Positions 1 through 64,000 of a DNA stretch of 64,000 nt are shown piece by piece. The DNA is from Naegleria gruberi. Taxonomy: Eukaryota. Numbering within the stretch: position 1 is the first letter of the stretch; every line of letters starts with the position of its first letter. Location of the stretch: the NCBI GenBank assembly GCA_000004985.1, contig GG738845.1; one strand, given 5' to 3'. Under the pieces are notes generated by a model. That model worked only from the letters and a program-made list of their open reading frames with translations, did no database searches and had not been told where the DNA came from. The translations under genes were made by a program, and so were the position numbers.

Positions 1-45
1 AAAATCAAAAGAATTATCAAATACAAAAAAATTAATCGATTAAAA

Positions 46-951
46 ATGTTGTCGTCATCATCAGAAAAGAAGGTTCCAGTGCCAGTGCCTGGACAAAGAA
101 ATATTTTAATTACTAGTGCTTTACCCTATGTTAATAACTATCCTCACTTGGGAAATATTGTTGGTGCTGTTTTGAGTGCTGATGTATTTTCTCGTTATTG
201 TAAACAAAAAGGATACAATACTCTTTATATTTGTGGTACCGATGAATATGGTACTGCAACAGAAACAAAGGCTTTCCAAGAAAAGACTACACCAGAAGCC
301 ATTTGTGCTAAATATTATCAACTTCACAAACAAGTTTATGAATGGTTTGATATTGATTTTGACCACTTCGGAAGAACTAGTACAAAGCAACAAACAGAAA
401 TTGCTCAAGACATTTTCTTAAAACTTCATCAAAATGGATTTTTGACTGAAAAGACTATTGAACAATTATATGATGAAGAGAGTAAGACATTTTTGGCTGA
501 TAGATTTGTCAAAGGTACTTGTCCAACTTGTTTATATGAAGATGCTCGTGGTGACCAATGTGACAAATGTGGAAAATTGTTGAATCCTACTGAACTTATT
601 AACCCACGTTCAACAACTACCGGTTCTGTACCAATCATCAAGGAAACAAATCACATTTTCATCAAGTTACAAGATTTGCAACACAAAACAAAGGAATGGT
701 TCCAAAATAATAAGGATACTGCTCAATGGACTACAGTTGCTCGTTCAATTACTCAATCTTGGTTTGATAAGGGACTTGAGGAAAGATGTATTACCAGAGA
801 TTTAAAGTGGGGTACTCCTGTTCCACTTGAAAAGTTTGCAGACAAGGTTTTCTATGTCTGGTTTGATGCTCCAATTGGTTACATTTCTATCACTGCTGAG
901 TTCTTTGATTCATTGGGTCAAGGTGATTTGATAATATTGATGAAGAATTGA
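46..951 (+). CDS. Methionyl-tRNA synthetase, N-terminal catalytic fragment (HIGH-like HLGN motif, Zn-knuckle CPTC...CDKC insertion, WFDAPIGY). Ends at an in-frame TGA before the KMSKS region.
   Basis: Supplied ORF; class-I aaRS motifs P-Y-V-N-N-Y-P-H-L-G-N and the MetRS connective-peptide zinc knuckle, recognised from memory. Only about 300 aa of an expected >=700 aa enzyme. Confidence 0.8.
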   Translation: MLSSSSEKKVPVPVPGQRNILITSALPYVNNYPHLGNIVGAVLSADVFSRYCKQKGYNTLYICGTDEYGTATETKAFQEKTTPEAICAKYYQLHKQVYEWFDIDFDHFGRTSTKQQTEIAQDIFLKLHQNGFLTEKTIEQLYDEESKTFLADRFVKGTCPTCLYEDARGDQCDKCGKLLNPTELINPRSTTTGSVPIIKETNHIFIKLQDLQHKTKEWFQNNKDTAQWTTVARSITQSWFDKGLEERCITRDLKWGTPVPLEKFADKVFYVWFDAPIGYISITAEFFDSLGQGDLIILMKN

Positions 952-961
952 ACTTGGATAG

Positions 962-1573
962 AGTCAAGGAGGTCACAAGATTGGTGAACCAGTTGGTTTG
1001 ATTAGAAAGATTGAAGATGCTGAAATTAAGGAATGGAAAAAGCGTTTTGGAGGTGGTGAAGATGAAATCTTCCAATTGGATTTGCGTGTTGGTCAAATTG
1101 AATCCGTTGAATTACACCCAGAAGCTGACAAGTTATATGTCTTTAATGTAAAGATTGCTGACACTGTAACTAGAAAGATTGTTGGTGGTTTGAGAGAAGC
1201 TTATCCAGAATCTGAAACCTTAATTGGTAAGAAGGTTGTTGTTGCTTGCAATTTGGCTGTTGCTAAATTGAAGGGTGTTGAAAGTGAAGGTATGCTCTTG
1301 GCCTCTAAGCAAAATGATGGAGTGACCTCATTGCTCACACCTTCAGGAGAGGCTCCACTTGGTGCTCAAATTTATCCAAAGGGTGCTGCTTTCAAACCAG
1401 AAAAGGTGTTGAAGAAGAATCCAACAAAGATTATTTTGGATTCTATCAAGATTGGTGAAAATAATGTCCCACTCTATAAGAATTTACCTTTGGTTGTTTT
1501 CGATAGTCAAAAGAAGGTAATTGCTCAAGTTGCTACTGAAAAGGACATTGCTCAAGGAAGTGGTGTTTTCTAA
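962..1573 (+). CDS. EMAP-II/Arc1p-like (Myf) tRNA-binding domain, the typical C-terminal appended domain of eukaryotic MetRS. It lies in a different frame from the upstream MetRS fragment.
   Basis: ORF 998..1573 is open back to 962. The LDLRVGQIESVELHPEADKLYVFNV...GMLLA pattern is characteristic of the OB-fold tRNA-binding domain. Confidence 0.75.
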   Translation, partial: SQGGHKIGEPVGLIRKIEDAEIKEWKKRFGGGEDEIFQLDLRVGQIESVELHPEADKLYVFNVKIADTVTRKIVGGLREAYPESETLIGKKVVVACNLAVAKLKGVESEGMLLASKQNDGVTSLLTPSGEAPLGAQIYPKGAAFKPEKVLKKNPTKIILDSIKIGENNVPLYKNLPLVVFDSQKKVIAQVATEKDIAQGSGVF

Positions 1574-1733
1574 ATAAATTATTTTTGTACAACACTTTAA
1601 TAATTTGCTAGAGCATCCATAGCACTCTTGGCATCTTTTCTTGTTGCCTTTTTCCTCTTCTTTTTGATCATTTGCACTTCTCCAATTCCAGAAATAAGTG
1701 AGCTATCTCTCTTTTTGGATTCCTCACTATTGA

Positions 1734-2390
1734 TTATTTCTTCCTCAATGGTAACTTTTGGTTCATCATCTCTTCATCCTCTAAATGCACTCGTTTCTGT
1801 TTATAAAAATCATTAATTTCTTCCAACTCGTTCTGTGTAAATTCCTCTTTAGTTTGTTCCTCTTGTTCTTTTTCTTCTTGTAATTTTTCTAGCAAGTGAT
1901 CAGTCGATATCTTATTTTGTAAATTTTTAATTGTTTTTATAGAATCCAATACATCCAAATCTTCCAATTCTTGCTTACTATCGAGTGTTTTACTTTCCAA
2001 TTTTTTCATTGCATCTTCATCTTCATTATTATCATGTATTTCATCTGATCCATTATGCTTTGGTGGAAACGATCGAACACAATTATGTTCAGGAACGTAA
2101 CCACTATTTTTTGGATCAGTTTTAAATGTGACTTCGCTAGCACATCTAGTACATCTAATATAAAATCTAAATACTTTTAATCCTAAATATTCCTCTCCTT
2201 GAACTGTTTCCTTTCGGGAGTTGAATTTTTTTCCCTGATACATAAATTCTCCACAAACAGAACATTGTACCGTCATTGGCAACATCATTCTAATTTTGAC
2301 TTGGTTAGTCACAGCCACTTTCCTTCTCGGAATTTGGCTTGGATCAAACTCTGGGTGATAATACTTTTGAATAACTTTTCTTTCTGCCAT
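1734..2390 (-). CDS. Splicing factor YJU2/CWC16 (CCDC94/CCDC130 family)
   Basis: N-terminal MAERKV..KYY.P.FDPS.IPR and the CxxC...CxxC Zn-ribbon are typical of the CWC16/YJU2 family. The C-terminus is acidic and coiled-coil. Confidence 0.8.
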   Translation of the reverse strand: MAERKVIQKYYHPEFDPSQIPRRKVAVTNQVKIRMMLPMTVQCSVCGEFMYQGKKFNSRKETVQGEEYLGLKVFRFYIRCTRCASEVTFKTDPKNSGYVPEHNCVRSFPPKHNGSDEIHDNNEDEDAMKKLESKTLDSKQELEDLDVLDSIKTIKNLQNKISTDHLLEKLQEEKEQEEQTKEEFTQNELEEINDFYKQKRVHLEDEEMMNQKLPLRKK

Positions 2391-2641
2391 GGTTTTATAA
2401 TGATTCTATTCCGATTCGATTGATTTGATGGTTTTTATCCAGGAGACTGTTTCGAGTTGTTGTATTTTTTTTTTAGAAAATAATAATATGAATTGTTTAA
2501 TGCATTTATTAAAACTTAAAAATCAACTCCATTAATACAATGTAAAATTTAGTTTAAATATAAGAACAACTAGAAAATACAAAAACATGTAAAATATTAA
2601 TAAAAATAAATTAAAAATAAATTAAAAAAAAACAATTAAAA

Positions 2642-3214
2642 ATGAGTTCTGCTAATCGTGAAGATTTGACCCTCCCTAAACAAACCATTGTCAAAATTAT
2701 CAAGGAACATTTGGGAGAGTCGATCAAATGTGCTGCCGATACTAGAGAATTGATCGTAGAGTGTTGTGTAGAGTTTGTACAAATGATTGCTGCTGAGTCG
2801 AATTCTATTTGTGAATCGGATAAGAGAAAGACTATTGCTGGAGAACATGTTACAGAGGCTTTGAGAAGATTGGGCTATTCTGAATATTTAGGATTGGTTA
2901 ATGAAGCCCACAACCAACACAAGGTTGAATCCTCAAGACATAACAATGCTTCAAAGAAGTTGAAAAATTCTGGTAAAACTGAGGAAGAATTAATTTCGGA
3001 ACAACACAAATTAATTGCTCAATCCAGAGCAAGATTGATCGGTAATGGTGGTGCAACACAAACACCAACCACAGCAGTTAGTACTAATTTTCCAACCTTT
3101 CCACAACAACAACACTATCAACAACAACAACAACCTAATTATTATACTTCTCCTCTAGTTCCTCCTCCATTGGCTAATGCTCAAAGAGGAGAAATCATCC
3201 CATCAAATATCTAG
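2642..3214 (+). CDS. Negative cofactor 2 beta (NC2-beta / Dr1), histone-fold TBP-binding repressor. C-terminal Q-rich tail.
   Basis: LPKQTIVKIIKE...AADTRELIVECCVEFVQMIAAESN...KRKTIAGEHVTEAL matches the Dr1/NCB2 histone-fold. The CAA-repeat poly-Q near the 3' end is at about 3100..3135. Confidence 0.8.
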   Translation: MSSANREDLTLPKQTIVKIIKEHLGESIKCAADTRELIVECCVEFVQMIAAESNSICESDKRKTIAGEHVTEALRRLGYSEYLGLVNEAHNQHKVESSRHNNASKKLKNSGKTEEELISEQHKLIAQSRARLIGNGGATQTPTTAVSTNFPTFPQQQHYQQQQQPNYYTSPLVPPPLANAQRGEIIPSNI

Positions 3215-3463
3215 TATTTTAAACTTCTTTTAAAATTGATAGAGGATCAAAATACTTGACAGGATTGAAAATTGCTATTAACCATAATTTGGAATATAAT
3301 TTGTAGTAGAGAGAGGTACCTTTAATTGGAACTATTTTAGACTATTTCTCTCAACAATGTGAAATACTCGTGTAACACAATGATAATAATCTATTTATTT
3401 ATCAGATAATAATGGCATAATTGATGTATAATTTTACAAATGATGATGATTGATACTTTAATA

Positions 3464-3898
3464 TTACAATCCTTGAGAAATTAAGAATCTTGAAAAGTTT
3501 TCACAATCCAAATAACACTCCGCTGGTTCGTTTGAAATTCCATACATGACAACCAATAGTGCTTGATTTGTTTTAAATAAATAACATCCCTCCACTCCAT
3601 TCTTTCCACATAATACACGATCTTTTATCACATTAGTAACAATAAATTGTTTGTTCAATAATTGTACACTATTCTTGACAACATTTTGATCATTCAAAAT
3701 GTCAGGATTTTCAATAACATCCAAAACATTATCCAACCAAGCTGTTGAACATTCTTCACCTCCTAGATTAGGATCACTTGAAAAATTTGATGTTTTTGCC
3801 CAAACACCTCTATCCGAAATACTAACAAGAGCTCCGTGTGTTGCATTGCCGTTTTGAATAATTTCTTTTTCAATAAAATCCTTCCACTCTTCTGACAT
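3464..3898 (-). CDS. Profilin
   Basis: 144 aa. N-terminal W...I and a C-terminal ...CYLDCENFSRFLISQGL like the profilin C-helix (…YL…G(L/Y)). Size and overall pattern fit. Confidence 0.7.
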   Translation of the reverse strand: MSEEWKDFIEKEIIQNGNATHGALVSISDRGVWAKTSNFSSDPNLGGEECSTAWLDNVLDVIENPDILNDQNVVKNSVQLLNKQFIVTNVIKDRVLCGKNGVEGCYLFKTNQALLVVMYGISNEPAECYLDCENFSRFLISQGL

Positions 3899-4053
3899 TT
3901 TTTTTTAATCTACTTGCTTGTCAGTTTATCATTCTTTGACATGTTTTTTGTTAAAAAATTAATAAGAAACTATTCAATTCGCAATTTTTAAACTTTTACT
4001 CAAATCTATGAATCAAACAATTACATGAAACTCTTAAAAACTGAACAAAAAAA

Positions 4054-5826
4054 ATGAAGAGAAGCAATTCTGAAATTAAAGAGAAAAAGAAGTCAACAAC
4101 AACCAACAATGAAAAGAATACACCATCAACATCATCATCATTGGTATCGGAAAAGAAAATAATAGATAATAATAATATATCATCACCACCACCATCAAAA
4201 AAGAAGAAAATTTCAAAAGTTTCAAATCCTCTTCCTACCTATGAAGGATACATTTCGCAATTGGATGAATGTATTAATCAACAACAGGCACTTTCTCATG
4301 CCATTTCTTCTCATGATGGAGTTATTGTTCCACCACAATTTTCATCTTCATCACAATTGGCAAAATTAGTACACATTACCAATTGTAATAATATACATGC
4401 TAGTGTAAAGAAGGATTTATTAAATAGAGATAGTGAGGAAAATGTCTTTCTTTCCCTTACACAAAGTGTAGTATTTAATGAAATTTTAGGAGGAAAGGAT
4501 TTAATTTGTGAATATTGTGCTGTAGGAAGTGTGTTTTCAAAGATGGACGCTTTATTTGAGGATTGTTCTCTTTCATATTTAATTCCACTTGTCACGAACG
4601 TTTACAAGGCTGTTAAATTTAAGAGAAGTGGTTGTTTGGCATTGATTCTAGTTGATTCTGATAAAAAATTAGAAAGACTTAGAGATGATATTTTGGTTAA
4701 TAATTTACCATCAGCTATTGAGGATGATTTGATTTCAATTGTAGATGGAGAAGAAATTGAACAGACTCCAATTGTTATTTCAACATTGAAAAACATTATT
4801 CCAATTTTGAAGAAACAACCTGATTTATTTAAGATTAGCGCCAAATGTGTAATTTTCCACTTGGGAGAGGATACAATGACTTATTCATATGGATCATCTG
4901 AATTATTTGATCAATTGAAAGAGTTAAATGAAAATTATCTTCCAAATAAGAGTAGTAGACAAACTATCTTTTATTCCAATTCCATATCGAGCAAAACTAC
5001 AGCATTTGTATTGAAAGAGCTCACTAGGGCCAATCCACCATTTATCAAATTGAGTGATGTTATTGCTGAAGAAGCTATTATTAAGCAATCTATTGAAATG
5101 GATAAGAGTAAGCAAGAGCATTCATATTTGCCTGTTAAATTCCCACTCAAACTAGTTTATTTATTTTCTCTCCTTTCATTCTTGGTCAAGTATAGAAAAT
5201 TCCAAACAGTTTACATTTACTTTCCAAGTGCTGAAATTTGTGAATATTATGAAGTATTATTTGAACATACCAAAGACTTTAAAGCAATCTCTAAAAAATC
5301 ATCAATGTACTTTGTTTATGATGGTATGATTGATATTCCAACTTCATCTGATCCTTCCAAAACAGCTGTCATTCATTTTGAGATGCCACATGACAATTCT
5401 ACATATCTTCAAAGAATTGGTAATAACAGAAGATCTATAGCATTATATACAAAGGGTCTATCAGATGATGCTGACGTATTATTTAAAGAAAAGGCTGACC
5501 ATTTGAAATTATATGACAAATTTTCAAATGAGGCTCATTGTGACTTGTCGATTCAATTCCAATGTGAAAAAGCTGTGGAAAAGTACAATCAAATTAGAGA
5601 TTTACTTAAAGCTGCTCTCAAGGCCTATCGCTCAACACATGCAAAATTCCTCGATAACACCAGTTTACAAAAACAACAAGACAAACTCAAATCCCTCAAA
5701 CACAAAAAGAAACTGTTAAATATTGAACAATTCTTACAACCATTTGCAGTAACTGATGTGAACGTAACCCAACAATCATGGGAATATTATTGTAACATCT
5801 TGGTGCCTCAAAACTTTGATGAATAA
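4054..5826 (+). CDS. Hypothetical 590-aa protein with a basic/Ser-rich N-terminus and a possibly degenerate DEAD-box-like helicase core (Walker A degenerated, remnant LQRIGNNRR resembling motif VI HRIGRxGR)
   Basis: Long uninterrupted ORF with eukaryote-like codon usage. ILGGKDLICEYCAVGSVFS is positioned like motif Ia/I of DEAD-box proteins but lacks GSGKT. Assignment is tentative. Confidence 0.55.
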   Translation: MKRSNSEIKEKKKSTTTNNEKNTPSTSSSLVSEKKIIDNNNISSPPPSKKKKISKVSNPLPTYEGYISQLDECINQQQALSHAISSHDGVIVPPQFSSSSQLAKLVHITNCNNIHASVKKDLLNRDSEENVFLSLTQSVVFNEILGGKDLICEYCAVGSVFSKMDALFEDCSLSYLIPLVTNVYKAVKFKRSGCLALILVDSDKKLERLRDDILVNNLPSAIEDDLISIVDGEEIEQTPIVISTLKNIIPILKKQPDLFKISAKCVIFHLGEDTMTYSYGSSELFDQLKELNENYLPNKSSRQTIFYSNSISSKTTAFVLKELTRANPPFIKLSDVIAEEAIIKQSIEMDKSKQEHSYLPVKFPLKLVYLFSLLSFLVKYRKFQTVYIYFPSAEICEYYEVLFEHTKDFKAISKKSSMYFVYDGMIDIPTSSDPSKTAVIHFEMPHDNSTYLQRIGNNRRSIALYTKGLSDDADVLFKEKADHLKLYDKFSNEAHCDLSIQFQCEKAVEKYNQIRDLLKAALKAYRSTHAKFLDNTSLQKQQDKLKSLKHKKKLLNIEQFLQPFAVTDVNVTQQSWEYYCNILVPQNFDE

Positions 5827-5890
5827 AATTATTGACCTGCTAATTTTATTAAAAAACATGTTTCAGAATCACATGTGCCAAAACTATTTG

Positions 5891-7368
5891 TTACATTTTC
5901 GGTGTATAATATTTGAATTTGATCGATTTCTTCTTTTTAACAAGTGTACCCTCATTAATAAAATCTCCATACTCATTACCAAGAATATTTACAACCGTGA
6001 CAGGTGTTTGTGGACTCTTTTTGATTTTTGATGGTTTGGAGATTTTCTGAATGGGTTGAGAGTTGTAATTTCTTTGAGGAGTAATAGCGCATTCATCATG
6101 TAAAGATACATCATTCCAAGCATTGTTTTGATTGGACTGAAAATTTGGAACACTTCCAGCAGAAGATACCACTGTTGTGTCTATCTTTGTTATAGATCCT
6201 CTTCTTGTTATATTTCTCGTACTATTTATGACCTGATGTTCATGCTTATCAAANNNNNNNNNNNNNNNNNNNNNNNNNNNNNNNNNNNNNNNNNNNNNNN
6301 NNNNNNNNNNNNNNNNNNNNNNNNNNNNNNNNNNNNNNNNNNNNNNNNNNNNNNNNNNNNNNNNNNNNNNNNNNNNNNNNNNNNNNNNNNNNNNNNNNNN
6401 NNNNNNNNNNNNNNNNNNNNNNNNNNNNNNNNNNNNNNNNNNNNNNNNNNNNNNNNNNNNNNNNNNNNNNNNNNNNNNNNNNNNNNNNNNNNNNNNNNNN
6501 NNNNNNNNNNNNNNNNNNNNNNNNNNNNNNNNNNNNNNNNNNNNNNNNNNNNNNNNNNNNNNNNNNNNNNNNNNNNNNNNNNNNNNNNNNNNNNNNNNNN
6601 NNNNNNNNNNNNNNNNNNNNNNNNNNNNNNNNNNNNNNNNNNNNNNNNNNNNNNNNNNNNNNNNNNNNNNNNNNNNNNNNNNNNNNNNNNNNNNNNNNNN
6701 NNNNNNNNNNNNNNNNNNNNNNNNNNNNATGAGCTATTATTAAGGGATGGACCAAAACGACATGTCGAGCTTGAGGATGGGGAGTTATTAAATTGACAAT
6801 TATTATGTTGAGGGTATTGGCGAGGTGGACTGGAATGGTGGAGAAGGTTATGTTGACTATTCAAATGTATGGAGTGAGCCTGACTTGTATTTGAATTTGG
6901 TGAGTGGAGATCTCCTGAAGAAGGTTCGCTATTGCCATTATTGAACATATGGACTTGAGGTGGAGAGGAAGTATTAAGGTTGTGGAATGAATGTTGTTGG
7001 TGGTGGTAGAATTGGGATTGATTTACATGTGTGGAGGAATGATTAGCAGAGCATGGTGGATTATTGACAGCATGGTTTGACCAGGAGGATGATGATGGAG
7101 GAGTATTAATAGCACTGGAATGTTGTTGAGGATTGTTATGAGTGGATTGGAATGTATTGGTTGGAGACACACAGTGGAACGAAGTGGCTCCTTGTGAGGC
7201 TTGTGATGAAAAAGAAGTTTGTCGTGTTAGTACTGAAGCATTATTGCTGCTCGACGTCGAGAACTTTGTAGTGCTATTCTGAGGAGAAGATCTATGACTG
7301 TAACTGTAGATACTTGTTGTTTGCTGATTAATAATATTATTATTATTATTAAGGTGATTCATTTTCAT
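5891..7368 (-). CDS. Low-complexity Ser/Asn/Gln/His-rich protein (poly-N, poly-Q) of unknown function. The coding region is interrupted by the assembly gap.
   Basis: ORFs 6226..7368 and 5891..6172 are in-line on the minus strand either side of the N-run. Strong compositional bias; no recognisable domain. Confidence 0.45.
6254..6728. other. Assembly gap (475 N)
   Basis: Run of n characters in the sequence. Confidence 1.
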
Positions 7369-8053
7369 ATATAAAAACTTGACTATACTAGTTTGTTAAA
7401 TGTATATTGAAAGCTAGTTCTTGCTTCTTTGCTCAAAGGACCTTAATGATATGCTAAATAACAAAGTATTATTAAAATAGTCAATGTAGTGTTGTTTTTT
7501 TGGAATGAGTGCATCACGCAATCCACACAAGGAAGTACTTCATCCAACAAGAGTCACATGTTCTTCTCTTCATATCAAAAGAATGTGGAGTGATTCATTT
7601 GAGGCGTGACCTTCTTTTTTGCAAAGAGAGAGATGACCCAATAAAGAAAGAATAGCTTGTATAGGATGTGATGAAAATTTGGTACAGATACGTGTAAGGA
7701 AATCATGACCTGCTAATAAGGTTATATAATGGTGTAAATATTAATTGTGTGGTGGCTTTACATATCTGGGTGTGTTGTGTACCTTTCCAAGAAAATAGAG
7801 CGGCCCTACCTCCTCCATACAATATTAAGGAGAAATGAAATACCCATACAAAGGCGTTTGATATTTCCTTATCTGGGCCTTATAACTGAAAATCTGGCTT
7901 GTTTGGATTCTAGTGCCAAGTTCTGATTTTTGTATTTGGAGATGAGCTTACAAATACGGTTCATTGTTTTGTTGTGCATTATTTATTGTCTGTGTCCACT
8001 TCAAAATAACAATGTTAAATTTCTTATATTGCTCAAATGAACGAATTTAATAT

Positions 8054-9946
8054 TTATTTCTTCTTTTTAAATCTATCATTGACTTGAATCTTTCCACCAC
8101 CAACAGTTGTTCTACCTGCAAGTGATGAGGCTGATCCAATATTTTCCTCCTCTTCAATGAGAGGATCTACAGTAGATTGAGAATTATCGTTTGATTGTTC
8201 ATTTGGTGTTGGACTTGTGTCGATTCCTCTTGCTGTTTGCTTTCTATTTTCCTGTTGTCTCTTCAATTTGAAGAATTCTGGAGAGAGTTTGGTGTTGGTT
8301 TCGTCCAAACTCTCAATACCCATCTTTTTGAGAGCCAATAATTGTCTTCTCTTGATCTTTTTCATCTTTTCATCGTGAGATTCTCTTTCAAATTTGAATC
8401 GGTCTCTTTCACGATCGATATCCTTAAGGAGTTTTCTCTTTTCGTCGTCCAATTGCTTAATTTCATCATCTTCAGTAATGTCAGAGCTGGAGATTGAAAG
8501 TTTGAGCTTTTGCATCTCCTCTTCAAGTTCCTTCTTTTCTTGTTGCCATGCCTTGACAATTTCTTCCAATTCTTGTTGGGCCTTATCATATTCCTCCTTT
8601 TCTTGTTTATACTTTTGTTTCCAACTTTCCACATATTCTCTCCAACGATCTTGAATATCGGTAGCATCATCCTTCACATTATGCTCACTACTTGTTGTGG
8701 CAACAGTTGATGATGAGGAGGAAGTTGCACTATTTGTATCAACTTCCTTCCTCTCAACACCTGCCAAGTCAGCTACAGTGTTATTGAGGAATGAGTTGGA
8801 AGCAGTGGAGGCACCTCCCTTATCTCTCATCTTTTCCAAGAATGAGGCCAATGTATTACCACTCCTCTTCTCTTGAGAATCATCGGCTGTGAAACCACCT
8901 TCCAAAGCATTGAAATCATAACCTTGCAAGAAGATTTGTTCAAAGTTTTCCATACACATACCAATAATATTATAGTACAATTCTGCATTGGTTGATTTTG
9001 CAGTGATGGATTGATCCTTATGTTGTTGGAAGAGATATGGACCTATTGATAAGCTCAATACTCTACTATTCAATTTGTTCAAATGAGAATAATGGAGAAA
9101 TTCATTCAATACTTCAATAAGTTCACGAAAAACTCTTCTATAAATGTTATGTTCAAGATTTTTAAAAGCTTTCATAAATTCTTCTTGTCTCTTGTTTGCA
9201 TCACTCAATCTTGCAATTTCTAAAAATGTTGAAGTTGGATGAAGGAGTGGAAGTTGTAACTCTTTCAAATATTCCTTCAATAAATTAGCAACTATATTTG
9301 GATCTGTTGTATTATCAAATACAATGGAATTGAAATTTTCATTAGCTTTTTGTTTGGCGTTGAATTGTTGAACTAATTGCTGAGTTTGACCAACTGATCC
9401 TAGAATTCTAAATAAACCAACACTTCTAACTGCTCTATCACTTGTCAAAAATTCAAATAACTTGAATATAATTGGTGGTAACTTTAAATAACGTTTAGTA
9501 TTATTATCATCATCCAAATAGTAATGTTGTTCCAATCTACCACCAAAAACTCTATCTGTCACATCAGATTTTTCAGTTCTTACTTTAGGTTTTAGCATGG
9601 CATTAAATTTACTCTTGTTTGGAATCCAATAGGGTTTCATTTCCAAGTTTAATTGTTCCTTTAATAAATTTTTACATAGAGTTGCCCATGGAACGAGAAG
9701 AGATGGGTTTCCCATCACAAATATTACATGCTCATCTGATTATAACAAAGTTTATGTACATTCCAAAGTTATATTGTTATATTGTTGTGTAAATATATAT
9801 TTACCTGTACTTGGAGCAATGGTTTGGTTTTGGGAAGCAATTTTTCCCAACATTTCGGAGAGATCATCTTTTGGGTTGAGTGTAACCTCTTCTATTTGTT
9901 GTTCGTTGATTTTTAGTTTAATCGTCTTTGGTTTGCTTCCGAACAT
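8054..9946 (-). CDS. Rho GTPase-activating protein (RhoGAP domain with arginine-finger motif GLFRILGS) with a C-terminal coiled-coil. Two exons: 9805..9946 and 8054..9735, intron 9736..9804 (GTAAAT...CAG).
   Basis: RhoGAP signature R-x-x-G-L-F-R-I-x-G-S. The two supplied ORFs join in frame through a 69-nt intron. Confidence 0.8.
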
Positions 9947-10105
9947 TTTTTTTTATGAAAGTTGATGGCTAATGTCACCTAATCAATTTATTAACATTCT
10001 TCTATAACACATCGATCTCTTGTGAGTATTAATTTGTTGTTAAATTTATTAAGATCTAATCTCAATCAACTTTTTATATTTACAGTACTGTGTTCGAACT
10101 TTTTC

Positions 10106-10987
10106 TTACAAAATCAAGCAAAACTTCTTCTTACGCCCGTTCGGAGACTCCTTAGCTGGTTTATCTTTGAATTTCTCTGGGTTCAATACTGATGCAATAG
10201 CATTAATAAATACATCATCCAAACCCTCTCTTGTCTTGGCACTACATTCGCAATAAGTGACACATCCAGTTTGTTTAGCCATGTCTTCTCCTTCCTTTCC
10301 TTCGACCAATGAATCTCCTGCTTCCTTAACTGATCTTATAGTCTTTGGATCGGTAATCAAATCCTTCTTGAGTCCAATTAATATTATTGGAGTTTGCTTC
10401 TTACAATGTTCCTTGATTTCGGGTATCCACTTTTCTCTTACATTGTTTAAACTAGTTTTAGATATCATTGAGAAACAAACTAAGAACACATCGGTCTCAG
10501 AATAACTCAATGGACGCCTTAATGTTATGTATTGTTTAATATTGTTGAATAAGTATTAAATAGAAGGAAGAATTAATAAAACTTACAATGAGTCATAGTC
10601 TTCTTGACCAGCCTTTTTGAATTTGATTAATATAAATTAAAACTATTATAATTCTACATACAGTATCCCACAAACCAAGACTCACAGTTCTGTTTTCATA
10701 GAGGGTGTTGGCATTGTAGTTATCAAAGACAGTAGGCATGTATTCTATATGAATTTTCTTAAATAAGCAAATAGAACAATTTGAATCCACTCACCTTCCG
10801 GAAATTGGTTATTAGCATAACAATAGAGCATGCCTAAAATTCATTTAATTTAATGATGATAATTTCAAATAACATACAAGTTTTACCAACTGCTCCATCA
10901 CCGACAACAACAACCTAAGCGTCAAGAATTTCAAGTCAGTATAACTTGGCTAGTAAAAAAATTCCTTACCTTAACTGATGTATCCAT
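10106..10987 (-). CDS. Rac/Rho-family small GTPase with CAAX end CLIL, 6 exons. Exons: 10970..10987, 10878..10914, 10795..10833, 10662..10744, 10587..10612, 10106..10517.
   Basis: Spliced product [41 protein letters not shown]...[31 protein letters not shown]... All five introns have GTAAGG/GTATGT/GTGAGT donors and AG acceptors. P-loop, switch II DTAGQE and CAAX box are present. Confidence 0.9.
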
Positions 10988-11142
10988 TTTTTATTTTTTG
11001 GGTGGGAAATGTGAACAAAGATTCTAAGGCGAATAATAACAGTCAAAATATTTCTCCATAACTATGTATAACTAACTTAATCGTTCTCTCCAATATATAT
11101 GAAGGAAGGAAAGCATTAAAAACTAGAAATTTTATGAGTAAC

Positions 11143-12489
11143 TTAGATGATACCTGGAATATAGATATACTTGACAGTGTTGCAATATGTGTCCCAATCT
11201 TCCTTATACTTTCTTCTACATCTCTCCATATCTCTGTGAGCTCTGTGAATAATCATACCAGTAAAGAAACAGAAATAAAAGTATGGAATGAAACTTCCAA
11301 ATCCACAGATAAGGCCCCATGACAAGGCCATAATAATATCGGCAGAGTAGTGTGGCTTTCTAGCATAGGCCCAAACACCATCAACCAACAATTCACTTCC
11401 AGCTTTAGTCTTCAATGCCTTGGCATTGTCTGGCAAGGTTCCCCATGGTAATTGTGGGAAGGTATTTCTAACTTGGAAAGTACCAGCCTTCTTCATACGG
11501 AATCTGTTACGTTGACTTTGAGAAACATCCCAAATGTAGTAAGCAAACAATAAAGCAGCAAATAGAATTGCAATGTACCAAATTGGGTGATCAATTTCAG
11601 TACCCTTCTTCAAAATATAAATAGAGGAATAACAATAAACGAAAGGAACACCAGCTAAATTCCAGAAAATCAATAACCAACCCCACTTTTCATAGAAAAT
11701 GTCCCAAGTTGAAACAATACATTCTTCACCCTTCATAATAGCATTACAATACAAGAAATGGGCAGTAATCATAAAGATCATTGGTCCTGTAATATAACCC
11801 AATTGTTCAAATTGTTTGGCAGCAGCAGAAATTGTCAACATGAATAATAAAACCCAAGAAATTCTGGCTTCGGTAAACATCTTCAAATCCAAAGGACCCA
11901 ATCTAGGGTTCAAAATGGCACCCATAAAGTAATCATAAATAAAATTACCAGACATACGATGTTGTCTTCCAATAGCAATAGTATAGAAATAAGTGAAAGC
12001 AGCAACAAGATTACTGAAAATCATGGCAACTGTTAAAACTGAAGCATAATTATCCAACAACATGGAAATTGGAGCAATACCAGTAACGTACAAGACAGCA
12101 ACAGTAATCAAAAGAATATACCAAGATTGAATAGCATTACAATTGTAAACAAGACGCTTATTTCCTTCATGCTTGAGTGGGAGACCATCATGGAAGTGAC
12201 CTGGAATCAACCAAGCCAACAATCCTTCAAAAGTAATAAATCCCATATAAATATTAAAAGCAGTCCAATTTGGCTTGGCAATAGCCCAAGCAGATTGCCA
12301 ATCAACATCCCAGAACCAAACTAATTTAGAATTGTTGAATTCCAAACAATACCAATAATAGTATGGGATTATATGAGAGAAAATAATTATGGCCAAACAT
12401 CCCCATGGTCCACCAAATTCTCTTCCTTCATCAACATCTTCGCCGTTATCTTTGCGATTAACGGTGGCCTCTTTAGCTGTTGTACTCAT
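11143..12489 (-). CDS. ERG4/ERG24-family sterol reductase, most similar to delta-24(28) sterol reductase ERG4
   Basis: Family signature LLVDGVWAYARKPHYSADIIMALSWGL. HRMSGNFIYDYFMGAILNPRLGPLDLKMF closely matches yeast Erg4 [29 protein letters not shown]. Multi-pass membrane protein, 448 aa. Confidence 0.85.
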   Translation of the reverse strand: MSTTAKEATVNRKDNGEDVDEGREFGGPWGCLAIIIFSHIIPYYYWYCLEFNNSKLVWFWDVDWQSAWAIAKPNWTAFNIYMGFITFEGLLAWLIPGHFHDGLPLKHEGNKRLVYNCNAIQSWYILLITVAVLYVTGIAPISMLLDNYASVLTVAMIFSNLVAAFTYFYTIAIGRQHRMSGNFIYDYFMGAILNPRLGPLDLKMFTEARISWVLLFMLTISAAAKQFEQLGYITGPMIFMITAHFLYCNAIMKGEECIVSTWDIFYEKWGWLLIFWNLAGVPFVYCYSSIYILKKGTEIDHPIWYIAILFAALLFAYYIWDVSQSQRNRFRMKKAGTFQVRNTFPQLPWGTLPDNAKALKTKAGSELLVDGVWAYARKPHYSADIIMALSWGLICGFGSFIPYFYFCFFTGMIIHRAHRDMERCRRKYKEDWDTYCNTVKYIYIPGII

Positions 12490-12625
12490 TTTTTTTTAAC
12501 ACGGAACATGAGAAACCGCCCAAGATTTAACAATATCTCTTGTCAACAGCGCACTAGTCGGAAGTATTATCAAACAACACAAGAGAACAAAACATTTCAT
12601 CTAAACAACAACATGATGGAATTTA

Positions 12626-14213
12626 TTAAAGAGAGGCTGCTTTATTCCATTCATACAATTCTGGTGTCATGGTTGATAATTTGCTATCATGATATAGCCT
12701 CTCAATTTCATGTTCGATTTGAGATGGATGAATATTGCTTAGTCTGACCTTGGTTGAAGCTTGTTCCTTTCTTGTAGAGGGAAAATCTTTGGTTGTAAAA
12801 CGAATCAATCTCAATTCGAGGAGTGAAATAAAATTTTGGAAAACTACCTGATTATCTGTCTCAATCAATGTTCTTCCCTCTGAAAACAAGTGTTCTTGTC
12901 TAATATTGGATGATTGAGCTCCTCCAGATGCAAACTTCATATATAAATTAAAGAGTGTGTCAAAAGTAATATCAATGGAAGAATTCTTTGCATTGTAAAG
13001 AGATTCAATCTTCTTTACTGCACACAATAAAATCAATTGACATTGATTGAGTCTAGGAATGGAGGATAATCTTTCATTGTGCCTATTATTTACAAGAGAC
13101 AAGAAGGATTGAATAAAAATTTCTGGTGTGAAAATCTCCATGGTCGAGTCCACAATTGGGTATTTTTGAATTTTTTCCAATACTAGGTCAAAAATCCTTG
13201 ATGCCAAATTAAAGTAAAATGAGCAATTTGGATGTAAGACACACTCTTCCAATATTTGTACCACATCAGGATTCAGTAACATATTTTTTAGACTATTATT
13301 GTAGAACTCGATCGATGCATCTTCCGAGTTGTCTGTAATCCCTAAATAAAATTCCATCACTTGTGAAACTTGTGCTGCATTTCTTGGGAGGAAGGTATAA
13401 ATCTTCCTGGAAGAAAATCTACTCCTTACTCTTCTATCCATAGATAGGGCAATTGAAGAGCTTTTCGAAATTCCAATAATAATAACACTCAATTTGGATT
13501 CATGACAAGTATCAGTGATGGTGTATAACATTTTCCCTGAATATTTACATAGATTTTCAAATCCATCCAATACAAATACTAAACTTTGATTCGGAAAGTT
13601 TTTGAGAGCTTTTAAAAATTCCACACTTTTTGCTTGCTCATCAAAATCGTCATCCTCCTCGAAATATGATTCATTAGTTGTTGATGGTGATGATTCTTCA
13701 TCATCTGATTTACATTTTTCCAATTCTTGAAGTACACTTCCTAACAAGTGGGCATCAGTTGACACATTTGAGCCATCAATATAAACAGATTTGAATGAAT
13801 ATTTAGATGATTTTCTCAACTCATTCAATGTATATCGTATTAAATGTTTTTTCCCTGATCCACCAGGTCCAATAATCATTACCGAGTCATTCGAAAATGT
13901 TGTAAAAGCATGAGCCAAGAAAGATGACAAGGATTGGCTTGGTTGTTGTAAGAGTGGTGGTAAATAATTTTCAATATGATGAATTGGATCCAGTTGTTTG
14001 ATTAGTGAGTCTTTGATCGGATTTTTAGGTTTTTGATGTTCAATTATTGTTGGTTCCGATATTGTTGCTGGAGGTATGTCTTCAGGTATATCGAATTTTA
14101 CCACTTCATCATCTGTAAATTCTTCAACTAGTTTTTTACCACGTTCTCTACAATTCACAATATTTCACTTTTAAATCAATTTATTTCAAAATAACTCACC
14201 TCTTTCTTTTCAT
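12626..14213 (-). CDS. Origin recognition complex subunit 4 (ORC4), AAA+ ATPase. Two exons: 14200..14213 (MKRK-) and 12626..14147, intron 14148..14199 (GTGAGT...TAG).
   Basis: VMIIGPGGSGKKHLIRYTLNEL and VFVLDGFENL...SVIIIGISKS...LSMDRRVRSRFSSRKIYTF align with human ORC4 [22 protein letters not shown] / IFILDEFDLF...IAVIGLTCRLD...LEKRVKSRFSHRQIHL. An acidic insertion follows Walker A. Confidence 0.8.
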
Positions 14214-14278
14214 TTTTTATTTCTAAATAATATTTTATAAATAAGAGGAAGAATTTTAATGGGAAACTCAGATAGTTA

Positions 14279-17182
14279 TTAAATACCACACTTGGCTTGT
14301 CTCATTTCTCTGTATAATTCAATAGCCTTCCTATCGAATGAAACAATTTTGGAGACTAGCTGAGAGAGGGGCTCACTGCTACTAGTATTGGTTTGCTGGC
14401 ATAGAAGTGTTGAGGTGTTGTGTTCAAGTTGTTCAAGTGTAGTGTGGAGGTGTTGAATTTCATCTCCAAAGTTCTGCATTGTCTTGATGAGTTCAATCAA
14501 TTCCTCTTTAGAGGAGAGTCTTGGATAGGTCTCTGAACCAAGTAACTCATTTCTATAGTGTAGAAAGTGTTGGAACTTGGAGAGAATGGAATATCGAGCA
14601 AGAAGAAGAGAATGAAAATCACTACCCTGAAGTAGGACATCGAAAGAGTGTAGAGTACGTGAAGAGGGAGATATTCTCAATTTCAATTCATGACCATAGG
14701 GAGTAATGAGAGAGGTGGACGATGAGAAATTATTGGAAGTGAGAGAAACCAACTCTCTATTCAACACATTTTTGGGTAAATCTTGGCGGAGTGGAATTTG
14801 AAGAATGGATTGCCAATTGTTGGTGAAATCTTCCTCCAATGGATTGAATCGAAGTTTGAACCCATGAGTCATGGATGGCATAAAATTGGAGAGAGTGGCA
14901 TAATTTGTCAATCCCTTATTCATTAGAGATTTTAGTCGTTGTTTTGAACTCTCTACTCGTATCAATCCCAAATTCTTTTTCATATTCACAAACTGAGGAG
15001 TGGATGGTTGAATAAGATCGATCAAATTAAATTCTTGTCTCTTAATTTCCAAAGAAAATTGACTCTCCGCATGACTAAAAGTCAATAAGAAGGTAACTTT
15101 GAATGGGCTATTGAGATTATTGATAGAGTTGATTAGGGAAATACTTCTCTTCCATGTATCTCCAGGTTCTAAATACATGATTGGATAAGAGAATGATTTA
15201 AATGGTGAATATTCTTGCTCCAGAACAATAATAATAGTCCACTGGTTGGTAATGACGAATTGGGATCCATTGAAAAGTGTGCATTCCAATAACATTTCCA
15301 AATTTTCCTTATTGGCTTTGCATTTCCAAAGTAGAGGTGATTTTCTTTCCTTGATCCTTCCACTCGTGTAGCAAATGCATAGCAATATTGAGAGAATAAA
15401 TTTCTTGATTCAGTTGCATTTCTCTCTCAGTTAAGGTTTGTAGTTTGGTTTGATTTTCATCCAATTTAACAATCATATCTCTGATACCTGTTTGCAATCT
15501 ATTGAGGATGGCTGTCCTACTCATAGATTCATCAACACTTTCATGAGAAGGTATTGACAAGTGTTGCAATTGACCCTCTCTTGTAAACACTGTACAAAAA
15601 CCTTTTGGCTTGGAAGGTATGGTTGGCTGTCTCTGATCAGATGCAAAACTCAACTGGGAGAGTGATACATCAAGATTGATGTTTGGATTTTGGTAAAGTT
15701 TCTGATTTTTCAATTCCTGAATAAATAAAATGTCAGTGTTGGAGGAAATTTCTCTGAGATGAATATTTTCTGGAATGATTAGTTGTCTAGAGTTCTTTGA
15801 GAATGAGAATGGATTATCACCTGTTGCAATCTTGGAGAATATATTTAATGAAAACATTGAACCAATCTGATTACTGAAAATTAATTGATCCTTATGTACG
15901 ATTGAGGAGACAATTTGTTGGTCAATGTACCAAGATCGATGAATTATTCTCTCAGAGTCGTGATATAATAATACAATATGTCCAAATCGTCTAAAAATTA
16001 TTATATCAAAAAATATCAATTTAAAACATACCCAATCAACAGTAAAGAGTTAAACTTTTTCACGGAGGAATCGGTGGAAATAATTATTGGAATAATGTTT
16101 TGTACAGGATCTCTAAGTTGAGTGATTTTTCTATGACAAGTGCTTTGGGTGAATCTCTGAATTACATTATGATTTGAGGGAAAACAGCAAACTGAGCCAT
16201 CATTACATCCAATAACACACACTGAGGAAGTTAAAAATACAAAATCTCTTCCAAATAGGCATTTGAATAGTTCTTCATCTGCAATAAAGCTATTCTGATC
16301 GAAAACTATTGAATCACTCTTCTCTTCACAATAGTATAGTGCAGTCATTCTACAAGAAGCGAAGCTTGGGAGTTTGGCATGTGGAATAATTGTTAAATCC
16401 TCAGAATCCTCTTCCTGATATAATTTGAATACACGGTCCCCTGACAGCAAAAGTATATGTTTACCAGAGTTGGATTTTTTAGATTCGTCATTGATGAGTG
16501 TCTTGAGTGTCTCTGATTCAACTGATTGAATTTGAGATACCACCCCAACATTGGACACACTCGTTAAAATATCACCATCTCCCAACTCTTTCACAATAAT
16601 TCCATGACTATTTACAATTTCATCTTTCCAATCCAATTCGATTGATTTAATTTTATCCTTTGAAACTTTTGTAAATTTAGAAGGTATTTTAGCATTAGTT
16701 TGGTTTGGTTTGTTAAATTCCTTTTTCGATTTTCTCTTCTTTTCTTTTTTTAATATTTCGAATAAATATACATTTTTATCAGAACAACTAATCACTATTG
16801 AAATCTTTTTCTTTTTTCTCAAATAAATATGATGACATGAAATTGACAGATTAGGCTTACATAAAATAATTTGTTTCAATTCATAATTTACCAAGATGTG
16901 AATTATCGAATCAGACGAATGAATAGAAGTGATTACTCTTTCCATATTATCCTCCTTGATAATTATCGACTGCATCCGATTGGAGAATGGTGAATTATTT
17001 TCTAGAGTATTAAATTCCTGATGATCAATTACTCCTCCACTCCAAAATTTAATTGTTTGTGAATCCTCTCGGAAATTAATTCTCATAATTCGATTAGAAG
17101 AATCGGCACCATAACTCGTCCCAACACTAGGAATTTGTGGAGAGGAAAAACCTGGGGATGCATCAAAATTGATACTAGACAT
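14279..17182 (-). CDS. Large (about 950 aa) hypothetical protein in three ORF segments. One clear intron (GTATGT...TTTAG, about 15977..16017) plus an unresolved frame change near 15309..15385.
   Basis: Three consecutive minus-strand ORFs with matching composition. The 16016/16019 junction resolves cleanly by splicing. The 15309..15385 overlap is open in both frames with no acceptable GT...AG pair. No recognisable domain. Confidence 0.5.
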
Positions 17183-17999
17183 TTTTTTTTTCAAATACCT
17201 TTCTATTGCATCGGAAGTATTAATAATTGATCATCAATCCATTGTAAGTATTCCTCGTTGTAATAGTATACCAGATTTTTATTATCTCAAATTCCATCTT
17301 TATCTGTTGCATTTTCTCAAGAAGAACTAAACAACGTTTGTATCAAAACGATAGGAATTTAAATTGGAACGGGCAAGAATGTTTTAAAAACATGAACTTG
17401 CTTCCATCTCTCGCTCTGTTAGCGTCTGAACTTTTATAGTAGTCCCTCCTCTCCTCCTCAAACCCAAATCAAACTCGGGCAAATTTTATGCATACAAACT
17501 ATTTGTGTTCATCGATAGAAAAGCATTCAAAATTGCCTTCCTTAGCGATGCTAAGAGAGCTTTTTTCATGGCCAAGAATCGGCGAAACAGCCAATTTCCA
17601 AACAAATTATTCATCAAGCTCAATCTGGTAAGGACGGTTAAAATGAATATTTTAATTTCACCATGGTACAACTTTCTTCCAATACTCCACGCAGCAACAC
17701 AAAGAGAGGAGGAACGCATTCCTCTATCGAAACAATTGTTAGCAATTCAAAAAAACAACAACACAACCAACACAAGGAAGAGTACTCTTCAAAATAAATA
17801 GTAGTAATAATAGTAATAATAATCATTTTCAGCATTAAACGCCAGGCCACCATCTTTCTTGGGTGAATTGATTATCCTGTTAGCACTACCAAGAGAGCTA
17901 TTGAAATAATACTCCTCTCATCATCCTCATACAAAAAGAAGAGAATATTCTCTCTCTGAGAAAAACAAGGTAATCCGAAAGACAATCAAAATTATCAAG

Positions 18000-20210
18000 A
18001 TGAATTCAGCTGACCCAAACAGTAATAACAATAACAACAATAATACTGAACAGAAAATTCAAATTAATATAATGAATACACCAACACCACCCTCTCAATC
18101 ACAACCAATCCTTCAAACAATAACTTCTGGATCTACAAACTCATCCAGTACAGATTCCAATGAAATCACTGATGCACCAATCCTTCAATCACAACAAACA
18201 CATGCACAACATCAAGGAGCACAGCAATCGGGCAAGACATACTCAACAATTGCTTGTCTTTTATGCAGGTAAGTAAATAATTGATATTATTTCATAACAA
18301 GTTGATGACATCTTTATAGAAAGGCTCATCGTAAATGTGACAGAGTGTATCCTGTCTGTAGTGAATGTAATTGTAGGGGACTTTCTGATAAGTGTGCCTA
18401 TCAACAACCAAAGAAGAGAGGACCAAAGAATGCCAATATCAATATTACTACCACACCTCCACTCACTAAAATACCTCCCACTTGTTCAATCCCAACAAAT
18501 ATGAACAGTATTTCTATTGGCGCAAATGGTGTCAGCAATCTACGAAAGAATTCTCCATCAAGAAAGAATGCACATCCACAACAAGTGATTCATACCCAAT
18601 TTTCATCCATTAATGAACCAGTCAATTATGATGTTCCTCCTCCTTCTCTAAATAATAATTATTCGAATCAACCAATGCATCAAACACATGCACCACAAGC
18701 ATCCTCAAGTAATCATTATCATCCTCCTCAACAAACTCCTCCACAACATCACTATCCTTCCAACTCTTATGGTAATAACAACTCTTATGGTAATAATAAT
18801 AACAGCAACTATCCACATTCAATCGAATCTAACACTAGACATTCTAGACATCCTTATGCCGATTCTGCATCACCATCTCACAATTACAGATATAACCCTT
18901 ATCCATCCACCCAACAAACTCCACCACCACCACCAATGAATGCAATGAATACAATGAATACAAATCAAGCAACTTCCTCTTCTCCACCAATGCAAGATCG
19001 TTATATTTCAAAGAGAGAATTGGCAACAAGTTTGTCCACGCTGAGAAATATCAATTCTTTTGAAGCATTCGACATTGATATGCATGCTCATCATGTTATT
19101 GACCTCTACTTTAACAGATACATTATGGGTTATCCTCTCATTAAAAGAGAAGATTTGGAGAGTATCATTTCAAGACGATTGTCCAGAAATTCTAGAATTC
19201 CTCCAATTTCAGACGAAAAGGATGAATACTATATTTGTTCATTCTATTGTGTGTGTATGCTGGTATTCCAACGAGTTGGAAAGAAGGGTATTGCTCATAC
19301 CTTTTATTCCAGAGCTAATCAAATCAGCTCAAGATTACTCTTCTATGAAGAAGAAGATGGGCCAGGCAATGCTAATAAGGTTGGTTTGAATTTTGAATTG
19401 TGTATGATTCTTTCCTTGCTATGTATATACTCAGTTGGTAATGGTGACTTTAGGAAGGCATCTGTCTATTACAATATTGGTATGAGCTTTATTCAACAAG
19501 TGAATTTGTTGGGAGAATCTGAGCGAGGTTTTTTGATTGCATACTACGGTTTTTGCGAATTGATGCTTTTTAACGAGACTAGGGATCAAATCAAGTGTTT
19601 TTCAATTATTGTAAATAAGCACGTGAAGGGAAATTTGAATTTCATTCATAGTTCTCAATTCCAAACACTTGATTCTTGCTTGGATATCTTGCAAATTCTT
19701 CATGATAAGCAAAAAGGTATTATGCAACCAAAGAATTTTGATATACCTGAAGGATATGAATCTGTTCTTCAAAATAGATTTGACATTATCAATACTCATT
19801 TTGACTTTTTAAGACTAGGATTGGAAATTAAGGCCATATTAACATTCTCTCCTAATTATGATGAGAGGCAGAAACAGTTGGCTGACTATATTCTCAGTCT
19901 TACATCCTCTGTATCATTTGAAGATGCTTCAGCACTCATTGTAGAGCCAGTGGTGTTGGCATGTAGAATTATTCTTAAGCACACCGACTCATACTTTGAT
20001 CCAAATAGTGTGAGAGCTTGTTTATTATCTCTTCACAGTCTTGATAAGAGATTCTCCTCTGTGAGAAAAGTTTATGGAGATATTTTTGATGCTATCGAAA
20101 ATAGATATCTCTACTATAATAATAATACTACTACTACTACTCCTAATAACAATGTTAGTGGTAGCTCTGTAAATAATGCTCTTCCACATTCCAATCCAAA
20201 GATGCAATAA
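18000..20210 (+). CDS. Zn(II)2Cys6 (GAL4-type) binuclear-cluster transcription factor, about 719 aa. Two exons: 18000..18268 and 18321..20210, intron 18269..18320 (GTAAGT...ATAG) falls inside the zinc-cluster motif.
   Basis: The spliced product gives CLLCRKAHRKCDRVYPVCSECNCRGLSDKC (CX2CX6CX6CX2CX8C). The N-terminus is poly-N/Q/S/T rich, as is the middle. Confidence 0.8.
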
Positions 20211-20247
20211 ATTGCTAGTCTCTTATTTATTAATTCAAAAAAAATAT

Positions 20248-21612
20248 TTATATACTGCTACTAGCTTGATGTTCAGAAGTATCAACATTAGTTGTTGGTG
20301 TTAACGAATTCAATTCAACAATGGAAAGATTAGAGTCAATAGTCAACATTTGTGGTTGAGTCGAATTTTCTGGTAATTCAACTATTTGACTTTCGTCATC
20401 CTTCAATTGAACAGAGTGGTTAGGATGGAGACCAACCATTTCCTTTGCTTTGAATTTCAATTCTTGTATTACAAATTGTAAAGGTTCAGAATTAATAATT
20501 GGCAATTTGTAAGGCCAAAATATCAAACTCACACATACTGCCAAAGTACTATAAGGAATTAATTTGGCAAGAGGATACATAATCCAGTTAGGTGCTACAG
20601 TACTAATAGCCACACCAATAGACTCAATGACAACACCCACACCTATAATTGCAACTCCACTTGTTAATTTGATAATTGTTTGTTTTTGCATTTTGTAAAC
20701 TTCAGAATCTTCTGGATGTAATCTATTAGCTCTCTTCAATGCACTCACAATAATAGCCACAGCAATAATACTCATGAAAAAGACAATGGCAGTCGATGAT
20801 CCTAACAAGGGAGTTGTAATTGCATACGAGAATAAACTTCTGTATCTTTCACTGTCGAATGTAACATTTGGATTCTTTTCAATTACCATTGCAACAATTG
20901 CAACAACAATGACAGGAATTAAACCTAATATTGCCAAAATATTACACACAATCAACAATACGTAGACAATCCATGTAAGAATGAGTCTCTTCTTCTTATT
21001 TTCAAACCAAATAATGCAAACTTTTAACCAAATTGGAATCATGAGTGAATAGTTCAATAAAAACCAATACATTCCAATATAATCCAATATTCTTCTAACC
21101 TGAAGACAAATTATAAATTCATCATATCTATTCATCAAATCAAAAGTGTGTTGTAAAATTGTTTCTGCTTCCACACCTATCCGAAAGATAACAAATGCAA
21201 TGGTAGAATGAATAAGAATGTAAAAGAAACCTTTTGAAGTTTGTTGTGTTGATTCATTTCCACAACATTTCTTTAAATTTTCCACCATGTTCTTTACAAT
21301 TTTAAATGACCTTCTCTTGAAATAAACAATTAAACATGGCATTAGAACTAAACACATGATAGTAATGGAAACTCCATCAACAACAAGATTTGCAATACTA
21401 TCTCCATATGGATTGAAGGCAACTGTTTGATTTCTTGTTGAGGTGGATTGATTACTGGCTTGAAGTGAGGAAAATATTTCATCTAAAATATATGGTGGTG
21501 ATGGTATGATGGTGAAGGTTGTGATGGGAATTAATGCATGGGCAGTATTTGTCATCTCTGATGACATGTTTGATGTTTTTTTTTTATTAAGATGATGTTT
21601 GAAGCGGTACAT
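20248..21612 (-). CDS. Multi-pass (7-8 predicted TM helices) membrane protein, possibly GPCR-like, with a Ser/Thr-rich C-terminal tail
   Basis: Seven or more hydrophobic 20-25 aa stretches separated by short loops. No family-specific motif recognised. Confidence 0.45.
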   Translation of the reverse strand: MYRFKHHLNKKKTSNMSSEMTNTAHALIPITTFTIIPSPPYILDEIFSSLQASNQSTSTRNQTVAFNPYGDSIANLVVDGVSITIMCLVLMPCLIVYFKRRSFKIVKNMVENLKKCCGNESTQQTSKGFFYILIHSTIAFVIFRIGVEAETILQHTFDLMNRYDEFIICLQVRRILDYIGMYWFLLNYSLMIPIWLKVCIIWFENKKKRLILTWIVYVLLIVCNILAILGLIPVIVVAIVAMVIEKNPNVTFDSERYRSLFSYAITTPLLGSSTAIVFFMSIIAVAIIVSALKRANRLHPEDSEVYKMQKQTIIKLTSGVAIIGVGVVIESIGVAISTVAPNWIMYPLAKLIPYSTLAVCVSLIFWPYKLPIINSEPLQFVIQELKFKAKEMVGLHPNHSVQLKDDESQIVELPENSTQPQMLTIDSNLSIVELNSLTPTTNVDTSEHQASSSI

Positions 21613-21765
21613 AACACATGAAGTTCATATTCTAATGCTAATTAAAGAAAGCACATACGGTGGTATTAATAGTGATTTCTTGTTGCCATATTGGAAATTA
21701 TGATAATGAAATTGTGGTTGATGAAATGCATTTTATTCCACTTGTAATAAAATTGTTGGTATAAC

Positions 21766-24525
21766 TTATTGTTGTTTACTCTTGGATTGAGGAGTGGCTG
21801 TTGAGCTCTTTTTTGTTGGTGTAGCAAATGATGCTGAAGAATGGCCATTTGTGGATATCTTGTCTGATGAATGTCCATTATTACTTGTTGATTCACCTTG
21901 ACTCTTCTTTGACTTGATAGATGGTGGGGATGATGATTGGAATTTTTCAGCAAGGGAAGTAAACATTTCCTTATGTTGAGAGAGTTTCTTAACTTGATCT
22001 GTAAAGGCATCCTTAGCTTGTTTCAATTGTAAAACTCTATGACCCATTAATTCTCTCAACTTATCAGAACCCATATTCAAGAAATGAACTCTAATATAAT
22101 TATCCATATTTGTAAAGATTGGATCCAAGAAGAATGCATTAAATTTAGCTCTAATATACTTGACAAACATTGCTCTTACTCCTGCAAAAAGTTGAGCTGC
22201 TACCTTCTTAATCTTTTCACATTTTTCCTCAGTTAATTCTCTTCCTTTAAATTGTTCAAATGCAATATAGAGTGAATCATTGGAATCATCAACAGTTTGT
22301 TTAACTCTTTCAATAGTTTCCTCTTCTTTTGGATGGAGTAAGTCATATTCTAAATGTTTCCTTGGTGCTTGTGCAGAAATTAAATCCCAATCCATAATTT
22401 TAACAAATGTTTCAAATTCATCTGAGGTTTTTGTTCTTACATCCTTTAGTACTGAATCAATAAATTCTTCACAAACTTTGAAAAGTTCATTTGAGAATGC
22501 CTTATATCGTGAAGATAGAGAATTATTCTTAACCATATATTGAATAACCAATTTGAAAAGTAATTTCATAACAAACTTGCTTCTTTGAAGTAGGCATTCA
22601 ATAAGAGGTTTAAATACCATTCTACATTTCTTTTGAGCTAAATCTGTAACACCTCTAATATAATCAGGTGAAGTATGAATTGGATTTACACCAATAGATA
22701 CAGCAACTTCATCATTAGTTGTTTGTGGAAATTCTTGTGCATGAGAAACAACTTCAAATTCTGAAAGTAATCTTTCTAATTGAGCACCACCATATAATTT
22801 AAAGTTACGATTTCTAATTGGTAATTTGTCTTGTAATTGTTGTGGAAATCCAGGCCAATTTTCATTACCACTCTGACCTCTTTCTTCTTCAAGAGTTAAA
22901 CCATTTTTAAGAGTATCAAATTGATTTGTACCATTCAAAGCTTTTGTTACATTATTTACATAGGCACCAATCATATGTGTAATTTGAGATTCAATATTTT
23001 CCTTTTCAATTTCATCTAATTCTGAAGTAATTTTTTCAAGTTGAATTTTTCTCTTACTCAATAAATTTTCAAGTGAAGTTAAAACAGGTGAAATATTTTC
23101 AACATATTTCTCATTCAAAAGTTTTTCTAAATATCTCTTTAAATTATAAAAACCTAATTGAGACTTATACTTTTGTTCATCAAACCCAACCTTTGTTAAC
23201 TTTTTAAAATCTTTGAGATAGGTATTAACAATTTCATTCTTAAATTCTTCTTCTGCTATATTTCTTGTACCATGACCAGAAGGTAATGAAATATAAAAAA
23301 CTTTAGATAAATCTTGAATATTTCCATCAGTTGAAATATAATCATTTGCTTCTTTACCATCTCTAAATTGATTATTTCTATTATTAAATTTAGTTATAAC
23401 AAAAATTGTTCTTTCAAAATTTGGATCTGCCTTCTTAATGATAGGTCTTACTTGAGTATTACACCATTCAACAGTTGATTGTTCTAATGCTACAATAATT
23501 CTATTTTGTGGTTTGATTAATCCCATAACTGTTTTGTGAATTCTTTCACCAAGAGGATCAGTATCACCTTTTCTAAACCCTGGTGTATCATAAATTGTTA
23601 AATTAGCACAATACTTATATTTTACACGAAGTACAATAGGTCTAGAACTAACACCACCTTTTCCACAAACTTCATCTGTTCTTCTTCTAATTTCTTTTTC
23701 TAATAATGGTACAGGTGTTGCTTCTTCTTCAATATCAGAAGGTGATGCTTCTTTGAAAAAGTGACATAATGGTTTTTCAGATGAAGGATCATTTACCATT
23801 TGTAAAATGAGTGGTCTTCTTGTACCAATTTGTGTATCAACAGTATTGAATTGAAATCCTAGAAGTGCTTCTACAAAACTTGATTTACCATCAGATTGCA
23901 TTCCAACAACTACTAATTCTGGTGCTTCAAACTTAAGTTTGTGTTCATTTGCAACAGTTTGTAAATTATTAAAGGCTTCATAAAGTAACTTATTCTCTTT
24001 AGAATTTCCTTGAAGTATTGATGTCAGTAATTGTCTTTCCTTTTCTACTTTTTCTTTGAGTTTTTGCTTGTCAATTGTTGATTTTACGGAAGGCTTTTTT
24101 TGTGCAGAGTTAGATGTTTGATTAGAATTACTAGTTGATTTTCTAGAATCAGTTGATGATGGTGTTTTAGTTGGTGATGAATGTTTTACAGGAGATGATG
24201 GTACACTAAAGCCTTCAAATTCTTGTGAACTTAGTTCTGGAGCATAATTACTACTTGTAGTTGCAGGATTGGTCAATGTCTGACTAGCAAAACCACTATC
24301 ATCTAAATTGGTTGAATCAAGAACAACTTCACCACTTTCATCAACCATACTATTATCAAGATTTTGTGAGAGGGTAGTTGACTCATCAAAGCCTATAGAT
24401 GATACATTTCCTGCATCTCCGAAGGATCCATGAGGTGGTGAAAATGTTAACTCTTCCTCATAGTATGATTGTTTAACCTTCTTTTGTTCGGCGTTACCAT
24501 TGGATGGATGTTCCTTTCTCTTCAT
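21766..24525 (-). CDS. Dynamin-superfamily large GTPase (919 aa) with an approx 190-aa Ser/Thr-rich N-terminal extension
   Basis: G1 LVVVGMQSDGKSSFVEALLG, G2-region TRRPLILQM, G3 IYDTPG and G4 ITKFN fit the dynamin GTPase domain. Followed by a long helical middle/GED-like region. The DRP5B/ARC5 or Dlp-type subfamily assignment is a guess. Confidence 0.7.
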   Translation of the reverse strand: MKRKEHPSNGNAEQKKVKQSYYEEELTFSPPHGSFGDAGNVSSIGFDESTTLSQNLDNSMVDESGEVVLDSTNLDDSGFASQTLTNPATTSSNYAPELSSQEFEGFSVPSSPVKHSSPTKTPSSTDSRKSTSNSNQTSNSAQKKPSVKSTIDKQKLKEKVEKERQLLTSILQGNSKENKLLYEAFNNLQTVANEHKLKFEAPELVVVGMQSDGKSSFVEALLGFQFNTVDTQIGTRRPLILQMVNDPSSEKPLCHFFKEASPSDIEEEATPVPLLEKEIRRRTDEVCGKGGVSSRPIVLRVKYKYCANLTIYDTPGFRKGDTDPLGERIHKTVMGLIKPQNRIIVALEQSTVEWCNTQVRPIIKKADPNFERTIFVITKFNNRNNQFRDGKEANDYISTDGNIQDLSKVFYISLPSGHGTRNIAEEEFKNEIVNTYLKDFKKLTKVGFDEQKYKSQLGFYNLKRYLEKLLNEKYVENISPVLTSLENLLSKRKIQLEKITSELDEIEKENIESQITHMIGAYVNNVTKALNGTNQFDTLKNGLTLEEERGQSGNENWPGFPQQLQDKLPIRNRNFKLYGGAQLERLLSEFEVVSHAQEFPQTTNDEVAVSIGVNPIHTSPDYIRGVTDLAQKKCRMVFKPLIECLLQRSKFVMKLLFKLVIQYMVKNNSLSSRYKAFSNELFKVCEEFIDSVLKDVRTKTSDEFETFVKIMDWDLISAQAPRKHLEYDLLHPKEEETIERVKQTVDDSNDSLYIAFEQFKGRELTEEKCEKIKKVAAQLFAGVRAMFVKYIRAKFNAFFLDPIFTNMDNYIRVHFLNMGSDKLRELMGHRVLQLKQAKDAFTDQVKKLSQHKEMFTSLAEKFQSSSPPSIKSKKSQGESTSNNGHSSDKISTNGHSSASFATPTKKSSTATPQSKSKQQ

Positions 24526-24794
24526 GATGATGACTTGGGTTTTTCAAAAAGGCTTTTTTAAATCTAGATTGTGTGTGACGAAATCACAGAGAGAGAGAAC
24601 ACGAGTGGGTGTTTTTTTTTGTTGGTTTTTTGTGTCTTAAAATAAAGCCTCCTGGACTTTCCACCCACTAGAAGAAGTAAAAATTTCCAGCGCCAGGTAG
24701 AAAACAAAAACAAGCCTAAAAATGAAATACAAAAAATAATAAATTAAAATTAATATTTTATTGTTGCAAAGACTCTTTGACATAAATTTGTGGA

Positions 24795-26704
24795 TTATGG
24801 TTGAACTATAGGTGTATGTCTACTTTCATCAGTTCTCTCCATAATATTTCCATGCTTACCAAGAGTTCTATCCACATGTTTAATACCATTCAAAGGTTGC
24901 CAAACCAAGCGATAGTACCAATATTGTATTAATGACCAACTAGATTCCAAATCTTCCAAAGTTTTGGCAAAATAAGAGTAGTAGCATTGATCGTATGGTC
25001 TCAATACATTATCATGAATTTGATAGTACATGAGTTCAGAATTGAGGAGAATGGATCCTCCAATAGTTTGAATGAAAGGATCAAATTCTTCATTGAAATG
25101 GTAGGCCTTTCCTTTCAAACTCATTATCTTTTCAATAGCATCATGAATGGTGAATTGAACCTGATAGTCATCAATGGAGAGTTCTTGTATGGTTTTGAGA
25201 TTTTTCTTTTCAGCTTTCTGAAGTGCAATATATCTGGCTGCTAACAGACAAGCCATATGGAGTTTTCTTTCGTAATGATCTTTTTCTCCATCCAAGTAAT
25301 TCAACAAGGATTGATTCGCAATTCTATCAAGTTCTTGTTTTTTTGTTGATTGATTTTCTACAAGTGATAATTGATGTTTCATTAATTCTGGCGTGAAATA
25401 TTTTTCATAAAATGTTCCAATCTTGGATGGGTTTCCTCCAACAATGTCATGAATAGTCTCAAAACTACAATCTTCAAATAGGTTACCATATTGAAGCTTT
25501 GACTCAAACATTTCATCCTCAATTATTTCAATGAATTTCACCTGTTCAGTGTCCATTTTCAACTCGGGTATCATTTGATAATTATAATAATTACCAGCCA
25601 CTTCAATAATTGTTGGAACAAAAGCATCCAAGTACATGGCAGTAATTCTCAAAAGAACCATATCATGTAAGTTGGCTCCCCTTTCATCACTTGAAAATAC
25701 ATCTTCAGGAATGTCAGATTGGTATTGACGAATATCACTTCTTGACAATAGTGCCACAGATTTTGAAAATACATCCAACAGGTTAAATCCATTAATAAAT
25801 AGTTTTGGTTTGACACCAAAATGTGGTTTGTATGCAAAATATTCCAATGTAGAGAATAAGAATGAGAGTACCTCAATTCCAGTTCTTTGTTTTTTACCAC
25901 TCCCCAACTCTCTAAATGTTTAACTAAAATTAATATTATTTAAAAACTTGAAACTTACATGAACGCTAATAAATCTATTGAAAATCTAACTGCATTCGAA
26001 ATTTTACAATCATAATAGGGAAGTTTTTCACTAATTTTCTCAATCAACAGTAAAATGACCTCTTGTGAATGATCACTACTCAATTTTTCATATAATTTTT
26101 TGATTTCCACACTCGATTCCACTATAGATTTAATCTCATCTCTTGTTGAGATGAACTTTTCTAAAAAGTAATAATTTATATTATTTCGTTCTGTTAATAT
26201 TTTCATCAGGTCTGATACTCCAAAATCATTACTTGCCCTCTTTACACACTTTATCAATTCTTGAATGCAAATCTGATCCAGACAATACTCTGCAAAATGA
26301 TCAAAATCTATCGGAAGTTGTGTATTATTAATTTCCTCCCTTGTTTTTAGAAAATATGTTTCAAAATCCAAATAAATAGGAACTCCAACATTTTGTGTTA
26401 CAATCTTTTCCATAACTTGCAGCATGGTTTGTGTCTTTCCACATCCATCTGGTCCAACAAGAAATAAACACCTCCGTGATGTAGTATCCTCACTCAATAA
26501 TCGTTGAATTTTAGAAATGATGAGTCTTTTCCTAGCAAATTTAAATTCCCTTCTCTCGTTATTGGTCACTATAGATTTCAAAACTCCAAAACTATTATGA
26601 AATAATCTTCCTTGAGCAATTTGATTAATAGTTGTGGTGACTCTATTTTTTCTGTTGAAGGAAGAAATTCCTCTTCCACAAGTCGTCTTGATGGCTTGTT
26701 TCAT
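24795..26704 (-). CDS. P-loop NTPase of unknown function (about 620 aa) with a presequence-like basic N-terminus. Two exons: 25959..26704 and 24795..25911, intron 25912..25958 (GTAAGT...TTTAG).
   Basis: Walker A LFLVGPDGCGKTQTM. The two supplied ORFs join in phase 2 through a 47-nt intron. A possible mitoribosomal mS29/DAP3-like relationship is speculative. Confidence 0.5.
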
Positions 26705-27102
26705 TTTTTAAATATTTAATTCATCAACATAATAATTAATCTTTTTTTTATTGTTCTTTTTCTTTTCATAGTGATAGGCAAATTTAGTTGGATTAAAGAT
26801 AATCCTCTCTTTTGATAATTATTTTTACTATTAAATTCATTCACTTGTTGTAATCTTTCTTGATATTTTGTAATTTCAATAATTCTATCCCACATTAAAC
26901 ATCATTCTATGAACAAAGATAACAATGTGTAATAATAGTACGTAAGAAGATATTGCTAACTTTGTATCACAATTTATGATACTGGAGCACAAAAACTCAG
27001 TTGCTGTTGCAGTACTGTACTTCTACTGGGAGAGAGAGTGATGTATGCACAGCTGTGAATCTTCATCCTTAAAAAAATTCAAATAATAACCTGCAACCAG
27101 AG

Positions 27103-28275
27103 ATGTTGTCTCGTCGTGCCAACATAATGTCGATGAGTATGGGAAAGGCCTTGATCCTTACTGTATTGTTGGTATTGTCCTTGTGCGTTTTGGGTTCGAC
27201 TGCTCAAGATATTTCATCCCTGTTGAGTGCCATTAAGCAACAAACCTCAACAAGTGGTGGCAGTGATTCATCCTTAACCGCCGAGGAAATTAAGAAGGTC
27301 TATGATGAAAAGAGGAAGAATTTGGAAACTCTCAGAAAGACTGAAGTTTCCCTTCTTGCCGTTGAGGAAGCCATCAGGAAGTACGGAAGTAATAATTTAT
27401 TATACAAACAACGTTTGGAAAAATTGAATGAAATCGCTGCTGTTAAACGTGTCCTTCAAAATGAAGTTGCGTCTTTAATGTTCTTGTGTGAGGAAAAGAA
27501 GTGTAATGCTGTCAAGCCAAAGGAGGAACCAAAGCAAACTGTTCAATTGGCACCTGCTGTACCTCCAACTGTCACGGCTCCACAACCTGCTGTTCTAGGT
27601 CAACAAGTTGTTTCATCAGTACCAATGGCTACAATGACTATTGGTCCTATTCCACTTGATGGAGATAGACCTCATCGCAAGAGAAGTGCTCCACCAGCAA
27701 TGAAAAAGGATGATTTCATTGATAGAAAGCAACAAGAGGAAGAAATTGAACAAATTTTCAAACCACCAGTCTCAACACTTTCATTTGGAGAAGACTTCCC
27801 AGGGTTTGATGAACCTCCAATGCCTGAAGAACCTTCCATTCCAGAACCATCTATTCCAGAAACAGGTTTTGGGAAGAAAAAAGTCTCAGGGGCTGTATGG
27901 CCTTTTGAAGAACAAGAAGATGAAATTGTCAAATATTCTTCTCCAACAACTGAATCTGGCCAAACACCAAGAAAATCAAAGAAGGAAATCAGAAAACCTA
28001 CCAAGAAATCAGTTCAAAAGAGACGAGGCAAAAAGGATTATGCCAAACCAGTACAAAATAATTTATTAAATCTATTGAAAAATAAGAAGAATGGAAAGAA
28101 GAAATTCACAAGAAAGTCATCTGGTGGAAAGAAGAAGTCATCTGGAAAAAAGGATCTTTCTCCAAAATCAGCAGGCAAAAAGTCAGCACGTGGAAAGCAA
28201 GTAAAAACTAAATCCACCGAAACTGCTCAAAAAAAAACCAAAAGTGCCAAGAGAAATGGTAAGGCAAAGAATTAA
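27103..28275 (+). CDS. Secreted protein with a signal peptide (LILTVLLVLSLCVLGSTAQ), a Pro-rich middle and a highly lysine-rich C-terminal tail. Unknown function.
   Basis: N-terminal hydrophobic h-region followed by AQ. C-terminal 110 aa are more than 35% Lys (KKSSGKKDLSPKSAGKKSARGKQVKTK...). Confidence 0.55.
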   Translation: MLSRRANIMSMSMGKALILTVLLVLSLCVLGSTAQDISSLLSAIKQQTSTSGGSDSSLTAEEIKKVYDEKRKNLETLRKTEVSLLAVEEAIRKYGSNNLLYKQRLEKLNEIAAVKRVLQNEVASLMFLCEEKKCNAVKPKEEPKQTVQLAPAVPPTVTAPQPAVLGQQVVSSVPMATMTIGPIPLDGDRPHRKRSAPPAMKKDDFIDRKQQEEEIEQIFKPPVSTLSFGEDFPGFDEPPMPEEPSIPEPSIPETGFGKKKVSGAVWPFEEQEDEIVKYSSPTTESGQTPRKSKKEIRKPTKKSVQKRRGKKDYAKPVQNNLLNLLKNKKNGKKKFTRKSSGGKKKSSGKKDLSPKSAGKKSARGKQVKTKSTETAQKKTKSAKRNGKAKN

Positions 28276-28822
28276 CAAGTTGTCTTGACATAATACTACC
28301 TTTGCTCTCTTCCGTACTTTCTTGTGTACACTGTTATCCACAATGAATTAATAAAGATGTGTTGAAAGTGGAGAAAGAAATATTAGGTTTAACGCTATTG
28401 CAATCATTACCAATTCCATTAGCAATTGAAGAAATATTTATTATTTAGAGGTTAATTAATACCAATATTTATAATATTGTCATTATATTAGTGTGTTGAA
28501 GTGGTGAAAGGTTATTTAATAACATTTGAAACTACTGTAATTATTTACAAAATCTTTACACAGTGGTTTGATAAAAATTGTGCGACACCACCAGAACATT
28601 AATAAAAATGGAATCTATCCTGTTCCTCCTATTCTGCTAGTCAACCACGATTGGGATGGCTAGGAGCAACAGCCAATGGCTGTTTTATGGTGATAAAATC
28701 ATTTCACCAAGGTTAATTTTTCTGATGATCCTCAATAAACTAATTCCTCTCTCTACTGTTTATTCGTATGAATTTAAAGAATATTTCGAGTGTGTGCACT
28801 TAATCATCAAAAAAACTAACCA

Positions 28823-30104
28823 ATGACCACCACAAGTACTGATGATTCGAACAATGATTGTCAGTGTGGTGCTGATGACGTTTGTTGTGTACCACCTCAA
28901 TCCGAAATAAATGTGGAAAAAGAGATGATGATTCATGCATCTACAACAACATCTCAAACATCATCTCAAAACTATTTCACAAAAGAAAAGGAAATTGAAA
29001 AATTGAAAAGTGAACTCTTGCATTACAAACAACAACATTCTGATTTTAATACAATTATTCAAGCTTTGAAACCACATCCTCCACAACCTACATTTCTCTC
29101 ACCTGCCATGGTTTTGAACAAGATGAAGAATGATGGTATTAGAAAATCAAAATTAACAATTGACCAATTAATAATTCTTTCAGTCATGTCTGGATTATTT
29201 ATTGGATTCGCAGGAACTTTTGCATTGTTTACTGCTGGCAATTGTAAAACAATGGAAATTGATAATCCAGGTTTAAACAAATTCTTTTTTGGAGCGTAAG
29301 TTTAAATCATTCTTTAAATTGTCAAGTGTTGAATGAAATTTTAGAGTCTTCCCTATTGGTTTGATATTGGTAATCATGTTGGGTACTGAATTATTCACTG
29401 GAAATAATCTTGTTCTTCTAATTGGTTTCTTCTCAAGAAAGTGGAGAAACAAAAAGATAGGTCTTCACTATCTACAAGTCTCTAAGAACTTACTCATCTC
29501 ATTCGTATTCAATGTGTTGGGAGCTGCATTATTTGCCTACTTGTTTGTCTATCTTGTTCAACCAACTAGTGATGCACATTGGGTTACAACAGTGAAGAAT
29601 ATTGCTGTGGCTAAAGTTGCCAAGTCATTTGGTCAGATTGTCTTGTTGGCAATTGTTTGTAACATGATGGTCACTCTGGCCGTGTTTATTACCAATGCAG
29701 CCACAACAGTTGAAGGTAAGATCATTGGTGCCTGGCTACCTATCATGGCGTTTGCTGCTACAGGTTTTGAGCACTCCATTGCTAATACATTCTTCATTCC
29801 ATTGGCAATGATGTATGGTGCTGATGTTACGGCCTATCAATTCCTAATTGATAACTTGTTACCATCAACGATTGGTAATATTATTGGAGGATCCATTGTG
29901 GTTGGTTGCTTCTTCTACTATGTTCATGATTTTAGAAGTAATCATCCTAGAATTGTGTTCAATTTAATTGAAAAGATGTATGCCAAGTTGAAGATGTGGT
30001 TTTTGAAGAGATTGAGGCAAGAATTACCAGTTGTGGATGAGGAAAATAAGGAACAAAGAGAAATTGAAATGCAACAAGTGGATTCTTCGGCTCAGATGGT
30101 GTGA
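28823..30104 (+). CDS. Formate/nitrite transporter (FNT) family channel. Two exons: 28823..29295 and 29345..30104, intron 29296..29344 (GTAAGT...TTTAG). About 110-aa hydrophilic N-terminal extension.
   Basis: LGTELFTGNN and FEHSIANTFF are the two FNT signature regions. Six TM segments; exons join in phase 2. Confidence 0.8.
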
Positions 30105-30246
30105 GTGCCTGTTGGGAGTTTTACCATGATGATTTTAAGTGGTGGTGATTTTCAGATACATTTCAAATTAGTTCACACAAGCTAATAAAGAACCTTGCGA
30201 AATTGTGAGGTGATTATATGAATTAGTGCATAACATCATCCTACAA

Positions 30247-32097
30247 TTAAACATCATCTTTATTTTCAATGATTGAAAAGAGAAATGGTGCTATTTGTAC
30301 AAGAAGATTCCTATTTCTTTCAAACTCCTTTTCAACTTGTTCCAAACGGGATGCTGATTTTTGAAAGTTTGCTTGTGTTAGCTCTTGACTGAGTAGATAA
30401 ATAATTTCACACAATTGAGTGCATTGATCAAAAATAGTATAGATTGGTATCATGATTTGCTTCTTATTGAGGAAACATCTTTGATGTATCTTTAGGATGG
30501 CATTGGTATGTATTTTTCTAGCTGTCTCAAAGTCTTTGGTTTCTGTGGAAATTGACTTTTCCATAGCCATAAATTCGCTATCAGTAACTTCTGTATGTAA
30601 ATAAAATTGTAAATTGTACATGAAATTTGACATTTTAGACCTCAACACTAGTGTCCAAGAAAGCTCTGGGAATGGTTTTGAAGATCTACTTCTAGTAAGG
30701 GGTAGCCACGAGTTGGAGAGTTTCAATTCCATTCTTTTACAAGTTAACATGAATTGGAAAATATCATTGTAAAGCTCAATAATATCTTCTGTAAAGAAGA
30801 GATTGAGCGGCCAACCAACTCTGAATTGCAGAGAAATTTCATTAGGCCAATGTTTGGATTTGAGAAGGTCAAATTTGGTAGAATCCTCCTTAAGAATTAT
30901 CTTTTCATAGCTTGGAGTAAAGATGTTCAAAAACTTTTCACCCTCAGCTGAGCTCTTTGATGAAGCTTGTTTGAAAATATTTTTCAAATCCTTTTGTAAA
31001 TGTTGTGGTGTATAGTGTTGTGAGAATATCTTTTCTAAATCCTCGATCAAATAGAGGAAAAAGTCTCCCATTCCCAAGAAAAAGTAGTCCCTAATTGACT
31101 TGATATGGCCCAGCAAATCACAATCCGACACTACCAGATTCCACAAATGACCACCAACAGTCATGCGTATCTTGTCAATCGTAAACTCGAAATTAAATGA
31201 ATTGTATCTCTTTTTAGTCTCATGTATGTTCATGGCTTGTTTAAATTCTACCAGCTCGTCATTTGGTAGCTTGTATTGATTATGTGTATTTGATATGGTG
31301 TTAAATGTTTGCAGTACCTTTATGGCCTTCCCTATGAATAAAATTTTATGGGCAACTCGAAGTGAAATATATGATGGAATTTCATCAGTATTGAGAACGA
31401 ATTGCTTATTCCAATTATCTCTGTTAGCATGAGAGGATGAAATACTTTCATCCAAATTAGAATTATTCAAATTAGATTGATTATCTTCATAAATAAAAAA
31501 CTCGCTTTGATTAGATATTATTCCATAAATCATCCATGCTGATATTTGTTTCATCAATACTACATTGCAGTGAAAAAGTAATTTAGTTATAGTAGCCTCA
31601 ATAATAGGTATTCCAGAAAATGTAGAATTATGTAAAAAATCTAACAATCTGGCTCCAATTAAATTTTCACTTTCAACTTGTTGAATGATATCTAGTAATT
31701 TAGGGAAAATAATTTCATAATCTCTTAGTAATTGTTTTAAATAGGTGAGTGGCATTATATTTTGTATTGTCTCACTTTCAGAATCATCTTCAAATACACA
31801 AAACTCTTGTTCAGCTTTTGTCAAAATCCTCAGATATCCTTCCAAAATTTCCTGCAATCCCTGTTTAAAAGCCATGATATATAACGATTTACTATTGGTT
31901 CTCTCCAAGAAATCGGAAAGCTTTTTATAATAAAATCCAATATTACACACTTGTTGTATGATTTGTTTTTCCGATTCATGAAGAAAGGGTAACTGATCAT
32001 CCAAATAAAAACCCTCCTTCTTTCCAACCTCCATTGATCGATACACAATGATATCACCTGAAAATCCAGAGAGTGCCAATAGAATTTCGTGCAACAT
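30247..32097 (-). CDS. Gamma-tubulin complex component 4 (GCP4, Spc97/Spc98 family)
   Basis: N-terminus MLHEILLALSGFSGDII...LPFLHESE matches human GCP4 MIHELLLALSGYPGSIF...FPFLHPSE. Further matches: SAWMIYGI, VAHKILFIGKA, GHLWNLV...DLLGHIKSIRDYFFLG, VGWPLNLFFT. Confidence 0.9.
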   Translation of the reverse strand: MLHEILLALSGFSGDIIVYRSMEVGKKEGFYLDDQLPFLHESEKQIIQQVCNIGFYYKKLSDFLERTNSKSLYIMAFKQGLQEILEGYLRILTKAEQEFCVFEDDSESETIQNIMPLTYLKQLLRDYEIIFPKLLDIIQQVESENLIGARLLDFLHNSTFSGIPIIEATITKLLFHCNVVLMKQISAWMIYGIISNQSEFFIYEDNQSNLNNSNLDESISSSHANRDNWNKQFVLNTDEIPSYISLRVAHKILFIGKAIKVLQTFNTISNTHNQYKLPNDELVEFKQAMNIHETKKRYNSFNFEFTIDKIRMTVGGHLWNLVVSDCDLLGHIKSIRDYFFLGMGDFFLYLIEDLEKIFSQHYTPQHLQKDLKNIFKQASSKSSAEGEKFLNIFTPSYEKIILKEDSTKFDLLKSKHWPNEISLQFRVGWPLNLFFTEDIIELYNDIFQFMLTCKRMELKLSNSWLPLTRSRSSKPFPELSWTLVLRSKMSNFMYNLQFYLHTEVTDSEFMAMEKSISTETKDFETARKIHTNAILKIHQRCFLNKKQIMIPIYTIFDQCTQLCEIIYLLSQELTQANFQKSASRLEQVEKEFERNRNLLVQIAPFLFSIIENKDDV

Positions 32098-32480
32098 TTT
32101 TTTTTATCTTTTTTGGCGCCAAACCTTTGAATCACAATACAATTTAAGCTTGTGTTTGTGGTGTCTGAGAAATGACATTTAATGTTGCTGCTAGTTTCAA
32201 ATAGTCGATCAATCTGAATCAGTTGACTTGGAATGCTTAACCAAATTTATTAAATCTGATTCTAGATTTGCTTATCAAGATTTCATGATCAACCAAGTAG
32301 AACACATTGTCAAATTACTTGAATAACTGAAAATAAACTAAAAAATTTGTCAAAGCTCACTATTAATAAACCATTGCATCTCACACAATTAACCTCAAGA
32401 AGGAATTCCTTCAAAGGCGCCAAACATTTCTTCTTGTAATCACACAAGAATTAAAATCAAGAGCTGCTCAACGAAAAAAA

Positions 32481-33686
32481 ATGACAAAGAAGAGAAACAC
32501 TGCTTCAAAGAGAAAGGCCGAAGAAGAAGAAAAGACAACTCCTACTGAAACCAAGGAGGAAGAAGAAGAAGTAGAAGTGTACAAAAAGAAGACAAGTACT
32601 GGTTCTAGAAAGGGCATCCGTAAGGCTGTTGCTCCTCTCTCTTCCGAAGAAAAGAAGGAAAAGGAAATCAAGGCACGCAAAGAATCAGTAGAAGCCAGAA
32701 AGAAGAGAAAGGTTGAAAAGACCGTAAAGAAGAAGCACAGTGTTGTTGAAATTGAAAATTTATGGCAAGGATGGAAGGAAGTTTTCCTCGTTGGTACTGA
32801 GTGGAATTGTTATGATTTAGTTTATAATGTGGATTGGGATTTTGAACATCTTCATGATTTTTTATTCTATGATGAGGATAGTGCAACAATTAGTGGAGAA
32901 GGAGAGGAAGAACAAAAACCACCAGAACATGTTCTTCCAAAAGGAAAACAATGTTTTGTCTTTGGATGTACTGAACCACAACTTATTGATAATGAAATGG
33001 TCTACATTCCAGCTCTTGTTGCCGTTGTTAGTGATCTTGCTCCACCAACCACTATCGGTATTAAATCCGTTCAAATGGTAAATGAAGAAATTGTGGATAT
33101 GAAGAAGCTTAAAATGTCTTGGGTTCCATTCATTCCAAGAGAAGATAAGAGTCAAAATATTGGACAATCCAATATTCCAAAAGTCTTTGCTTTGCATTGC
33201 AACTTGAGAAGAAATTTGCTTTCCAAGATGAAGGAAGAAGATGTCAGAAAGTATGAATACTGTCTGCCATATTGTTTCAGACCAAATCGTGTAGTTGAAG
33301 AAATCAAGAAAGATAATGAAGGAGCTATTGAACTCTTATACGTTCTTGACAAGTCTGGTAGTGTTCAATTCAGTTTTGATCCAAAAGAAGATGACATTGA
33401 TACAATTATTGAAGAAGTTTGTGAAGACAATGATTTGGATGCTGATGTTTACAGTGCAAAATTAAAGACCTTCATTAAGGATGAAGTCAAGAAACACAAG
33501 GAAACTGTCCAAAAGAAAGTCGAAGCCAAGGAAGAGGAAATCAGCAAATTGAGCGAAGAGCAAAGAAAATCTTTGAATGAAATGAAGGTCTACAAATTCT
33601 ATCCAAAGAATACCAAACCAGATTTGTCATCATTCAAGGTTGCCTATGTTAATAGATATTACGGAAAGGCTGATGTTACATTGTAA
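32481..33686 (+). CDS. Hypothetical conserved protein: K/E-rich basic N-terminus (nucleolar-like) plus a C-terminal globular region
   Basis: Single long ORF with eukaryotic composition. No motif recognised. Confidence 0.5.
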   Translation: MTKKRNTASKRKAEEEEKTTPTETKEEEEEVEVYKKKTSTGSRKGIRKAVAPLSSEEKKEKEIKARKESVEARKKRKVEKTVKKKHSVVEIENLWQGWKEVFLVGTEWNCYDLVYNVDWDFEHLHDFLFYDEDSATISGEGEEEQKPPEHVLPKGKQCFVFGCTEPQLIDNEMVYIPALVAVVSDLAPPTTIGIKSVQMVNEEIVDMKKLKMSWVPFIPREDKSQNIGQSNIPKVFALHCNLRRNLLSKMKEEDVRKYEYCLPYCFRPNRVVEEIKKDNEGAIELLYVLDKSGSVQFSFDPKEDDIDTIIEEVCEDNDLDADVYSAKLKTFIKDEVKKHKETVQKKVEAKEEEISKLSEEQRKSLNEMKVYKFYPKNTKPDLSSFKVAYVNRYYGKADVTL

Positions 33687-33950
33687 TCTGTGCCACACAC
33701 AATAAAAACAAAATTTTCACTTAAACCCACTCTCTCTTTCGACCAAGAAGAAGCGAATATGCTTTCCAGTAAACAATTTTATTGAAGATTAAAATTAATT
33801 GAACATCAAAATCAAAAAAAAACCAGCATAAAAAAAATCCTTGTTGAACATTTTCAATTTTAATATTCGGAATTTTTTATTGGCAAAAAGACAAGAACAA
33901 CAATTAACAACAACAAGAACATCCGATCAATTTAACAAATAATTTGGAAA

Positions 33951-36676
33951 ATGGAAGGATTTGACAATTTTGTTCAACGTTTAAAGGGTAACGCCTATGA
34001 TATGGGTGCTGAAGAGGAAAAGTATAGAAAAAAGGAAGAGGAAAGAAAAAAGAGAAAGGAAACAGCCTTTGCAAAATTCGGACTTTCTCAACTCTTATTA
34101 AAACAAATTAAAAGATGTGGATTTTTCAATCCAACACCAATTCAGCAAAGTTCGATACCTGTTATTACACAAGGAAGAGATGTGATTGCTATGGCTAGAA
34201 CTGGTTCAGGTAAAACTGTTTCTTACCTTTTCCCTCTTTTTGAGAGATTGGATTATAAACACTCTTCAATTGTTGGAGCTAGAGCTGTCATTATTGTCCC
34301 AACTAGAGAACTTGTATTGCAAGTGAATAAGGTTATTTATGATTTTATTGGTAAAACATCTGATTTGAAAACATGTATGCTTTTTGGTGGTAAATCAATG
34401 GAAGGTCAATTTGAAAGATTGAGTGCCAATCCAGATATGTAAGTAGATGATGAAATTCTATATGTTTTTTATTCATTTCTTTCAGAATTATTGCAACACC
34501 TGGTCGTTTGTTGCACATTATTTTAGAAACTGGTTTGAGTTTAAAGAGAGTGGAATATGTAGTTTTCGATGAAGCTGATCGTTTATTCGAAATGGGTCTT
34601 TCAGAACAATTATATCAAATTATTGCCAAATTACCAACAACTAGACAAACACTTTTATTCTCTGCAACACTTCCATCAGCTGTAGCTGAATTTTCTAAAG
34701 CAGGATTGACTTCACCTGAATTGATTAGATTGGATTCAGAAGTTAAAGTGAGTGATAATATTAGATTGAGTGGACTTTTTGTTAGATCGAATGAAAAAGT
34801 TGCTGCCCTTCTTTACTTGTTAAATAGTGTAATTTCTCATCGTGAGACAACTATAATTTTCATTCCAACTAGACACCACGCCGAATATTTCCTTACATTA
34901 TTTACTCATTACAAGATTGAAGCAACAGTTGTTTATGGTAGTATGGATCAACAAGCTCGTATGGAAAATCTTGACAAGTTCAGAAATGGAGAAGCTAATA
35001 TTTTACTTGTAACAGATGTTGCTGCTCGTGGTATCGATATTCCTGATGTGAACAATGTCATTAATTACAATTTCCCAGGTAAACCAAAGTTATTCGTCCA
35101 CAGAGTTGGTCGTGTTGGTCGTGCTGGTAAAGTTGGTACTGCATACTCACTGATAGCTCCTGATGAAGTTCCATTTTTCCTTGATCTTGAATTATTCTTG
35201 GGAAGAAAATCAAGAAATGTTGTTATGGAAACAATTTATGAGGATGAAGATTCTAGGCAAGTTCCTGCTGATTTATCTGGTAGAAATTGGAGAGAATTTA
35301 TTGATGGATATATTGGAATTATTCCTCAATCAATTCTTGATAGAGAAATTGAACACTTGGCACATTTGGAAAGGATTGATGGTGGCCTTTTGAATGAAAA
35401 GGAAGTTTGTGATAGAGCTTTAACACTTTATAATAGAACTAGAGGTGATCCAAGTGGTGCTTCTATTGGAAGATCTAAGGAATTGCACACTCTTGCTATT
35501 CACCCAATGATTAAGGTTTTAGAGGTCATAACAGATGAAGAAGAGGAACAACATGATATTATTGCACAAATGAAGGATTACAGACCTGGTCAAACAATCT
35601 TTGAATTTAAAGAAAAGGAAAAGAGTGCTGAAGCTGAAATTATGAAAAAGAGAAGACAATATTTGAAACAAGCTCAAGTTTTGAAACAAGTAAGAGATTA
35701 TTCCATTCAATCAGGAGTTGAAAGTGATGAAGAAAATGATGCAAATGCCACCAAGGAAAAACCAAAACCAAAGTCACTTGCTGAAAGACTCTTAAGTGAA
35801 GATTCTAAACAAGACAGATTTTCCAAACTGACGAATGTTGTAGCTCCAAAGAAGAAGAAGGAATTTAAGGATCCAAACTTTTTCATGGAATATACAAAGG
35901 AAGATCAAGTTCAAGATCCATCAGAGGATCACTATGCTCTTAACGGTGCCTCCTCAAAGAAGAAACAATTGACAAGTGTCGTCTCAAGTGAATTTAATGA
36001 AATTCCACAACAAAGTATCAGCGATGCAGTTATGGATATTGGAGGTGAAACTAGAGAAGAATTGAATAATCAAAGAAAGAAGCAAGGTATGATTTGGGAT
36101 AGAAAGAAGGGTAAATATGTTGTTGGTACAATGGGTATTGATGGTAAGGTCAGAAGAGATGATAATAAGAAGAAGGATACTCTCAAGACAACTGATGCCT
36201 ATGCCAAGTGGAAGAGAAAAACTCACGGTAGAATTCAAGGTGTTGGTGAATTGGAAGAAAAACAAGACTTTGTCAAAGCTAGAAGTCAAGACGATGATGA
36301 AAATGGTGGTTTTGGATTTGAATCATACAGAGATGAAGGAGAAGAAATTACACTTACCAATAACAAGAAGAGGAAAAAGGCTCCTTGGGAAGAAAAAGAC
36401 GAGCAAAAATCTTCCAAGAAACGTAAGAGTGCAATTAAGGAAGGTAAGGGTGGTAAAGATGAAGTCAAGACAGAAGCTCAATTGGCCAAGATTAGAAATG
36501 ATAAGAAGAAACAACAACAACACAACAAGGTCAAGTTCATGATGAAGAAACATGGTGCTGCTTCCGTTTTAGGTTCACTTCAAAGAAAGGGTATGATGAA
36601 AGCTTTGGAAAACAGAAGTGCACTTCCAAACAAAAACTCAAAAGGTCAAGTTCGTCTTTTCAGAAAACGAAAATAA
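33951..36676 (+). CDS. ATP-dependent DEAD-box RNA helicase DBP10/DDX54. Two exons: 33951..34438 and 34486..36676, intron 34439..34485 (GTAAGT...TTCAG).
   Basis: Q-motif/GFFNPTPIQ, motif I ARTGSGKT, Ib, PTRELV, DEAD (VFDEADR), SAT, HRVGRVGRAG, and a long basic C-terminal DBP10CT-like extension. Confidence 0.85.
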
Positions 36677-36821
36677 ATTATATTCGTATTAATTTAATGT
36701 ACAAATAATAGCTTATCCATATCAATTGGGTTATACTCTATATTTCTAAAGAAGAAAAATTCTATTAATTAAATAATTTGAAATAAATTCAAACTTCCAA
36801 CATTCCACACAAAATATTTGT

Positions 36822-37238
36822 TTACAAGATACCTCTTTGTGACTTGAATTTTTGAACCAAATCAGGGAATAATTCTTCCAAAAATTTAACTTGCTCCTCC
36901 TTGGTCATGGAAAATGATGCAACATTTGATTGTTGATGATTTAATGGATAGAGAGAAACTACAGTATCCCTCAATGGAACATTCTTTTGCATTTCAGTCT
37001 TTAAATCCAAATTTAATTTTTCAATTTTTGCTTTTCCTCCCTTCTCGCATTCTCTCTTCCACGAGTATAAACTTTGAGAATTGATAACCTTTTCCGAATT
37101 GGCTCCTCCTCTCACAAAATAGTTGGATGTCAACCAAACAACAATCGGAGCAGAAATTGTATAGAAAATATAGTATCTGTGAACGTGCATTTTAGCAGCA
37201 CGAAAACGTTTATGCCAATCACTTTCAATTTCAGGCAT
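36822..37238 (-). CDS. Small (138 aa) single-pass membrane protein, unknown function
   Basis: One hydrophobic segment YYIFYTISAPIVVWLTSNYFV; otherwise hydrophilic. Confidence 0.4.
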   Translation of the reverse strand: MPEIESDWHKRFRAAKMHVHRYYIFYTISAPIVVWLTSNYFVRGGANSEKVINSQSLYSWKRECEKGGKAKIEKLNLDLKTEMQKNVPLRDTVVSLYPLNHQQSNVASFSMTKEEQVKFLEELFPDLVQKFKSQRGIL

Positions 37239-37306
37239 TTTTTAATAATGATAAAGAAATATTGAAAATCATTTTTAAATGATAAAAGAAATAATTATTA
37301 GTTTAT

Positions 37307-38658
37307 TTAATCTTGTTTCCTTAATTTATGAACAACACCTTCGAGTAATGCATCAATATAGTTCAATACAACAAAAATACCAGCACATACAGCCATCAAG
37401 TCAACAATGAAATGAGTGAATGGCATACCATTTTCTTCATAGGTAATTCTGATAGGTTCAAAATTGTAAACAAAAAAGACACCTGGAAGCATCATCATCT
37501 TGGAACTATCAAATGGCATGACGTGTTTTGTGAAGGAGAATTGATAGGTATTAATAGTACTGGAGAAGTATGAGGAACCAATGTATGTTGTTGGAACAGC
37601 CTTAATGAAATATTTGAAAAGAGCTGTCTTTGGAGCTTGAGCATCACTTTCCTCAATCTTTGGAATGATACCAACAGTTTCATCGAGTGGATAAGTAACA
37701 TGTGGAATTCTCAAACCAAATGAAAGTGAGTGAATAATATGAGTACTATTGTATCTATCAACGAGAATTGGATTAAATTCGTGAATGTGATGAACTCTGG
37801 TTTCATATTCTTGAGAGAATGAACGTCCAGGAAGGAAGTGGAAATTACCATTCACCTTTTGTACATCCAATGTACCATAAATGTTACATCCAGGATGATT
37901 CTTAGAAGCATCAAATAAACATTGTTCAACATCCTCAACTCGTGGAGCTGGCAATCCATTTCTCTTATAAACTTCCATAACATCTTGGCAAGTATTACAA
38001 CATTCCCCTCTTCTTTGCTCAACATAACAGGTGCCACAATACATAATACTATGTGGATCTTTTGTTGGATCGTACTTATCTTGTGGCATTTCAGTTCCGA
38101 GTTTTGTTTTATGTTTTGGTGATTCCAAATGAGTAATTCTTCCTGATGAATCGACTGGAACTTTATGAATGTGGTGAGCAACATCAATGGCAGCATCTCC
38201 ACTAGCATCAACAGAATCCACATGAAGATCGTAACATTTTAAATCAGGGAATGAAATATTAAAGAAAATAACAACTCTATCCTCAACTTGAATATCAACA
38301 GAGAGTGTATCCCGTCTGTTAATACTAAGATATCGGATCAAGGCTGATCCAACAAGAAAAATTATAATAATGAGAGCCAGAATAGAAACTATTACGATCA
38401 TCACTATTACTGTATAGTATATTTTAACTTACCAACACCACCCAATGAAGTTTTCTTTGTTGCTATGGAATCTGTTTTTGAATACAAATCAAATGATCGT
38501 ATACTTTTCATAATTTTACTCTTCATTTCCGTTTTGGATTTAATTTCGCTAGCATAGTTTGATGATGAATAGCTATCGGATGTTCCAGGTCGTCTTCTAA
38601 GACCATCATTAGGATTTCCACCATATGAATAGTTGGGTGTTGATGATGGTTGGAACAT
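37307..38658 (-). CDS. ER-Golgi cargo receptor Erv46/ERGIC3 family. Two exons: 38433..38658 and 37307..38409, separated by a 23-nt intron 38410..38432 (GTAAGTTAAAATATACTATACAG).
   Basis: N-terminal SFDLYSKT motif, TM, luminal Cys-rich CGTCY...CCNTC, NHLSFG motif, and C-terminal TM plus KxD-like tail. All three frames contain stops between the two ORFs, so an intron is required. Confidence 0.85.
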
Positions 38659-38867
38659 TTTTTTAATATTTTCTCTTCTTGTTATTCATCATATGATGAT
38701 GTAATTTTCGAAAATACAATTTCATTTCTATAGTATTAACAAACTACTAGCATATAAATTTCCAATATTATTATTATGAAATCCGTTCTTTAATTCCTTC
38801 ATATTACACGCATCATGTAATCGACAATAAGAATGTGAAAGCATTCAAATAAAGAGTTGAAAAAAAA

Positions 38868-40796
38868 ATGTTCATCAAAAAAGGACCAACAACAGTCACT
38901 AGCAATGGTGGTACTAGTAAAACCGAAAATAACAAGAAGAATTCCTCTGGTTCTACCACTCCAAAAAAGAAGATTGAAAAGATTACACCACAAAAAGAAG
39001 AAATTGTTCCTGATGAAGATATGATGATTTCGGATGATGAAAATGTTGCTTCTGAAGAAACAACAAAACAGAAACAACAACCAAGTCATCACAAGAAAGT
39101 TAATGATAGTTTGACAAGTATTCTCTTTGGTGGATATAAATCAGCAGCAAAGGATCTTTCAATTAATTTATTTAATTCATCAGATGAGCTCAATCTTCAA
39201 AAGATAATGACTGATGATGAATTAATATTTGGTGAAACAAAAGCTAAGGTTTCTACCTTCAATGAATTGAAATCTGACATTGAGCAACAAGATGATTCTG
39301 ATTTATTCTATGTTGAAAAGCCTTCTATTCATCAAAATGATGAAATGTTGGATGAAGGTGAAGTTTCTAAAAAGAAGATGAAGCTTATTAAATTAAAACC
39401 TGCTTGGGAAGATGTTTATACAAAGGAATTACGTATTGCCAATGATGATGACGAAGAAGAAATTGAGGAAATTGACCAAGATGGAATTACTCAAAGTCTT
39501 GTTCAAGGATTTTTAAAGAGAAAGAGAGATGGACAAAATTCTTCAATTTTATTAGGTTCAGAATATGAAAAGAAGATGAGAAAGATTTATACACACTTAT
39601 TCCCAACTCCTCACTGGGCAAAACTCAAAGTTAAACAATATGAAAATGAAAATCAAGATGGAACTGTATCAATTAGAGAAGAAATCATTGATGAAAATAA
39701 TTTGAATCAAACTGCAGACGAAATTTTACAAAAATCCTCAGAAAAGACCATTGTAGAATCATTGAATAATCTTGATAGGTTTAAACTTGCCTATCAAAAG
39801 CTTAATGATATCAATGGACAAGAACGTGTTGGACAAGTTTTCAGCATTGCATTCCATCCAAATCTTAATATTGCTGCCGTTTTGAACTCTGATAAGAAGA
39901 TTAGAATTTTCACTGTTGATGGTGAACTCAACCCAATTTTGGACAGACTGCAAATAACCAACCAAGGTGATAATGACTTGAAGAGTATTGCCTTCACAAA
40001 GGATGGTAAATCAATTATTTCATTCTTGGATAAATCAGCCTACTTCCTCATGACAGATATGGACAGTGGTAAAACAAGAAGAACTCAAAAGCTATTCTCA
40101 CGAAGGAGACGTGGTGATGAGAAGGAAGGTGGTAAATTCCTCTTACACAATGCCTTTGATGTTTCAAATGATAACAAACTTATAGCAGTCGCTGATGATA
40201 TTGGTAGTGTCTTGCTCATTTCTCGAAAGACTCTCAATATCAAACATACATTCACATCCAACATGACACAAGTTTCTGGTGTTACATTCAGTGAAGATTC
40301 CAAGACTTTGTTTGTTGTGGGTAAGGGTGGTAAGGTATATGTCTATGATGTAGAAAGTGAAAAGATCAAACATATTTTCGCTGATCATGGTTCCATTCAT
40401 ACTCATTCTGTTGCTGTTTCTCCTGATATGCAATATATTGCCACCGGATCAACATCTGGTGCTGTGAATCTCTATCGTTGGGCAGATGTTTTCAATGGAC
40501 AAGCTCCAAAACCTCTTGGAACATTTATGAATTTGACAACCACTGCCAATTATTTAAGGTTTACCTCTGATTCTCAATTGTTGCTTTTTGCTTCCACTGA
40601 AAAATCGAATGCATTCCGTTTTGCTCACATTTCCTCCCTCTATGTCTATTCCAATTTCCCTGGTGAAATTAGTATGAAGAAACAATATTCTTTCAATTCA
40701 ATAACTTTGAGTTCATCATCGAGTTTCCTCTCATTGGGTTGTCAAAGTGGACCAGTCATTCTTTTCAAACTTCCATACTATGCTAATAAACAATAA
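38868..40796 (+). CDS. U3 snoRNP / SSU processome protein UTP18 (WD40)
   Basis: The C-terminal WD40 region FHPNLNIAAVLNSDKKIRIFTVDGELNP...GSTSGAVNLYRW...NLTTTANYLRFTSDSQLL...ISSLYVYSNFP parallels human UTP18 FHPSAQIVMVAGLDNAVSLFQVDGKTNP...NCGVVNIY...NLVTGVTSLTFNPTTEIL. Acidic N-terminus. Confidence 0.8.
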   Translation: MFIKKGPTTVTSNGGTSKTENNKKNSSGSTTPKKKIEKITPQKEEIVPDEDMMISDDENVASEETTKQKQQPSHHKKVNDSLTSILFGGYKSAAKDLSINLFNSSDELNLQKIMTDDELIFGETKAKVSTFNELKSDIEQQDDSDLFYVEKPSIHQNDEMLDEGEVSKKKMKLIKLKPAWEDVYTKELRIANDDDEEEIEEIDQDGITQSLVQGFLKRKRDGQNSSILLGSEYEKKMRKIYTHLFPTPHWAKLKVKQYENENQDGTVSIREEIIDENNLNQTADEILQKSSEKTIVESLNNLDRFKLAYQKLNDINGQERVGQVFSIAFHPNLNIAAVLNSDKKIRIFTVDGELNPILDRLQITNQGDNDLKSIAFTKDGKSIISFLDKSAYFLMTDMDSGKTRRTQKLFSRRRRGDEKEGGKFLLHNAFDVSNDNKLIAVADDIGSVLLISRKTLNIKHTFTSNMTQVSGVTFSEDSKTLFVVGKGGKVYVYDVESEKIKHIFADHGSIHTHSVAVSPDMQYIATGSTSGAVNLYRWADVFNGQAPKPLGTFMNLTTTANYLRFTSDSQLLLFASTEKSNAFRFAHISSLYVYSNFPGEISMKKQYSFNSITLSSSSSFLSLGCQSGPVILFKLPYYANKQ

Positions 40797-41025
40797 TTTG
40801 TTGTTCTTTTAAGATTTAGATTTAGTGATTTTTCACTCCGAGTTTTATTGGATCAATCCCACAGTGACTATATGGATGTTTTTACATAAATAATTTTAAG
40901 TTTTTAAATTGTGTGTTTGCTTATTCGACAGCTCTTTCTCCTCTCATCAATTTACTATTTGTTCCATTCATGCATGAAAATATTGATGCAGAAAATATTA
41001 GCTAAACTTTGAAAATCATTAATAC

Positions 41026-41568
41026 TTACGCTCTGACTTCTCTGATGGTCTTTTCATCAACAGCGTGTGTATACTTTTGGACCTTGTCTTTGCATTGTCT
41101 GATGACATCAACACCGTGTTTATACCAACAATCTTCGACATCCTTTCGCAAAAGTTCAACTTCAGCAGTGTAGACAGTCCATTCTCTGGCAACCCAAGTC
41201 TTGAATTCAATGAGTTGGTTAGCGCTTGTACATTCTCCCCTGTTGTTTTATAATTATTATTATTGACAAAGAAATAAATCGCCATCATAAAATCCACATA
41301 AATTCCACAACAATTTGTCATCATCATAATTATTTAAATTAATCCAGCAATTATTATTCATTATCATCACATCATCCACACAGAATATATCCTCCTAAAT
41401 TTTCAACACTTACTTTAAACATGGTGAAACTTCCAATGGATTCTTTCTGAGACGGAGTGGTTTATTACCAGTTCTCCACTTATCGGCATTCAAAAATTGA
41501 TAATTTGGTGCTGATTCTTCGTATTGGTTATTGACTTTAGGGGTATCGACTTCAGGGGAACCGCTCAT
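41026..41568 (-). CDS. Small (about 122 aa) Cys-containing protein of unknown function. Two exons: 41414..41568 and 41026..41239, intron 41240..41413 (174 nt, the longest in the window).
   Basis: MSGSPEVDTPKVNNQYEESAPNYQFLNADKWRTGNKPLRLRKNPLEVSPCLK joins in phase 2 to GECTSANQLIEFKTWVAREWTVYTAEVELLRKDVEDCWYKHGVDVIRQCKDKVQKYTHAVDEKTIREVRA. The supplied ORF 41019..41327 is the wrong frame across the intron. Confidence 0.55.
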
Positions 41569-41730
41569 TTTTATTAAAAATTTACAAGAATATTTTTAGG
41601 TTTTTTAAAAATTAAAAAAACAAGTCGTTTGCCAGTTTTTGTATTTCAATACATTATCTTGCACTATTAGGAAGAAACCTTAGTATTGAAGGAATCATAG
41701 TAGGAACAGCTATATATATTAATTTTATAA

Positions 41731-43137
41731 TTGTCGGAAATGAGGAAGCGAAATGTTTTTGTGGATCAGGATTTAATGATGCTTTCCAATACAATGGAAT
41801 TTAGACCACTTGTTATTGACCAAGGAACAGGAATGACAAAGGTTGGATTTGCAGGTGATGATATGCCACTATTGTTGCTGCCAACGGTAATGGCACCTGA
41901 TGAGCTTCATTCCGATCCTCATCACAGCAAGTTTGTAGGCCAAAAGGGATCTCAAGCAACCTCAACAACCAATAATCCAGATGCTAAAAAAGGAGGGCAA
42001 GAAAAAACGCCAGAAGTCAATGTCGCCACAAGTGAGGAGGATGTAAACTACTTGATTGGTGACGATGCTATTGGAGTGGATCGTTCATCTGGAGCCATAT
42101 CTAGATCAGCAAAATATTTTTCTTACAACTCTAACAATTTCAAGAATTTCAATGAAAAAAGGGACATGAGAATGTTGAGCAGTCTTCATTTTCCAATGGA
42201 GAGAGGTGTTGTGGATGATTGGGATATGATGGAAAGAATTTATGAGTCTATTTATGTGAATCAGAAAATTAATACAGCCCCAGAAAACCAACCTCTACTC
42301 ATTTCAGAAGCTTGTGAAAACCCAAAAGAAAATAGATACCACATGGCCGAAATACTCTTTGAAAAATATAAGGTTCCATCAATATATATTGCATCTCAAC
42401 CAGTACTTTCGCTCTACTCAACTGGTAAATCAAGTGGACTTGTTGTGGAGATTGGACATGGAGTTTCTCAAACAGTGCCAATCTTTGAAGGATTCCCACT
42501 CTACCACGCTATTGTCAAATCAGAATTTGGTGGTCTTGACATTACCAACTATTTGAGACAATTGCTCGAGAAGAATAAGCGATATGAAGAGCTGATCAAT
42601 TACAATACTATTGCTGGATATAAGATTTTAACAGAAATGAAAGAAAAACTATGTTACATTTCACAAAACATTGCCGAGGAGCAGTACAACGTAGGCCTCT
42701 CTGAATATGTTCTTCCAGATAGAAAGGTTATTCAAATAACTCATGAAGCTTACAAATGCCCTGAAGCTCTCTTTTACCCAAAACTGGCTGGAAAAACAAA
42801 CATGTTTGGTGTTCATGAGGCTCTTTTCCATGTCTATGACAAATCGGATGATTACATCAAACAAATACTGATGGACAATATAGTTCTGGCTGGAGGTTCA
42901 ACTATGTTTACTGGATTTAAGGAACGCTTAATTGCTGAATTCTCAAGAATACTCACCGAAAAGACAGGAAGCTCAAGAATTACCGATAAGAATGTCCGAG
43001 CAGAAAATGACAGAGTTTTTGGATCATGGATTGGTGGCTCAATACTTGCCTCTCTACCAACGGTTCAAAACTTGTGGATAACAAGACAGGAATATGACGA
43101 GCATCATGATGCTATTTTCAGTAGATGTTATGGTTAA
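41731..43137 (+). CDS. Actin-related protein (ARP family) with a low-complexity insertion near the N-terminus
   Basis: Actin-fold motifs LVIDQGTGMTKVGFAGDD, VVEIGHGVSQTVPIFEGF, YVLPDRKVIQI..E.YKCPEALFYP, and C-terminal GGSILASL..WITRQEYDE. Specific Arp subtype not determined. Confidence 0.75.
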   Translation: MSEMRKRNVFVDQDLMMLSNTMEFRPLVIDQGTGMTKVGFAGDDMPLLLLPTVMAPDELHSDPHHSKFVGQKGSQATSTTNNPDAKKGGQEKTPEVNVATSEEDVNYLIGDDAIGVDRSSGAISRSAKYFSYNSNNFKNFNEKRDMRMLSSLHFPMERGVVDDWDMMERIYESIYVNQKINTAPENQPLLISEACENPKENRYHMAEILFEKYKVPSIYIASQPVLSLYSTGKSSGLVVEIGHGVSQTVPIFEGFPLYHAIVKSEFGGLDITNYLRQLLEKNKRYEELINYNTIAGYKILTEMKEKLCYISQNIAEEQYNVGLSEYVLPDRKVIQITHEAYKCPEALFYPKLAGKTNMFGVHEALFHVYDKSDDYIKQILMDNIVLAGGSTMFTGFKERLIAEFSRILTEKTGSSRITDKNVRAENDRVFGSWIGGSILASLPTVQNLWITRQEYDEHHDAIFSRCYG

Positions 43138-43726
43138 TAGAGATTGAGTTTTAAAAAGATTGAGTCATGTTTCGATTTGAACAATTTCCTAAAGATTTTC
43201 ATAGGTGTCATTCCAGCTACGTATCGTAAATTAAATTAAAAACAATTTTTTGTAAATAAACTTATTGTCATGCAAAAAATTGCTGAAAAAGTAATTTCAT
43301 CCACTTCTGTAAAATTCTTCAAATAAAGAAGTTTGTCTTAAAATCGCCCTGTCCTCAAAACTTCATTCCTTAACTCCCAATCAATTTAAATCGAATTAAA
43401 TTGAAGCAATAAATTTACAACATTACAATATGTAACTCATCTACAGAAAACTATAATCCACAATTGACTGGATGTTAGATAGGAAAAAAAGAGGATGGGG
43501 ATCCTGTTTCGTACATGATAGGAAAATTTGCCTTGGGACAATTGACTTGCAATTCTTCCTCTTGGTTGTATTCTTTGTTTCACATCGGTCATGTCAACAG
43601 CAGCTTAAAGTCCCAGGCTTGCATTGGAAAAAAACCTAAAAAAAAAATTCTCCAAACACCACAACGAAAGTTAGCTGTTACTGGATTGAAGAAAATCTCC
43701 CATCATCAACACACTAATACAACAAC

Positions 43727-45007
43727 ATGAAGAATACTGCCAGACTTGTTTTGAAGAATTCCTTCAAGCCATCATGTAGATCATTCTCTACTTGCCAAAT
43801 GCAACAAGGTATTTGGGCAGGAGTTAATTATGCTCCTCTCGATGCTATTAAACAATTGACAATTAGTTTTAATCAAGACACTGCACCAAACAAGATTCTC
43901 TTGGGTGAAGGTGTCTATCGTACCAATGAAGGTAAGCCAAAGACACTCCCTTCCGTTAGAGAAGCTGAAAAGATCATCTTTGAAAAGGGTCTCGATCACG
44001 AATATCCACCAGTTACAGGAGTTGTTGATTTCTGCAAGGCAACTCAAAAATTCGCCTTTGGTGAAAACAGTGATAGAATTGCAACTGTTCAATCCATTTC
44101 TGGTACTGGTAGCTTGTGTTTGGCAGCTTGTTATATTAAGAAATTCCTCCCAGCCGACACTAAAGTTTACTTCCCAAATCCAACTTGGGTCAATCACTTT
44201 AACATTTTCCGTGCTCAAGGATTCACTGATGATCGTATCCCAACTTATAGATATTTTGACAAGAAGACTAATGGTATGGATGTTCAAGGTGCTTTAGAAG
44301 ACATTAAGAATGCTCCAGCCAAGTCAGTCATTCTCTTGCACGCTTGTGCTCACAACCCAACTGGTGTTGATCCAACAATGGATACTTGGAAGAAGATTTC
44401 CGATATCTGTAAGGAAAAGCAACACTATGTTTTGTTCGATTCTGCTTATCAAGCTTTTGCTTCTGGTGATGCTAACACTGATGCTCAATCATTCCGTTTG
44501 TTCGTTAAGGAAGGTCATCAAATCATGCTCTGTCAATCATATGCCAAGAACTTTGGTTTGTACGGACAACGTATTGGTGCTTTCAATGTTGTGACTGAAA
44601 ATGCTGAAGAAAAGAAGAATGTTGAAAGTCAACTTGGTATTATCATTCGTACTCAATACAGTAATCCACCTTTGCACGGTGCTAGATTGGTCACAACTGT
44701 TTTGAATACACCAGAATTGAAGGCTCAATGGGAAAAGGATGTTAAGGAATTGGCTGACAGAATTAAATTGATGAGAGCTAAATTGGTTGAAGAATTGAAG
44801 AAGGTCGGAAGCACTCGTGACTGGTCACACATTACCAACCAAATTGGTATGTTCGCCTTCAGTGGTTTGAATGAACAACAAGTTACCAAATTGAAGGAAG
44901 AATACCACATCTACATGACTAAGGACGGTAGAATTAGTATTAGTGGTTTGAACACTAACAATGTTGCTACTGTTGCTAAGGCCATGCACGAAGTTACTAA
45001 GAACTAA
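43727..45007 (+). CDS. Aspartate aminotransferase, mitochondrial type (class-I aminotransferase) with a presequence-like N-terminus
   Basis: PLP-lysine motif SYAKNFGLYGQRIG, NPTG, and AGVNYAPLDAIKQ. 426 aa. Confidence 0.9.
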   Translation: MKNTARLVLKNSFKPSCRSFSTCQMQQGIWAGVNYAPLDAIKQLTISFNQDTAPNKILLGEGVYRTNEGKPKTLPSVREAEKIIFEKGLDHEYPPVTGVVDFCKATQKFAFGENSDRIATVQSISGTGSLCLAACYIKKFLPADTKVYFPNPTWVNHFNIFRAQGFTDDRIPTYRYFDKKTNGMDVQGALEDIKNAPAKSVILLHACAHNPTGVDPTMDTWKKISDICKEKQHYVLFDSAYQAFASGDANTDAQSFRLFVKEGHQIMLCQSYAKNFGLYGQRIGAFNVVTENAEEKKNVESQLGIIIRTQYSNPPLHGARLVTTVLNTPELKAQWEKDVKELADRIKLMRAKLVEELKKVGSTRDWSHITNQIGMFAFSGLNEQQVTKLKEEYHIYMTKDGRISISGLNTNNVATVAKAMHEVTKN

Positions 45008-45169
45008 ATTGTGAATATTATAACACCTTGTACTATTAAATAATACCTTGATAATTTATTTAAATACTATCTCAATTATTTTCATTTTAGCTTTGGAAAC
45101 TTTCAAATGTTCTGACCTTTAGTTTGAAAAATTAAGGGTAATCTTATTATAAAGTACAAGTAGTTAGTT

Positions 45170-45720
45170 TTATTGAGTGTGCTTATCCATCATTTGCACA
45201 GTTTCCAAAATGTTTGTTCTATTGGTTTCAGTAATACATCCATTAGCAACCATTTCTTCAACAATAAAGTGGGCCTTTTCAAGATTGAACATTACATCCA
45301 ATTCACACTGTTATTTAGTCACACAATTAATTTAATTAACATTTCAGTTATTATCGTCATACATACCACATTTTCAAAATATTTATCAAAAGTTTCTACG
45401 AGGCAGTGAATAAATTCCAAAATTGCAAGCTCATTTTCATGACTATCAACTCCAACAATAAAGAATAGAGAGGCATATCTTCTGTAAATTAATTTATACC
45501 CCATATGTTCAATGAAGGAACACTAATTTCCGTTATTATTAATTCTTTTTTAACAACTCCACATGATCGGAACAGTACCTACCTGATCTTCATTTCTACT
45601 CAAACACTTTCTAACAATTTCTCCTTCCAAAGCAGTTCTTTCATTAATTGTTTTAAATCTAGTATATTGGGCAAGCCTGGTTTGGCCTTGTTTATTTACA
45701 AGAAGAACAAATTCGATCAT
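45170..45720 (-). CDS. Clathrin adaptor AP-complex sigma (small) subunit, most like AP-1 sigma (143 aa). Three exons: 45583..45720, 45367..45522, 45170..45307. Introns 45523..45582 (GTAGGT..TAG) and 45308..45366 (GTATGT..CAG).
   Basis: Spliced product [19 protein letters not shown]...[72 protein letters not shown]. Compare AP-1 sigma [57 protein letters not shown]. Mostly below the ORF-track length cutoff. Confidence 0.85.
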
Positions 45721-45853
45721 TTTTTAATAATAAAATTAATTTAAATTTGATGATAATGCATGACTTCATCATCTATGATGTAACACAACAACTGTAACAA
45801 CAATGGGTTATTCATCAATAACTTGGTATTTGAAACAATTTAATAAATATTTA

Positions 45854-47590
45854 TTATATCTCTTCTTTCAAGAATGGATGTTTAAGCATTTGTTGAGCAG
45901 TGGCTCTCTTCTCTGGTGCAATTTCCAACATGGGAAGAAGGAAATCAGTAAAATCCTTAGCGGCCTGATCTGTGAGGCCATACTTTTCCGAGAGATTCTG
46001 TTGAATGGATCGTTGTTTGAGTTTCTTGATACGAATCAAATCACCCTTAGAGGAGAAGAATTTAGTGGAACGAGAACCTCTCGAAATGAATTCATGAGGG
46101 AATGCTCCAAGAGTTTCCATAATGAGAGCCAAGTGATCGTCCTCTCTGGTATACTTCTTACCTGGTTGTGGATCGAATAAAAAGACTCCAGTTGCTAATT
46201 CATAAGCCATGCATCCAGCACTCCAAATGTCAGCTGCTGTGAAATATTTGGCACCAATAATAACTTCAGGAGCTCTGTATTGTCTAGTTTGAATTTCATC
46301 AGTAATTTTAAGATCTGTAAAACAAGAATTACCAAAGTCAGCAATTTTAACTCGAACATTAGTCAAATCAATTTGTTCATTCTTTGGTAAATTCTCAAAC
46401 TTTGGAGCATTACAACCATCTTCAGAGATTTTACCTTCCTTTTCAAGGATTGAGACTTTTTCTTCCAATTCTTGTAATGCTTCCAATTTTCCATCATTTT
46501 TGAGTTTTTGTTTCAGTTTCTTAATTTGTTTTCTATTGAGTGTTGAAACATCGCGTTCTTCCAATGGTTTATCCAAATCAGGTGGTTGATAATGTTCTAA
46601 ACAATTTTGTCAATTAATGTACTCAATAAATTACTTGCCCATTATATATTTAATCTTGGTATTACATTCTTCAATGAGAATATTTTCAGGTTTAATATCT
46701 GTGTGAATAATTTTACATTGAGTATGTAAGAAATCCAATCCTTTTAAAACATCTCTCATAATAGTCTTGACAATATCAAGTGGAATTCCCTTAAAATCAA
46801 ATTGTTCGCTCAATTTTAACAAGTTAGAACCCATCACTTCAAATCCCATACTCATATGTGTTCCATTATTTCCTCTCACTACAAAATTATCAAACATGCC
46901 AACAATCCTTAAATTGCTATAATTAACATTACCATCCACTTGATTGAGTTCTCTATATTTCACCATAACATGATTCAATAACTTGATTTCATCCTGTGCA
47001 GCATCAGTAAAATCTTTAGAACTCTTTTGAATCTTGATAGCTCTAAAGACCTTTTCAACATAATCATAACACAACCATACAGTACTAAAATATCCCCATC
47101 CCAATTTATGAATAATAATATATCTATCATTACCAATTCGATCTCCTAAATTTACTGGATGATATCCTCCTTTTTTATATTCACTTTTTGGCTCATTTTC
47201 AGTGTCAGAATAATCCTTATCTTCATGTGTTGAAGATGCAGGTGAAGGTTGATGAACACTACTGGAAGCAGTAGCATTGGTCTTTTTGTTTACAACTTTA
47301 ACTCCTCCTTTTTTTTCCTTGATTCTTTTCATTAACTGTTGAGCAATGAATGCATCAGAGTGGGTACCCGAAGCAGTCGCATCGGAGGATGACTTCTTTT
47401 TACTTGAAGGTTTTTTACTAGTTGTTGAGGAAGAGTTAGTTATTGATGGATTTGTTGCATCAGATATTGATGATGATGCTGATGATGGTAATTGTGATTC
47501 TTCAGATGATACAAGATTACTATCGGATGTCGTCTTGTCAATGGTTTCTTCACTGTTTAAACATTGTTTGGTTTCTTGTTCGTTTGACAT
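45854..47590 (-). CDS. SR-protein kinase (SRPK/Sky1 family) with a spacer insertion. Two coding segments 46631..47590 and 45854..46576, joined by an intron whose exact acceptor is unresolved.
   Basis: DRYIIIHKLGWGYFSTVWLCYD, HTDIKPENILI, then after the spacer KIADFGNSC, DEIQTRQYRAPEVIIG and C-terminal KRATAQQMLKHPFL. GTAATT donor follows ...IMGK. The candidate acceptor ...CAATAG about 102 nt downstream restores frame. Confidence 0.8.
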
Positions 47591-47712
47591 TTTTTTTTTC
47601 AAATTTCCAGAACAAATAAATATTTGAATTTTAAATATGGCAAATTGGATTGTGTATCATGATGGTGCTCAGAGAGAAAATATTAGATTAAGGAACGACT
47701 AGTTCAAATGGT

Positions 47713-49546
47713 TTATTGAGTTGGGTAAAAGGAAGGCATTTTCAAAGTGTATGGAACTTTATACTTTTCACACAGGAGACTTGTTACAATTCTGGCAGAT
47801 TCCATGATAGTAGGAAGTCCTGAACCTGGGTGCGTATGACCTCCAGATAAATAGAGATTATCGAGTTCGTCGAATTTGTTTCTAGGTCTAAAAGATAAAC
47901 TCTGGAATAGAGTATTACTCATTGCAAATACTGCTCCAAATTCTATATTCTTCTCACTCTTCCATGTTAATGGTGTTGAAAGTTTACAATCCTCAATATG
48001 ATTTCTCAAATTGGTAAATCCACATTTTTGTTCCAAAATATCAAAGGCAAGTTGCTTGGTCTTTTCAATAGTTTGTTGATCTGTCCAGTCAATTTTGCCA
48101 ACCTGTAAATTTGGAACAAATACCATTACAAATAAACCTGATTTGCCTTCCTTTGATACAGTTTTATCGACAGTACATGAATTTCTTACATAAACACAAA
48201 TATCAGAATTCCAATCTCCATCCTCCATTAATTTGTAACTCTTCTTAATATCTTTAGGGAATGAAATTACATGTGTTGTCACATTATCATATAATTTATC
48301 CAAAGAAAGATACATATTAAATCCACTACAACTAAATTTCTTCTTGTCAAACGTAGATGGTTTCCATGTAGAAAATATTTGATCAGCATTTGGAATATTA
48401 TTCCTTATTACATAGGGTATATCAGCGTTGCAAATAATTTCGTCAAATTCATATCTTGTTGTTTGTTGTGAATTTCCATGTCTCACTTCAATGCTATTAA
48501 TTAAACGTGAACCCTTCTCAATATTGAGCTTTTCTACAGTTGAATCGAGATGAATCTTTGCACCAAATTCATTGGTTAGAATGTTGGCCATTTGTTCTGA
48601 AATTTTAGAAAGTCCACTAATTTTTTGTCAAATTATGACACATCAGACAAAACTATATTACTTACCCCTCGACATGGTATATGCCAAATTGATACTCAGC
48701 ATAGGGTATGAGACCATAAACAGATGGAGCCTGCCATGGACTCATTCCTAAATATTTAGCCTGATATGAAAGGATTATTTGATTCATTGGATTTTTAAAA
48801 TACCTTCTCAACATGGTTGCCATTGATTTATGTAAACCAACATACGGAAGTGCTTTGATAGCATCCCAATTAATAATATCCAAATGTGAAGAATAAATCT
48901 TTTCCAATAATTTCATAGTATAGGGATACCTCTTTTCTTCAAATTTAAGCCACTCATGAAATCCCTTCACAGCATCCTTTCCAAAAACTCTATCAATTTC
49001 ACTCTCCAATGCTTGTCGATGGTCCAAATCGTGACAATCAATGTGAGTCCCATCATGAAAAACAAGTCTATACATGGGATCCAATCGAATAAATTTCAAA
49101 TAATCATCAACATTCCTTCCAGCATCTCTAAAAACAGCTTCCAATATAAATTTCATTATTAACAAGGTTGGTCCTGTATCAAGTGTACTTTCTCCAACTT
49201 GGAGTGGAGCATTTCTACCACCAATCTTGCTTCCTTTTTCAAAAACAGTCACTGGAAAACCCTTTGATGCCAAAATGAGAGCACTAGACAAACCTCCTGG
49301 TCCACCTCCAATAATACCAATACTTGGTTTTCCATTTGTCTTGTTATGATTGGTTGAAGTGTTGATGGATGAATAGTATCGAATGATCGGAGTAGTGAAA
49401 TTATTACTCAATGAATGAAACATTTGAAGGAGACCAACAACCCCTTTACTAGTAGTAGTGTTTGATGAATACTCGGACTCTAAACAACAGCATCCTCTCT
49501 TAGGATTGTTAACAAACAAAGTGGATCTGATTGTTCTCTTTAACAT
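47713..49546 (-). CDS. Phytoene desaturase / carotenoid dehydrogenase (CrtI family, FAD-dependent), about 594 aa, with an approx 75-aa N-terminal extension. Two exons: 48666..49546 and 47713..48616, intron 48617..48665 (GTAAGT...TTAG).
   Basis: FAD dinucleotide fold IGIIGGGPGGLSSA..L...G..V.VFEK. C-terminal NLYLSGGHTHPGSGLPTIMESARIV matches CrtI NLYLVGAGTHPGAGIPGVIGSAKAT. Exons join in phase 2 (..YHVEG|GLSKISEQMA). Confidence 0.8.
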
Positions 49547-49627
49547 TTTTTTTTAATTGATTTTCATCCTTGAACTTAATTGTTGCTATTGGAATTAAAG
49601 CCAAGACTTGTCTTTGAAGAAAAAAAA

Positions 49628-50656
49628 ATGCTCAACAATAGGTTTGATCAAAACCAACCACTCAAACATCGTTCCGTTACAAGTTTGGCGGGAAATTCTT
49701 CCATGCTGCCAACAATACCATCATCGTCAACAACAACAGGAGGATTCTCTATGAATAAGTCTAAATTATTGCCAGTTTCACTGACACATCAAACAAGTAC
49801 TTCTTATTCTGATCAAACTTTTGGAAAGGAAGAAAGAATCAATGAACGATTATTGTCATCATCATTATATAGAAAAAGCGATTTAATTCCGAGCGAGCAA
49901 AATAATATTATTGATACAGAAGTACCACCAGCAGAAAGTATTTTGGATGATGGCGAACCAACAAGATTGACAAAAAGTCTTGCTGCTCATTCTTCTTTTA
50001 TTTTCGGTGGCAAGCCTAGAGATGAAGGAATAATTACAGATTTTATGATGACACCACTATCAATCAAAAACTTGGACAGGAAGAGAAATTTCTCAACACC
50101 AGGTACATTGGAACAATCTGTACTAAAGAGAGGAGTCTTTACATCACCATTGCGAACTGATCCATTCTTTGAAGTTGATGATGACAAGCTTAAAAGTAAT
50201 ATTAATGATATTGTAAAGGAAACAACTTGGGTGACAGTATTTGGATTCCCTCCAAGTAAGGCCTCTTACATTCTCAGACAATTTTCAAATTATGGAATGA
50301 TTATTAATCACAAGATTATGAATGGAAACTTTATGCATATTCAATACAAAGCCAGAATTCAAGCTGATAAAGCTCTAAGCAAAAATGGAAAAGTCTTCGA
50401 TGGAGTTTTAATGGTGGGTGTAGTAGAATGTTTAGATACTGAAATTTTGAGACAATACGAGAAGGAAAAGCGATTGGTTGAAGAAAAATCAAGCAAAAAA
50501 AGAAATATCTCGTCTATATCCAATGATGATGATATTCAATTTAATGGTGGAATCTCATATCGTCATAAATTGGAACTACCACTAGAAAAGAAGAGAAAGC
50601 CAGAGTCTTCGAATTCTTTCTTTTCCAAACTTTTTGATTACGTTTTTAAATTCTAA
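49628..50656 (+). CDS. Nucleoporin Nup35/Nup53 (RRM-like MPPN domain)
   Basis: [54 protein letters not shown]...MVGVVEC compared with human NUP35 [61 protein letters not shown]. Start taken at the first ATG (49628). Confidence 0.85.
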   Translation: [342 protein letters not shown]

Positions 50657-50665
50657 TACAATTCT

Positions 50666-53600
50666 TTATTGTTGTGGTATTGTCTTTAAACTTTCCATTG
50701 TTGTTTCAATAATACTCTTCTTGGTTACAAGGTCTTTAACGCTAGAGGATTTTCTTTGCTTGGCCAATTCTAATTCTTCTCTCTTTGAGGAAACAATCTT
50801 CTTTGATTGATCAAATCTATTTCTAGCCTTTTCTAAATTTTGTTTGATTTCCTTTTCTCTTTTTGTTGCTCTTTCAAGGGAGTTTTTGGCTGCTATTACT
50901 TTCTTGTCTTCAACTACAACAGAATTGTTTGAAACAATAGCATTGGATTGAATAGATTGCTTTGGAGTCTTTTGTAAGTTCAAATCCTTTTGGTTGGCAA
51001 CATCGGCTGGTGTTTCTTGCTTTGCTGAATTTCCCTTTGTCAAGAATTCCAAAAACTTTTCTCTTATTTGGTTCTTTTTCTTGTCCATTTCTTCTCTCAT
51101 GAGCTTTTCTCTGAGAATATATTCCATTCTTCTTCTTTCCTCTTCCATAAAGAATGGTTGCATTGGAGAGCTAAGAACTGGAGAACCAACAACAAGTTGG
51201 GCACCAACAATACCAGAATTTTTTCTACACTTGGATTGCTTCTTTTGGTGTTTCTTGTGTGGTTTCTTCTTTTGAGACTTGGAAATGCTCTTGATAAGCT
51301 TTCTGAGCTTGCAATATGTGCATTTCTTCTTACCTCTCTTTACCTTCTTTGGCTTTTTGTGATGCTTCTTATCTTTCTTAGAACCAGTTGTAATTCTTGT
51401 TTCAATGTTAACAACTCCAATATTACCAGAAACGTTAGTGCTTGTTTGGATTGCAGCTTGTCCTGGTTGAGGATTTGGTTGCACAGGTGGTTGCACAGTT
51501 GGTTGTGCTGGTTGTGCTGTTGGAGGGGTTGATTGTTCCTTATTAACAACATTAGAGTTTGCATTGGCGATTTGTTCAACAATTTTTCTGTACCATTCCT
51601 CTCCACACAATGGATTAAGAGATTCATCTTCAGGTGTAGAACATGAGCTTCTTGGTACACCAATTTCTCCCATAATTGAATCCAATCTCTCAAGATCGCT
51701 TTCTTCAGCCAACATTGGATCTGCACTTACAATAGCTTCAGCCAATTCTCCATATTCAGCGGAAGTTAATGGTTCAACTTCCTTTCCTTCTTTAGCGTCA
51801 GTGAATTCAGTACAGTATGGATTGGCAAGAAGTTCTTCCAAAGTAGAGCACTTTGTTACCTTTGCCACACTATCAGATTTAATTTGGACTGGCTTAACTG
51901 GATCGACTGATTTAGTGTCCTTATTGACTTGCTTTTTGTCCTTCTTAGTATCTGACTTCTTTCCCTTGTTAGCCTTCTTATCAGATTTGGTGTCTTTCTT
52001 GAGATCTTTCTTGTTATCTGATTTCTTTCCCTTATTGTCGGATTTTTTATCCTTCTTATCAGACTTGGTGTCTTTCTTGAGATCCTTCTTGATTGGTTTG
52101 ACTGATTGAGAATTATTAGCATTGGTACCCTTGTTGTCTTTAGACTTTTTATCATTATTGGTTTGCTTGTTAATTGGTTTGATTGGCTTGTTTTCCTTCT
52201 TGTTAACATTCTTATCAGATTTGGTGTCCTTCTTGAGATCCTTCTTGTTAACTGATTTCTTTCCCTTATTGTCGGATTTTTTATCCTTCTTATCAGATTT
52301 GGTGTCTTTCTTGATGTCTGATTTCTTTCCCTTATTGTCAGATTTGGTGTCTTTCTTGGTATCTGATTTCTTTCCCTTGTTGTCCTTGTTGTCCTTGTTG
52401 TCAGATTTGGTATCCTTCTTATCTGATTTGTTGTCCTTCTTGATATCCTTATTGGTTTGCTTATTAATTGGTTTGACGTTCTTGTTATCCTTCTTGTTAA
52501 CCTTCTTATCGGATTTGGTGTCTTTCTTGAGATCCTTCTTGTTATCTGACTTCTTTCCCTTAATGTCTGTATTGTCAGATCTTTTTGGCTGTCTTTCTTG
52601 GTATCTGATTTCTTTCCCTTGTTGTCAGATTTGGAACCCTTCTTATCAGATTTGTTGTCCTTCTTGATATCCTTATTGGTTTGCTTATTAATTGGTTTGA
52701 CGTTCTTGTTATCCTTCTTGTTGTCCTTCTTATCAGATTTGGTACCCTTCTTGAGGTCGTTCTTCTTGTGTGATTTCTTGGTATCCTTCTTAGCAGACTT
52801 GGTCTTATCCTTCTTAGTATCTGACTTCTTTCCCTTGTTAGCCTTCTTATCATATTTGGTGTCTTTCTTGAGATCCTTCTTGTTTTCTGATTTCTTTCCC
52901 CTATTGTCGGATTTGTTATCCTTCTTATCAGATTTGGTATCTGATTTCTTTTCCTTGTTGTCAGACTTTTCTTTCTTTGATTCAGTTTTCTTTTCTTCTG
53001 ACTTCTTTGGTTGTTCTGTCTTTGATTCAGTCTTCTCATCTCCAGTATTTGGGACTGCAGTTTGGATGTCTGTCTTTGGAGTAATATTGTCTTCAGATTT
53101 CTTGCCAATAGCTTGCTTATTTGAGGTTTGAGTCTGGGTAACAATTTCAATACCATTAGCATTTTGAGCACTTGAACTAGACATCATTGTTTTTTCAACA
53201 CCATTGTCAACCTTTGCAGATTGTTTCTTGGATTCATTTGAAACATTAGAGATTGCTGGTTTAATATCAGTCTTGGAATCAGCTGTAGAAGCCTTGCTGT
53301 CATTTGCAGTGGATGATGGCTTGACTTCAGTCTTGGTGTCACTCTTGGAAGGGATATCCATCTTTCTATACCATTGTTCTTTGCACAAAGGATGAGTGTA
53401 ATAACTATCCAAAGATCCACATACATGATCTCTTCCAGAGCTGAGCTTTGAATTAATGGCATACTTTTGTTGTTCGTTTGGACCATAGCTGAGAGATTTG
53501 ACATTCAAAACATTGCAATCACCATCTACATTGAGCTTGCACTTCAAAACATTACCAGAACTAATTGGCTTTTGATTTGGAAGTTCAACTGCAGTTTTCT

Positions 53601-54270
53601 TATCAGATGGAGTAACAACTGCAACGCCAGCCTTCTTTTCAACTTCCTTTGTTGTAATAGTGTTGGCACTATCAGTCTTTGGTTGTTCCTTTCCAGTATT
53701 TGAGTCAAGAATCGTTTTTTTATCAGTAGACTGAGTATTCATTGTTGGAACAGAATTAGTACCGGTAACAACAACTGGAGCGGTTTGAGTTGGAGTGGTT
53801 GTTTGACTGCTTGGAGTAGTTGTTGGTGTTTGAGTAGAGGTTGTTGTGGAGGCAGTACTACCTTGTGTTGTACTGGTTGGAGTGGTCGCAAGAGGAGTGT
53901 TGGTTGTTGAGGGAGTTGTAGTAGTGGTTGGCTTACTAGTCTCTCCTTGTTCCAAAACAACTCTTCTGTATTGCATCTTTCTGTACCATCTCTCCTTACA
54001 CAATGGGTTAGAGTAATAGCCAGAAACTGTGCTACACTTGATGGACTTGCTGCCTGTTGAAGAACGATATTTTGGTATTTCCTTGGGATCATAGGAAAGG
54101 GCCAACTCATCAAGATAAGACACAACACTACAGTCACCATTTCTATTGAGAGTGCAACCTAGGGCCTTATCGCTGCTTCCTTGAGCGAGAGTTTGGGTCA
54201 TTAAAAAGATGACCAAAACAACAAGGGTTGTTAGTTGGGCAAGCTTGCTTTTTAACAACTTTGATTGCAT
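50666..54270 (-). CDS. Large secreted repeat protein (about 1200 aa): signal peptide, three copies of an unrecognised Cys-containing module ending PLCKE(R/Q/E)WYRK, a Thr/Ser-rich mucin-like tract, and about 380 aa of Lys/Asp/Ser-rich tandem repeats. A frameshift falls inside the repeats near 52575..52600.
   Basis: ORF 51856..54270 gives signal peptide LAQLTTLVVLVIFLMTQTLAQG, modules at aa about 38-100 and about 230-295, and a PTS tract. It then changes to an Arg-rich frame of the same DNA repeat. The Lys-rich frame continues without stops into ORF 50666..51868, which carries a third partial module (...LNPLCGEEWYRKI). Confidence 0.6.
51880..53040. repeat. Coding tandem repeat (about 48-81-bp units, AAG/GAT/TCA-rich on the coding strand) encoding KKSDTKKD-type lysine-rich repeats
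   Basis: Recurrent near-identical blocks such as tccttcttatcagatttggtgtctttcttgagatccttcttg at about 51936, 52040, 52200, 52500 and 52840. Antisense L/S/F-rich ORFs in the track are artefacts of this repeat. Confidence 0.8.
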
Positions 54271-54491
54271 TTTTTTTTAAGGATGAACTGTCCACTACAG
54301 TCCAAGTATCGTGAGAGCATCCAGCTGAAGCATCCCTAGTGTTAAATCGTTTTAAAAATAAAATTTATACACAAGCCAAACCTTCCATTAAGATAAACAG
54401 TTTTGTGCTTTCTTTGCATCTCTATTGTATAGTTGGGTGACCACAGAATCAGGTAACAGTACTTTAACAGCGCACAACATCATCTATTAAT

Positions 54492-57400
54492 TTATTGGAA
54501 TAGTCTTCTATTAAGATTTTCCAACAAGTATCTTGGATAGATGGGGGTGCCATTTACAAGAACTGGTGAACGTTGAGGAATGATAGAAGGTTGAGATGGT
54601 GGTTGAATGATTGGAAGTGTTGGTGGTTGAACGGTGGGTCTTTGAATTGGTATTTGAATCCTAGGAATGGATGGCATTTGTGGAGGTAGGATATTTTGTG
54701 TTATAGGGGGAGGAGGAGTTTGAACAGTTGGGATAGGAATCGTTGGAATAATTGGAGTAACGATTGGAGGAGGTTGACTTGGAGTAAAAACCGGTGGATG
54801 TTTCTTTTCAACTTGTTTTGGTTGACTTGGAGGTAACATCTTAATGATAGGAAAAGGATCAGAAGTATAGACAAAATTAGAGAGTGATTCCGGAAGCATC
54901 CATACACCTTTCCAGAAACTTCTTTGTAGAAATCTCTCAGGACTATTATTGAACTCTAAAACAGACCTGGTATAGTGAGGATTATTTGATCTATCGAGTT
55001 GCATCTTGAGGTAGAGTAATTGTAAATCTTTGAAACTTCCGTTCCATGGTACTTCAGGAAACACTGGAGTAGAAGGATGGTTAACCATATTGTCGGATTC
55101 TAACTGTGATCGATTGATATCGAATACTTTCAATGTCAACTTTTCATACTCTCCCTTTTCATTTGCTGTTGTATCAAGTTGTAAGGCATTATCGTCCTTC
55201 AAGTAGTGAGGTGAGACTAGTAATGTAGCTGATTGCTCTGACTTTTCTCTCCATTCTTTAAGCCTTTTAGTCATTGATTCTTCGAATAGTCTTTGGAAAT
55301 ATGTTAATTGGCCAAAGGTAAAGTAATCTAATGGAGATTTTTGTATAATTCCAAACAACGGATCTTCCTTACTCTCCTCCACAGTAATAATATTATTAGT
55401 ATTGTCTGCTGATTTTTTGGAGAATTTTTTCACTATAGCCAACCTCTCCTTCTTGAATAATTTTTGAATATCATGTTGGTGAGATACTATTGAATAGACT
55501 TCATCTTTTGTGAGCTCATTCTTAAAAATATCATGTAGCAGTTTATCCTGTAGAGCTGGATCCGAGTTGTCTAGTTGATTTACCATAATGGATTGAGTAT
55601 AGTTTTCGTAATTATATACCTCTCTAAGTTTTTTTTCATTAGCATCAAGCTTTCTATGCTTTGATAGGAGTTTGGTCTTGTATCTTTGATCAATTCCATT
55701 CTTTTGAATGAATGCTCTTGTTATAACTCGAATTTGATTGTTTTCTTTTTGGTAAGATTCCAATAAAAGTTTAGCTAGCTCAGTGTTGTAATTTTTTGAT
55801 TCTATTGACTTTTTGGAAAGGGCTGTAGAGATGAAAGAGAAGGTTTCTGCGAACTGGGCACTTTGCATCATTCTTAACACAGAGTTGACAACGTTTTCAT
55901 ACGATTCGATTTTGGATTGTTTTCTAAACTCCTTCTCGAATGATATTTTTTCTTTTAGAGTCAATGATTGCCACTCCTTCATTGATGAATCCTTTCTTAC
56001 CATTTGATTATAGTAGGACCTTAGTTTTGAATAGTTTTTGATAGCATCCTGGTGCAATTGTATGATAGAATTTTCAGTACCATTTGGCTTGTAGGAAAGA
56101 ACTTCTCTCCTTTGTTCCCTATTCATTTGGTCGAGTAATTGATCAAGTATTCTGAACTCTCTGTCAATGATTAAATCTCTTTCCAATTCTAGCAAATCTT
56201 GGGTATTCTCCTTGTTTTGTTTTGCTGGTATATTGAGCAATTTGACAGATTGTTGAAAAATTCCTAAACTTTCCAATTTAGATTGTTCGAGTGGTGATAT
56301 TGTGTCGGTATAAATTACATTTTCGAGGCGCTTTCTCTCCTCTTCCAGTTTCTGCTTTAAAGTTTGAAGAGACTTTTTCTCTTCTTCACTTGGCTCGATG
56401 CCTGACAGAGATTTGGTGGCAATATTACTTTCTATTTGTACAACTGTCTGTTCTAGATGAAGTAAGGATATTTTATCAAAGCGTTGCTCTTGTATTTCAC
56501 TAACTCTAGGTAGTATGTTTTTTTGAATCTCTATGGTTTTCATTGTTGGATAAAACAACTTGTTAGCATTAAAATTATCAGGCATATTGGCAAGTTTAGA
56601 GAATTCATTAAATGACTGGTTTAGGCAATCATTTCTTATAGAGTTAATCTCCTTCGCAACATCCAATCCTTTAGAGAGTTGAATTAACTCTCCCTCTTTC
56701 CAAACATTCTCATCAACGGAAAAAGTATTGGAGAGGTAATGAGTTGATGTTGTAGAATTGTTATTCTCCATAATATTTTCACTCACATGTGTCTGAATCA
56801 AAGTATTTTCCTTCTGATTTTGCTCTGATTTCTGTTGAAGGGATTTTTTCCCTTCATTAATAAATGAAAAACTATTATTGAATGTATTTTCTTCCAGTGC
56901 TGAATGTTTAGAATCCTCCCTAACTAATTCATGGTAATATTGTTTGTGGTCTTTTTTCGAGAAGGATTTAGGAGATTTTTCAGTTGAGGTGCTGGAATTA
57001 GTCTTGAAAAATAGGTTTGCTATTTTGCGCGTTTCCATTAGTGCATATTTGGTGGAAATATGACTCTTCTCTACAAGATAAGAATATAATTCACCAAGTT
57101 TGAAAGAGTAGGGAGAAACTTCTGCATTCTCATCTTCGTTTAGTTTGGTACCAAGGGTCCAATCATATTTGTTTCCATCACTTGGGGACACACCAAAAAA
57201 TTTAAATCCAATAGTCGACTTTAGAATGCCATTCTTCAAGTGCTTATACTTATCCGTAAGTGGTGCGAAAATAGGTAATTTCAGCTTGAATAAAGAAGAG
57301 TCTAATCTTGTGATTGGAAGACTTGTTAATTCGTCCAAATTACTCCACTTGGTATCAGACTTGGTTACTTTTTGGAGAGCTCCCAATGAAGATAATTCTC

Positions 57401-59334
57401 GATTTTCAATTTTGGGAGTACTATTTTTCACAGAAAATCCCTTTTCTTCAATCTGCTTTTTGACATCTTTCATTTCTTCATAAGCGTTCTTATTATTTCC
57501 AAAATCTAACGTATTAGATAAACCATTCTTCCAAGAATTTACAGTAATGTTTGCATTTTCATATGTATTCTCTAAGAGGATATCTTTTGAAACAGGCTCT
57601 TCAACAAGCTGAGGTTTAGGTATATTGAACTGATCACTTGGTATTTCAAGTACTCTTGGAGTCTCTGAGTGAGTATTATACACCTCTAATCTTTTCCCAA
57701 TATCCCCAACTAATTCTTCTAATTCTTTCCACTGATCTTCACTCAGATCTTCTAATATGTTTTGGGGTTCCATTTTTTTGGAAGAATCTTTCAAATAGTT
57801 GACAAGATTTTCTATCCACTTGAACTCCTCCTTATTGGTGGCATTAACAAGTTTGATTTCGAGATTCCTCATTTCGTTTTCTATTGCTGTTTTTCTTTCC
57901 TCTAGAGTTGCATCCATAAAGAGACCAGACTCTAGCAGGTAAATAGGAGAAAAATGGTCAACTAGTAAGCTTTCCGCATAACCTGTAGTTCCATATAATA
58001 GCTTTAAAGCCTTTAGTTTGGCAAGAGCATTTCTCTTCTTGTTTCCTGGAATGTTGGTATTAGAAATGTTTGACTTGTTGCCTTCTGCCCATCTAACTTT
58101 CGCAGAGTTCTTTTCATTACTTATTGGGTACAATTCTTTCAAATAATCCGCTTCAGAGCTATCTGTAAGATTTTTTCCAGTATCTGTTTTGAGCTCAAGA
58201 TTATTCTTATCAAGAATGATTTTCCTAATGTAATTTTTAAAATGGATCCAACTCTCTTCTGACATGTCAATACCAAAGAATGTCTCTATTTTTTGTTTTG
58301 TATTGGATATTTGGGAAACAGCCCTTAAAGAGCCTCCATTTTCCAAGTCCCCACCAACTATTATATCTTTCAAGTGTTCATAAAAATTAGTTCCCTCATG
58401 ATACTTATCTATATGTTTTGAGGTAGAGTACACTCTATGAGATTTAGTTATTATTTTTTGCTTGTCTGTTGAAGCAGTAGTTCCATTGGTGGTGCCAGAT
58501 GTGTAATTGCAAATCAATACATCTTTTATGTAGGGGTTGAAAGATTTGGAATTATCTTCCTCATCTGAAGAGTCTCCATTGTTGTTGAGTAAATAGGAAT
58601 CATTGGAAAATTCAGAAACTAAACTTTCCTTGTTTTGAATCTTGTTGATAGATGCTGCTGGTACAATACAGTTCAAGAAATATAGTAGGAGCCGATTTAC
58701 TACACGGTCATACTTGAATTTTGTCTCTTCTACTTTTCTTTAAATGTGAATTAATTTGTGACAGTAACTTACCATCATTCTTTCTAAAAAACAATTTTTT
58801 CTCTTTAGATCCATCACAATCCGAAAATGATACAATCTTCTTTAGCAATTCTCTTTCTTTGTGAGCAATAAAAAGCTCAAGTAAAACTAATTCATCCTCT
58901 TCCTTTTCTAAATCAATTATTTTTCTATTAGCCTCCAACCACTCTCTAAAGGAATCATAAATTATACCCTCCTTCTTTTCTATTTTTTCTTCATTATTTT
59001 CTAAGTTTACAAGTGATGAGTTATTATTTTGATTTGTTAACGTATCATTAATCTTTTCCGATACCAATTCTTCTTTTTGTAATGGCTGATTTTGTTCAGC
59101 AACATTGCCCTTGTTTGATAATTCTTCGAGGAATTTTGAATTTAATTCCTCTCTAATTTTTCCAAAATCAACTCCCGATAGTGATTGATTACCCTTTTGT
59201 TGATTTTCATCATTTTCTAAATCTCCAATAGTCAAATCCTGTATTAATTGTTCGAATAATTCATCATCCTCTTGGGTCCAACTGGATCTTCGGCTTGAAA
59301 TATTTGAATGATGTGGGGCTTCATTATTCATCAT
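54492..59334 (-). CDS. Very large hypothetical protein (about 1590 aa) with a Pro-rich C-terminus. Two exons: 58773..59334 and 54492..58699, intron 58700..58772 (GTAAGT...GTAG).
   Basis: The two supplied ORFs join in phase 1 (...FFRKNDG|VNRLLLYFLNCIVPAAS...). Consistent composition throughout. C-terminal PPVFTPSQPPPIVTPIIPTIPIP tract. No domain recognised. Confidence 0.55.
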
Positions 59335-59547
59335 TGTTTCATTTTTTCTTTATTATTAAAACTTAAAATATTTTACAACATGAAGGTGCATGATAAAAGG
59401 ACAATTCATAATTTCTTTTTAAATCCAAAGAGCGTTCAGAATTAACCTGATCAAGATGTTTCAAAATTGTTATAATCTCTTTGAATTTTTGAACCCATTA
59501 TTTTCCCAATCTTTTTGGATGAATAATTGGTTAAATCAAAAAAAACA

Positions 59548-60351
59548 ATGCAAATCATAACATTGATTTGTGTGGTATTGTTGGTCTTGGCTCTTGTCAT
59601 TCCATTTGGAGATCATGTAAATGCAACTCTCGGGGTAGACATGAGTTTGCAACAATGTCAAACAGCAACTCTTGAACATTGGAAGTGTTTGAAAAGAAGT
59701 GGATTTGATTTTGGTAGGTTGATTGTTGAATTTCAGTATTATTAATTTTGTAAAGCAATCATTGAAGTATGGAATGGAGGATATCAATTTAATGACAATA
59801 TTAAAAAATGTATTGATGATGCAAAACTGGCTGGATTCCTCCATGTTGACGTTTATGCTTTCCTCTGCCCTAATTGTCGAGGTAACAATAATGCTGGTGA
59901 AGCCATTGAAAGAATGTTGTATTCATTACACAAGATGAATGCCACCTATGGTGGTTTATGGATTGATGTGGAACAATGTACCAATTGTTGGTATAGTGAC
60001 CTAAATATGAATACAAATTATCTTTACAATGCCTCAAAAGCAGCTCAAGAATTTTTCAGTAAAGAAGGTAAAAATCGTAAAGTTGGTATCTACTCATCAG
60101 TTTACGAATGGAAAATTACTGTTGAAACGAATGATCTATCCAGAAAATTAAAGTAAGTATTAAGCATGAATTGAAATTAAATAATCGAAAATTCAAGTAA
60201 TTTGCAATTATGGTATGCTCATTATGACGGAGAAAGTAACTTTTCTGATACATGGGCCTATTCATTTAATGGGTGGACAAAACCAAGTATTAAACAATAT
60301 AATGATCATGGTCCTTCGTGTGGTGTAGATGTTGATGTTAATTTTTATTAA
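59548..60351 (+). CDS. Glycoside hydrolase family 25 lysozyme (Entamoeba/Chalaropsis-type), secreted, about 238 aa. Three exons: 59548..59713, 59756..60152, 60198..60351. Introns are 42 and 45 nt.
   Basis: Signal peptide, then GVDMS..Q....W..LK.SGFDFAIIE(V)..G.Y.D..F..N...A..AG...VDVY.F, and C-terminal GW.....QY...G...GVDVDVN matching GH25 conserved blocks. Introns are GTAGGT..AAAG and GTAAGT..CAAG. Confidence 0.75.
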
Positions 60352-60481
60352 CATTTTTGATAATCCTTAAATAAATTATTAAATAAAGTTTTTAGAATAT
60401 GATATTATTAGATTATTCTTAAAAAAGAGCTCAATAATTGTATTGAAATTTAAAAATAAATTTTTATTGATTCAATAAAAA

Positions 60482-60772
60482 ATGCAAGGATCTAAAAAGC
60501 CTGGCCAAATTAAGAGCAAAACACAAAAGACCAAGAACGCTCCAACCAAGCGGGGTATTGTCAAGAAGTGTAAAACCAAGCAAGAAGCCCTCAAGAGAGA
60601 AATTAAAAAGCAATGTGTTACATCTATGAGCGCCGTCATTGAAAGCGAGATGGTTGCCAAAATGAAAAAGGACGGAAAACCATTGCATGTTTTGGCTGGC
60701 AAGGCCGATGAAACTCCAGCAACAACCAAGCCAAAAAAATCAACAAAAAAGAAGACTAACAAGAAGAAGTAA
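60482..60772 (+). CDS. Small (96 aa) very basic Lys-rich protein, unknown function
   Basis: ATG-initiated ORF with coding-like composition, more than 30% Lys. Could be a nucleolar or ribosome-associated small protein; no motif recognised. Confidence 0.4.
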   Translation: MQGSKKPGQIKSKTQKTKNAPTKRGIVKKCKTKQEALKREIKKQCVTSMSAVIESEMVAKMKKDGKPLHVLAGKADETPATTKPKKSTKKKTNKKK

Positions 60773-61087
60773 TATTATTATTTTGTATTGACAATATTGG
60801 ACCATCAGAGAGGAATGAAATGACTTTTTTCTGGGTCAACAAAGGAGAAGATTATCGATTTAATTTGATAGTGCTTTAATGTTGTTGGTTTCCAAACAAT
60901 AATTAAAAGATCATTCTTGTATGATATTGTTGGTGATTCTTTCAAAAGACCTGCCGAATGAATTAGCTTTTTCTCAACTCATGAGATTTTTAGTGAAAAT
61001 TTTCTAAAGTCATGCATGAATTTGATCATGAATCTCATCAAATGTACCCATCCAGATTATTTTAAAAAAATTAATAAATAAGAGGTA

Positions 61088-64000
61088 TTGCAAATTGTGA
61101 TGAAATCTTACCTCTTCAATAAACTTGGACTGGGTAGACTAAACACATCTCCAACTCCAAACACACCAACAAAATCATCAAACTTTGGAGGTTTGGATTC
61201 TCCATTATCAACAACAGGATTTAATTCACCAATAGATAAAAAGGACGAAGATGAATATAAGCGATACGAGGAAGTTTTTCTTCATCCCTTCTCAACACTT
61301 ATAGAAATTAATTTTGAAAGTGAAGATTTAGTTAAAGCTTGGAATAATTTTACAGTAAATCTTTCAAAAGAGACTTTACTGATTTCACTCGAAGACGTTA
61401 GTATTTATATAATTTACTTTTCCGATTTAATAATTTTATAGTCAAAGATCTCATCATTTGAGACATTTATTCAATTATTTAAAGACAAGTATTATGATTG
61501 GTATCCACCACAACATATTCTAGAGATTACCAATACACAACAACAGTTAACATCATCAAGACCAAGAAGTAGAGTCGTGACAACAACATCATTATCAAAT
61601 TCAGATGAAATTTTACATTCACTACAATCAGGATCTGTCTTTGATTCGACAAATCATTCTATTGTCAAAATTACAGGATTTTCTGGTGTAATTGGACATC
61701 CTATCGATGTGTTATCGATAATTTGTTCATATTTCCAACAACAAGTACAACATGTATTGAATGGTAGGTATTTAACATTCTAGATAATGTACAATAATAT
61801 TAAATAATAATAATAATAATAGGAAGAGGAGAATTTGATTTCCAAAAGACAAACAAATATAATCCCAAATCACTCTACTTATTGGAAGTGATTGAAATTT
61901 TAACCAGATCTCACCATAATAGATTATTGATGAAAGATTTTAATGTTCTTCCTTTTGTATCAAGTTTACTAAAGGTGGCATTACTTAAACTTCAACTTAC
62001 TATTGCAGATAAGAGATTTAGTGATAAGGAAATATCAACTCTTTCATTGGAATTAGCTGCTGAAGTGGAATTGGAAATGAGGACAACATTGGATTTTGTA
62101 ATATATATTCTATCAAATTGTATCCAAATATTTTCACATTTTTGTGAGGCTGGCAGTATTGTTGGAAATTCACAAGCATCAACAAGTACCAATAATGCAA
62201 CTAATACTTCATCAAACAACAATTCGGATACTCTTACTATTAGTACATCAAGATTAACAATAACATCATCAGAGGGTATTAAAAATTCTCCTAATACTTG
62301 GTCACAAAATAATAAGAATTATAGAAAACAAAAAATATTGACCTATATTACATCTAGAGAAGATGTTGATTTTATGAATATTATTATTGATATGCTTACA
62401 ACTTTTAGAGATTCAATTTCAAAACAATATGATGGACATTTCCATAGTGAACATTACTATGATAATTGGAGTTTTTTATTCAATTTTCAAGAGGCAACAA
62501 TGCAAATAGTTAGATCTGTTGTATGTACTGATAAACTAAAGTATGCTGGTCAACTTGCAGAGTATCAATTTAGAGATTTATTTCTGTCACGTGGTGGTTG
62601 TGACGTTCTTGTAAAATATCTTGGGTGGCCTATTGAACACGTCTCTATTCTTCAAGATGTTGAATGGTATGAAATTGATATATTATCTCTGGACAATGAC
62701 AGACTTAATCATTATTTTCAAATTCAATATTTAACTATGAAAATTATTACAAAACTAATCGAGTATAATTACTCTTATTTAAGACTCTTTGGAAAACAAG
62801 GTTTTGCAAGAATAAGAGAAACTGGGTTATGGATTTCATTTTTCTTCACATTAAACAAGGATTATGATAATCAAACTCAGACCCTTAGAAATAATCCATT
62901 GCCTCAGTTGGGGTCAGTTGTTAGATCTAGGAGTGGATCTCTTGATCTGGCAAACTTTAGATTTCCTCCAACTCCAATATCCAATTCGAGTGGTTTAGGC
63001 ATTAAATCTTTCCCATGTCCTGGTTTTATCTCTAAAACTATGAATGAGAGAGTGATGCAATTTTTTGACTGTTTACGGAAATTGGTCAAACTTTCAACAA
63101 TAATTTCATTCCCAAAAACTGTCCATAGCTCAACACCAGGAACACCTTCCAATAATTTTGCATTCCCTGATACTACATTCACAACGCATCTCAACAACAC
63201 AGAACAAGATCAACATTTACAAAGAAAACTATCCAGGTTACTTTTTTCATTTTTCATAGATGAAAATGAAAAGGATCAAATGACGGACAAATCACTCAGA
63301 AAGTTAAAAATGATTAGTGATTTTCCACTTTACTTTATGGATAGTATCAACAGATTGGTTTCTGAATCTCAGACAGCTCTCGATGTTATGGTTTCAAATG
63401 GGTTATATGATGTTTTATTTTCTGAATATTTCTATCTATATGGTGGAGCACTCAATCAACTTAATAGATTTGAAAAATATTCCCAGACTGACCTTCAAAA
63501 AACAAGTGAGGAAGAAAAGTTTATATTTTCAAAAAGTGAAATTTCTTCACTTGTAGAATGTACATCTGCTGTATTGAGATCTAGTGTTATTGATTTTTTG
63601 AAATATACAGCAACTATTCGAGGAAGAAACAATGTTGAAGAATGCAGAAGGTTGATAGATATTATGCAATTATACAAGGAAAACTCCTTAGTAATTTCAG
63701 AGGTTGGGTTATGTCTGTTGGATATCATTAGACAAAATCATGACATTACACAAGAGAGCTTGTTTTCCATCAAGGCCATGTCTGTACTTTCTCATGTCGT
63801 TGGAAAGCAACATGCTATCATTAGAAAATTTGAAACAGACAATCAACAATCCCAATTTTACCAAGTTGAATATACCGAGGACCATTTGAGAGCAATCGAA
63901 GCCAGAAACATCATGCTTAATATTTTAGATTTTACCTTAACTTTTGAAAACTCTTTAACTTTAGCATTACAGAACCATAATACCCTAGAGACACTTTTCA
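61088..64000 (+). CDS. 5' part of a large multi-exon gene running off the window end, unknown function. Exons approximately 61088..61400, 61577..61764, 61823..62097 and 62147..>64000.
   Basis: Frame ≡2 (mod 3) is stop-free from 62102 to the window end (about 630 codons, no stop, so absent from the ORF track). Upstream segments join via GTAGGT..(AAT)n-AG and GTAATA..GTGAG introns. Composition is coding-like. Exact splice sites are uncertain. Confidence 0.5.

What the first reader, a model, noticed from the sequence alone, without database searches (positions are those of the whole stretch)
46..1573. MetRS gene lacks about 300-400 codons of its catalytic core (KMSKS region and anticodon-binding domain) and changes frame
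The N-terminal 301 aa is a bona fide MetRS start: HIGH-like motif, Zn knuckle, WFDAPIGY. It ends at TGA 949-951. Only 11 nt later, in another frame, the C-terminal EMAP-II/Arc1p-like tRNA-binding domain begins. No GT..AG pair can join them, and the whole central region of the enzyme is absent. Three explanations are possible. One is an assembly collapse or mis-join. One is a recently decayed pseudogene, with a functional MetRS elsewhere. One is a truncated paralogue expressing only a standalone Arc1p-like tRNA-binding protein from an internal start.
Basis: partly seen in the sequence, partly recalled or inferred. Interest (0 to 1): 0.55.

Follow-up and report, generated by a model that had tools for sequence, protein, structure and literature searches.

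The report
Broken MetRS gene in draft reference
The Naegleria gruberi reference sequence lacks 722 bases from the middle of its only cytosolic methionyl-tRNA synthetase gene, but an independent, near-identical sequence has the gene intact, so this is most likely a flaw in the draft assembly, or at most one damaged allele.

Summary
Window 46-1573 holds the two ends of a MetRS gene in three different frames, and the KMSKS region and most of the anticodon-binding domain are missing. The window is Naegleria gruberi; the annotated protein is XP_002683222, 487 aa.

An independent ENA contig (L001) encodes an intact 749-aa MetRS that is identical in every shared codon. Against it, the window lacks 721 nt at 930/931 and one T at 963/964. 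That is about 241 codons, not 300-400. Putting those bases back reproduces the 749-aa protein exactly.

The locus is the single, intronless, syntenic orthologue of the N. fowleri and Willaertia genes. No second N. gruberi MetRS of this type is in the protein database. The tail has no AUG upstream of the tRNA-binding domain, so a standalone Arc1p-like protein is not supported.

The neighbouring Yju2 gene is also frameshifted, by 2 extra nt. An N-gap lies 5 kb away. Differences from the independent data here are mostly indels, whereas elsewhere they are mostly SNPs.

Best reading: a draft-sequence artefact (about 0.7). Next: a real allele-specific deletion (about 0.2). Low interest.

The parts
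46..930 (+). MetRS codons 1-295: first part of the Rossmann fold with the HLGN motif, the zinc-knuckle connective peptide, and WFDAPIGY...GQGDL.
   Evidence: Identical to L001 210-1094.
930..931 (+). Junction of the 721-nt deletion relative to the intact gene (L001 1095-1815). It removes aa 296-536, including KFSKS (aa 353-357), the last third of the catalytic domain and most of the anticodon-binding helical domain. It shifts the frame by 1.
   Evidence: The breakpoint flanks share no similarity above chance.
931..963 (+). 33 nt encoding (N)NIDEELNLDRV (MetRS aa 537-547), read in the third frame in the window.
949..951 (+). Premature TGA that ends the 301-aa ORF. It is out-of-frame sequence that follows the deletion.
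963..964 (+). Second lesion: one T is missing (L001 has GAGTTCAAGG, the window has GAG-TCAAGG). It shifts the frame again.
964..1573 (+). MetRS aa 548-749 plus the stop codon: the end of the anticodon domain (GHKIGEP...KIED), then the tRNA_bind/EMAPII-like C-terminal domain.
900..963 (+). 64-nt GT..AG 'intron' of the public gene model XP_002683222 (NAEGRDRAFT_77798). It is made of MetRS coding sequence and is a modelling device that bridges the frameshifts.
   Evidence: the spliced translation equals P0001. The orthologues are intronless.
1597..2390 (-). Convergent neighbour gene Yju2/Saf4. In the window it is frameshifted by 2 extra nt (CT) at about 1771-1772. The annotated protein is the truncated 218-aa ORF 1734..2390, while the conserved C-terminus ...DALANY* continues in another frame to the stop at 1597-1599.
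6254..6728 (.). Run of 475 N, a sequencing gap. The broken genes therefore lie in a contig that extends no further than 6253 on this side, within a draft scaffold.

Best explanation
Window 46-1573 is the single cytosolic MetRS gene of Naegleria gruberi. In life it is an intronless gene of 749 codons: a class I catalytic core, an anticodon-binding domain and a C-terminal EMAPII-like tRNA-binding domain.

The reference sequence misrepresents it. A 721-nt block is missing at 930/931, and one T is missing 33 nt further on. I take these, together with a 2-nt insertion that frameshifts the neighbouring Yju2 gene, to be defects of a poorly covered stretch of the Sanger draft assembly. The cause could be a deleted or chimeric clone, a false join, or low-quality base calls. 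I do not take them to be features of the gene the amoeba uses.

The annotated 487-aa 'MetRS' is a gene model that hides the damage behind an invented 64-nt intron.

Shown: the lesions themselves, their exact size, the existence of an intact and otherwise identical gene in independent data, the orthology of the locus, and how the model was built.

Inferred: that the lesions arose during cloning, sequencing or assembly rather than in the cell.
For: 1. Restoring L001 1095-1815 and one T gives exactly the 749-aa P0002. There are no other coding differences in about 1500 nt.
2. The N. fowleri and Willaertia orthologues are intronless, 749 and 765 aa. In N. fowleri the MetRS gene is followed by a convergent Yju2 gene, as in the window.
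3. The only N. gruberi protein of this family in a 5.8-billion-protein database is the 487-aa model. No other N. gruberi sequence holds the middle segment. A cytosolic MetRS is indispensable (established knowledge), so an intact copy must exist in the strain.
4. Three frame-breaking indels (721, 1 and 2 nt) hit two essential genes within 850 nt, against only 1 substitution in 1.78 kb.
5. Contigs from the same independent sample that cover 7.0 kb elsewhere in the window differ by 22 SNPs and 6 indels, none of them frame-breaking. SNP versus indel by Fisher's exact test: p=0.008. Differences dominated by indels suggest sequence error rather than polymorphism.
6. An N-gap at 6254-6728 shows that this is a short contig in draft-quality sequence.
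7. The exact 301-aa ORF is found in no other dataset in the collection.
Against: No reads, quality values or scaffold coordinates could be examined, so a genuine deletion on one haplotype of the heterozygous NEG-M strain is not excluded.

The independent contig L001 comes from an unidentified ENA 'metagenome' run (ERR1078381). It differs from the reference by about 0.3% elsewhere, so it may be another strain or the other haplotype. It therefore shows that the intact gene exists, not that the reference strain lacks the deletion.

The breakpoints share no repeat that would explain an assembler collapse.

Three of the five small differences lie in the A-rich 5' UTR, where real indel polymorphism is common.
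Confidence: 0.7

Rival explanations
1. The deletion is real but allele-specific. One haplotype of the heterozygous, clonally propagated NEG-M strain carries a null MetRS allele (721-nt deletion plus 1 nt, perhaps from a single error-prone end-joining event). The assembler happened to choose that haplotype. The other allele supplies the enzyme.
For: N. gruberi is reported as heterozygous and presumed diploid (Fritz-Laylin 2010, as cited in PMC9928731). The independent contigs differ from the window by about 0.3% elsewhere, which could reflect a second haplotype. The junction has 2 nt or less of microhomology and a small indel 33 nt away, which is compatible with end-joining repair. The 5' UTR differs at 3 positions, as alleles might.
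Against: It does not explain the extra frameshift in the neighbouring essential gene Yju2, 808 nt away. It also does not explain the near-absence of substitutions beside three disruptive indels. The deleted ORF appears in no other dataset. The location in a short contig beside an N-gap fits poor coverage.
Confidence: 0.22
2. It is a decayed pseudogene copy, with a separate functional cytosolic MetRS locus elsewhere in the genome.
For: The gene as written cannot encode an active synthetase: it has no KMSKS motif and no anticodon domain.
Against: The locus is the syntenic orthologue, with MetRS followed by a convergent Yju2 gene as in N. fowleri. There are no substitutions relative to the intact sequence across about 1500 coding nt. 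No second N. gruberi MetRS of this type is in the database. L001 shares both flanks with the window.
Confidence: 0.04
3. It is a functional truncated paralogue. Either a standalone Arc1p/Trbp111-like tRNA-binding protein is made from an internal start, or the annotated 487-aa spliced protein is produced and acts as a non-catalytic tRNA-binding factor.
For: The tRNA_bind domain is intact. A GT..AG pair at 900/963 could join the halves in frame.
Against: The first in-frame AUG of the tail is residue 111, inside the OB fold. The ORF listed at 998 starts with TTG. The 'intron' is coding sequence in the intact gene, and the orthologues have no intron. Its 5' end, GTTCTT, is not what I recall as the usual GTAAGT/GTATGT-type donor; this was not tested here.
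Confidence: 0.02

Closest known systems
Eukaryotic cytosolic MetRS with a C-terminal EMAPII/Trbp111-like tRNA-binding domain (the architecture of N. fowleri FDP41_000217, Dictyostelium and plant MetRS)
   Same: The intact N. gruberi gene (P0002) has the same domain order: tRNA-synt_1g, Anticodon_3, tRNA_bind. It is 82% identical to N. fowleri over the shared parts.
   Different: The window copy lacks aa 296-536 and is frameshifted twice, so as written it cannot be a synthetase.
Draft-assembly indel or collapse errors hidden by gene models with invented introns
   Same: The public model XP_002683222 is exactly 46..899 + 964..1573, which skips 64 nt of coding sequence to restore the frame. The neighbouring gene is annotated as a truncated ORF. 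An N-gap lies nearby.
   Different: No repeat at the breakpoints explains a simple collapse. The artefact mechanism (deleted clone, false join or low-quality reads) remains unidentified.
Standalone tRNA-binding proteins Arc1p, AIMP1/p43 (EMAPII precursor) and Trbp111
   Same: They share the OB-fold tRNA_bind domain (Pfam PF01588).
   Different: There is no independent start codon or promoter here. The domain is the C-terminus of MetRS in all relatives.

Membership tests
Class I methionyl-tRNA synthetase (functional enzyme) | HIGH-type signature motif in the Rossmann fold | tested here: met
   PHLGN at aa 33-37, invariant in the alignment.
Class I methionyl-tRNA synthetase (functional enzyme) | KMSKS-type loop | tested here: not met
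   KFSKS lies at aa 353-357 of the intact P0002, inside the 721-nt block that the window lacks.
Class I methionyl-tRNA synthetase (functional enzyme) | Helical anticodon-binding domain (Pfam Anticodon_3) | tested here: not met
   P0002 matches profile positions 5-151. The window keeps only positions 122-151, below the gathering score.
Class I methionyl-tRNA synthetase (functional enzyme) | One continuous reading frame | tested here: not met
   Three frames are used, with a stop at 949-951.
Standalone Arc1p/Trbp111/EMAPII-like tRNA-binding protein | Complete tRNA_bind OB fold | tested here: met
   PF01588 positions 1-95 of 96, E=1.8e-25.
Standalone Arc1p/Trbp111/EMAPII-like tRNA-binding protein | Own AUG start upstream of the domain, as an independent gene | tested here: not met
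   The first Met of the frame is residue 111, within the domain. The upstream ORF start is TTG.
Decayed pseudogene with a functional copy at another locus | Accumulated substitutions or relaxed constraint relative to the functional copy | tested here: not met
   No coding substitutions versus the intact L001 in about 1500 nt.
Decayed pseudogene with a functional copy at another locus | A second locus with different flanks | tested here: not met
   L001 shares both flanks with the window. Synteny with N. fowleri is kept. No other N. gruberi protein was found. Unannotated scaffolds could not be searched.
Spliceosomal intron (window 900-963) | GT..AG boundaries that restore the frame | tested here: met
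   The spliced product equals P0001.
Spliceosomal intron (window 900-963) | Non-coding sequence that is absent from the mature message or from orthologues | tested here: not met
   The 64 nt encode EFFDSLGQGDL and NIDEELNLDRV of the intact protein. The orthologous genes are intronless.
Sequencing or assembly artefact | Read-level evidence: low coverage or quality, or a single clone, at the junction | not testable with these tools
   Only indirect evidence is available: indel-dominated differences, a nearby N-gap and a neighbouring frameshift.

The most novel reading that the evidence does not exclude
The 721-nt deletion, and perhaps the Yju2 frameshift, are real lesions on one haplotype of strain NEG-M. 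That would be an example of allelic decay of essential genes in a long-term clonally propagated, heterozygous amoeba, masked by the intact second allele.
Probability: 0.2. Interest if true: 0.2.

Novelty: not a real feature. Interest (0 to 1): 0.08.

Why it matters
The value is practical. The public N. gruberi MetRS entry (XP_002683222 / D2UYH8, 487 aa) and the adjacent Yju2 entry (218 aa) are wrong. Anyone using them in work on aaRS evolution, multi-synthetase complexes or drug targets would draw false conclusions, for example that MetRS lacks KMSKS. The correct 749-aa sequence can be reconstructed from this report. It says nothing new about the biology of tRNA synthetases.

Tried and rejected
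- Searched the rest of the window for the missing 721 nt: absent.
- Scanned JGI metagenome contigs for the left and right breakpoint flanks, to find further intact or deleted copies: 0 hits in both scans.
- Searched the literature for the run or project (PRJEB11402, ERR1078381) and for the gene and protein accessions: nothing relevant. The N. gruberi genome paper itself is not held.
- Tried to place the window within its scaffold by looking up window proteins in NCBI records. The NCBI N. gruberi genome is not in the position index. Whether the window starts at a scaffold end therefore remains a guess.
- Tested for a direct repeat at the breakpoints that could explain slippage or an assembler collapse: the score is reached by 17% of random pairs, so none.
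- Looked up the exact 301-aa and 191-aa ORFs in 15 billion proteins: neither is present.
- Checked profilin synteny with N. fowleri: the 140-aa neighbour there is unrelated. Only the MetRS-Yju2 adjacency is shared.

Full report
**What is in the sequence.** ORF 46..951 encodes 301 aa, and residues 20-289 match the class I MetRS catalytic domain. The Pfam tRNA-synt_1g match has E=2e-106 and covers profile positions 1-265 of 391. The match to human cytosolic MetRS 5gl7 has E=1e-116. The HLGN motif, the four-cysteine zinc knuckle and WFDAPIGY are all present. The ORF ends at TGA 949-951. A second frame from 962 to 1573 holds the last ~30 residues of the MetRS anticodon domain (GHKIGEP..KIED) and a complete tRNA_bind/EMAPII-like domain with E=2e-25. 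The third frame between them reads DNIDEELNLDRV.

**Whose gene it is.** A protein search returned two top hits. One is XP_002683222 / EFC50478 (NAEGRDRAFT_77798), a 'predicted protein' of Naegleria gruberi of 487 aa on a 1.56-Mb scaffold. The other is P0002, an unnamed 749-aa protein that is 100% identical over the shared parts. P0002 comes from a 2663-bp contig of an ENA assembly (ERZ929261, run ERR1078381), fetched as L001.

**Size and position of the lesions.** BLASTN gives L001 165-1094 = window 1-930 and L001 1816-2663 = window 931-1779. The window lacks L001 1095-1815, which is 721 nt. It also lacks one T of GAGTTCAAGG, at window 963/964. Inserting those 722 nt into the window gives exactly P0002. 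The missing residues are 296-536, about 241 codons rather than 300-400. They contain KFSKS at 353-357, the last third of the catalytic domain and most of Anticodon_3. The deletion of 721 nt followed by 1 nt accounts for the frame sequence 1, then 3, then 2.

**The gene model.** Splicing 46..899 to 964..1573 reproduces the 487-aa NCBI protein exactly. Those 64 nt are coding sequence in the intact gene. The N. fowleri (749 aa) and Willaertia magna (765 aa) genes are single uninterrupted ORFs. The 'intron' is a modelling device.

**Orthologue, not paralogue.**
- In N. fowleri the MetRS gene is followed by a convergent Yju2 gene, as in the window.
- L001 shares both flanks with the window.
- No other N. 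gruberi protein of this family appeared, either full-length or as a fragment carrying the middle segment (that search appears to list only proteins up to about 1.75 times the query length, and one search covers the longer ones).
- There are no substitutions in about 1500 coding nt relative to the intact sequence, so there is no sign of decay.
- The tail frame has no Met before residue 111, which lies inside the OB fold. A standalone Arc1p-like product from an AUG is therefore not available.

**Artefact or real allele?** I could not see reads, so this part is inference. Several observations point to a defect in the draft sequence.
- The convergent neighbour Yju2 is also broken in the window. 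Two extra nucleotides (CATCTCTTCATCC versus CATCTTCATCC in L001) cut the annotated protein to 218 aa.
- The conserved Yju2 C-terminus (KKRDSS...DALANY*) continues in another frame to 1597-1599. It aligns with N. fowleri, N. lovaniensis and another Naegleria sequence.
- Over 1.78 kb the window differs from L001 by 5 indels and 1 substitution. Three of those indels are frame-breaking, and they fall in two essential genes.
- Two other contigs from the same independent sample cover 7.0 kb elsewhere in the window. They differ by 22 substitutions and 6 indels, and every indel is non-coding or a multiple of three. Fisher's exact test gives p=0.008.
- A 475-N gap at 6254-6728 shows that the genes sit in a short contig of a draft scaffold.
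- The deleted ORF occurs in no other dataset in the collection.

Mutation in vivo would normally produce more substitutions than disruptive indels. Low-coverage Sanger consensus, a deleted clone or a false join produces exactly this pattern.

Against the artefact reading:
- The breakpoints share no repeat above chance.
- N. gruberi is reported to be heterozygous (PMC9928731, citing the genome paper).
- The independent sample may be another strain or the other haplotype.

My estimates are artefact about 0.7, a real allele-specific deletion about 0.2, and everything else under 0.1. Either way the organism must carry, and near-identical DNA demonstrably carries, an intact 749-aa MetRS.

**Comparison with known things and novelty.** The intact gene is an ordinary eukaryotic cytosolic MetRS with a C-terminal EMAPII-like domain, as in N. 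fowleri, dictyostelids and plants. The window copy fails the defining tests for an active synthetase: it has no KMSKS motif, no anticodon domain and no continuous frame. It also fails the tests for a standalone tRNA-binding protein, for a decayed pseudogene at a second locus, and for a real intron. Nothing new about biology follows from it. The useful outcome is a correction of two public protein entries.

**Dead ends.** The second search of JGI metagenomes, like the first, found nothing. Literature searches for the run, project and accessions found nothing relevant. Attempts to obtain scaffold coordinates failed.

Noticed in passing
window 1597-2390 (minus strand), lesion at about 1771-1772: The splicing-factor gene Yju2/Saf4 is frameshifted in the reference by 2 extra nt (CT) relative to the independent contig L001. 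The public protein (218 aa, P0241) lacks the conserved ~45-residue C-terminus that is present in N. fowleri, N. lovaniensis and another Naegleria. The reconstructed protein is 263 aa.
   Followed up: yes
window 6254-6728: A run of 475 N, a scaffold gap. The ORF listed at 6226..7368 (minus strand) runs through it and is not a real ORF.
   Followed up: partly
window 1571-1599: The stop codons of the convergent MetRS and Yju2 genes are only 23 nt apart, so their 3' UTRs must overlap or be extremely short.
   Followed up: no
window 21-36: Three differences from L001 fall within 16 nt of the A-rich 5' UTR of MetRS: two 1-nt indels and one substitution. That is far denser than the ~0.3% seen elsewhere. 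It could reflect a low-quality read end at a contig or scaffold start, or a hypervariable A-tract.
   Followed up: partly
L001, L005, L006, L007 (ENA ERZ929261 / Logan ERR1078381): A run labelled 'metagenome' contains DNA 99.0-99.7% identical to N. gruberi NEG-M across at least 8.8 kb of this window (SNPs about 0.3%, in-frame indels of 3-15 nt). It is either the same strain's other haplotype or a very close strain. The sample could not be identified.
   Followed up: partly
window 2642-3214 (+) and 3464-3898 (-): An NC2-beta/Dr1-like histone-fold protein (190 aa) and a profilin (144 aa) lie just downstream. Both appear intact. The profilin is identical at protein level in the independent sample.
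   Followed up: partly

Follow-up and report, generated by a model that had tools for sequence, protein, structure and literature searches.

The minus strand of the 64,000-nt window analyzed here, a stretch of contig GG738845.1 from Naegleria gruberi NEG-M, raises the question of whether some 1,200 codons belong to one gene and, if so, what kind of protein that gene encodes. A sequence-only reading had described a secreted protein of about 1,200 aa, in which three copies of an unrecognized Cys module are separated by a mucin-like tract and a Lys-rich tandem array. The features on which our answer rests are collected in Table 1.

Table 1. Features of the coding region, from N- to C-terminus (positions are those of the window)
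Feature	Residues (aa)	Position	Strand	Basis
Whole coding region	~1,200-1,201, with one frameshift repaired	50666..54270	(-)	ORF listing and three-frame translation
Start codon and predicted signal peptide	1-29	54184..54270	(-)	Read from sequence; Kyte-Doolittle
4-Cys module, copy 1	36-102	53965..54165	(-)	Alignments; local HMM, 93 bits
Thr/Ser/Pro-rich mucin-like tract	~110-180	53731..53943	(-)	Composition
4-Cys module, copy 2	242-307	53350..53547	(-)	45% identity to copy 1; local HMM, 92 bits
Lys/Asp/Asn/Ser-rich degenerate tandem array	~421-800	51900..53010	(-)	TRF, repeat search, composition
Frameshift site within array		52581..52590	(-)	Sister-repeat alignment, repeat spacings, repair test
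Degenerate third module	~804-892	51584..51859	(-)	hhalign and local HMM, C-terminal part only
Pro/Gln-rich linker		~51400-51560	(-)	Precedes basic Cys patch
Very basic patch with three further Cys (KKKCTYCKLRK...QSKCRK)		51221..51382	(-)	Sequence, composition
Charged, helix-prone C-terminal region		50669..51148	(-)	Crude heptad scan, hydropathy

Coding begins at an ATG at 54270, with in-frame stops immediately upstream, and ends at a stop codon at 50668-50666. As assembled, this is not one ORF. The frame of 54270 gives way at 52590-52581 to the frame ending at 50666, and, read literally, the unrepaired assembly encodes 804 aa that end in an Arg-rich, out-of-frame tail. There is a single change between two frames, not the three ORF pieces proposed before; the '400-aa ORF' listed from 51868 is actually open upstream to 52624, the nearest upstream stop lying at 52627. 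When one A is added to the A5 run at 52586-52582, an uninterrupted ORF of 1,201 aa results, and in this repaired form the predicted length stands.

Several observations join the two frames. Codon-usage log-likelihood is positive in the proposed frame for all four segments scored (+0.37 to +0.57) and negative in the other frames. The downstream frame runs for 641 codons without a stop, and the probability that its last 400, non-repetitive codons would stay open by chance is ~1e-13. Repeat units on either side of the frame change encode KKSD-type text, and the downstream frame also encodes the third PLCxExWYRK motif. Because the pieces are tied together by codon usage, by the homology of their repeats and by the third module, we regard them, in agreement with the sequence-only reading, as one gene for a modular protein of secreted type rather than as separate genes.

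What caused the frame change? Aligned with its sister repeat copy, the site, which includes the A5 run, carries 5 extra nt. Repeat spacings that span the site are all 2 mod 3, while the remaining spacings are multiples of 3. An intron was considered and rejected: there is no GTAAGT-type signal near 52590, and the sole GT...AG pair of fitting length (52637-52567, 71 nt) begins GTTCCA and is ordinary repeat sequence. By comparison, the real intron of a neighboring gene is AT-rich and has the form GTAAGT...AG. Programmed -1 frameshifting on CAAAAAG is formally possible, and we found no evidence supporting it. Most simply, the frameshift is a 1-nt homopolymer indel, arising either from misassembly or from a mutation that is allelic or very recent.

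If the shift is real, the NEG-M locus has recently been inactivated or truncated, a possibility that we consider rather unlikely. The product would then be at most 804 aa, comprising the signal peptide, two modules, the Thr tract, half of the Lys array and ~240 aa of out-of-frame Arg-rich sequence, and would lack module 3 and the putative C-terminal oligomerization region. The shift is, after all, present in the given sequence, and the site differs from the sister repeat by 5 nt rather than by one base. A 6-nt in-frame difference combined with the loss of one A from the A-run, however, fits the site equally well, and homopolymer runs within repeats are classic spots for assembly errors. Neither the 804-aa ORF nor any of seven Met-started C-terminal models was returned by exact look-ups in the protein collection, yet neighboring N. 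gruberi genes are present in the same library. The gene is apparently missing from the published N. gruberi protein set, and no transcript-derived ORF from a close Naegleria was seen; both observations speak for this possibility. Against this, the downstream 641 codons are open, have coding-type codon usage and retain a conserved Cys motif. They are intact and coding-like, and therefore any inactivation would be very recent.

On balance, we lean toward a single N. gruberi gene encoding a secreted, modular, multivalent and polycationic glycoprotein of the matrix or of adhesion. The N-terminus (MQSKLLKSKLAQLTTLVVLVIFLMTQTLA/QG) is signal-peptide-like, as had been claimed, with a basic n-region, the h-region LTTLVVLVIFLM and the c-region TLA/QG. 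This segment is the sole 19-mer in the whole protein with a Kyte-Doolittle hydropathy >1.5, and no transmembrane or GPI-type hydrophobic C-terminal end was found in a hydropathy scan of the entire chain. Computed from the repaired ORF, the mature protein has a mass of ~130 kDa and a pI of ~9.8.

Behind the signal-like segment lie the Cys modules, of which the two clear copies are ~65 aa long. Their Cys fall at residues 39/47/79/91, 244/252/284/296 and 807/819/876/888, and every set ends in PLC[KG]E[RQE]WYRK, just as first described. Copy 1 has the pattern C-x7-C-x31-C-x11-C with the motifs LNxNGDC, LSY and PLCKERWYRK, and the 45% identity between copies 1 and 2 extends over 68 aa. Three copies had been counted; two of these are complete, but the third keeps only the C-terminal half-motif. 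Its spacing is C-x11-C-x56-C-x11-C, as opposed to C-x7-C-x31-C-x11-C in the full copies, and it consists of C-x11-C, a long acidic, helical-looking insert and then CSTPEDESLNPLCGEEWYRK. Only its last ~24 residues align with the Willaertia module profile described below (hhalign probability 84%, 24 columns), and residues 873-895, the Cys3-Cys4-WYRK half, score 16.5 bits with the local HMM. Two independent AF2 runs, with low pLDDT of 65 and 60, agree on a beta-hairpin that follows Cys2 and on a pair of helices in the vicinity of Cys3 and Cys4. These models suggest that the module may be a folded 4-Cys unit.

The module matched nothing in the domain databases. Hmmscan of the three copies against Pfam-A (E ≤ 1) gave no family, Sushi/CCP, EGF and other small disulfide domains included, and for the C-terminus of the protein only a sub-threshold AAA_31 match was obtained. 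A PDB sequence search with the module profile was negative, and the low-confidence module models showed no apparent fold match among PDB chains. In sequence searches of Pfam and the PDB the module stays unrecognized, as the sequence-only reading had it.

The only real relative to emerge from a HMMER scan of 1.84 billion proteins was a hypothetical protein from Willaertia magna (E = 1.3e-20). A cluster mate, KAL9643597.1 (2,291 aa), carries 5-6 module copies at its outer, N-terminal end, and copy 1 shows 43% identity to it over 65 aa (BLASTP E = 1e-13). Both full copies can be aligned over their whole length with five copies from Willaertia; matches of module 1 to these five have BLASTP E values of 1e-13 to 1e-07, and the pattern is far beyond chance. 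Across KAL9643597.1, KAL9652728.1 (500 aa, also from W. magna) and the Naegleria protein, identities are 31-43%. The consensus has four Cys (C-x7-C-x26-31-C-x11-C), with [FRV][ND]G[DE]C after Cys1, a central [LV][SG]Y and LCxxxW[YF]R at the end; written out for the proteins of both genera it reads C-x-L-x-[FRV]-[ND]-G-[DE]-C...[LV]-[SG]-Y...C-[SG]-[ST]...L-C-x-x-x-W-[YF]-R. Both Willaertia proteins are uncharacterized.

Architecture is shared in part. In Willaertia as in Naegleria, tandem modules stand behind a signal-like N-terminus with low-complexity spacers between them. In KAL9643597.1, a signal peptide and Ser/Pro-rich spacers are combined with arrays of teneurin-type EGF domains (Pfam E = 1e-56), and a single C-terminal membrane span was read by eye from the sequence; Pfam matched only its EGF region and left the module region without a match. 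There the modules form the outer tip of a type I membrane protein that also has an acidic tail and numerous teneurin-type EGF domains, whereas the Naegleria protein lacks EGF domains and a membrane span and has instead the Lys-rich array and a heptad-rich C-terminus. The occurrence of this module at the extracellular N-terminus of an EGF-rich transmembrane protein in Willaertia lends indirect support to a possible role at the surface, in the matrix or in adhesion.

Other HMMER matches were rejected. Four of them, long proteins with repeated 'YQWQ...TWYRR' units, covered only the last ~25 profile positions without the Cys pattern, as did a match with 'HPLFDEEWYR' repeats and one with 'HPLCTTTWYNK' repeats. 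The earlier suggestion that further members might be sought in the proteome yielded none: no N. gruberi protein model has the module, and the scan of 1.84 billion proteins contained no module-bearing protein from N. gruberi or N. fowleri and no module in transcript-like contigs of a close Naegleria. Such a lack would agree with expression that is low, stage-specific or absent altogether. In two scans of metagenomes, neither the Naegleria nor the Willaertia motif patterns brought up any relative. The neighborhood of the aspartate aminotransferase gene is not conserved in N. fowleri and W. magna, and therefore no ortholog could be located by synteny. A word-indexed homologue search with the module alignments also returned nothing; this negative is uninformative, because the search missed the very Willaertia proteins included in its query alignment. 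Finally, a scan for bacterial promoters and terminators, irrelevant to a eukaryote, gave no enrichment.

Low-complexity sequence makes up much of the remainder. Residues 106-180 are 43% Thr, and a weak 18-nt tandem repeat lies within the corresponding DNA (53783-53837); this tract is presumably an O-glycosylated stalk. The Lys-rich array (~380 aa, 39% Lys, net charge +81) is built of 21-24-nt units with higher-order duplications of 156-170 nt. The sequence-only reading was correct about the tract and about its origin in ~1.1 kb of tandem repeats, but 'near-perfect' overstates their uniformity: TRF reports 61-75% matches at periods of 21-78, and identity is 89-90% in the longest repeat pairs (156-170 nt) and 97% in one 64-nt pair. 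Further downstream, the basic patch lies within residues 961-1020 (net charge +27), and its Cys may serve inter-chain disulfides. A heptad-like pattern follows at residues ~1114-1172 (50753-50929), and the C-terminal region is presumed to act in coiled-coil oligomerization.

These parts suggest how such a protein might work. The signal peptide would route the chain into the secretory pathway. Long disordered spacers, namely a Thr-rich stalk, probably O-glycosylated, and the 380-residue polycationic Lys/Asp/Asn/Ser repeat, would display two folded 4-Cys knobs, each probably having two disulfides, together with the degenerate third. The basic CxxC...C patch and the heptad-rich C-terminus would probably link chains into disulfide-locked multimers. 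We infer that the product could serve as a multivalent tether or glue, with the modules providing specific binding to some ligand and the Lys-rich tract sticking electrostatically to polyanionic material, for instance the surfaces of bacterial prey, the substratum or wall polysaccharide.

The design can be compared with those of several known extracellular proteins. COMP, matrilins and tenascin are extracellular oligomers in which a coiled coil has flanking Cys. The Naegleria protein resembles them in having a CxxC plus one Cys beside a heptad-rich segment in a protein of secreted type, and by analogy this suggests disulfide-locked multimers. It has no sequence similarity to them, however, and none of their domains (Pfam), and ~30-130 residues separate its Cys patch from the heptad segments further downstream, through which it might oligomerize. 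With mucins and mucin-like secreted glycoproteins it has in common a signal peptide and a Thr/Ser/Pro-rich tract flanked by Cys domains that are predicted to fold. Pfam found in it no VWD, CysD, C8, TIL or cystine-knot domain of the kind that marks gel-forming mucins; its PTS tract is short (~70 aa), and its dominant low-complexity element is Lys-rich, not PTS.

Another likeness is to amoebic lectins. Leo(TKH) lectins of Acanthamoeba have a signal peptide and Cys domains split by a Thr/Lys/His-rich spacer, Jacob lectins of Entamoeba have Cys domains split by Ser/Thr-rich spacers, and the spacer-bearing Leo forms are basic (PMC6541295). The Naegleria protein follows the same design as Jacob and as Leo(TKH) of Acanthamoeba castellanii, with a signal peptide, small lineage-specific Cys domains and spacers. 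Its module, however, has 4 Cys, as against 8 in the Leo domain and 6 in the Jacob domain (PMC6541295), and its ~130 kDa contrasts with the 20-60 kDa of these lectins. Binding to cellulose or chitin has been demonstrated for Leo and Jacob; for the Naegleria protein any such binding would be a prediction. No amoebozoan protein appeared in the module profile search of 1.84 billion proteins.

By analogy, then, the protein could be an encystation-specific structural lectin of the cyst wall or ostiole plug, whose modules would bind a wall glycopolymer and whose Thr- and Lys-rich spacers would take the part of those in Leo(TKH) or Jacob. The matching layout speaks for this, and the failure to find it among transcript-like contigs from a close Naegleria would fit stage-specific expression. 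Yet neither in sequence nor in apparent fold does the protein resemble Leo, Jacob or any carbohydrate-binding module, and the Willaertia module belongs to a transmembrane EGF protein rather than to a small wall lectin. We therefore judge this specific assignment improbable. The related notion of a spore-coat-like protein, to be followed by developmental RNA-seq, presupposed an organism of dictyostelid type; Naegleria gruberi forms cysts and flagellates, not spores.

That two or three separate genes or transcripts share the locus is very improbable. Mechanical ORF calling does give ORFs of 804 and 400 aa, but the downstream frame has no Met from the shift to residue 852, its Cys motif has no signal peptide of its own, the repeat array is unbroken across the shift, and no intergenic- or intron-type sequence occurs there. 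Least credible is an intracellular (nuclear or nucleolar) Lys-rich protein whose hydrophobic N-terminus does not work as a signal peptide: Lys-rich low-complexity tracts, including KKSD/KKD-type polyampholytes, and basic patches are also found in nuclear proteins, a point against an extracellular reading, but the N-terminus has canonical n/h/c signal architecture, even-numbered Cys modules and a Thr-rich mucin-type tract follow it, and the module shares homology with a repeat in the extracellular part of a membrane protein from Willaertia.

Our preferred reading, a single gene for a secreted matrix or adhesion glycoprotein, adds a large and probably real secreted protein to the N. gruberi gene set, from which the published models appear to omit it. 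It also brings to light a small disulfide domain with no Pfam or PDB entry, whose only detectable relatives are in Willaertia. We take this domain to be lineage-restricted, undescribed and extracellular, within an architecture of ordinary kind. More speculatively, and with considerable doubt, the 'NGDC...LSY...PLCxxxWYRK' module might be a new extracellular binding domain confined to the Naegleria and Willaertia lineage (for example, a lectin or a domain for prey or substrate recognition), and the gene might encode a stage-specific polycationic cyst-wall or adhesion glue with strain-variable repeat length. To our knowledge, almost nothing has been established about extracellular matrix, adhesion molecules or cyst-wall proteins in Naegleria, to which the pathogen N. 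fowleri also belongs. Against that background, a lineage-specific surface module offers a usable handle for antibodies, localization and binding studies. Protist genomes hold many orphan secreted repeat proteins, and in kind the Naegleria protein is no surprise.

The minus-strand gene at 54270–50666 opens at an ATG (54270) with in-frame stops immediately upstream. Its Lys-rich reading changes frame at 52590–52581, from which a second frame stays open to a stop at 50668–50666; the Lys/Asp/Asn/Ser array that ends the first frame is continued in the second. Relative to a sister repeat copy, the site carries 5 extra nucleotides (ACAGCCAAAAAGATCTGACA versus ACACCAAA-----TCTGACA). The ORF becomes continuous at 1,201 aa if one A is inserted into the A5 run at 52586–52582, and at 1,200 aa if 2 nt are deleted. 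Using the intron of the neighboring CrtI-like gene as a local model of a Naegleria intron, we found no similar signal at the site. The frameshift is therefore best read as a homopolymer indel of 1 nt, arising either from misassembly of the repeat or from a mutation that is allelic or very recent. Alternatively, the interrupted frame may mark a truncated or pseudogenised allele, which we consider less likely; the last 400 non-repetitive codons, all beyond the site, are open (P ~1e-13 by chance).

Several observations, together with this open stretch, show that the two frames are parts of a single gene. The repeat units flanking the site are homologous, with KKSD-type text in the proposed frames only. 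Repeat copies start at intervals that are multiples of 3, except across the site, where all intervals are 2 mod 3. Codon-usage log-likelihoods, with six well-supported genes from the window as the training set, are positive in the proposed frame only (+0.37 to +0.57 bits per codon, 4/4 segments), and a third PLCGEEWYRK motif lies downstream of the frameshift. Separate genes, as the break in the ORF might suggest, are very improbable. Two splice-donor-like strings (51726–51731 and 51856–51862, minus strand), a GTAAGT in the acidic insert of module 3 and an AG/GTAAC that creates the stop of an out-of-frame 804-aa ORF, were judged coincidental; coding composition around them is normal. The ~1200-aa protein of the sequence-only reading is encoded by an ORF that a frameshift interrupts. 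The repetitive DNA (about 1.1 kb, about 51900–53010) had been called near-perfect and is in fact degenerate, with TRF periods of 21–78 nt and matches of 61–75%. Among the long repeat pairs, the best reach 90% identity over 156 nt, 89% over 170 nt and 97% over 64 nt.

Features of the target protein, in order along each frame, and of adjacent genes
Feature	Position	Strand	Remarks
Predicted signal peptide	N-terminus	-	first frame; canonical-looking, MQSKLLKSKLAQLTTLVVLVIFLMTQTLA/QG
Module 1	aa 36-102	-	first frame
Thr tract, 43% Thr	aa ~106-180	-	first frame
Module 2	aa 242-307	-	first frame
Ser/Thr/Lys linker, then long Lys/Asp/Asn/Ser array	after module 2	-	first frame
Third Cys motif	aa ~804-892	-	second frame, after remaining array
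Pro/Gln linker	between third Cys motif and basic patch	-	second frame
Very basic patch, three further Cys	KKKCTYCKLRK...QSKCRK	-	second frame
Charged C-terminal region, heptad-like pattern	aa ~1114-1172	-	second frame
Nup35-type RRM protein	49580-50656	+	neighbor
CrtI/phytoene-desaturase-like flavoprotein	47713-49546	-	neighbor; two ORFs split by one intron
Intron of CrtI-like gene	48592-48661	-	~70 nt, AT-rich, GTAAGT...TTTCAG

Modules 1 and 2 share 45% identity across 68 aa and the pattern C-x7-C-x31-C-x11-C, with motifs LNxxGDC, LSY and PLCKE[RQ]WYRKM. Three copies had been proposed; the first two are full, and the third is a half copy. It retains four Cys, the first pair 11 residues apart and followed by a long acidic insert, and an independent profile aligns with no more than the final ~24 residues of this copy (hhalign 84%). 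That the module is unrecognised was borne out: neither Pfam families (E≤1) nor PDB sequences (E≤10) gave a match. When 1.84 billion representative proteins were scanned exhaustively with HMMER, seven matched, only one of them convincingly: P0001, Willaertia magna KAL9652728.1 (E 1.3e-20). The other six match the WYR tail of the profile only, without the Cys pattern. Four of these six (P0002–P0004, P0007) are very long, with many near-identical ~100-aa repeats containing 'YQWQ...TWYRR'; matching only the profile tail, they were set aside as unrelated.

KAL9643597.1 (2,291 aa), a 90% cluster mate of P0001, begins with a signal peptide, followed by five full modules and a degenerate one, set apart by Ser/Pro-rich spacers. 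After these come a large teneurin-type EGF array (Pfam E 1e-56) and more extracellular sequence; read by eye, the C-terminal part shows a single membrane span and an acidic tail. Module 1 shares 31–43% identity with the Willaertia copies (BLASTP E 1e-13 to 1e-07), indicating that the module is a real domain family. In this one other known context, it occupies the membrane-distal extracellular end. Metagenome scans and synteny walks added no relatives. A word-indexed search with the module alignment that includes the Willaertia segments (A2) returned nothing, though the collection contains two proteins with exact A2 segments; its negatives for short, repetitive queries are not to be trusted. 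Two AlphaFold2 runs, on different query copies with alignments of 7–8 sequences, agree on a β-hairpin after Cys2 and two helices bearing Cys3 and Cys4/WYRK, with low confidence (pLDDT 65 and 60). No fold could be assigned to these models, a weak negative given their quality.

The signal-type N-terminus, even-numbered Cys modules, Thr-rich tract, homology to an extracellular repeat and lack of an anchor support a secreted modular protein. Its only hydrophobic segment is N-terminal, with no membrane span or GPI-type end, and the predicted mature product is ~130 kDa (pI ~9.8). The Lys-rich array carries a net charge of +81 over 380 aa. That the product is an intracellular Lys-rich protein is very improbable. 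As a secreted protein, it may present folded disulfide knobs on extended, glycosylated, polycationic spacers, with chains perhaps joined into multimers by the heptad region at the C-terminus and the CxxC...C patch near it; such an assembly could serve as a multivalent tether or glue outside the cell. In design the protein is closest, although not homologous, to the cyst-wall lectins Leo(TKH) of Acanthamoeba (Cys domains plus a Thr/Lys/His spacer) and Jacob of Entamoeba (Cys domains plus Ser/Thr spacers) (PMC6541295). A role in the cyst wall is no more than one possibility, and the suggested spore-coat-like role is inapplicable because the organism is Naegleria. The earlier observation was mostly right; what appears new is an undescribed, lineage-restricted extracellular domain within an architecture of ordinary kind.

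The gene carrying this domain seems to have been missed by the reference annotation. A local test shows that a single module would suffice for a protein model to reach E<1e-27 at the 1.84-billion-protein library size; the scan returned no Naegleria protein, and N. gruberi models of the neighboring genes are present in the collection. The gene therefore appears to lack a model in the N. gruberi reference proteome, and among annotated N. fowleri proteins no homologue was detectable. Transcript-like Logan contigs of 1.4 kb (SRR26109363, SRR26109364) carry the same 426-aa aminotransferase as window 43707–45010 at only 91.5% DNA identity; RNA-seq of a closely related but different Naegleria is therefore publicly available. 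A module-bearing ORF was not found in these data, weak evidence that expression is low or stage-specific.

The window is of eukaryotic origin: its ORF at 43727–45007 is the N. gruberi NEG-M aspartate aminotransferase XP_002683232.1/EFC50488.1 (100% identity; 1.56-Mb scaffold), and that at 27103–28275 is EFC50482.1. Neighbors of the target are ordinary housekeeping genes, including a kinase, an actin-related protein and a gamma-tubulin complex component. The Nup35-type gene (stop 50656) and the target (stop 50666) converge tail to tail with stop codons 9 nt apart, and their 3′ UTRs must overlap. Directly upstream of the target lies a 1,394-aa ORF (54492–58676, minus strand; listed start TTG) with a Pro-rich C-terminus (PPPITQNILPPQMPSIP...) and no Pfam domain above threshold. 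Elsewhere, block 6001–8000 has the lowest G+C of the window (0.28) with a strong GC skew (+0.32), and overlaps a 380-aa minus-strand ORF at 6226–7368.
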